A stretch of DNA of 34,913 nt from Alphaproteobacteria bacterium (GCA_045635125.1 JAZRBO010000093.1:1-34913), one strand, 5' to 3'. Numbered from the stretch's first letter, positions 1-34,913 are shown. The notes: generated by a model from the letters alone, not told the origin. A program made the numbers and translations.

Positions 1-2
1 CA

Positions 3-1811
3 ATGTTGTTGAGTGGTACATTGAGTGAAATGATTGGTGCAAAATTAGAGGCAGTTCATACCCAAATTAATTGTCATATCCGAAAAAAGCTACATGAAGA
101 GTTTGACAGCTTTCCTATCGCTGAACGTAAAACGCGAAATCCGGAACATTTGATTGTAAACGAAACAGATATGCATTCGGCTTGTATACATTATATGGCC
201 TCTAAAGGCAATTTAATCGGGTCATTGATTGGTGCTGGTGTTTTTTCGGCTTCTACCCTTTTAACCGGTGGTTTGGCTAATATCCCATGGATGGCTGGTG
301 TTATGGGTGTTTCTGGTTTGTATTCATATTTGGTGAATAAACGAATGACTGAGAAAAAAATTCATTATAAAAATGAAATTCGTAAAAATCAAGCGGTTTT
401 TAGTGAACATAATCGTGATATGTATGCCAATACGACTGAGCGTGAAACAAATGATCCGACAAAGAAAGAGTATCACCGTTTAGATGAAAAATCTAACTCT
501 TTACAAGGTAGTATGAACCGTTTTGTGCGCATGTTAAGAAATTATTCTTTGGTCGAACTCGCCTTAAAAACAGGAATTGTTGGAGGCGCCGTTTTAGTGG
601 CTGCGGGAACAGGAGCTGTCAATATGTTGGTATTACCGATTGCAGCCCTCAGTTGTCAAGGAGCTGTAGTGCGTATTGTAAACTCGGCCTTTTCTTTGAA
701 AGAACATATTGGGACATTTGCTAATGCTTATAACAGTTTTAAATCAAAGGTTAAAAATATCACATTTGGTAAGTCAAAAGTGCCTCAACGTGCAAATACA
801 ATTGAGTTAGATCATATTACGGTTGCTCATCGGACGCAAAATGATATTACAACGCATCGTGATACACCGCTTTTTACCAGTGATGATAAATTAACTATTG
901 GTACAGGTATTACTGTTTTATCAGGAGCCAGTGGTGCAGGGAAAAGTTCTTTGATTAACATGTTGATGCATTCAGATGATCCGGTGAAGGGGGCTATTCG
1001 TATCGGATACACGGATGAACGCGGTCAATTTGTGGCAAATGATTATAAGGATTTGGCATTTGGGGAACCAGCCAGGCATATCGGAGTATCTTTGCAAGGG
1101 GCAATGCCGGCTAAAATGACGGTTGATGACTATATTCGGTTGGCTAATCCAAATGCAGACGAACAAAAGGTTCAAGAAGTTAAAGAGTTATTAGGTATTC
1201 GTGATGACGGTAATCCAGCCAGTATTTCACCAAATTTAGAAATTCGGGATAATAATTTATCTGGAGGACAACGAAATCGTTTGAATGTTGCTCAGGCCTT
1301 AATCAAAGATTCTTCGATTTTGATTTTGGATGAGCCAACGGCTGCTGTTGATGCTGCAATGAGTCAGAATATCGTGGATTATATTAATAAGATGAAGGAT
1401 GAAAAAACAATTGTTTATATTACGCATAGTGTTGATGAAATACGTGATTTACAAGCATGTCAAGCTTTGGATTTAGATAAACAGCCCAATGAAAAGATTA
1501 CTTGTTTAACACGGTATGATTTAACGGAAGCCGAAACGAAAGAAAGTTATTTGGATTTGTTTAAAAATCGTAAGGGTAGTAGTGAACGTTCTGAAAGTCG
1601 AGTTGGAAAAATTTCACGTGAATTAAGTCGTGTTTCTTATGCTTCATCTGAACGGTTGCCTGAAACACCGGAAAATACAGGAAGTCGTGAACGTATGGCA
1701 AGTCTTTTAAAAGAGCTTAGACGTATGGAAATGCAAGCCTGTGGTAATCATCGTTTTGTGCGTAAATATCTGAAGAAGGAGGTTAATAGAAATACTGGGG
1801 ATAGCAGATAG
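3..1811 (+). CDS. ABC exporter, fused membrane domain plus ATP-binding domain (5' end cut by window), with an atypical charged C-terminal tail
   Basis: The ORF is open to the window start. It has hydrophobic segments (GSLIGAGVFSASTLLTGGL, IVGGAVLVAAGTGAVNMLVLPIAAL). An NBD follows with Walker A GASGAGKSS, signature LSGGQRNRL, Walker B ILILDEPT and H-loop ITHS. The last ~100 aa are Ser/Arg/Glu-rich. Confidence 0.8.
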   Translation: MLLSGTLSEMIGAKLEAVHTQINCHIRKKLHEEFDSFPIAERKTRNPEHLIVNETDMHSACIHYMASKGNLIGSLIGAGVFSASTLLTGGLANIPWMAGVMGVSGLYSYLVNKRMTEKKIHYKNEIRKNQAVFSEHNRDMYANTTERETNDPTKKEYHRLDEKSNSLQGSMNRFVRMLRNYSLVELALKTGIVGGAVLVAAGTGAVNMLVLPIAALSCQGAVVRIVNSAFSLKEHIGTFANAYNSFKSKVKNITFGKSKVPQRANTIELDHITVAHRTQNDITTHRDTPLFTSDDKLTIGTGITVLSGASGAGKSSLINMLMHSDDPVKGAIRIGYTDERGQFVANDYKDLAFGEPARHIGVSLQGAMPAKMTVDDYIRLANPNADEQKVQEVKELLGIRDDGNPASISPNLEIRDNNLSGGQRNRLNVAQALIKDSSILILDEPTAAVDAAMSQNIVDYINKMKDEKTIVYITHSVDEIRDLQACQALDLDKQPNEKITCLTRYDLTEAETKESYLDLFKNRKGSSERSESRVGKISRELSRVSYASSERLPETPENTGSRERMASLLKELRRMEMQACGNHRFVRKYLKKEVNRNTGDSR

Positions 1812-1897
1812 CTGATATTAAAAATCAGAAATTTTTTGCTTGCAATTTAAAAAAACTGGTTGTATAACCAATTCTATATTATATAAGGAATTGTTAT

Positions 1898-2509
1898 ATG
1901 ACAAAGATTACATTACATAAAGGCGATTTGCCACAAAATATTGAATTTAAAGGTTCTGTAGCTGTTGATACCGAAACAATGGGATTGAGTTTGCATCGGG
2001 ATAGATTGTGTTTGGTACAATTGGGTGATGGCAAAGGAAATGCTCATTTAGTTCAAATCATAAATGGACAAGATTGTCCGAATTTGAAGCGATTGTTAAC
2101 AGATAAAAATATATTAAAGATTTTCCATTTTGCCCGTTTTGATGTGGCCAAGATAAAACATGATTTGGGTGTTGTTGTGGCACCGGTTTATTGCACTAAA
2201 ATAGCCTCTAAATTGTGCCGTACAAATGCGCCAGCCCATGGCTTGAAAAGCCTTTGCAATGATTTACTTGGGGTTGTGTTGGATAAGGAACAACAAACAT
2301 CAGATTGGGGTGCGGATAATTTAACGCAGGAGCAGCAACGCTATGCGGCTAATGATGTTTTGTATCTACATTCCTTAAAAGAAAAGTTGGATGAGTTGTT
2401 GGCGCGAGAGGGACGTACAGAATTGGCGTATGGTTGTTTTAATTTTTTGCCAATTCGTGCGGATTTGGATTTATTGCATTTTGATACGCCAGATATTTTT
2501 GCTCACTAA
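1898..2509 (+). CDS. RNase D-like 3'-5' exonuclease (DEDDy family, short form)
   Basis: Exo motifs VAVDTETMGL, FHFARFD and YAANDVLYL. The position upstream of kdsD is typical of alphaproteobacteria. Confidence 0.8.
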   Translation: MTKITLHKGDLPQNIEFKGSVAVDTETMGLSLHRDRLCLVQLGDGKGNAHLVQIINGQDCPNLKRLLTDKNILKIFHFARFDVAKIKHDLGVVVAPVYCTKIASKLCRTNAPAHGLKSLCNDLLGVVLDKEQQTSDWGADNLTQEQQRYAANDVLYLHSLKEKLDELLAREGRTELAYGCFNFLPIRADLDLLHFDTPDIFAH

Positions 2510-2524
2510 ACGGAGGGTTATGGG

Positions 2525-3496
2525 ATGACATCAAATGAGTTGATTGCTGTTGCTCAGCGTGTTTTGGATACAGAATCATCAGCGTTGCAGTTGATGAAAA
2601 CAACAATAGGAGAGGCTTTTGTTCAAGCTGTTCAGACAATTTTAGAGACAAAAGGTCGAGTTATTGTTTCTGGTATGGGAAAAAGTGGTCATATCGGACA
2701 AAAAATAGCAGCTACTTTTGCGTCAACGGGGACGCCAGCTTTTTTTGTGCATCCCAGTGAGGCTAGCCACGGTGATTTAGGAATGTTGACATCGGATGAT
2801 GTTTTAATCACAATATCTAACTCGGGTGAAAGTCGTGAGATGGGAGATATTATTTCTTATTCTCGTCGCTTTCACATTCCGATGATTGCTATTACAAGCA
2901 ATCCGGACAGTTCAATGGCTCGGTCGGCAGATATTGTTTTGTTAATTCCCAATAAAACTCAGGCTCCGGAAGCTTGTCCTTTGGGGTTGGCGCCAACAAC
3001 GTCAACGACAACGACACTGGCTATGGGGGATGCGTTGGCTGTAGCTTTAATTGAAATGCGTGGTTTTTCAGCCGACCAGTTCCGCGATCGTCATCCTGGC
3101 GGAAAATTGGGAAATGTTTTATTAAAGGTGGCTGATATTATGGCAAAGGATGAAGCTATGCCATTGGTTGGACCAGACATGATGATGGCAGATGCTTTGG
3201 TTGTTATGACGGCAAAAAGTTTAGGCTGTCTTGGTGTGGTTGATGCGTCGGGTTGTTTGATCGGTGTGATTACTGATGGAGATTTGCGACGCCACATGTC
3301 GGCCGATTTAATTGTTCGAAAAACATCAGATATTATGACAAAAAATCCTAAAGTAATTGCTCCTGATATATTAGGTGTTTCGGCTGTTGCTTTTATGAAT
3401 GAAAATAAGATTACAAATGTCTTTGTGGTAGATAATTCTGGTCGACCGGTTGGTTTATTGCACCTGCATCAATTGTTGCAAGCTGGAGTTGTTTAG
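2525..3496 (+). CDS. kdsD: Arabinose-5-phosphate isomerase (KpsF/GutQ family; SIS plus tandem CBS)
   Basis: SIS motif VSGMGKSGHIGQKIAATFASTG. The C-terminal CBS pair includes VVD..G.L.GVITDGDLRR. The gene sits directly upstream of the lpt genes. Confidence 0.9.
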   Translation: MTSNELIAVAQRVLDTESSALQLMKTTIGEAFVQAVQTILETKGRVIVSGMGKSGHIGQKIAATFASTGTPAFFVHPSEASHGDLGMLTSDDVLITISNSGESREMGDIISYSRRFHIPMIAITSNPDSSMARSADIVLLIPNKTQAPEACPLGLAPTTSTTTTLAMGDALAVALIEMRGFSADQFRDRHPGGKLGNVLLKVADIMAKDEAMPLVGPDMMMADALVVMTAKSLGCLGVVDASGCLIGVITDGDLRRHMSADLIVRKTSDIMTKNPKVIAPDILGVSAVAFMNENKITNVFVVDNSGRPVGLLHLHQLLQAGVV

Positions 3497-3505
3497 GGAG
3501 AATAT

Positions 3506-4540
3506 ATGTTTACGCCCCGCCTGTTTAAAATCAAAATGCATACACGTCGCGTCTTAATTTTTAAGCGTAGTTTGCCTGTTTTTGCTTTTTTTCTGGCAGC
3601 ATTAATGATCGCTTGGCCAACATTGTTTTCACAAAAAGAGCAATTTTCGTTGGCTGTTAAAAAAAATAAGAATCAGGCTATGTCGGATGTAGATATGGAG
3701 CAGGTTCGTTTTTTTTCACAGGATAAGAAAAGTCAACCTTTGACTGTTACGGCACCTAAGGTTCAAGAAACGGATCCAGAACGACAGATTGTGACATTAT
3801 TTGAGCCAACCGCAAGCTATAAAATGCAGTCAGGGGTTGTTTTAAATGTCAAAACATCATACGGTCTGGCTTTTCAAAAGGAGGAGTATCTTTATTTTGA
3901 AGAGGAATTAATCGCTACAACAGATACTGGTTATACGGCACGGGCGACACGTGTTCTGTGTGATTATAATGAGGATAAAATGGAAAGTGAAAGTCCTGTT
4001 TATGTTGACGGTCCAACGGGGCGTTTGCAAGCCGAAGGTTTTGTTGTTTATCATAAAGGAAATAATATTGATTTCAAGGGGAAAACGGACACACTTATTC
4101 ATTCAGTTGAAGGAGATATCCGTGTTCGTTCATCGGATGGCTTATTGGTTGATCAGGCGTTACAGACAATTACTGCTCAAAAAGACGTTATTGTTACACA
4201 GAACGACAAAACAATCATAGTAGACAAGGCGACGATGGTGTATAATACGGCGTCTCAAAACATAGATAACCGAATTGCTCAATTGGATATTGAGGGGAAT
4301 GTTGTGGTTACTTCTCCAACGCATAAAATGACAGGAGATAAAGGCATTTATGACCCCCGTTCTGAAACTTTGAAAATGGTTGGCAATGTTGTTTTGTATC
4401 AAGGTCCGAATAGGCTAGAAGGAGATTTGGCGACCGTTAATTTAAAAACAGGCGAAAGTACACTTGTTCCACGGCAAAAATCAATATCGGATAAGCCTGA
4501 ACGTATTCGGGGACAATTATTGCCCTCAAGTTTGAATTAG
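3506..4540 (+). CDS. LptC-like membrane-anchored domain fused to an LptA/OstA-like domain (single 344-aa ORF)
   Basis: N-terminal TM anchor LPVFAFFLAALMIAWPTLF, then an LptC-like beta-rich half. The second half has the LptA pattern (GNVVVTSPTHKMTGDKGIYDPRSETLKMVGNVVLYQGPNRLEGDLATVNLKTGES). It occupies the lptC+lptA slot between kdsD and lptB. RBS gggaga. Confidence 0.65.
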   Translation: MFTPRLFKIKMHTRRVLIFKRSLPVFAFFLAALMIAWPTLFSQKEQFSLAVKKNKNQAMSDVDMEQVRFFSQDKKSQPLTVTAPKVQETDPERQIVTLFEPTASYKMQSGVVLNVKTSYGLAFQKEEYLYFEEELIATTDTGYTARATRVLCDYNEDKMESESPVYVDGPTGRLQAEGFVVYHKGNNIDFKGKTDTLIHSVEGDIRVRSSDGLLVDQALQTITAQKDVIVTQNDKTIIVDKATMVYNTASQNIDNRIAQLDIEGNVVVTSPTHKMTGDKGIYDPRSETLKMVGNVVLYQGPNRLEGDLATVNLKTGESTLVPRQKSISDKPERIRGQLLPSSLN

Positions 4541-4549
4541 GAGGAAATT

Positions 4550-5287
4550 ATGGCAATTACATCACAACCAGGATTAGTTGTTTCACATCTGAGTAAAAGC
4601 TATAAAAAACGCTTAGTTTTACGGGATGTTTCCATGCATGTACAATTGGGGGAGGCTGTTGGATTGTTAGGACCGAATGGTGCTGGTAAGACAACCTCTT
4701 TTTATTGTGTGACAGGGTTGATCTCACCTAATTCTGGTAAAATTATGCTTAATGGCATTAATATCACTCGTTTTCCTGTTTACCGTCGGGCGCGTCTTGG
4801 TATCGGTTATTTGCCTCAGGAGGCCTCTATTTTTCGAGGTTTAAACGTGGAAGATAATATTCGAGCGGTTTTAGAGGTCGTTGAAAAGAATAAAGACAAA
4901 CGAGAACAAGAGTTGGATTCCTTATTGAAAGAGTTTTCAATTGAACATTTGCGTTTTTCGCCGGCACGGGCTTTGTCGGGAGGGGAAAGGCGGCGGCTTG
5001 AAATTGCACGGGCATTGGCGTCTCGTCCTTCTTTTATATTGTTAGACGAACCTTTGGCTGGTATCGATCCGATTGCAGTTGGTGAAATTAAAGAATTGGT
5101 TGGGCAATTGAAAAATAGGGGATTGGGTGTTTTGATTACAGATCATAATGTACGTGAAACTTTGGGGATTATTGATCGTGCCTATATTTTACACGACGGT
5201 GTTGTGTTGAAACAAGGGACCCCGGATGAAATTATTGCTGATGAAAGTGTGCGACGAACCTATTTGGGAAAAAATTTCTCATTGTAA
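4550..5287 (+). CDS. lptB: LPS export ABC transporter ATP-binding protein
   Basis: Walker A GPNGAGKTT, signature LSGGERRRLEIARAL, Walker B ILLDEP, conserved gene position, RBS aggagg. Confidence 0.92.
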   Translation: MAITSQPGLVVSHLSKSYKKRLVLRDVSMHVQLGEAVGLLGPNGAGKTTSFYCVTGLISPNSGKIMLNGINITRFPVYRRARLGIGYLPQEASIFRGLNVEDNIRAVLEVVEKNKDKREQELDSLLKEFSIEHLRFSPARALSGGERRRLEIARALASRPSFILLDEPLAGIDPIAVGEIKELVGQLKNRGLGVLITDHNVRETLGIIDRAYILHDGVVLKQGTPDEIIADESVRRTYLGKNFSL

Positions 5288-5362
5288 TTCATTTTTTTGT
5301 GGCAAAAAAAAGAAAAGTATGTATAATCGGTGCCACTGTTTGATTTTATGAAAGGATATAAC

Positions 5363-6457
5363 ATGACTCAGGAAACAAAGAAAATCGGTGTTTTGACAAG
5401 TGGTGGGGATTGCTCTGGATTAAATACGGCAATCCGTGCTGTTACATTTAGTGCATTGGCCCGCGGGTGGGAAGTATATGGTATTCACAATGCTACAGAT
5501 GGTTTATTCGTTCGGCCGATGTGGTACCAAAAATTAACAATGGCAGATTTTGAATTTCCGTATGCTGCTCTTGGCGGTACAATGTTGGGAACGAATAATT
5601 CTGGTAATCCGCATTTGTTGACTCGTGAAGATGGAACAGTTGAAGAATTAACAGATGAAGAGTTGAATCAAAGATTTGCAGATGGCGTCCGGGAGTTGGG
5701 TTTGTCCGCGTTGGTCGTTATCGGTGGAGATGGCTCTATGGCAATTGTCAGCAAATATTGCAAAGCTGCTGGTATTTCAATGATCGGCATTCCTAAAACA
5801 ATCGATAATGATGCTCCCGGAACAGAAACGGCTATTGGATTTGCAACGGCTCGTGAAGTGGTGTTGGACGCATTGGATAAATTAGATACAACAGCAACAA
5901 GTCATCACCGTGTTATGATTGCTGAAGTGATGGGGCGTGGTGCAGGGCATTTGGCTTTGCAATCGGCGATTGCTGGCTTTGCTGATGTTGCTCTTATCCC
6001 TGAAATTCCATATACATATGAAGGTGTTTTAGAACGTTTGCGCCAATCTTTTGCGGCGGGGCGTAAACACGCTTTAGTTGTTGTTGCCGAAGGTATTAAA
6101 AATCCAGAAGGAAAGCATGCTTTTGCAACAAATGGGCGTACGTTTGCTGGTGTTTCATCTTATTTTACGGAGCGTTTGGCTGCAGATGGCTTTAATGTTC
6201 GAGCTAATGTTTTAGGCCATATTCAACGGGCAGGTACACCGATTGCAGAAGATAGATTGTTGGCATCAGCCTTTGCTGTTCGGGCGATTGAATTGTTGGC
6301 AGAAGGTCAGAATAATCGGGTTGTTGTCTATCGTGAAGGACGTGTTCAAGATGAAGATTTGGATGAAATTTTAAAATTAGCTAATACGCCGGTTGATCCG
6401 AACGGAGCCATGGTTAACGTTGCTCGTAGTTTAGGTATTTACGTTGGCGAAAAATAA
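5363..6457 (+). CDS. pfkA: 6-phosphofructokinase (ATP-dependent type)
   Basis: Motifs GVLTSGGDCSGLN, IGGDGS, PKTIDND and MGRGAGHLAL. I prefer ATG 5363 (aaagga upstream) over the ORF-track start at 5330. Confidence 0.88.
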   Translation: MTQETKKIGVLTSGGDCSGLNTAIRAVTFSALARGWEVYGIHNATDGLFVRPMWYQKLTMADFEFPYAALGGTMLGTNNSGNPHLLTREDGTVEELTDEELNQRFADGVRELGLSALVVIGGDGSMAIVSKYCKAAGISMIGIPKTIDNDAPGTETAIGFATAREVVLDALDKLDTTATSHHRVMIAEVMGRGAGHLALQSAIAGFADVALIPEIPYTYEGVLERLRQSFAAGRKHALVVVAEGIKNPEGKHAFATNGRTFAGVSSYFTERLAADGFNVRANVLGHIQRAGTPIAEDRLLASAFAVRAIELLAEGQNNRVVVYREGRVQDEDLDEILKLANTPVDPNGAMVNVARSLGIYVGEK

Positions 6458-6510
6458 AGCTTGATTTTATTTTTAGAACTATTATATTATGTTATGTAAA
6501 GGAGAATAAA

Positions 6511-6687
6511 ATGGAAAAATTACAAAAACACTTGGACGCGTTAAAAAAACGTCATACAGAATTAGATGCAATGATTGCTGAAGAAATGGCTCATCCGATG
6601 CCGGACGATATCAAAATTCAGGAATATAAAAAACAAAAGTTAGCTATTAAGCAAGAAATTGAAGAAGTTGAAAAAGAATTAGCTTAA
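6511..6687 (+). CDS. Small coiled-coil protein, DUF465/YdcH-like (58 aa, below the ORF-track cutoff)
   Basis: ATG 6511 is preceded by aaaggag. The translation is MEKLQKHLDALKKRHTELDAMIAEEMAHPMPDDIKIQEYKKQKLAIKQEIEEVEKELA, and an intrinsic terminator follows. Confidence 0.6.
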   Translation: MEKLQKHLDALKKRHTELDAMIAEEMAHPMPDDIKIQEYKKQKLAIKQEIEEVEKELA

Positions 6688-6695
6688 CTTTCTTT

Positions 6696-6732
6696 AAAAA
6701 ATCCTCTACCATTTGGTGGGGGATTTTTTTTA
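6696..6732 (+). terminator. Rho-independent terminator after the DUF465 ORF
   Basis: Stem atcctctacc / ggtgggggat (10 bp including 2 G-U pairs), loop attt, then a T-run. Confidence 0.6.
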
Positions 6733-6795
6733 TAATTTCTTTGTTGACATTATTTTTTTTGTCCCTTAAACTGCAAAAAATAAGTTGGAGGAAAT

Positions 6796-8043
6796 ATGCT
6801 GAAACATCCCCTTAAGGTTTTTAATTTATCTGTTTTTTTGCAGACACAAATTTTTATGCTCCCCGTTCTCTTGCTTTTTTACCAACAAAACGGGTTAACG
6901 CTTGGTGATTATTTTCTTTTTCAGGGAATTTTTTCTTTAACGGCGCTATTATTTGAAATTCCTGCCGGTTATATTGGAGATATTTTTCCTCGTAAAAATA
7001 TTTTGATTTTGTCTTATGCTTTCTTTTTGATGCGTCTGTTTCTATGGTTTTTCTTTGCTCATTTAGGATATTGGATTATTCTGGCTGGTGAGATTTTATA
7101 TTCGGCATCAAAGGCTTTTTATTCAGGCGTTGCTGATGGCTATGTATATGATTATCTGAAAGAGAAAAATGCAACAAATCAGATGTTAAAAAAATATGGT
7201 CGTTTGAATTTTTGTATGTCAATAGGAACAGCTATATCTTCTTTGCTAGGGGCCTATTTTTATAGTTCATTTTCGCAATGGACGGAAGCCAATTGGGGGC
7301 GTAATTATGGTTTTTTGATTTTAATTTTAATTGAGATTATTTTTAATACGGCGGGAATTGCTCTTTTATTTGCCTTACCTAAATTGCCATCTGCTAAGAA
7401 AAAAGTAAATGGCTTGTGGGCAAAATATAAAGATTTATTTCGAATTACAAAATATGCTTTTTCAAATACGAATATTAAGTATCATATGTTTTATTCGGGG
7501 TTGTTGGCTGGGACGACAATGGTTTTTGTATGGAGTTTTCAACCGTTAATGAAAACAGCACTAATTCCAGTTTCTTTGTTTGGTGTTGTTTATTTTGCTA
7601 ACCATTTTTTTCGGGCTATGGCGGGATATCTTTTGCATAAAACAATGCGTTTGTTTTCTCTTTCAACGTTAGGTATTGTAACTTTTATTATGTTTGGCCT
7701 TTCTTTTTTGATAGCAATTAAAATGGCGTATATAGCTGGTCCGACGTTGTGGATTAATTTTGCAATGCTCTTTTTTATCTGTATTTCAATTGGGTTTCAG
7801 TTGTCTTTTACTTTGGCTAGTACAACACGTATTCATACTTTAATTAGTTCTGATATCCGATCGACTGTTATTTCTGTGAATAATATGATTGGCCGTATGA
7901 TGGCTGGATTATTTCTAATTTTATTTAAAGTATTGTTGGATGGTGCTACCATGCAAACAACCTTTTTCATTGGATTTACTGTTTTTACAATTGGTTTATA
8001 TCCTTTGTGGCGCATTGTTCATTTGTCGAAAGAATCAAATTAG
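6796..8043 (+). CDS. MFS-type multi-pass membrane transporter
   Basis: 415 aa and almost entirely hydrophobic helices (about 12). RBS ggagg. The substrate cannot be read from the sequence. Confidence 0.7.
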   Translation: MLKHPLKVFNLSVFLQTQIFMLPVLLLFYQQNGLTLGDYFLFQGIFSLTALLFEIPAGYIGDIFPRKNILILSYAFFLMRLFLWFFFAHLGYWIILAGEILYSASKAFYSGVADGYVYDYLKEKNATNQMLKKYGRLNFCMSIGTAISSLLGAYFYSSFSQWTEANWGRNYGFLILILIEIIFNTAGIALLFALPKLPSAKKKVNGLWAKYKDLFRITKYAFSNTNIKYHMFYSGLLAGTTMVFVWSFQPLMKTALIPVSLFGVVYFANHFFRAMAGYLLHKTMRLFSLSTLGIVTFIMFGLSFLIAIKMAYIAGPTLWINFAMLFFICISIGFQLSFTLASTTRIHTLISSDIRSTVISVNNMIGRMMAGLFLILFKVLLDGATMQTTFFIGFTVFTIGLYPLWRIVHLSKESN

Positions 8044-8086
8044 ATTTTAGTTGTTTTTTGGGGTATAATTTGTTATATTATATCCC

Positions 8087-9388
8087 ATGACAACATTGTT
8101 TGAACATTTAACAGAAAAGCCGTTGGCTGATCGGATGCGCCCTCAATCTTTGGAAGATGTGTTTGGGCAGGGACATTTATTGGGTGATAAAGGTCCTTTG
8201 CGTCGGATGATTGTTTCTGGTCGAATGAGTTCGTTTATTCTTTGGGGGCCACCAGGGTGTGGTAAGACAACTGTTGCTCGTATTTTGGCGCAGGAAACCA
8301 ATCTATACTTTGATTCTTTATCCGCTGTTTTTTCGGGTGTTTCTGATTTGCGTAAGGTCTTTCAGGAGGCTCAAAACCGGCGTCGATTGGGTAAGGGAAC
8401 GTTGTTATTTGTAGATGAAATTCATCGTTTTAATCGATCACAACAGGATGCTTTTTTACCATATGTGGAGGATGGAACGATTGTTCTTGTTGGTGCAACG
8501 ACAGAAAATCCTTCTTTTGAATTAAATAGCGCTTTGTTGAGTCGGGCAAAAGTTTTTGTGTTGAAACGATTAGATGATGAGGCGTTAGAACAAATTTTAG
8601 CAAAAGCTGAATCTTTGTTGAACCAACCCATTCCGTTGGATGAAGTTGGTAAGAGTTATTTAAAAAAGTTGGCAGATGGGGATGGACGTTATTTTATTAA
8701 TTTAATCGAAAGTGTTTTTCAATACGCATTGCCGAATGAAATTTTGGATCAGTCAGAATTGGAACAATTGCTTCAAAAGCGATTACCTAACTATGATAAA
8801 GATAGGGAAGGGCATTATAATCTGATTTCGGCGCTACATAAATCTTTACGTGGGTCTGATCCTGATGCTGGACTTTACTGGTTGGCTCGTATGGTGACGG
8901 CTGGTGAGGATATGAAATATATTTTGAGACGGCTTACTCGATTTGCGAGTGAAGATGTCGGTATGGCGGATCCAGGAGCTTTGGTACAAGCGCATTGTGC
9001 TTGGGATTCATATGAACGCCTCGGGTCTCCTGAGGGGGATTTGGCTGTCGCAGGGTTGGTTGTTTATTTAGCAACGGCCCCTAAATCCAACAGTATTGAG
9101 GCGGCATGGAATACGGTTCGTCATGTTGCCCAAACAACGGCAACCCTAATGCCACCAAAGCATATTTTAAATGCTCCAACAAAATTGATGTCAGAGTTAG
9201 GGTATCATCAAGGTTATCAGTATGACCATGATACAAAGGAAGGTTTTTCAGGACAGAATTATTTTCCGGATGATATGGCAAGACAAGTTTTTTATAAACC
9301 CGTTGAGCGTGGCTATGAACGGGAAATTAGGAAAAGATTAGCCTATTGGAATGATTTGCGTGAAAAAAAACATAATTCACAAAAATAA
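8087..9388 (+). CDS. rarA: Replication-associated recombination protein A (MgsA/RarA AAA+ ATPase)
   Basis: Walker A GPPGCGKTT, Walker B LLFVDEIHRFN, and a conserved MgsA C-terminal domain (SALHKSLRGSDPDAGLYWLARM). Confidence 0.92.
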   Translation: MTTLFEHLTEKPLADRMRPQSLEDVFGQGHLLGDKGPLRRMIVSGRMSSFILWGPPGCGKTTVARILAQETNLYFDSLSAVFSGVSDLRKVFQEAQNRRRLGKGTLLFVDEIHRFNRSQQDAFLPYVEDGTIVLVGATTENPSFELNSALLSRAKVFVLKRLDDEALEQILAKAESLLNQPIPLDEVGKSYLKKLADGDGRYFINLIESVFQYALPNEILDQSELEQLLQKRLPNYDKDREGHYNLISALHKSLRGSDPDAGLYWLARMVTAGEDMKYILRRLTRFASEDVGMADPGALVQAHCAWDSYERLGSPEGDLAVAGLVVYLATAPKSNSIEAAWNTVRHVAQTTATLMPPKHILNAPTKLMSELGYHQGYQYDHDTKEGFSGQNYFPDDMARQVFYKPVERGYEREIRKRLAYWNDLREKKHNSQK

Positions 9389-9441
9389 AACTTGATTTTT
9401 TGTAAATGATATGGGAAAAAGAAGAAAAACAAAGGGGAAAA

Positions 9442-10428
9442 ATGGCTGTTCAATTAATAATCGTAAAACCGGAAGATGAAGGGATTCGTTTGGATCGTTG
9501 GTTCGCCCGCCATTATCCAAGCTTAAAAAATGGTCAGCTGCAACGGTTGTTACGGGCTAAAAACATAAAAGTGAATCATCAAAAAGCAACAACAGCTCAA
9601 CGGTTGTCAGTTGGTGATGAAATTCGAGTTCCGCCGTTGGATGTTTCTGAGAAAAATAATTTACCTCGGAATTTGTCACATGCAGATATTACATTTATGC
9701 AGTCTTTGGTTTTATACCGGGATGATGACGTTATTGTCATTAATAAGCCGGCAGGTATAGCTGTTCAAGGTGGTTCTAAAACCGAACGTCACATTGATGG
9801 GATGCTGGATGCCCTTCGTTTTAATAAAGATGAAAAGCCTCGTTTAGTTCATCGCTTAGACAAAGATACTTCCGGAGTTTTGGTTTTGGGGAGAACGGCT
9901 AATGCGGCGGCGAAGTTGACTGAAACATTTAAAACACGTTCTGCTCAAAAAATTTATTGGGCTGTTGTTGTGGGAAAACCCAAGTTATTGTCTGGTAAAA
10001 TAGATGCTCCATTGTCCAAACTTTCTGGTGCCGGTGGCGGAGAACAGATGAAAATTGATTTTGATAATGGGCAAAGGGCTCAGACCCTTTATCGCGTGCT
10101 TGATTCCTTGGGAAGAAAAGCTTCTTGGTTGGAAATGAGTCCTCTTACTGGTCGAACACATCAATTGCGTGCGCATGCGGCACAGGCGCTGAATACACCG
10201 ATTGTTGGTGATGGTAAATATGGTTCAGAAAGGTCTTACTCGTTAGGGTTGGTTCATGATAAAAAAATGCATTTACATGCGCGGGCTATTCGCTTACCAC
10301 ATCCTAAAAAGGGATATATTGAAGTTTTTGCACCATTACCATCCCATATGGCGGATAGTTTTGCTTTCTTGGGTTTTGATGAAAGCGTCAGTATTCGGCC
10401 GTTTGATTATTTTACAAAGGAGTCTTAG
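9442..10428 (+). CDS. RluC/RluD-type 23S rRNA pseudouridine synthase (S4 domain plus RluA catalytic domain)
   Basis: S4-like N-terminus (RLDRWF). Catalytic motif HRLDKDTSGVLV, plus THQLRAH. ATG 9442 (aagggg RBS) is preferred to 9406. Confidence 0.85.
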   Translation: MAVQLIIVKPEDEGIRLDRWFARHYPSLKNGQLQRLLRAKNIKVNHQKATTAQRLSVGDEIRVPPLDVSEKNNLPRNLSHADITFMQSLVLYRDDDVIVINKPAGIAVQGGSKTERHIDGMLDALRFNKDEKPRLVHRLDKDTSGVLVLGRTANAAAKLTETFKTRSAQKIYWAVVVGKPKLLSGKIDAPLSKLSGAGGGEQMKIDFDNGQRAQTLYRVLDSLGRKASWLEMSPLTGRTHQLRAHAAQALNTPIVGDGKYGSERSYSLGLVHDKKMHLHARAIRLPHPKKGYIEVFAPLPSHMADSFAFLGFDESVSIRPFDYFTKES

Positions 10429-12744
10429 ATGAAAACTTTTTTTAAAATCCTTTTTATCTTGTTTACGTTATTGGTTGTAGCTGTTGCAATCTTTTTTCTA
10501 ACGTTTGATTTGAATATGTATAAAGGTTTTATTACAGAAACGGCTTCTAAGGCTATCGGACGTAAAGTTTCTATTGATTCGATGGAAATGAAATTATCGT
10601 TGATTCCGACAATTAAGATTAGGGGTGTTAAGATTGATAATCCGGAAGGAATTGTCTCGGATAAACCTTTTTTGATTACGGATTCAATTGAGGCTACTCT
10701 GGCCGTTGCACCACTTTTTTCTCGTCAGATAGAGGTGCGTAATTTTACCCTTGGTTCTGTTGGCGTATTTTTAGCGGATGACGGTAAGGGCGGTAATAAT
10801 TGGACATTTAATACGGGGGATAAGAAAGAAACCATTCCTTCTCAAGCAGAAGTAAAGTCAAATATTATACGAACAAAAACAAGTCATAATGAGGATTGGT
10901 TGTCGCAAGTGCGTATTGATGATATCGGGGCACAAAAAATTGTGGCTGTTTATATGCTGAACAATAATCGTCAATCGGTTTCCATTTCTGATTTTTCATT
11001 AAAACAGTTAAAAGCCTTTTCCTTTATGACGGATTACAATGGTATTTCAATGAAGGTTTCCGGTTCTTTTAATAGTATCTTAGATTTGTTACAGCAAAAA
11101 CCGAATTACGCCTTTAATTTAGATGTGCAAGCATTGGATGCTACGGCTAATATTTCTGCCAATGTCGGCAATATCAAAGAATTGAGTGATATTTTGTTAA
11201 ATATCAATGTGTCTGGCAATAATATTCAACAAACACTTCAACAGTTGGGCGTTAAAAATCCGTTAATCCCTAATAAATCTTTTTCTGGTAAGTTGGTGTT
11301 ACAAGGAGGAAAAACAGGTGTTCAGTTAACGCAATCAAAAATAACGCTAGGGGCGAATAATGCCCAAATGAATATGACGGGAGCAGCGTCCTTTGATCCT
11401 TTGACGGTAGATGTACAGGGGGATGTTGCTCTGACGGATAAAAAATTAGCTTCTACAATTGGTTTAAAACCGATGACGGCGCAGTTTAAAGTCGGTGCAA
11501 CACCAAAAATGATTACAATTTATGATATGTTGGTTCAGGCGAATCTTACGCCGATACAATTAAAGGGAACCGTATTATTGGATACACCCAAACCGACCAT
11601 TGATTTGTCGTTAAAGTCAGATACATTAGATATATATGATGTTTTTGCTGATTCTGATATAAAACCGAGTACAGAAGTGATTCAAAAATTATCGAATAAT
11701 GGGACGATCATTCCTGATAAAGAAATAGATTTATCGGCCTTAAATCTTTTGAATGTACGGGCAGTATTTGATTTTCCTCATATTCGTGTTAGTAATAGTT
11801 TTGCCGGTTACATTGGCATTTCAGGTCAGTTAAATTTAACGGATAGTGTTTTAGCGGTAAAACCTTTTTCTATTAAATTATTGGATGCGCAGTCAACGGG
11901 TGAGATATTGGTTAATGCTGTTCAAAAACCATATATGGTTACTTTAAGATTAAAAGGTAATTCATTGAATTTAGAAAAAATAATGTCTGTTTCTGAAAAT
12001 ATTCAAGGAGCCTCTTTAGATTTTGATATTGATTTGACGTCCACAGGAACTTCTTTAAAAACCATCATGTCCCATTTAAACGGAAATGTTATGTTGGAAG
12101 TTCCGGAGGGCGTTATTGTTAATAAATGGTTTAATACATTGCCAGCTGCTATAGGTATTGTTCGGCGGAAGAAAAACGCCTTGACCTTTTCGACAACGGA
12201 TCAGGAAAGCCATATTTTGTGTGCGGCTGTTAATGCCCGTATTCAGGATGGTAAGATAACAGGAACTAATAATGTTGCTATTGAAACATCTGCTATTAAC
12301 TTCTTAGTCGGTGGGGACGTAAATCTAGGTACGGAGACTATGGACTTGACAATTACACCGTCTTTGAATGAAGAAGATGCAGGTGATATTTTATCTGCTA
12401 TTCAATACATCAAGATAACAGGTACATTTTCCGAACCTAAAGCAACCTTGGATGCCCAAAAAGCTGTTGAAAGTGTCGTTCGTTCGGGATTGTCACAATT
12501 GGTGCAAAAGGTTGGCTTGGATATACCTGATGTGACACAACGCACAGGGGCTTATCAATTGTGCACTAAGGTCTTAGGGCGTCAATCTAAAGGAGAGGTC
12601 CTTGCTGCTTATAAAGAGGCTGAGAAGAAAAAAGTGTTGACTCCGACAGCGCCTGTTCCTGAAATAGAAGCGGAAGTGAATTTGTCACCCAAGGAACAAT
12701 TTAAAAAACAATTGCTGCAATCTATTACGGATGCTTTGCAATAA
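10429..12744 (+). CDS. AsmA-family outer-membrane biogenesis protein
   Basis: 771 aa with a single N-terminal TM ([18 protein letters not shown]), then a long beta-rich periplasmic region typical of AsmA/TamB-like proteins. Confidence 0.65.
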
Positions 12745-13031
12745 TGTTAGCGCATGTGCGAATATATGGCCGTGTTCAAGGTGTCGGTTATCGTGCCTGG
12801 ACACGTCGTCAGGCAGAATCTTTGAATCTATCCGGATGGGTTCGTAATCGGATTGACGGTAGTGTGGAAATTGCGGTCGAAGGGGATAAATCATCTTTGG
12901 ATTTGCTGCTGGCAGCATGTCGTAAAGGGCCGTGTTTTGGCCGAGTTGATCGGATTATTCCTGTTTCTGTTCCTGATGCTCCCTTTTTGCCAATAGAGCC
13001 TGGTGTTTTTGTTGTTAAGCCGACGGTTTGA
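12744..13031 (+). CDS. acyP: Acylphosphatase
   Basis: Signature motifs [11 protein letters not shown] and [12 protein letters not shown]. The start overlaps the asmA stop (TAATG). Confidence 0.85.
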
Positions 13032-13164
13032 TTTTTTTGTGGAAGATGAATTTTATAAAAATACATACGCTTTTGCCTCTTTTTTAATATGTTTTTATCT
13101 TTTTTTATTTTAGACTTGCCTTTTTGATTTATTTTGTGTAGGGTAATAAAGAAAAGGAGAAAAC

Positions 13165-13680
13165 ATGAACATAAAACAGGGATTGTCTTTGATTATTGGT
13201 TTGTTGTTGTCATGCCAAGCCATGGCAGCATCGGGAACAGAAATATTGGGAACTTTTGACGATTGGACGGCTTATGTCTTTTCTGATAACGGTGGAAAGG
13301 TTTGCTATATGGCAACAGAGCCGACAAAGTCAGAGGGAAAATATAAAGTTCGTGATGATGTTTTTTTGTTCGTGACACATCGAATGGCGGATAAAACTTT
13401 TGATACCGTAAATGTTATGGCCGGGTATACGTATAAGACAAGCTCTAAACCAACCTTTAAAGTTGATGGTAAAAAAGCCTTTACACTGGTTTCTCATGCG
13501 GATACAGCTTGGACAAAGGATGCTAAAACAGATAAGGCATTAGTTGATCAGATGCGTGCTGGTTCTAAGGCTGTTTTAAAGGGGACTTCCCGTCGGGGTA
13601 CGCTGACAACGGATACTTTTTCGTTGAAAGGGTTTTCTAAAGCCTATCGGGCTATTCAAAAAGCGTGTGGACGTGAATAA
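13165..13680 (+). CDS. Invasion-associated locus B (IalB)-family periplasmic protein
   Basis: Signal peptide (LSLIIGLLLSCQAMAAS). The body matches the IalB pattern (FDDWTAYV...VCYM...). RBS aaaggag. Confidence 0.6.
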   Translation: MNIKQGLSLIIGLLLSCQAMAASGTEILGTFDDWTAYVFSDNGGKVCYMATEPTKSEGKYKVRDDVFLFVTHRMADKTFDTVNVMAGYTYKTSSKPTFKVDGKKAFTLVSHADTAWTKDAKTDKALVDQMRAGSKAVLKGTSRRGTLTTDTFSLKGFSKAYRAIQKACGRE

Positions 13681-14739
13681 ATGAAAGAATTAGTAGGTTT
13701 AAGTTTTGAGGCTTTGACCCAAGAATTGACGGAAATGGGGGAAAAGCCTTTTCGTGCTAAACAATTGTGGCATTGGATCTATAACAAAGGGGAAACGGAT
13801 TTTTCAAAGATGACGACTTTGGCAAAACCGTTTCAAGCAAAATTAGCAGAATTATATACAATTACGCATCCGAAAATTGTAACGGAACAAACATCTGTTG
13901 ACCGGACACGTAAATGGTTGGTTGAATTTCAGGATGGCAAACAAGTAGAGTGTGTTTATATTCCGGAGTCAGATCGTGGCGCTGTTTGTATTTCAACGCA
14001 GGTTGGTTGTGCCCAAGGTTGTAAGTTTTGTCATACCGGAACGCAAAAGATGATGCGGAATTTAACGGCTGGAGAAATTGTGGGGCAATTTATGACGGCT
14101 CGGGATAGCTATGGTGAATGGCCAACTCCGACGGATGAAACGCGATATTTGTCTAATATTGTTGTTATGGGGATGGGAGAACCGCTTTACAATTTTGATA
14201 ACCTAAAGACGGCTTTGCGGATCTTGATGGATGGCGATGGTATAGCGATTTCTAAGCGTAAAATAACGGTGTCAACAGCTGGTATGGCAGACCATATTCC
14301 GGAATTAGCGGATTTAGGCGTTAAATTAGCGGTTAGTTTGCATGCCCCCAATGATGATATTCGGAATCAAATTATGCCGATTAATCGTAAGTATCCTTTA
14401 AAAACGTTAATTGAGGCGTGTAAGGAGTATCAACGACGTTCTGAACGGCGCCAGTTTATCACAATGGAATACGTGATGCTAAAAGGTGTCAATGACCAGC
14501 CGGAACATGCGCGGGAATTAATGGAACTTGTTAAGGGATTAGAGGTTAAATTCAACCTGATACCCTTCCATTATTGGGAAGGTGCACCCTTTGAGCCGAG
14601 CAGTAATAATGCGATACATCGGTTTTCTAAAATATTAGAGGATAATTGGTTTGCAGCTCCTATTCGTCGTTCTCGTGGTGAGGATATTATGGCAGCCTGT
14701 GGACAATTAAAATCGGCCAAGGGTAAAAAGGATGTGTAG
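13681..14739 (+). CDS. rlmN: 23S rRNA/tRNA adenine-C2 methyltransferase, radical SAM
   Basis: Radical-SAM cluster motif CAQGCKFCHTG, GMGEPL, and a C-terminal catalytic Cys context (MAACGQL). Confidence 0.92.
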   Translation: MKELVGLSFEALTQELTEMGEKPFRAKQLWHWIYNKGETDFSKMTTLAKPFQAKLAELYTITHPKIVTEQTSVDRTRKWLVEFQDGKQVECVYIPESDRGAVCISTQVGCAQGCKFCHTGTQKMMRNLTAGEIVGQFMTARDSYGEWPTPTDETRYLSNIVVMGMGEPLYNFDNLKTALRILMDGDGIAISKRKITVSTAGMADHIPELADLGVKLAVSLHAPNDDIRNQIMPINRKYPLKTLIEACKEYQRRSERRQFITMEYVMLKGVNDQPEHARELMELVKGLEVKFNLIPFHYWEGAPFEPSSNNAIHRFSKILEDNWFAAPIRRSRGEDIMAACGQLKSAKGKKDV

Positions 14740-14851
14740 TATTTTGTCGTTTTGATAAAATGCTACAAAACTGTCACAAAAGTGTCATTTGATTTTTGGA
14801 TGTATTTCGAGTATATTGAAAAAAGTTTATAACAAAAAGAGAGGAAGTAAA

Positions 14852-15685
14852 ATGAAAACAGGTATTATGTCCGGTAAAAAAGGCTTGATTATGGGGGTTG
14901 CGAACGACCATTCCATCGCTTGGGGTATTGCTAAAGCAATGGCAGATCAAGGGGCAGAACTTGCCTTTACATACCAAGGGGAAGCTTTGGAAAAGCGTGT
15001 TCGTCCGTTGGCGGAATCTGTTGGTTCAGATATTGTGATTCCGTGCGATGTGTTAGATCCGACATCTATGGATGCAACGTTCCAAACGATTAAGGATAAA
15101 TGGGGTAAAATGGACTTTGTTGTTCATGCGATTGCTTTTTCGGATAAGAATGAATTAAAGGGTCGCTATGTGGATACAACACCAGCTAACTTCAGCAATT
15201 CCATGTTGATTTCTTGCTATTCTTTTACAGATGTGTGCCGTCGTGCAGCCGAGTTGATGCCTGATGGCGGTGCTTGTTTGACATTATCTTATTTAGGGGC
15301 TGAACGTTATGTCCCGAATTACAATGTAATGGGTGTGGCAAAAGCTGCTTTAGAGGCTTCTATTCACTTTATTGCCTTTGATTTAGGGCATCAAAATATC
15401 CGTGTGAATGCGATTTCTGCTGGTCCGGTTCGGACTTTGGCTGCTGCTGGTATTGGTGATTTCCGTCAAATTTTAGGCTGGACAGAAAATAACTCAGCAT
15501 TATGCCGTAATGTTACAATTGAAGATGTTGGCGGAACGGGTATGTATTTATGCAGTGACTTGGCATCTGGTGTGACGGGTGAAATTATCCATGTTGACGC
15601 AGGATATAGTCGTAATGCTATGATTAATCCTCGGAATGCGGCTAAATCTGCCGAATTATTGGGAATGTTTAAGTTATCTGAATAA
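14852..15685 (+). CDS. fabI: Enoyl-ACP reductase [NADH]
   Basis: GVANDHSIAWGIAK nucleotide-binding motif and the Y-x6-K catalytic pair (YNVMGVAKAAL). ATG 14852 with a gagagga RBS is preferred to 14789. Confidence 0.92.
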   Translation: MKTGIMSGKKGLIMGVANDHSIAWGIAKAMADQGAELAFTYQGEALEKRVRPLAESVGSDIVIPCDVLDPTSMDATFQTIKDKWGKMDFVVHAIAFSDKNELKGRYVDTTPANFSNSMLISCYSFTDVCRRAAELMPDGGACLTLSYLGAERYVPNYNVMGVAKAALEASIHFIAFDLGHQNIRVNAISAGPVRTLAAAGIGDFRQILGWTENNSALCRNVTIEDVGGTGMYLCSDLASGVTGEIIHVDAGYSRNAMINPRNAAKSAELLGMFKLSE

Positions 15686-15720
15686 TTGATAGGATCTCTG
15701 TTATAAAAGGGATTGGATAC

Positions 15721-15748
15721 AAAACGCCGGTTTATTCCGGCGTTTTTT
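15721..15748 (+). terminator. Rho-independent terminator after fabI
   Basis: aacgccgg / ccggcgtt stem, loop tttatt, then a T-run. Confidence 0.7.
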
Positions 15749-15821
15749 GTATACATCAAACGTAAAACTACCTGCGTAATCGGGTAGATGTAGGTAATCC
15801 AAGAACTTCTTGCTATAATAG

Positions 15822-16019
15822 GATGGCAAGAAAGAAGGTCTGTACGAAAAATATGATGAGAATGGTCAGTTGCTAGAGAATTGTACTTATAAAGCGGGTA
15901 AAAAAGAAGGTCCGTGCGAAGAGTGCTACAACGACGACCAACAGAAAACAAAAAGTGTCAGTAAAAATAGGAAAAATGTTAAAAATAGGAAAAAAAGTCC
16001 AAAAGGTTGTAAAAAATAA
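15822..16019 (+). pseudogene. Start-less remnant of a MORN-repeat (YwqK-like) protein
   Basis: The open frame begins right after a TAG and has no start codon. It encodes DGKKEGLYEKYDENGQLLENCTYKAGKKEGPCEECYNDD..., i.e. two MORN-variant units, then a Lys-rich tail. Confidence 0.4.
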
Positions 16020-16040
16020 ATAAGGAACTTATACAAGTAA

Positions 16041-16076
16041 AATTAATACCCCGACAACAAAGACGGGGTATTAATT
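16041..16076 (-). terminator. Strong hairpin downstream of leuS (possibly a bidirectional terminator)
   Basis: 13-bp perfect stem aattaataccccg / cggggtattaatt with a 10-nt loop, 12 nt from the leuS stop. Confidence 0.6.
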
Positions 16077-16088
16077 ATTCTCTTTTTA

Positions 16089-18593
16089 TTATTTCACAAC
16101 AATGTTCATCAACCGTCCAGGAACGTAAATGACTTTGACAATTTCTTTGCCAGCGATGAATTCCTGTACATGCGACTCTTGTTTTGCCAAATCGAGCAAT
16201 TCGTCTTGTGTTATATCTTTAGGGACTGTTAATGTTGCTCGTTTTTTACCCAAAACCTGAATAACAATATCCATGTCATTTTGAACTAACAGGGTCTCAT
16301 CATACGTTGGCCAAGGAGCATAAGTAATGCTTTCCGTATGACCAAGGCGTTCCCATAATTCTTCTGCTACAAACGGAGCCAAAGGCGATAACATTTTGAC
16401 AAAGCTTTCCATGTCAGATTTTGCAATCGGCTTGTCAGACTTGTAAATAGCGTTTACCATTTCCATTAGTTTGGAAATAGCTGTATTGAATGTCATTTTT
16501 TCCATGTCTTCGGTCACGCCTTTAATAGTTTTATGCATGACTTTTGTTAATTCAAAATCGCCATTTTCTTGTATTTTTTCCGGCATTTCGAAAATGTTCC
16601 AAACCCGTTTGACAAAACGATTGACGCCGTTAATGCCGTCGGCAGCCCAAGGCTTTTCAGCTTCAATTGGTCCCATGAACATCAGGTACAACCGCATGGA
16701 ATCTGATCCGAATTCTTTGGCAACATCATCCGGATTGACAACGTTGTAACGAGATTTACTCATTTTTTCAACCTGTGTGTTAACTCGAATTTCTGTTCCT
16801 TTGACAAACCAATCATTACCCCGACGTTCAACTTCTTTTGGATAATAGTATTTACCGTTGTCATCTTGGTATGAATAGGCTAAAACCATCCCTTGATTGA
16901 CAAGGCGTTTAAATGGTTCATCTGTTGATACCAAACCGGCGTCAAACAGGACTTTTTGCCAGAAACGAGCGTATAACAGGTGTAAAACGGCATGCTCTAC
17001 CCCACCGACATATAAATCGACTGGCATCCAGTATTCATCAGCTTCTTTGCTGACAAACTCCTTATCATTGTGTGGGTCACAATAGCGTAAGAAATACCAG
17101 CTTGATCCGGCCCATTGAGGCATCGTATTTGTTTCACGCTTAGCAGGTTTTCCTGTTTCCGCATCAATCGTGTTAACCCATTCGGTTTGTCGGGCTAAAG
17201 GTGGTTCGCCATCGGCTGTTGGTCTAAAATCAGCTAAAGGCGGTAACAGAACAGGTAAATCCGCCATTGGCAAAGATTTGATAGTGCCGTCTTCACAATG
17301 GATAATTGGGAACGGTTCACCCCAATACCGTTGGCGGGCAAACAACCAGTCACGCAGTTTGTAGTTGACAGTTCCTTTGCCAACCCCGTTTGCTTCCAAC
17401 CATTCAATCATTTTAGCTTTGGATTCTTTGACATGTAATCCGTTCAACCAATCTGAGTTCATAAGGGCACCATCACCTTCGTGCGCTTCTTTAGAGATGT
17501 CGCCACCTTCGATAACTTGGATAATGGGGATATTGAATTTCTTTGCGAAATCGTAGTCCCGTTGGTCGTGTGCTGGCACTGCCATAATAGCACCATATCC
17601 ATAGTCCCCTAAAACATAGTCGGCAATGTAAATCGGTATTTGTTTACCGTTTAACGGGTTAATGGCATAGGCACCAGTGAAAGCACCGGTTTTTTCTTTA
17701 GCTTCAGCCATGCGGTCTTGGGCGGATTTTTTGCCAGCCTCAGCTACATAAGCTTCTACTTCTGTTCGACATTCATCTGTTGTAATTTCTTTCACCAAAG
17801 CATGTTCTGGAGCCAATACGCAATAGGTTGCCCCGAATAAGGTGTCTGGACGAGTTGTGTAAACGGTAAATTCAGCATTTGTTCCCGCTACCTTAAATTT
17901 GACATCGGCACCAGTGGATTTACCAATCCATTCCCGTTGCATGGTTTTAATGCCTTCCGGCCAATCCAGTTTATCAATGTCCTGTAATAATCTTTCTGCA
18001 TAGGCGGTGATTTTTAACATCCATTGACGCATTGGTTTTTTGATAACTTCATCACCCGTTTCAACATACTTACCGTCTTTGACTTCTTCGTTAGCCAAAA
18101 CGGTTCCGAGTTTGGGGCACCAGTTTACGGGCGTTGTAACTTCGTAGGCTAATCCTTTATCAAACAATATTTTAAAGATATATTGGGTCCATTTATAATA
18201 GCTGGGATCAGTGGTGTTGATTTCTCTGTCCCAGTCATAGGAAAGGCCGATGGCTTTTAATTGTGTTCTAAACACATCTGCGTTCTGTTTTGTTACGTCT
18301 GCAGGATGTAAACCACTACGTTCTGCATAGCGTTCTGTTGGTAAACCGAAAGCATCCCATCCCATCGGTTGCAACACATTAAATCCACGCATACGTTTAT
18401 AACGGGATACAATATCTGAGATGGTGTAGTTTTCAGCATGCCCTACATGCAGGCCGGCTCCGGATGGATAGGGAAACATCACAAGAGAATAATATTTTGG
18501 TTTTGATTTATCGATTTCAACATGGAAAGAATTGTGTTCATCCCAGTATTTTTGCCATTTTTGTTCAATTTCAATATGATTATATTCTGCCAT
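16089..18593 (-). CDS. leuS: Leucine--tRNA ligase
   Basis: 834 aa with a HIGH-type motif ([10 protein letters not shown]), a KMSKS motif, a CP1 editing domain and a LeuRS-typical N-terminus ([14 protein letters not shown]). Confidence 0.97.
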
Positions 18594-18784
18594 TACTTGA
18601 CTCCTAGTTATAAGTAAATATTTTAAATATGATATAAAAAATATCTTCGGAAGTCAATTGTTATTTGATTAATATTTGATTTTTCTCACTTGCTTTTTAC
18701 TTTTTGGTTGACTTGCTTTTAATCGAATTATCTTATTGATTTTATTTTATTTTTAATAAATGAAATTAAATAATTAAAAAATAA

Positions 18785-18813
18785 TTGACTTGATTTCTGT
18801 TTTAATATATAAT
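18785..18813 (+). promoter_or_regulatory. Near-consensus sigma70 promoter for the first ankyrin gene
   Basis: ttgact, 17-nt spacer, tataat. Confidence 0.55.
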
Positions 18814-18849
18814 CAAAAATTACTTTCTTTAAAAAATGATGGAGGTTAT

Positions 18850-19341
18850 ATGAGAAAAAAAGCTGGATATGTTTCATATTGGTTCTTTAAAGCTTGTGAA
18901 GACGGCGACGTTGAATTGGTAAAGGATTTACTTCGGATAGCTAATGTCAACCAACAACAATCAGATGGTTTCCTTGATAATAAAGCTCATCATCGGGATG
19001 AGGCACCCCACTTGAAGATTACTCCTTTCTTAAAAGCTGCACAAAATGGGCATAAGGATGTTTTGCCGGTTTTAATTCAGAATGGAGCGGATTTGACAAA
19101 AGCGATTTCTGTTAATTTACGTGGAAAGGAACCGTTTGATTTTTCTGTTGGGGATGTTTTGCGGGCTTCCCGTTCTTGGGCTGCGAATGATAAAATTGAT
19201 GATCGGATTTTGGAAAAATATGTATTGCCATTAGATATGGTTGACTATATTGAATCTGTTTTGCCTTCTGAACCATTGCGCATTGTTAAACACAATACCC
19301 AGAAAGGCAATCCTGATTTAGGGTCGAAACAACGAACTTAG
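18850..19341 (+). CDS. Ankyrin-repeat-like protein
   Basis: ANK-like units (ACEDGDVELVKDLL; LKAAQNGHKDVLPVLIQNGADL). ATG 18850 with a ggagg RBS is preferred to 18790. Confidence 0.55.
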   Translation: MRKKAGYVSYWFFKACEDGDVELVKDLLRIANVNQQQSDGFLDNKAHHRDEAPHLKITPFLKAAQNGHKDVLPVLIQNGADLTKAISVNLRGKEPFDFSVGDVLRASRSWAANDKIDDRILEKYVLPLDMVDYIESVLPSEPLRIVKHNTQKGNPDLGSKQRT

Positions 19342-19351
19342 GAGAATAACG

Positions 19352-19939
19352 GTGGATTTATTTCATATACAAACACGACGATTATGGAGTGCAGTTTCCC
19401 ATGGGGATTCCGAAAAGGTATTATCAGCTTTGAAAAACGGAGCAGATGTTAATGCTTGGTGCTTACACGGACGAGATAGTTATCCGTTAAATGAAAAGGT
19501 AGGTGTTGATTTTTATCGTCGCCCGATTTTAGTGGCGGCTCTTGCAAATCGGTATGATATTGTTATGATGCTTCTATCAAATCCCAAAGTAAAATTAAAT
19601 GCTATTTGCGCATTTCGTCCTAAACTTGAATGTTCTCTGACAACGCTGTATTCAACGACAAAATTTTTGGGTGGATGTGATGATGTTATTCAATCTAAAT
19701 TAGAAAAGTTAAGACGTCCTCGTCGTTTTTTCTTTTCATTGGAAGATATTGTTCGCTTAAACAAAGACCCAAAGAGTGGTTCTTTGTCTCCCGTTAGTCA
19801 AATTATTTTAAATCCCAAAATGACAAGTTTTTTGGAAAAAAGAATAAAAATGCGTAAGGTTTCTCATCGTGATAGTATACCCAATTTAGCCAGTGTGTTA
19901 CAGAAAGTTTTTGATGATTGTGTTAATACTCGAACATAG
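19352..19939 (+). CDS. Degenerate ankyrin-repeat-like protein
   Basis: GTG start with an aggag RBS. Units AVSHGDSEKVLSALKNGADVNA and VAALANRYDIVMMLLSNPKVKLNA. Confidence 0.45.
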   Translation: MDLFHIQTRRLWSAVSHGDSEKVLSALKNGADVNAWCLHGRDSYPLNEKVGVDFYRRPILVAALANRYDIVMMLLSNPKVKLNAICAFRPKLECSLTTLYSTTKFLGGCDDVIQSKLEKLRRPRRFFFSLEDIVRLNKDPKSGSLSPVSQIILNPKMTSFLEKRIKMRKVSHRDSIPNLASVLQKVFDDCVNTRT

Positions 19940-19965
19940 AGAATTACCAATTATACGTTATTTAT

Positions 19966-19989
19966 AGGCGGTTTTTCCGCCTTTTTTTA
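19966..19989 (+). terminator. Rho-independent terminator
   Basis: aggcgg ttttt ccgcct, followed by T7. Confidence 0.65.
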
Positions 19990-20008
19990 TATGTGATTAT
20001 GTTTAGCT

Positions 20009-20037
20009 CTTGAAAATAAGATAATATATGCTTATGT
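20009..20037 (+). promoter_or_regulatory. Candidate sigma32 (RpoH) heat-shock promoter for clpB
   Basis: cttgaaa, then 18 nt after CTTG, cttatgt. This resembles the alphaproteobacterial RpoH pattern CTTG-N17-CYTATNT. Confidence 0.4.
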
Positions 20038-20061
20038 CTTTATAAAAAAAGAGGTGTTACT

Positions 20062-22587
20062 ATGAATCTAGAACAATTGACAGACAGATCTAAAGGCTTT
20101 TTGCAATCCGCTCAAAGTTTGGCAGCTCGTTTATCAAGCCCGTATATTGTGCCAGCTCATTTATTGCGAGTGATGTTGGATGATAGACAAGGGTTGGCTT
20201 CTCAGTTATTAACGCAAAGTGGGGCTAATCCTGATGAGATTGGGCGGCGTGTAGATGAAGAGTTAGATAAATTACCTAGAGTATCTGGTTCATCCGTTCA
20301 AGTGTCTGCGTCTCAGGAGTTGTTGCAGGTTTTAGATCGGGCTGAGCAGATGGCTCATAAAGCTAAAGATGCCTATGTGACGGTAGAACGTTTATTGCAA
20401 TCTCTTTTGATGAACCAAAACTATGGTGTCGATTTGAAACAATTAAACGATGTTATTAATAAAATGCGGCAGGGTCGTACAGCTGAAACTCCGACTGCAG
20501 AAGATACTTTTGATGCTCTCAAACGATATGCGATAGATTTTACGGAGCGGGCAAGACAGGGTAAATTAGATCCTGTTATTGGTCGAGATGAAGAAATTCG
20601 TCATACGATACAGGTTTTATCCCGCCGGACTAAAAACAATCCGATTTTAATAGGGGAACCCGGTGTTGGTAAAACAGCTATCGTTGAAGGGTTAGCATTG
20701 CGTATTATAAACGGAGATGTTCCCGAAAGTTTGGCTAATAAACGATTGATGGCCTTGGATATGGGGGCGTTAATTGCCGGCGCGAAGTACCGAGGCGAAT
20801 TTGAAGAACGCTTAAAGGCTGTTTTGCAAGAGGTAGCTACTTCTAACGGTAGTGTGATTTTATTTATTGATGAAATGCACACGGTTGTTGGTGCTGGGGC
20901 AGGAGAGGGGTCTATGGATGCTTCCAATTTGTTAAAGCCTGCATTGGCTAGGGGCGAGTTGCATTGTGTTGGTGCGACAACATTAAAAGAATACCAAAAA
21001 TACATTGAAAAAGATGCGGCTTTTGCTCGTCGGTTTCAACCAGTTTATATTAGGGAACCCGCTGTTGAAGAAACGATCTCTATTTTGCGAGGTATTAAAG
21101 AAAAATATGAGATTCACCATGGGGTTCGTATTTCTGATGCTGCGTTGGTGGCGGCGGCCGTTATGTCGAATCGCTATATTGCCGATCGCTTTTTGCCGGA
21201 TAAAGCAATTGATTTGATGGATGAAGCGGCTAGTAAATTAAAAATGGATCTGGATTCCAAGCCAGAATCATTGGATGAGTTGGATCGTAAGTTGTTGCAG
21301 CTGAAAATAGAGCGGGAAGCTTTGCGTAAAGAGCAGGATAAAGCTTCTCAGGAACGATTGGCAGTTATTGAATCCAGTATTTCAAAGATGGAGAAAGAAT
21401 CTGCTGATCAAACGGCAGAATGGCAAACAACAAAGAACAGTGTTCACGATGCAAATACATTACGTGAAAAGATTGATAAGGCTAAAATAGAGATTGAAAA
21501 AGCTTTTCGGGATGGTAATTATGATTTAGCTGGACGGTTGCAGTATAAAGATATTCCCGAAATGCAGGCTCGTTTGGCAGAGTTGGATCGTCTGAATCAA
21601 CAACACAGTACGTTGGAAACTGTAACGCCGGATTTAATTGCCGGTGTTGTATCCAAATGGACGGGAATTCCGGTTGATAAGTTGATGAGCTCAGAGCGAG
21701 AAAAGTTATTAAATATCGAAAAAGATTTAGCTCGTCGTGTCGTAGGGCAGGATATGGCTATTACAGCCGTGGCGAATGCTGTTCGTCGGTCTCGTGCTGG
21801 CTTAAAAGATCCCAATCGTCCGATAGGATCCTTTCTCTTTTTAGGGCCGACAGGTGTTGGTAAGACGGAATTGGCTAAGGCGTTGGCAACCTTCTTATTT
21901 GATGAAGAGTCGGCCTATATTCGAATAGATATGTCTGAATATATGGAAAAACATGCAGTGGCTCGTTTAATTGGGGCGCCTCCGGGGTATGTCGGTTATG
22001 ATGAAGGTGGTGTGTTAACAGAAGCGGTTCGTCGTCGTCCATATCAAGTTATTTTGTTTGATGAGGTGGAAAAAGCTCATCCCGATGTTTTTAACTTGTT
22101 ATTGCAGATTTTAGATGAGGGACGTTTAACGGATAGTAAGGGACGGATGGTTGATTTTAAAAATACCTTTATTATTTTGACATCCAACTTGATTGTTAAT
22201 GAAAAAGAAAAGGATATGATGTCTAAGTTAAAGACATTCTTTAAGCCAGAATTTCTCAATCGATTAGATGAAATCATACGGTTTCAAGCTTTGAAAAAAG
22301 AGGATATCCGTCAAATCGTTGATATTCAAATAAGTCGATTACAACATCGCTTAGATGAACACGGCATCAAATTACATTTGGATGATAAAGCTAAAGATTG
22401 GTTGGCAGAAAACGGATACGATTCTGAATTTGGTGCCCGTCCATTAAAGCGCCTTATTCAACAGGAAGTTGAAAATCCGTTAGCTATTGAACTGCTCTCG
22501 GGCAAAGTTTCTGATAATGTAACGGTTAATGTGTCAGTTAAAAATAATCGTCTGATGTTATCTGTTCAAAACAAAGATAAGGGGTAA
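20062..22587 (+). CDS. clpB: ATP-dependent chaperone/disaggregase ClpB
   Basis: Clp N-domain, two AAA+ modules (Walker A GEPGVGKT and GPTGVGKT) and a long middle coiled coil between them. Confidence 0.97.
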
Positions 22588-22647
22588 TTCTTTCTTCTTG
22601 CTAAACATTAGGATGTATGATATCTTTCTGTGTCTAGGAGGACTGGG

Positions 22648-23058
22648 ATGTCACATAGTACACGAAAAATAGCAGCGGTTTTTATTTTTAAAGAAGGCGA
22701 TAAATATCTGTTTCAAAAACGGACGAATACGGGTGCGTGTGATGGATATTATATGCTTCCAGGGGGCCATATTGAAGACGGAGAAACTGTTCGTGAAGGT
22801 GGTGTGCGGGAGTTGTATGAAGAATTAGGAATCACTGTGGCGCCGGATGATTTAGAACTGAAATTGGTTATTTCTGGACAAACACACGTCTATTTCTTCT
22901 TTATGGTTAAAAAATATATAGGGACGATTACGAATAAAGAGCCCGATAAACACGGAGATTTATCATTTTTACCTTTGACAGCACCTGATTTATATCCCTC
23001 TGTCCCCAAAGAATTAATGGCAATAGAATCCGGTATTACCTTTTTGGAATATAGGTAG
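22648..23058 (+). CDS. NUDIX hydrolase
   Basis: Nudix box GGHIEDGETVREGGVRELYEELGI. ATG 22648 follows an aggagg RBS. Confidence 0.8.
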   Translation: MSHSTRKIAAVFIFKEGDKYLFQKRTNTGACDGYYMLPGGHIEDGETVREGGVRELYEELGITVAPDDLELKLVISGQTHVYFFFMVKKYIGTITNKEPDKHGDLSFLPLTAPDLYPSVPKELMAIESGITFLEYR

Positions 23059-23095
23059 TATTTTTTATTTTTTTTGTAGGTGATTGTTAAAATTA

Positions 23096-23124
23096 TTGAC
23101 AAAATTAACATCTTGTGATATAAT
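23096..23124 (+). promoter_or_regulatory. Consensus extended -10 sigma70 promoter for the ankyrin gene
   Basis: ttgaca, 17-nt spacer ending in tga, tataat. Confidence 0.6.
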
Positions 23125-23168
23125 TGTCACTATGTTTTATTTTGATTGTTGGGAAAGGAAAATAAAAA

Positions 23169-23783
23169 ATGAATAGTGTATGGGAAAAAATAGATTGGTC
23201 TTTAAATCGAGAAGATGTTTTGAAAGAAACGATAAAGTTAATTAAAGCTGGCGCCGATGTAAATGCTAAGTGCGAAGATGGTGAACCACCTTTATTGAAG
23301 GCTATTTTTAGTGGGCACCAAGAATGTGCCATACAATTAATTAAAGCCGGTGCTGATGTGAATGCTAAGGATGAATGTGGCGAAACGGCCTTGATGTATG
23401 CTGCTGAGGAAGGTCAGGCAGAGTGTGTTGCTCAGTTAATTAAAGCCGGCGCTGATGTGAATGCTAAGGATGAAGAAGGAAAAACAGCCTTAATGTATGC
23501 TGCTGAAGAAGGTTATACCGAATGTGTTGAACAATTAATTGAGGCGGGTGCTGATGTGAATGCAAAGGATAGATTTGGCGAAACGGTCTTGATGTATGCT
23601 GCTGAAGGACACACGGAATGTGCGTGTATAATAAATCATGCTATTGCAAATCGAAAGAGGGCTCAAGTAATCAAGGATAAATTGCGTGCATCACAAAAAA
23701 AGATTATTCCTGATATAAAAAATCGATTGAAGGTTCGTTCTATTATTGCAAAACGAATGAATGAACGTGAACGCGAAAGATAA
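23169..23783 (+). CDS. Ankyrin-repeat protein (four consecutive 33-aa ANK units plus a basic tail)
   Basis: Repeated LIKAGADVNAKDE.GETALMYAAEEG..ECV.Q units. Confidence 0.9.
   Translation: MNSVWEKIDWSLNREDVLKETIKLIKAGADVNAKCEDGEPPLLKAIFSGHQECAIQLIKAGADVNAKDECGETALMYAAEEGQAECVAQLIKAGADVNAKDEEGKTALMYAAEEGYTECVEQLIEAGADVNAKDRFGETVLMYAAEGHTECACIINHAIANRKRAQVIKDKLRASQKKIIPDIKNRLKVRSIIAKRMNERERER
23238..23633 (+). repeat. Four tandem 99-bp coding repeats (ANK units)
   Basis: Units start at 23238, 23337, 23436 and 23535, each opening with ttaatt(a/g)a(a/g)gc. The middle two are very similar at the DNA level. Confidence 0.85.
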
Positions 23784-23801
23784 TTTTTTCTTAACAATTT
23801 T

Positions 23802-23836
23802 TAACCTCGGTTGTCATTTAATCGAGGTTATTTTTT
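23802..23836 (+). terminator. Rho-independent terminator after the ankyrin gene
   Basis: taacctcg / cgaggtta stem, 13-nt loop, T6. Confidence 0.65.
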
Positions 23837-23933
23837 ACCCACCTGAATATACAAATCTGATTTTGTTTTTGTGTGAACTATATTAAAAGTATAAAAAAAC
23901 CTACTTAACACAAAGGTTAAATAGGAAATTGGT

Positions 23934-23960
23934 GGTGTTACTTGATTTTTGAACGAAAAG
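23934..23960. repeat. Left copy of a perfect 27-bp inverted repeat
   Basis: ggtgttacttgatttttgaacgaaaag. Its exact reverse complement is at 25318-25344. Confidence 0.95.
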
Positions 23961-24020
23961 CAGGCATTTGTCCTTTGCTTTTGGGGCATTTTGCGAATGA
24001 ATAGTATGCAAAATAAATCC

Positions 24021-24049
24021 TTGACTTTTGAAGTAATTTGTGTTATAAT
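24021..24049 (+). promoter_or_regulatory. Consensus extended -10 sigma70 promoter of the cassette
   Basis: ttgact, 17-nt spacer ending in tgt, tataat. Confidence 0.7.
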
Positions 24050-24055
24050 CCACTT

Positions 24056-24125
24056 CAGTTAACAGGGAAAACTATGCCCTGTTTTTTTATTGCCCATAGG
24101 GAATGAAACCTTATGGGCTTTTTTA
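24056..24125 (+). promoter_or_regulatory. Structured 5' leader or small RNA with two tandem terminator-like hairpins
   Basis: Hairpin 1 (24062-24082) is acaggg / ccctgt followed by T7. Hairpin 2 (24092-24118) is gcccatagg / cc(t)tatgggc followed by T6. Both lie between the promoter and the first start codon. Confidence 0.45.
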
Positions 24126-24147
24126 TTATTAAATGAAAGGAAAACAA

Positions 24148-24807
24148 ATGAAATTAAATATTATTGTTTCAGATTACACTTATATGAAAGACACTTATTG
24201 TATCGCAGGATGGAGTCCTAGCGAACAGCGCATGCGCAGATTGATGATTAATGGGCATCATTGGTCTGAAGAAGAAGCAAAACAAGTAAAAGGGCATTCA
24301 TGTATTCAAGTTGAAACAATGTCAATCCCACCAGAGGAAGGTCGCGATTATCCTCACAAAAAGGAAGATACTTGGATTTCTGAAAATATTATACCTCTAT
24401 ATCATTACGATACACCCGCAGATCTTGCTTATGAATTAGAAGGCAGTTTATCAAAGAATATAGCTAGTGTTTTCTCAGGTCATCTAAAAGATAATTCATA
24501 TGTTTTGCCCGGAACAAAATGTGCATCTTTGGGGGCGATTAAAGTTCCGGCTCAAAACTTGGAATTTTATAAGGATAGTGAAAATAAGTTACGCATTAAA
24601 ATTTGGGACAATAATGGAGAAAAGTATGATTTACGTATTACATGTCGTTATTTAAGAGATGTTTTAGACAAGATGAATGGCCTAAAAAAATTAAACGAAC
24701 AACTAAAAGAAATGACTTTTGCTCATGTACGAGTTGGATTGGCAAAACCTTATTACAAACAAAACAATCATTGCTTTTTAATGTGTAATGGTGTATTCTT
24801 ATATTAA
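24148..24807 (+). CDS. Hypothetical protein, no family recognised (first gene of the inverted-repeat-bounded cassette)
   Basis: I prefer ATG 24148 (aaagga 7 nt upstream); ATG 24133 is the alternative. I see no nucleotide-binding or catalytic motif. The N-terminal pattern (IIVSDYTYMKDTYCIAGW) and C-terminal pattern (VRVGLAKPY...CFLMCNG) suggest a beta-rich, possibly OB-like fold, which is a guess only. The gap to the next gene is 12 nt. Confidence 0.7.
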   Translation: MKLNIIVSDYTYMKDTYCIAGWSPSEQRMRRLMINGHHWSEEEAKQVKGHSCIQVETMSIPPEEGRDYPHKKEDTWISENIIPLYHYDTPADLAYELEGSLSKNIASVFSGHLKDNSYVLPGTKCASLGAIKVPAQNLEFYKDSENKLRIKIWDNNGEKYDLRITCRYLRDVLDKMNGLKKLNEQLKEMTFAHVRVGLAKPYYKQNNHCFLMCNGVFLY

Positions 24808-24819
24808 GAAAGGAAAACG

Positions 24820-25245
24820 ATGCGTCTTTATACAATTGGTTTTACTGGGAAATCTGCCAGAGAGTTTTTTACCATTTTAAAACACTCTGATGTTAAGAAA
24901 GTGATTGATGTTCGCTTGTGGCCCAATACTCAATTATCTGGATTTTCAAAATCAGAAGATTTAGCTTTCTTTTTAAAAGTCCTGTGCCATATTGATTATG
25001 AACATAGAAAAGACTTTGCCCCAACAGCTACACTTCTACGGGATTATAAAGACGGGCGTGTTACTTGGGATGATTATGTTGTGCAATATGATAGTATTTG
25101 TCATGCACGTTATTTTACCTTAACGCCAGATATGGATAACTGGTGTTTTTTATGTGCAGAACCGACACCTGAAAAATGCCATCGGCGATTGCTGGTGGAA
25201 TATTTGGCAAAGCAAGGACAGAATGTGGAAATTGTGCATTTGTAA
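24820..25245 (+). CDS. DUF488-family protein
   Basis: N-terminus MRLYTIGFTGKSAREFF...VIDVR and C-terminal CAEPTPEKCHRRLL match the DUF488 (YeaO-like) pattern as I remember it. RBS aaagga. Confidence 0.8.
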   Translation: MRLYTIGFTGKSAREFFTILKHSDVKKVIDVRLWPNTQLSGFSKSEDLAFFLKVLCHIDYEHRKDFAPTATLLRDYKDGRVTWDDYVVQYDSICHARYFTLTPDMDNWCFLCAEPTPEKCHRRLLVEYLAKQGQNVEIVHL

Positions 25246-25317
25246 TTATGATGACCTTAAAAATTTTCTGGGATGATCAAAAAAGTGTGTATGATTTGGG
25301 TGTGATGCGATTACTTA

Positions 25318-25344
25318 CTTTTCGTTCAAAAATCAAGTAACACC
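25318..25344. repeat. Right copy of the perfect 27-bp inverted repeat
   Basis: cttttcgttcaaaaatcaagtaacacc, the reverse complement of 23934-23960. Confidence 0.95.
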
Positions 25345-25374
25345 CTGCATACAATAGTATGCAGGTGATTTTTT
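25344..25374 (+). terminator. Rho-independent terminator abutting the right inverted repeat
   Basis: 9-bp stem cctgcatac / gtatgcagg, loop aata, then tga plus T6. Confidence 0.7.
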
Positions 25375-25544
25375 CATTTTCTACGGAAACTAGCATATAT
25401 TCATTTACTTTTGGCCCTTTTTGTAAATGACTTGTATGCAAAAATAGTGTTGCTTATCGTCAAAAATGCGCCTTTTCAAAATATAAGTTGATAAATCTGT
25501 CAATAAGAGCATGTATGGTGATGTCTCAATTGAAAGGAGAACAC

Positions 25545-25640
25545 ATGGAAAAACAACTTAAACTCCTGGTACAAATCATCCTGCCAACTCTCTTAACCGT
25601 ATTGAAAAATAAGAAAATCAAAAAACGCCACCCAAGTTGA
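25545..25640 (+). CDS. Candidate 31-aa hydrophobic/basic peptide (type I toxin-like or small membrane protein)
   Basis: aaaggag lies 7 nt upstream of the ATG. The translation is MEKQLKLLVQIILPTLLTVLKNKKIKKRHPS. A 7-bp hairpin at 25642-25662 follows directly. Confidence 0.4.
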   Translation: MEKQLKLLVQIILPTLLTVLKNKKIKKRHPS

Positions 25641-25944
25641 TGTACTTTTTATGCCAAAGTACCGATTTGTTTTCTGCCATTCTTCCGGTCAAGATTCTGC
25701 TAAATCACCGTTTTTGGCTCTTTTTTAGATATTCCAAAAACGCCTGACATCCTTCATAAATATCCCAATAGGATTCGTCAAAATTTCCGGCGTACCAAAG
25801 CTCACCTAGACTTTTTTCTTGATTTTATTGGCCCCTTACCAGCCTAAGTTCGTGTTCTGTATACTAAAAAAATAAAAACGCAACATAGTCACTTATTTAC
25901 TCATAACCTAAACATTCTCCAAGCAGAAATTTTATATAGATTAT

Positions 25945-26472
25945 TTAATATGGGATATTACTAAATAGCATATCTCGTCCTGAATAGTTCCAATAACGAA
26001 TATCTTGCTCAATGAATAACCATTTCAGGACTTTTATAATCATTTCGGCAGAAAACCGTCCAGACGTAAAATTGAGTGAGAGTAATTGTGCATCAGTAAT
26101 TTCTTGGCATTGGTAAATTTTTTTAATGTAAGTATATAACGTTGAATACAACGTTGGTTCAGTATTTTTCTTTGCAATTAAATCATTTAGAATATCTTGA
26201 TGTTTTGGTGCATTTCGTTTTCTTCCAGATGTGGAAAAACTAATATTTTCTACACAAACAAGAAAATCAAAGCCATTGTGAAGAAAAGCGGGTCTTCTTA
26301 AGTAAATTCTATTACCATCACTGAGGGTTTCGACATAGTAAGTATATCTGCTTGCTAAGTTTTGTTTACCTCTCCCCTTTGCCTCCTGTGAAAATTTTTC
26401 GACAACTCTCATCCTGACTTCATTTGGAGTTCCTAGATTGCTAAAATTACATGTGGTGTTATATTCAGCCAT
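25945..26472 (-). CDS. Hypothetical 175-aa protein transcribed divergently from the DpnII-type operon
   Basis: ATG 26472 has an aaggaagg RBS (MAEYNTTCNF...). The ORF-track start at 26556 adds 28 unlikely residues. I recognise no motif. Confidence 0.65.
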   Translation of the reverse strand: MAEYNTTCNFSNLGTPNEVRMRVVEKFSQEAKGRGKQNLASRYTYYVETLSDGNRIYLRRPAFLHNGFDFLVCVENISFSTSGRKRNAPKHQDILNDLIAKKNTEPTLYSTLYTYIKKIYQCQEITDAQLLSLNFTSGRFSAEMIIKVLKWLFIEQDIRYWNYSGRDMLFSNIPY

Positions 26473-26591
26473 AAAATACCTTCCTTTACGAAGAAATAGT
26501 AGCACGTGGCAAATATTTTTACAATAAAAATTTATTTTGCTTGCTATAATTTTCAAATAAGCCTATACTCATTTTTGACCTAGGATACAAA

Positions 26592-27527
26592 ATGAATAAT
26601 GCATTAATTTTAAATGAAGACTATTTAGAGTTTCATGCAAAGCCTGTTTTAAAGTGGGCTGGTGGCAAAGGCATGCTCCTGCCTCAAATCACAGAATATT
26701 TACCTACAAAATTAAAGTTCGGGGCCATTAAGCGTTATGTTGAGCCATTTGTAGGTGGTGGTGCTGTTTTCTTTGAATTGGCAAATAACTATAATCTTGA
26801 GGATGCTTATCTGTTTGATGTTAATCCCGAACTGGTTATACTTTATAACGTAATCAAAAATAACGTTGAAGACTTGATTGCTGAGTTATCAACTTTGCAA
26901 CAAGCCTATAACGAAGCTCAGGATAAAACTGCCTTCTATTATGCTATTCGCGATGAGTATAACCATTTTGATAAAAATGTGGATGCAAATAAATATACAA
27001 CCAGTTTTATCAGACGGGCTGCTTTGACTGTTTGCTTAAATAGGACTTGCTTTAATGGCTTGTTTAGGGTTAATTCAAAGGGGCTGTTTAATGTTCCGGT
27101 CGGAAAGTACAAGAATCCGCGAATTTTAGATGAAAGCAATCTAAGAGAAGTCTCAAAAGCCCTGCAGTGCGCAACAATACTGCAAACAGATTTTGCTTCT
27201 GCTTTAGATTATGTAACTTCAGACACTTTTATATATTATGACCCACCGTATCGGCCGATTAACGCTAGTTCGTTTAACTCTTATGCAGTTGGTGATTTTG
27301 ACGATGATGAGCAAAGACGTTTGAAAGATGTCTTCGCTAAGGCTAATGAGATGGGGGCATTGCAAATGCTCAGTAACTCTGATCCGACTAATTACAATCC
27401 TAAAGATATGTTCTTTGATAGTTTATATCGTGATTATAAGATTTATAGAATTTGGGCAAAGAGAATGATAAATGCCGATCCGAATGGTCGCAATGGTGTA
27501 AGGGAACTTTTAATTACGAACTATTGA
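26592..27527 (+). CDS. dpnM: Dam-type (alpha-class) N6-adenine DNA methyltransferase, DpnM-like (GATC)
   Basis: KWAGGK, SAM motif EPFVGGGAV, catalytic YYDPPY, and first position in a DpnII-type three-gene operon. Confidence 0.88.
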   Translation: MNNALILNEDYLEFHAKPVLKWAGGKGMLLPQITEYLPTKLKFGAIKRYVEPFVGGGAVFFELANNYNLEDAYLFDVNPELVILYNVIKNNVEDLIAELSTLQQAYNEAQDKTAFYYAIRDEYNHFDKNVDANKYTTSFIRRAALTVCLNRTCFNGLFRVNSKGLFNVPVGKYKNPRILDESNLREVSKALQCATILQTDFASALDYVTSDTFIYYDPPYRPINASSFNSYAVGDFDDDEQRRLKDVFAKANEMGALQMLSNSDPTNYNPKDMFFDSLYRDYKIYRIWAKRMINADPNGRNGVRELLITNY

Positions 27528-27529
27528 GA

Positions 27530-28315
27530 ATGAAAGAGATTTATAATTTATATTGTGCCGATTGTATTAAAAAATTAAAAGATTTCCCTGAAAACACTTT
27601 TGATATGATTTTTGCTGACCCGCCTTATATGCTTTCTAATGGTGGTATTAGTTGTCAAAACGGACGTGTTGTTTCTGTTAATAAAGGTGATTGGGATGAG
27701 AGCAAAGGTTTCAAAGAAGATTTTAAATTTCACAAGAAATGGTTGTCGGCATGTAAGCGCGTTTTGAAACCAAATGGGACTTTATGGGTATCCGGAACCT
27801 ATCACAGCATTTTTCAATGCGGTTTTGCTATGCAATTACTAGGTTATCATATTTTAAATGATATTTCATGGTTTAAGCCTAATGCCAGTCCGAATATGTC
27901 TTGTCGTTATTTCACAGCCAGTCATGAAACCTTGATTTGGGCCAGAAAAGATAAGAAGTCGCGGCACTATTTTAATTATGATGCAATGAAAGACGGAGAT
28001 TTCCCGAAAGACTTTATTAAAAAGCCTCACTCGCAAATGAGAAGTGTTTGGTCTATCGGAACACCTACACCAAGTGAAAAACAATTTGGGAAGCACCCGA
28101 CCCAAAAGCCTTTGGAGTTGTTGGAACGAATCATTCTCGCTTCAACAAAGGAAAATGACCTGATTTTGGATCCGTTTATGGGAAGTGGCACAACCGGAGT
28201 AGCCGCTATGAAATTAGGCCGGCAATTTATCGGAATCGAAAAGAATCCGGAATTTATTGTGTTGGCGGATAAAAGGATTTTTGATGCGTATCAACATAAG
28301 GAGAATAAAGAATGA
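27530..28315 (+). CDS. dpnA: Beta-class N6-adenine DNA methyltransferase, DpnA-like
   Basis: N-terminal catalytic FADPPY and C-terminal SAM motif DPFMGSGTTGVAA. ATG 27530 lies 2 nt after the dpnM stop. The stop overlaps the next start (ATGA). Confidence 0.85.
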   Translation: MKEIYNLYCADCIKKLKDFPENTFDMIFADPPYMLSNGGISCQNGRVVSVNKGDWDESKGFKEDFKFHKKWLSACKRVLKPNGTLWVSGTYHSIFQCGFAMQLLGYHILNDISWFKPNASPNMSCRYFTASHETLIWARKDKKSRHYFNYDAMKDGDFPKDFIKKPHSQMRSVWSIGTPTPSEKQFGKHPTQKPLELLERIILASTKENDLILDPFMGSGTTGVAAMKLGRQFIGIEKNPEFIVLADKRIFDAYQHKENKE

Positions 28316-29208
28316 AAAATAATCCAGTTTTCAAAAACATTTTGAATTGCAATAGTGATGATGAAGTTTTTTCATATTTGATTGCCACATTAAAAGAAAC
28401 AATCAAATCATGGGATTATTTTGTTAACTGGAAAAAGGTAATTCATAACTATCGTGAAGTCGAACGCTCATTAAATTTATTAAACACTTTGGTTGGTAAA
28501 GAGAATATTGAGGAAGAAGCATTGGCTTTATTAACGGATTATCCGCAAATTATTGGCGTTGTTCCTGCTTTGTTAGCAGAAAGAGAAAAGAAAATCAGCT
28601 TGTTGGTTACTCCAAATAATTTTGATGCTAGAAGATTTGATTTTTCAAAACCAATGCCGGCAAAAGATGGTGTTCTGTTCTTAAAAGAAAGTGGATTCTT
28701 AAAACTTATTTCAGATCGCAGTATTAAGTCTATCCCTGATTATTTTATCGGTGTTGAAGTTGGTCTTGATTCAAATGGTCGCAAAAATCGTAGCGGCACT
28801 TCCATGGAAAACTTGGTTGAGTTCTTTGTAAAAGACATTTGTGAGAGAAACGGTTACGAATATATTACCCAGGCTACGGCAGATAAAATCAAGGCAAAAT
28901 GGGGTAAAAATATTACAGTAACAAAATCTTCAAAGAGAATAGATTTTGCTATCAACACGCCCAAGAAACTGTATTTGATTGAAACGAACTTTTATGGAGG
29001 CGGTGGTTCTAAGTTGAAATCAACTGCCGGCGAATATGCCGATATCTATCATCAGTGGACAAGAGATGGACATCAATTCATTTGGGTAACAGATGGTTAT
29101 GGTTGGAAAACAACCCAACGCCCATTACGTGATACATTTAACACAACAGATTATATCATTAATCTTGATATGATTCAAAAAGGGGTATTAGAGGAATTGT
29201 TAAAATAA
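28312..29208 (+). CDS. dpnB: Type II restriction endonuclease, DpnII/MboI family (GATC)
   Basis: The core GVEVGLDSNGRKNRSGTSMENLVE and LIETNFYGGGGSKL...FIWVTDGYGW resemble R.DpnII as I recall it. It is the third gene after two adenine MTases. Confidence 0.82.
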   Translation: MKNNPVFKNILNCNSDDEVFSYLIATLKETIKSWDYFVNWKKVIHNYREVERSLNLLNTLVGKENIEEEALALLTDYPQIIGVVPALLAEREKKISLLVTPNNFDARRFDFSKPMPAKDGVLFLKESGFLKLISDRSIKSIPDYFIGVEVGLDSNGRKNRSGTSMENLVEFFVKDICERNGYEYITQATADKIKAKWGKNITVTKSSKRIDFAINTPKKLYLIETNFYGGGGSKLKSTAGEYADIYHQWTRDGHQFIWVTDGYGWKTTQRPLRDTFNTTDYIINLDMIQKGVLEELLK

Positions 29209-29229
29209 TTTATAAGATAGAGATTCGAT

Positions 29230-31011
29230 ATGAAACTAAAAAAGGTTCGCTTAAAAAATTTTCGAGGTTATTTAGATACGACCTTTCCCATAAATAATTT
29301 AAACGTACTAATTGGTAAAAATGATGTGGGTAAATCAACAGTTATTGATGCCTTGGATATATATTTTAATGATGCCTCTATAGAAGCTTCTGATTTTAAT
29401 GTTTATGCTGCTCATTCAGAAACAGGAAGTATTGAAATATCATGTTCTTTTGAAATAGATCCAAATGAACCAATTACTCTGGATTCAAGTGAAAACACAG
29501 CAACAACTTTAGGAGCAGAATATTTATTAAATAAAGAAAATTTGTTAGAAATATCAAAAAAATATGAATGCTCAAATGGTAAGATTAAAAAGCCCGTGGT
29601 ACAAATTGTTGCAAAGCATCCAAAGAATTTTGAAAAAGCTTTAATTTGTTTGAAAATACAAGATTTGTTAAAGTTGACTGACAGCAAAAATATTTCTGTT
29701 CCTAATCGAAATGTAAAGAAAGAAATTCGGAAGGCTATTTTTGAACAATATCCAAATATAGAATGGGTTGATGATTTCTTAATAAGTATAGATGCTAAGG
29801 ATGGTGATATAATACCTGTATTCAATAAATTTAAGGATGATTTTCCTGCGTTTTTAATTTTTCGTGCAGACAGAACAAATACAGACAAAGATAAAGAGGT
29901 AAACGATACTACAAAAGCGATTGCAAAAGCAGCTGTTTCAGAATTAGAATCTAAATTCTCTGAAATTAAGAGAATAGTGATAGAGCAAATACAAGCACTT
30001 GCTGATAAAACTCTTCTTAAATTAAATGAGTTTGATGAACATATAGCCAAGGAATTAAAAACAAATATCGAAACAAAAACGCTAGATTCCTTATTCTCTT
30101 TTACCTTCAATTGTGAAGATGGAATATCCTTTAACAAAAGAGGAAGTGGTATTAAAAGGTTAATGCTTTTAAGTTTTTTTCTTGCAGAAGCAGAAAGGAA
30201 AAATATAAGTAAAAATATAATTTATGCAATAGAAGAACCGGAAACTTCCCAACATCCTGATTTTCAAATTATGTTAATGAATGCTTTGAAAGATCTTTCG
30301 GATTCAGATAATCGTCAAATTCTATTGACAACACATACACCAGAAATAGTAAAAATGATTAACAAAGAGGATTTGATTTTCATTCAAAAGAATCATGAAG
30401 ATCATTTAATTTCAATAGAAACGAACGATGATATTGAAATATCAAAAGTTGCAGACACATTGGGTATATTGCCTTTTGTATCTTATAAGGGGGTTATTTT
30501 TGTAGAAGGTAAAACAGATACCCGTTTCTTGAAAAACTTAAGTAGAATAGATGAATTCCGAAGTATAATTGATCTCACTCACTTTACTTTTATTGAGTTA
30601 TATGGCGGTGGTAATGTAGACCTATGGATTAAAGCGAATTACCTGAAAGATACAAATATAAAGTGTTTGTATTTTAGGGATAGAGATGAAAGTACACCAA
30701 GCCCATCTGTTGTCCATCCTCAAAAAGTGATTATAACAGCGAAACGTGAAATAGAAAATTACATCCCTCTACATTTAATTGAAAACTATTTTAATATAAG
30801 TTTTACAGATAAAGAAAAGGAAGATTGGAATAATATAGATGTTGCCAATATATTACATAATAAATGTCATAAAAAATACAGTGAAGCCGCTATAAAAAAA
30901 ATGTTGCAGGCAACTGAGATTTGGGAAAAAATATATTTTTCAGAAGATGTTAAGAAGGAAATTAGGAGTTGGTTTGAAGATATAAAAGAATTTTTCAATG
31001 GATGCCGGTAG
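29230..31011 (+). CDS. OLD-family ABC-ATPase plus TOPRIM nuclease (class 1-like, or a fused PARIS-like AriAB)
   Basis: ATPase: Walker A GKNDVGKST, RGSGIKRL, Walker B IIYAIEEPE, LLTTHTPE. TOPRIM-like: FVEGKTD, YGGG, FRDRDE, REIENYIP. It starts 21 nt after the restriction gene. Confidence 0.75.
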   Translation: MKLKKVRLKNFRGYLDTTFPINNLNVLIGKNDVGKSTVIDALDIYFNDASIEASDFNVYAAHSETGSIEISCSFEIDPNEPITLDSSENTATTLGAEYLLNKENLLEISKKYECSNGKIKKPVVQIVAKHPKNFEKALICLKIQDLLKLTDSKNISVPNRNVKKEIRKAIFEQYPNIEWVDDFLISIDAKDGDIIPVFNKFKDDFPAFLIFRADRTNTDKDKEVNDTTKAIAKAAVSELESKFSEIKRIVIEQIQALADKTLLKLNEFDEHIAKELKTNIETKTLDSLFSFTFNCEDGISFNKRGSGIKRLMLLSFFLAEAERKNISKNIIYAIEEPETSQHPDFQIMLMNALKDLSDSDNRQILLTTHTPEIVKMINKEDLIFIQKNHEDHLISIETNDDIEISKVADTLGILPFVSYKGVIFVEGKTDTRFLKNLSRIDEFRSIIDLTHFTFIELYGGGNVDLWIKANYLKDTNIKCLYFRDRDESTPSPSVVHPQKVIITAKREIENYIPLHLIENYFNISFTDKEKEDWNNIDVANILHNKCHKKYSEAAIKKMLQATEIWEKIYFSEDVKKEIRSWFEDIKEFFNGCR

Positions 31012-31021
31012 CTGCAAGATT

Positions 31022-32695
31022 CTAACAATTTTCAAAATTAGACTTGTCAATAAAGTTCAATAATTCTTCTACTTTTGTTTTTAAATCTAAATGCTTTTCC
31101 AAATTTTGTGAGGTATACCACTTTGAACTTGTAATATCTGATGCAAATTGTACCTTGTCAAATGTTTTTACATCTGAGATCCGTTTATATAGATTAAGAA
31201 AAGAATCAAATTTATCTAATTGGATATCCTTATCGAAATAAGATGATAGTACATTATTGGGGATATAATTTTCTATCTCTCGACCACTTGTGATCCAATA
31301 ATTTTTTCCTAATTCATCTCGAATTCGTCTCACCCTATCTTTTAAACGTGATTGTTTCGAACCTTTATCGCTATCCATCACAATGTATGAGTTTTTATTA
31401 ATTTTTAATAAATTTATAAAGTTATCCTGATTAATCGCAGAATAATGTGCTAATAAAGTTCCACCATAAAATAAAAATTGATAGTGTAGCCCCTCTTCAA
31501 ATCTTTTATTAGGGCTAAAAAGTTCTATCCATTTTTTGATATAAATCCTATCAGAAGGTCCTTCAACCCATATAACGCAATTAGATTGAAGCAAATCACT
31601 CGCTTTTACTCCTAAATCATCCAATAGTTTTCTCTTATCATCATCGGTACTTACTGTTTCTACAGTAGAAGCATACCCATCATTGTATACTCGCACAATT
31701 TGAGCTTTTGAATTACTATTAAACAAATCGATCGCAACATTAGAGTGAGTAGTCAAAAAAACGTAGTTATTCGGATGTTGATCAATGTAGGTACTGATAT
31801 GTGATAATAATTTTCTTTCTAAGCTAGGATGCATATTGTTTTCTAATTCTTCAAATGCAAAAATAAAATGCTTTTTACTTTGGAAACGAGGTACAATATA
31901 TAACAAAGTCAGAGTTGCAATGATTGTTTTTAAGCCACTACCACAATCGGATAGTCTAACACCACCTTTTCTTGCTTCTTCTAAGTAGATTTCATGATAA
32001 TTGTTAGATGAAATTTTTGTATAGATTCTCTCAAATTTTATTTCAGGAGATACAATCTCATTGATTTTTTGTAAAAAATCTTTTTCTATAAAATCTTGCC
32101 AATGTTCAGTGTTACCATCTTCATCATTTAGCATTTTTGCAATAATATCAGTTACACCAACTGCATTATCAGACACAGAAGGTTGTATGTTTTTACCACA
32201 ATTAATTACTTCTTTTTTTATATCTCTTTCTGCTTTCAAGTGCAAGAATTCATATTCTTGAAGATATTTTCTATTAACTCGTTCTTGAATTCTCTGAAGT
32301 ATATCTATTTTAGGTAAGCCAATACCATCAATATTAATATCTATAAGTTTTTTTGTATCATCTATTTGTTGGAACAGTATCTCTTTGCCTACTAGATATT
32401 GACCTATATCATCCCAATCATTTCCATAGTAAGATAGGCTAGAAAGCATAGAACGTGCATTTTGTGGAAATATTTTCTGTAATTCATCAGAAGACAATTT
32501 GTGTTGGCATAAGGTTTGAAATGGTAAGCCTTTATCATCATTTTCAACTATTGCTTTCAATGCCTCTAAAAGCTTCGATTTTCCACTATTGTTTTTCCCT
32601 ATAATGACATTAATTGGCTTGATAGTTTCAAATCCTTGAGAATCTCTATCGTTAACAAAACATTTGTAATTTTTAATCTTAATTGAAGTATACAT
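31022..32695 (-). CDS. Second OLD-family ABC-ATPase plus TOPRIM nuclease, convergent paralogue
   Basis: ATPase: Walker A GKNNSGKSK, CGSGLKT, Walker B FIFAFEELE, FLTTHSN. TOPRIM-like: WVEGPSD, FYGG, VMDSDKG, REIENYIP. Confidence 0.75.
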   Translation of the reverse strand: MYTSIKIKNYKCFVNDRDSQGFETIKPINVIIGKNNSGKSKLLEALKAIVENDDKGLPFQTLCQHKLSSDELQKIFPQNARSMLSSLSYYGNDWDDIGQYLVGKEILFQQIDDTKKLIDINIDGIGLPKIDILQRIQERVNRKYLQEYEFLHLKAERDIKKEVINCGKNIQPSVSDNAVGVTDIIAKMLNDEDGNTEHWQDFIEKDFLQKINEIVSPEIKFERIYTKISSNNYHEIYLEEARKGGVRLSDCGSGLKTIIATLTLLYIVPRFQSKKHFIFAFEELENNMHPSLERKLLSHISTYIDQHPNNYVFLTTHSNVAIDLFNSNSKAQIVRVYNDGYASTVETVSTDDDKRKLLDDLGVKASDLLQSNCVIWVEGPSDRIYIKKWIELFSPNKRFEEGLHYQFLFYGGTLLAHYSAINQDNFINLLKINKNSYIVMDSDKGSKQSRLKDRVRRIRDELGKNYWITSGREIENYIPNNVLSSYFDKDIQLDKFDSFLNLYKRISDVKTFDKVQFASDITSSKWYTSQNLEKHLDLKTKVEELLNFIDKSNFENC

Positions 32696-32816
32696 AACCA
32701 GAATTCCTTTGTCATCATTCTATTATAAAGGGCACGAAATTTCAACATTTTTCCATATTTCACTGGACTTTTCTTTTATTCCAAGCATTCATTGTGTTGC
32801 AACGAAAGGAAAACTG

Positions 32817-33065
32817 ATGAAAATGCGCAAGTATGAGGATATCTCCCCCAGCAACCGGACAAACTTTACAATGCTTTATTACCACGCCGGCCGGATTTTG
32901 ACACATATTGAAACTCAACTGAAACAGGCTTATGGCAATCCTCTCCCCATCAAACAGGCGCGAAATCTGACCCGTATGCAACACAAATTGGAACAAATGG
33001 TTGCACGTTATAAACAAATGAAAGCGGACCTGGACAAGGAATATCAACTCAAAAAAGCAAAATAG
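32817..33065 (+). CDS. Hypothetical 82-aa helical, basic protein
   Basis: ATG 32817 has aaagga 6 nt upstream (MKMRKYEDISPSNRT...KQMKADLDKEYQLKKAK). The longer ORF-track start at 32709 is unlikely. GC is visibly higher than in the neighbouring OLD gene. Confidence 0.5.
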   Translation: MKMRKYEDISPSNRTNFTMLYYHAGRILTHIETQLKQAYGNPLPIKQARNLTRMQHKLEQMVARYKQMKADLDKEYQLKKAK

Positions 33066-33068
33066 GGC

Positions 33069-33097
33069 TTGTTTTTTGAACGTTCTTCGTATATAAT
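33069..33097 (+). promoter_or_regulatory. Candidate sigma70 promoter
   Basis: ttgttt, 17-nt spacer, tataat. Confidence 0.4.
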
Positions 33098-33103
33098 CAG
33101 TTC

Positions 33104-33310
33104 TGTTAGGACAGCCCAAGTTCTAACAAGGGAGTACAAACCCTGATTCTCGTGGGCAAGGGACTTTTGTATTATTGAAAGTTTCTTTGTTTGTGGGCAT
33201 CTCACCGTTTGGTGGGTGCCGGCGATATAAGGCATGCTCGAATAAACCGGGCTACTTTTCACGAGATTCGTAGTTTGTAACACCCACCGCCTTCTGGCGG
33301 TGTTTTGTTT
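33104..33310 (+). ncRNA. Candidate ~200-nt structured RNA (free-standing ncRNA or riboswitch/attenuator leader of the SLOG-SIR2 genes)
   Basis: There is no plausible ORF. Hairpin at 33105-33127 (gttaggac / gttctaac). Hairpin at 33196-33220 (10 bp, one bulge). Long-range pairing of tctcgtg (33148-33154) with cacgaga (33260-33266). It ends in an intrinsic terminator. I recognise no family. Confidence 0.4.
33285..33310 (+). terminator. Rho-independent terminator 20 nt upstream of the SLOG gene start
   Basis: caccgcc ttct ggcggtg, followed by ttttgttt. Confidence 0.7.
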
Positions 33311-33330
33311 GGGCTGACAGGTAATTCAGT

Positions 33331-33780
33331 TTGAGCATCTGCGCGTTCTTTGGCCACCGTGACACCCCTATGTCCAGCAATATAGAGCGACATTTAGAGG
33401 AAGTTATCAGAGATTTAATAGCCCAAGGGATAGATGAATTTTGGCTGTGCGAGCAAGGCACATTTGACTGTATGGCGCGCCTTACCTTGAAAGAATTAAA
33501 AAAGGAGTTTAGAGGGATTTCCCTGTGTTTGCTTCCGGCGTATCATCCAAGTGATGCCAAAATGGAGTGGGTTGAGGCGCAAGATTATGACCTGATATAC
33601 CCCGATGAAGTGGCCAACGCCCCAGCGCAAGTTGCTATTTTAAGACGAAATAACTACATCGCCAAGAATGCGGATTATATTGTTTGCTATATCACCCATA
33701 ATTCCGGTGGCGCTTATAAGGCTGTCGAAAAAGCCCGAAAACATAAAAAGAAAATCATCAACCTGGTCGAGTATATTTAA
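33331..33780 (+). CDS. SLOG-superfamily protein, DUF1273/YoqJ-like
   Basis: TTG start. The N-terminus ICAFFGHRD and the overall pattern (…GIDEFWLCEQGTFD…, …RRNNYIAKNADYIVCY…GGAYKAV) fit DUF1273. Confidence 0.7.
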   Translation: MSICAFFGHRDTPMSSNIERHLEEVIRDLIAQGIDEFWLCEQGTFDCMARLTLKELKKEFRGISLCLLPAYHPSDAKMEWVEAQDYDLIYPDEVANAPAQVAILRRNNYIAKNADYIVCYITHNSGGAYKAVEKARKHKKKIINLVEYI

Positions 33781-33790
33781 TCACAAAGAT

Positions 33791-33819
33791 TTGACTTTTG
33801 GGTCAAGAAAAGTTAGTAT
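33791..33819 (+). promoter_or_regulatory. Candidate internal promoter that would give a leaderless SIR2 mRNA
   Basis: ttgact, 17-nt spacer, tagtat. ATG 33827 lies 8 nt after the -10 box. Confidence 0.4.
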
Positions 33820-33826
33820 GTTGGGC

Positions 33827-34540
33827 ATGAAAAACATTGTGATTTTAACAGGCTCGGGCATATCGGCAGAATCCGGATTAAAGACATTCCGGTCTGAGGA
33901 TGGTTTGTGGCTAAATCATCGCGTTGAGGACGTGTGTACGGTTAAGGCTTTTGAACGCAACCCAGCGCTTGTCCATTCCTTTTATAACGAACTCAGGCCC
34001 ATTATGATGAAGGCAACACCCAACTCTGGCCATCAAGCTATCACCATGTTGCAACAGGAATTGCCGGATGTCACCATTAATGTTGTGACACAAAATGTGG
34101 ATCTGTTGCACGAAAAAGCAGGAAGTAAAAACATCTATCATATTCATGGCCGGATTGATGAATGCGTGTGCTTGAATTGTGGTCACGTGCTGACCACTTT
34201 TGGGGATGTGGAAAGTGATGAAACTTGTCCCGAATGTCATGTTCAAGGGATGTTGAAACCCAACATTGTCTTTTTCGGGGAAATGCCGAAGTACATGGAC
34301 GAAGTGGACAAGATGTTGGCTGAATGCGACATGTTTATTGCGATTGGGACCAGCGGTGTTGTTTATCCCGCGGCTGGCTTTGTGCGACAGGCAAAGTTCT
34401 ATGGCGCCAAGACCTATTTGTTCAATCTGGATCCTTGCAATAACAGTTCTCAATTCGACCAAGAGAACCTCGGAAAAGCATCCCAGACCTTCCCGAAATT
34501 TGCCGAAGATTTGATTAATGAACTGAAGAAAAAGGACTAG
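33827..34540 (+). CDS. cobB: NAD-dependent protein deacylase, CobB-like sirtuin (SIR2 family)
   Basis: GSGISAESGLKTFRSEDGLW, TQNVDLLH, catalytic HIHG, Zn ribbon CLNCGH...CPECH and GTSGVVYPAAGF. Similarity to E. coli CobB runs along the whole length. The alternative ATG at 33818 and the track start at 33668 overlap the SLOG gene. Confidence 0.9.
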   Translation: MKNIVILTGSGISAESGLKTFRSEDGLWLNHRVEDVCTVKAFERNPALVHSFYNELRPIMMKATPNSGHQAITMLQQELPDVTINVVTQNVDLLHEKAGSKNIYHIHGRIDECVCLNCGHVLTTFGDVESDETCPECHVQGMLKPNIVFFGEMPKYMDEVDKMLAECDMFIAIGTSGVVYPAAGFVRQAKFYGAKTYLFNLDPCNNSSQFDQENLGKASQTFPKFAEDLINELKKKD

Positions 34541-34541
34541 A

Positions 34542-34913
34542 ATGGATAATACAATAAAGAAAATAGGAAAAAATGGTGCACTGGCAATATTAAGCCAAAT
34601 ACCTGTCGTTTCAGGATTTAGTAAATTCGTTGAGGATTTCGTGCAAGATAACTGGCAAGAGCGTATGGACTTATGGAAGGAAGAGGTTGTAAAACGCCTA
34701 GCGCAGTTAGACACAGAAATGGAACAAAAAATAAGAGATACTTCTAATTTTGCTAGCATATTAGCATCGGCCCAAAGAGGTGCACTAGAAGATATAGAGA
34801 AAAATAAAGTTGCACTGTATGCAAATGCCGTTATAAATGCTATTAAAAATGAGAATATTAATGATGCAAAGAAACACATATTTTTAAATATGTTAAGAGA
34901 TTTTACTTCACTA
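34542..34913 (+). CDS. Unknown protein, N-terminal 124 codons only (runs off the window; not in the ORF track)
   Basis: ATG 34542 lies 1 nt after the SIR2 stop, and the frame stays open to the window end (MDNTIKKIGKNGALAILSQIPVVSGFSKFVEDFVQDNWQERMDLWKEE...). It is predicted helical. GC drops abruptly at the gene boundary. Confidence 0.55.
   Translation, partial: MDNTIKKIGKNGALAILSQIPVVSGFSKFVEDFVQDNWQERMDLWKEEVVKRLAQLDTEMEQKIRDTSNFASILASAQRGALEDIEKNKVALYANAVINAIKNENINDAKKHIFLNMLRDFTSL

Follow-up and report, generated by a model that had tools for sequence, protein, structure and literature searches.

A 27-nt element confined to one defence-gene hot spot of uncultured gut and rumen Alphaproteobacteria flanks a DuOB–DUF488 operon and may act at transcript 3′ ends

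Why should a complete two-gene expression unit be enclosed by a perfect 27-bp inverted repeat when no transposase accompanies it? The question is raised by one locus in a 34 913-nt stretch of alphaproteobacterial DNA (GCA_045635125.1 JAZRBO010000093.1:1-34913), the whole of which is referred to here as the window. The left copy of the repeat, GGTGTTACTTGATTTTTGAACGAAAAG, was the exact reverse complement of the right copy at 27 of 27 positions, with 1357 nt between the two arms. At up to three mismatches the 34.9 kb contained these two copies only, compared with 0.00 expected from 100 shuffles, which bears out the claim of a preliminary description that the match is far beyond chance; two more partial or degenerate copies of the motif were recognized (25299–25316 and 25364–25408). 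The unit between the arms was likewise much as had been described (Table 1), with a promoter that has 11 of 12 matches to the consensus and a TG ahead of its −10 element, a hairpin-rich leader, two ORFs 12 nt apart and a terminator that starts at the last base of the right arm (25344–25365, then T6). No transposase or recombinase was found among the neighbouring ORFs scanned with Pfam and NCBIfam profiles. The same description had likened the unit to a mobile insertion cassette with IS-like ends, and here the comparison with related loci led elsewhere: the cassette exists without the right arm, and the left arm stays at cassette-free sites.

Table 1. Features of the DuOB–DUF488 locus and its surroundings (positions counted from the first nucleotide of the window)
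Feature	Position	Strand	Remarks
Intrinsic terminator, 10-bp hairpin then T7	23900–23925	−	Leftward transcription; 8 nt outside left arm
Conserved junction AAATTGGT	23926–23933		Start of homology with related loci
Left arm of 27-bp repeat	23934–23960		Resident at locus, also at cassette-free sites
Small hairpin	23961–23978		Inner GAAAAG of left arm pairs with downstream CTTTT run
Direct repeat of ~40 nt, first copy	23979–24020	+	Truncated upstream region of small-ORF unit, fused to cassette promoter
Sigma-70 consensus promoter TTGACT-17-TATAAT	24021–24049	+	Kept upstream of DuOB in all loci examined
Leader	24054–24147	+	Two tandem terminator-like hairpins and Shine–Dalgarno (SD) sequence
DuOB protein, 219 aa	24148–24807	+	Pfam PF22557, dual OB fold
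DUF488 protein, 141 aa	24820–25245	+	PF04343; ‘active’ N3a subclade PF22751; PADLOC PDC-M45C
72-nt 3′UTR, ultra-conserved	25246–25317	+	Contains partial forward motif copy
Right arm of 27-bp repeat	25318–25344		Last 27 nt of DuOB–DUF488 3′UTR; this sub-clade only
Strong bidirectional intrinsic terminator	25344–25375	+	9-bp stem CCTGCATAC/GTATGCAGG, then plus-strand TGATTTTTT
Degenerate forward copy of 27-mer and hairpin	25364–25408	+	Heads intact small-ORF unit
Small-ORF upstream region/5′UTR, second direct-repeat copy	25409–25544	+	SD partly inside hairpin
Small ORF, 31 aa MEKQLKLLVQIILPTLLTVLKNKKIKKRHPS	25545–25640	+	Hydrophobic helix and basic tail
Variable defence island	25641–32755		Right of small ORF

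Exact copies of the 27-mer turned up in a further 11 species, gut and rumen Alphaproteobacteria in each case, and never at more than one locus in a genome. The search was for exact matches, which diverged copies would escape and which biases the set of solo left arms towards perfect copies; in the sample that was not ascertained via the 27-mer, one locus (L036) carried the exact sequence and one (L037) a single mismatch. Viral contigs and plasmid and phage collections gave 0 matches, and the two metagenomic contigs that carried the 27-mer were both of the same locus type. Dispersed copies, for which a search had been proposed, were not found in the 11 species (a single locus per genome), nor was the 27-mer the genome-wide REP-like repeat that had been named beforehand as speaking against the cassette idea, being locus-specific. 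The 27-nt element is confined to one locus in a clade of uncultured gut and rumen Alphaproteobacteria, some 30 related loci of which formed the basis for comparison. No tRNA or tmRNA gene that could serve as an attachment site was found in the window. Comparison by eye with consensus sequences gave no convincing match of the 27-mer to dif/Xer, integron attC, hix/gix or Ter-like sites and no fitting dyad symmetry; the internal dyad symmetry of the 27-mer is weak.

The two arms differ in standing. The left copy is resident, at the left edge of a defence-gene hot spot. At the cassette-free sites L010, L013, L018 and L036 it is contiguous with a small-ORF unit, which consists of the 27-mer, the small hairpin, an upstream region of ~150 nt and a hydrophobic 31-aa ORF, and which is present with or without the cassette; empty sites of a repeat-bounded transposable cassette would be free of both repeats, and all four retain the left arm. 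The 31-aa ORF is kept in at least 12 loci and is called as a gene in L036. The ~40-nt direct repeat, the second copy of which begins at 25409 in the window, occurs as a single copy at cassette-free loci. Most left-arm flanks end in (T)TGGT, and the small hairpin has two alternative stem versions among the loci (e.g. CAGGC...GTCC vs GGATGC...ATCC). Many of the flank hairpins are bidirectional and could simply terminate upstream genes. The small-ORF unit was also compared with type I toxin–antitoxin (TA) loci: its putative 31-aa peptide has a hydrophobic core and a basic tail, its SD sequence is partly in a hairpin and a minus-strand terminator stands beyond the left arm.

The right arm was found only beside the DUF488 3′UTR and in one sub-clade. 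A sister clade with cassettes ~88 % identical is without it, the difference being an 83-bp indel between 8-bp direct repeats (TTACTTTT). The terminator that follows the right arm shows compensatory stem variants in L015 and L016. Within the preceding 3′UTR the partial motif copy GGTGT-gatgcga-TTACTT (25299–25316) is predicted to pair with the outer part of the right arm, and the 3′ end as a whole (72-nt 3′UTR plus right arm) folds modestly better than shuffled sequences (z −2.0), variation being too low for covariation. A search for an independent promoter within the 3′UTR gave weak candidates only. Beyond the terminator, the degenerate forward copy was identical to the left arm region at 26 of 45 positions without gaps, in the same register and with the same 45-nt spacing to TTTTGG, and of the 69 736 background windows four scored as high, one being the query segment, one the right arm, one the 25364 copy and one unrelated; the right arm and the degenerate copy make an imperfect palindrome around the terminator. 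Coding sequence was rejected as a cause of conservation at both arms: a 30-codon ORF over the 3′UTR and right arm (25248–25340) is interrupted by a stop codon in L025, L026 and L031, and the frames of a minus-strand ORF across the left arm differ between the window and L010.

Across the eight cassette-bearing loci, divergence was 1.9 % in the left arm (7.6 % in the next 60 nt), 0.5 % in the right arm and 1.0 % in the 72-nt 3′UTR, which was 100 % identical in five other species, compared with 3.8–5.6 % in the DuOB and DUF488 coding regions and 7–12 % in the other non-coding parts of the same loci. Since the 99 nt made up of 3′UTR and right arm have changed several times more slowly than the genes preceding them, this non-coding stretch is, to judge from its conservation, probably a functional RNA.

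The arrangement of terminators suggests what kind of RNA this may be. Each arm sits just before an outward-facing terminator. When the 27-mer was read as CTTTTCG...CACC, a hairpin and T-run followed on the same strand 0–15 nt later in 18 of 21 distinct contexts. These included 13 of 15 distinct left-arm contexts, where minus-strand terminators had unrelated hairpin sequences, and in the window and L010 the flank terminator is predicted to act for the minus strand only. A cassette inserted leftward in L008 runs into the left arm and its terminator, so that its mRNA ends with the same module, and the copy at 25364–25390, which has no terminator-adjacent position, has degenerated. We regard it as quite possible, if short of probable, that the 27-mer serves both strands as a strand-specific element of the RNA at the 3′ ends of transcripts.

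Such an element would act in one orientation, as the RNA CUUUUCGUUCAAAAAUCAAGUAACACC directly 5′ of a terminator hairpin. The DuOB–DUF488 operon would have been captured inside the small-ORF unit, duplicating ~40 nt of the upstream region of that unit, and in this sub-clade alone the operon 3′UTR ends in an inverted 27-mer copy abutting a strong terminator. The right copy would then supply the element to the rightward DuOB–DUF488 mRNA, and the left copy to leftward transcripts out of the locus, for instance antisense RNA or opposite-orientation cassettes as in L008; the inverted-repeat geometry would exist because two 3′-end modules face outward. In the RNA, the element might be the seed or binding site of a 3′UTR-derived small RNA, or a stability or processing signal. 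Consensus scans of the window and L010 for a leftward promoter through the left arm gave weak candidates only. Within the locus the best trans duplex of the 27-mer, a 10-nt match inside DUF488 at ~25058, was no better than shuffles (−16.9 kcal/mol vs a shuffle mean of −15.9).

Transcription of the operon itself may be checked at its 5′ end. The leader is hairpin-rich, as had been noted (24061–24083 followed by U7 and 24092–24118 followed by U6; z −3.8), and both hairpins with U6–7 were present in 10 of 10 leaders compared, including that of L033, the proteins of which are 49 % identical. This architecture is kept, with different stem sequences, out to a Burkholderiales MAG, and hairpin 2 shows compensatory changes in seven of 10 pairs. 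The leader fits the transcription-attenuating class (tandem hairpin and U-run, structure kept over sequence), termination itself being predicted; as the first hairpin begins ~8 nt after the predicted start, there is no room for an alternative antiterminator fold. The two terminator-like hairpins may keep DuOB–DUF488 nearly silent, with expression by read-through. Leaders of this type also stand ahead of unrelated cargo, namely Tlde1-like toxin genes in L008 and L021. In Rfam 15 no model came close to its gathering score with the leader, the 3′UTR with the 27-mer or the small-ORF leader. That the 27-nt element and the 72-nt 3′UTR form a previously undescribed regulatory RNA module, with the promoter and leader hairpins as a conditional read-through switch, seems rather unlikely.

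The products of the operon point to conflict biology. No family had been recognized for the 219-aa protein in the preliminary description; it matched Pfam PF22557 (DuOB) over its full length with 33.3 bits (cut-off 27), residues 5–216 aligning to positions 3–210 of the 210-position profile. An AlphaFold2 model (pLDDT 88, pTM 0.86) was all-beta with two barrel-like halves, the best PDB matches of which in Foldseek were the tandem-OB proteins HIN-200, Teb1 AB, POT1 and SSB (probability 0.96–1.0, TM 0.3–0.4). DuOB is a tandem OB fold resembling HIN-200/RPA. The second protein matched PF04343 with 62.5 bits (cut-off 22.2) and PF22751 with 28.4 bits (cut-off 27), and carries the invariant motif C109..C112..C120-H-R-R; its model (pLDDT 91) had no significant fold match in the PDB. 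A further full-length match was to PDC-M45C, a candidate component in PADLOC (6.7e-48), whereas DuOB and its homologues matched no PADLOC model even at E ≤ 10. As only component C of A, B and C was matched and DuOB was without a match, the pair is not PDC-M45 as defined. Sequence searches for solved structures gave none for DuOB or DUF488, and exact-protein look-ups of the two proteins of the window returned no record. The literature searched on DuOB, DUF488-N3 and PDC-M45 held nothing informative and no experimental function for either family.

In all contexts read, down to 49 % identity, the gene after DuOB was DUF488-N3a. The cassette is also self-contained, as had been proposed, and portable: the whole set of promoter, leader and both genes was met again in unrelated surroundings (L001, L003, L006, L007 and L033), and the pair with its two-hairpin leader spans at least the Alpha- and Betaproteobacteria. 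The two proteins most likely constitute a conflict module, in which the tandem-OB DuOB would sense nucleic acids and DUF488-N3a would be the enzymatic partner. The DuOB fold recalls the HIN-200 DNA sensors of animal innate immunity.

The preliminary description had placed the cassette at a boundary with defence genes, and the site proved to be a true hot spot, the cargo of which differs between species. In the window the island to the right comprises a 203-aa ORF without assignment, a DpnII-type restriction–modification (R-M) system (two methyltransferases and an endonuclease), an OLD/AriA-like ATPase-TOPRIM protein and a second AAA ATPase; it is missing at the syntenic locus L008, and other defence genes take its place elsewhere. 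Across the loci the cargo included DpnII, DpnI (L010), GmrSD, Mrr, OLD, Fic and PIN. In L033 the DuOB–DUF488 pair adjoins rpoD-dnaG, unlike the hot-spot setting with R-M, OLD, GmrSD, Mrr and Fic. By association with the hot-spot cargo, DuOB–DUF488 is a candidate defence operon, and a hot spot with alternative cargo in uncultured gut bacteria is useful for mining new defence systems.

Identity at all 27 positions would also be expected from arm–arm pairing or from a recombinase site, and other explanations for the paired arms have to be weighed against an element acting at 3′ ends. One, which we judge improbable, is that the arms work as a complementary pair. In a first version, a sense RNA of the left arm, arising by read-through from the upstream gene and stopping at the small hairpin, would anneal over 27 bp to the DuOB–DUF488 mRNA at its 3′ end and cause cleavage of that mRNA in the manner of a type I antitoxin; in a second, pairing between the 5′ and 3′ ends would lock a long transcript coming from upstream. 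The 27 nt are indeed perfectly complementary, each arm by far exceeds its surroundings in conservation and transcription of the right arm, within the 3′UTR, is certain, whilst a short plus-strand RNA could stop at the small hairpin and U-run past the left arm. In the sister clade, which has no right arm, the left arm is moreover changed at three positions and the next 50 nt at two. However, the left arm lies upstream of the sole recognizable promoter and directly behind a terminator hairpin, with no space for a conserved promoter; solo left arms without a right arm are conserved too (L010, L013 and L036), and where one arm has a mismatch (L012) or a 1-nt deletion (L011) the other arm has not changed in step.

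We also think it unlikely that the right arm is a scar, left when a template switch or fold-back duplicated the leading end of the small-ORF unit locally in inverted form, that gene conversion or recent spread has kept the arms identical, and that their inverted arrangement is functionless. Several full, partial and degenerate motif copies lie in the locus (at 23934, 25299, 25318 and 25364), the right arm, terminator hairpin and degenerate copy make up an imperfect palindrome, the right arm is an indel polymorphism between 8-bp direct repeats and the deletion junctions of L019 show microhomology, all of which would suit such an origin. A neutral scar should nevertheless have diverged as much as the non-coding DNA next to it (7–12 %), whereas the arms differ by no more than 2 % across eight species and are identical between species too. 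The adjoining 72-nt 3′UTR is equally conserved, and the supposedly equivalent copy at 25364–25390 has decayed whilst the right arm has not.

Inverted repeats of about 27 bp flank invertible segments, and the arms could accordingly be crossover sites of a recombinase encoded elsewhere (invertible or shufflon-like), or recombination hot spots for cassette exchange; we consider this very unlikely. Conservation is strict at 27 of 27 positions, and the locus is much rearranged, with an opposite cassette in L008, an inverted flank segment in L016 and deletions in L009, L014 and L019. At two 27-mer copies (copy 2 of L016, and one in L011) a rearrangement breakpoint coincides exactly with the outer GGTG edge, which hints at activity at the DNA level. 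On the other hand, the segment between the arms pointed the same way in eight of eight two-arm loci, and recombinant junctions, with the left-arm flank next to 3′UTR sequence, were not seen, in assemblies that give the consensus only and leave rare isomers invisible. No recombinase was encoded by the neighbouring ORFs scanned in the window and L008–L016, which were a part of all ORFs there, and inverting the full promoter-to-terminator unit would alter nothing obvious. The weak internal dyad symmetry of the 27-mer does not favour a recombinase site, the inverted cassette of L008 is without the right arm, and most junctions fall in the 40-nt direct repeat upstream of the −35 element, not in the 27-mer.

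Most improbable, and largely refuted, is the reading as a non-autonomous mobile insertion cassette (MIC- or MITE-like), with the arms as terminal inverted repeats for a transposase encoded elsewhere and the genes as passengers: it has in its favour perfect, terminal-looking inverted repeats around a complete expression unit without a transposase and, in L011, different flanks on both sides of the block from the left arm to the terminator past the right arm, but no target duplication was present in the window (flanks TTGGT/GGTG... and ...CACC/CTGCA, in agreement with the preliminary description) or in L004, L011, L012 and L015, each genome in the 11 species has one locus and the viral, plasmid and phage collections none, the left arm is retained at cassette-free sites, cassettes exist without the right arm (sister clade) and without either arm (more distant DuOB–DUF488 operons), homology with relatives begins near the left arm but extends to 25640, ~300 bp past the right arm, and no autonomous relative with the same ends was found. 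The arms of the 27-bp repeat are not the termini of a transposable cassette. Terminal repeats of the Tn3 family have GAACGAAAA in common with the arms, about as far from a G-rich tip, a resemblance that is a lead and no test; 5-bp duplications and dispersal are both lacking, which contradicts Tn3-family ends as such. Passenger genes between inverted repeats do not on that account alone amount to a mobile cassette.

If, against our expectation, the 27-mer and the 72-nt 3′UTR do form a regulatory RNA module, transcripts leaving the defence hot spot either way would have an sRNA-like 3′ end in common, the expression or stability of DuOB–DUF488 would be coupled to the neighbouring toxin-like small ORF, and promoter and leader hairpins would be the switch of a nucleic-acid-sensing (tandem OB) defence system.

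The locus resembles several known systems in part. Like MICs, MITEs and Tn3-derived miniature elements it has perfect inverted repeats flanking passenger genes and no transposase inside, but it shows no target duplication and no dispersal, and the homology boundary is not at the right arm. Invertons and shufflons likewise have inverted repeats of 20–30 bp around a promoter-containing segment; here there is one orientation in eight loci, no recombinase nearby and a complete unit. The DUF488 of the pair matches component C of PDC-M45, and to the Pfam module of DuOB (PF22557) and DUF488-N3a (PF22751/PF04343) this clade adds the 27-mer and the 72-nt 3′UTR. The DpnI/DpnII locus of Streptococcus pneumoniae is a cassette-exchange defence locus, in which, as here, alternative restriction or defence cassettes occupy one slot between conserved flanks; the present hot spot belongs to another bacterial lineage, and one of its flanks is the small-ORF unit with the 27-mer. 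In type III TA loci a terminator between toxI and toxN throttles toxin expression; the DuOB–DUF488 leader similarly places intrinsic terminators between a strong promoter and effector genes that would be expressed by read-through only, but its hairpins are two in tandem and it lacks a repeat array. In type I TA pairs such as bsrG/SR4 and txpA/RatA of Bacillus subtilis, the antitoxin base-pairs with the toxin mRNA at its 3′ end. With such pairs and with 3′UTR-derived sRNAs the locus shares a conserved single-stranded stretch directly 5′ of an intrinsic terminator at an mRNA 3′ end, an adjacent small hydrophobic ORF with a long leader and two extensively, perfectly complementary sites; the complementary copy, however, lies 1.4 kb off and upstream of the promoter, instead of being convergent and overlapping.

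The preliminary description had reported an inverted repeat around a single expression unit, and both proved to be real. The two arms were exact reverse complements over 27 nt, no third copy was found in the window with up to three mismatches allowed, and shuffled window sequence contained no copies. The unit between the arms was as described, with a promoter, a hairpin leader, two ORFs 12 nt apart and a terminator. No transposase or recombinase was present among the neighbouring genes scanned, and the differing flanks of the repeat (TTGGT and CTGCA) gave no target-site duplication.

Features of the window (positions on the forward strand)
Feature	Position	Strand	Remarks
Ankyrin gene	23169-23783		
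Tandem repeats in ankyrin gene	23222-23617	+	four of 99 nt, 61-81 % identical, encoding ankyrin repeats
Flank hairpin	23925-23900		T-run on minus strand only
Left arm, GGTGTTACTTGATTTTTGAACGAAAAG	23934-23960		exact match to reverse complement of right arm
Promoter, TTGACT-17-TATAAT	24021-24049		11/12 consensus matches
Leader	24054-24147		94 nt; two hairpins with a U-run after each
DuOB ORF	24148-24807		219 aa; between the arms
DUF488 ORF	24820-25245		141 aa; starts 12 nt after DuOB ORF
RVTW codons in DUF488	25057-25068	+	10-nt exact match to outer part of 27-mer (GTGTTACTTG)
Partial forward 27-mer copy	25299-25316		inside DUF488 3'UTR
Right arm	25318-25344		exact reverse complement of GGTGTTACTTGATTTTTGAACGAAAAG
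Terminator	25344-25365 + T6		strong; first base is last base of right arm
Degenerate forward 27-mer copy	25364-25408		heads intact small-ORF unit; 26/45 identical, same register
31-aa ORF, MEKQLKLLVQIILPTLLTVLKNKKIKKRHPS	25545-25640	+	
203-aa ORF	25945-26556	-	beside DpnII system
OLD/AriA-like protein	29230-31011	+	ATPase (AAA_15) domain and OLD-type TOPRIM domain
Second AAA protein	31022-32695	-	GajA/AbiL-like
Candidate ncRNA	33085-33320	+	GC-rich; preceded by TATATAAT, terminator at end

When one genome per species was scanned for exact matches, the 27-mer was found in 11 species, at a single locus in each; all 11 are represented by MAGs of uncultured Alphaproteobacteria sampled from gut or rumen. 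This distribution does not agree with a genome-wide REP-like repeat, the possibility under which the earlier reading was to be given up. It also occurred on two metagenome contigs; viral, plasmid and phage collections held no exact match. The sequence contexts were exactly two. In the left type, a terminator hairpin of variable sequence is followed by (A)ATTGGT, the 27-mer, a small hairpin and sequence starting with TTTTGGGGCATTTTGC; in the right type, the DUF488 3'UTR, ending in GATTACTTA, is followed by the reverse-complemented 27-mer and a terminator, CTGCATACAATAGTATGCAGG with a T-run. The limits of similarity between the two types coincided exactly with the 27 nt.

Related loci in other genomes and MAGs (given L numbers) were compared with the window by blastn and by inspection of their sequences. 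The small-ORF unit, consisting of the 27-mer, a small hairpin, an upstream region of ~150 nt and the 31-aa ORF, stood alone and without the cassette in L010, L013, L018 and L036. In the window the cassette lay inside this unit, inserted immediately 5' of the -35, and a stretch of ~40 nt from the unit was present twice (23979-24020 and from 25409 on); the cassette was placed downstream of the small ORF in L016, L019 and L037, and was partly deleted in L009 and L014. The window was homologous to L004 (94.7 %) from 23930 as far as 25640, 300 bp beyond the right arm. In the sister clade L023-L032 (~88 % identical cassettes) the left arm differed at three positions, the right arm and terminator were absent and the 3'UTR was joined straight to the small-ORF unit, the 83-bp difference from the window lying between TTACTTTT repeats. 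The cassette-free left arms, the cassettes with no right arm, the homology limits and the extra copies together rule out a unit that moves from arm to arm, and the mobile insertion cassette with IS-like ends that had been proposed was rejected, having failed four defining tests. These comparisons indicate that the left arm is resident and that the right arm is a property of one cassette sub-clade. The repeat does not represent transposon ends but is a conserved locus-specific element, its orientation tied to terminators.

The score of the degenerate copy was reached by 4 of 69,736 background windows, namely the query segment, the right arm, the degenerate copy itself and one unrelated window. 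The 10-nt match within DUF488 may be due to chance (~0.03 expected) or may mark the origin of the 27-mer motif.

Among eight cassette-bearing loci, divergence was lowest in the right arm (0.5 %), the 72-nt 3'UTR (1.0 %) and the left arm (1.9 %), followed by DUF488 (3.8 %), DuOB (5.6 %), the hairpin and duplicated region (7.6 %), the spacer after the terminator (9 %), the leader (11 %) and the small ORF (12 %). The 3'UTR was 100 % identical in five other species. An exact-match search favours perfect copies among solo 27-mers; evidence free of this bias came from the second arm of two-arm loci and from L004, which was found through its proteins. In a sample obtained via an antisense pseudo-ORF, likewise free of the bias, the 27-mer was exact in L036 and had one mismatch in L037 and one change in P0163. 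This level of conservation indicates that the 27-mer is under selection.

Read as CTTTTCGTTCAAAAATCAAGTAACACC, the 27-mer was followed 0-15 nt later by a same-strand hairpin and T-run in 18 of 21 distinct contexts (17 by an explicit rule and one clear by eye). Such a terminator was present in 13 of 15 left-arm flanks, with unrelated hairpin sequences; the flank hairpin of L010, like that of the window, had its T-run on the minus strand only. In L008 a leftward cassette reads through the left arm and then into the flank terminator. Consensus scans found no promoter for leftward transcription across the left arm. Both arms are therefore one terminator-linked module on opposite strands, each facing outward, and so form an inverted repeat. 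The most economical mechanism, which we favour tentatively, would be an element that acts in RNA at the 3' ends of transcripts. It might provide a 3'UTR-derived small RNA with its seed or binding site or, alternatively, serve as a processing or stability signal. Folding of the 3' end gave z -2.0 against shuffles, sequence variation being too small for a structure test, and the conserved element and 3'UTR had no match in Rfam.

Functional pairing of the arms, as a 27-bp RNA duplex or a 5'-3' lock, is suggested by their perfect complementarity and by the fact that the left arm has drifted where a right arm is lacking, in the sister clade. It is nevertheless improbable, as the only promoter is downstream of the left arm and a terminator stands in front of this arm, solo left arms are also conserved, and single-arm changes in L011 and L012 have no match in the other arm. 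Equally improbable is a rearrangement scar, which accounts for the origin of the right arm (an imperfect palindrome of right arm, terminator and degenerate copy) but leaves its conservation unexplained; a neutral scar does not fit the conservation observed for the 27-mer. An ORF as the cause was also considered and does not account for the conservation. Recombinase sites or the bounds of an invertible segment are less probable still: rearrangements are many at the locus and two breakpoints fall exactly on the outer GGTG edge of the 27-mer, but the orientation was the same in each of the eight two-arm loci, and no recombinase was found among the neighbouring genes scanned.

The promoter and leader had a layout common to all 10 loci compared, with a near-consensus promoter, hairpin 1 (starting ~8 nt past the promoter) and U7, hairpin 2 and U6-7, and a Shine-Dalgarno sequence. 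Stem sequences varied by lineage, with compensatory changes in 7 of 10 pairs of hairpin 2, and the architecture was kept in gut Alphaproteobacteria and as far away as a Burkholderiales MAG (L001, L003, L006, L007, L008, L016, L021, L023 and L033). The same promoter-leader also preceded unrelated cargo, a Tlde1-like protein and a small membrane protein, in opposite orientation in L008 and followed by DUF488 without DuOB in L021. The leader probably comprises two tandem intrinsic terminators, in which case the genes would be expressed by read-through only.

The 219-aa protein, previously assigned to no recognised family, was assigned to Pfam DuOB (PF22557, 'dual OB-containing domain') by a full-length match that scored above the curated cut-off. 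A confident AlphaFold2 model (pLDDT 88, built on 21 homologues) had as its top PDB fold matches the HIN-200 domains of AIM2, IFI16 and p202, then Teb1, POT1 and SSB, so that the folds nearest to the model are those of tandem-OB nucleic-acid binders. Five Cys and three His were invariant across homologues. The 141-aa protein belonged by profile match to the 'active N3a' subclade of DUF488, with invariant residues including D30, R32, C109, C112 and C120-H-R-R; its model (pLDDT 91) had no significant structural neighbour in the PDB. It matched the PADLOC candidate component PDC-M45C (6.7e-48), but since DuOB matched no PADLOC model even at E <= 10, the pair does not correspond to PDC-M45 in its PADLOC definition. 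DUF488 directly followed DuOB in every context read (L001, L003, L006, L007 and L033), with DuOB identity to the window of 71-82 % in the first four and 49 % in L033, the Burkholderiales MAG. The neighbourhoods were unrelated (autotransporter, glycosyl hydrolases, AAA_21-RloB, VirB4, rpoD-dnaG), and the pair is therefore a portable two-gene module. No experimental work on it was found in the literature searched. DuOB with DUF488-N3a is regarded as a known but uncharacterised conflict-associated module, here within a defence hot spot.

The 31-aa ORF, conserved also in L004, L008-L010, L012-L016, L018, L019 and L036, encodes a hydrophobic helix with a basic tail behind a long conserved leader, its Shine-Dalgarno sequence lying partly within a hairpin; no promoter was recognised for it. 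The product resembles a type I toxin or small membrane protein. The 203-aa ORF had no Pfam, NCBIfam or PADLOC match.

Upstream of the cassette lie leuS, clpB, a NUDIX gene and the ankyrin gene, whose product matched the PADLOC candidate PDC-M72A (1e-31). Downstream are a DpnII-type restriction-modification system, the OLD/AriA-like protein, the second AAA ATPase and a Sir2/CobB gene; the two ATPase genes are convergent, with ends 10 nt apart. Identity to L008 was 78 % in clpB-NUDIX, 92-98 % in the small-ORF unit and 95 % from 32756 onward. The candidate ncRNA (~220 nt; MFE -91.8 kcal/mol, z -5.4 against shuffles) had no Rfam match and lies in a segment (32756-33520) that is 95 % identical in L008, compared with only 78 % for clpB. 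In L011, non-coding sequence rich in GC (1460-1630) lies upstream of the left arm and has a bidirectional terminator at its end; it may be another ncRNA.

Placing the cassette where a defence island begins was correct and even understated, as the cargo between conserved flanks varies by species. Among the loci compared (the window, L008, L009, L010, L012, L014, L015, L023 and L036), the slot from the small ORF to the right-hand genes (an 82-aa gene or cobB/Sir2; 25641-33667 in the window) held different cargo in every species: DpnII restriction-modification, OLD-like protein and AAA ATPase in the window, PIN_10 in L008, T5orf172 in L009, DpnI in L010, GmrSD in L012, Mrr in L014, Fic-HTH in L015 and DUF5655 in L036. 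Alternation of DpnII and the methyl-dependent DpnI is known at the pneumococcal Dpn locus, and the two likewise alternate here, with DpnII in the window and DpnI in L010.
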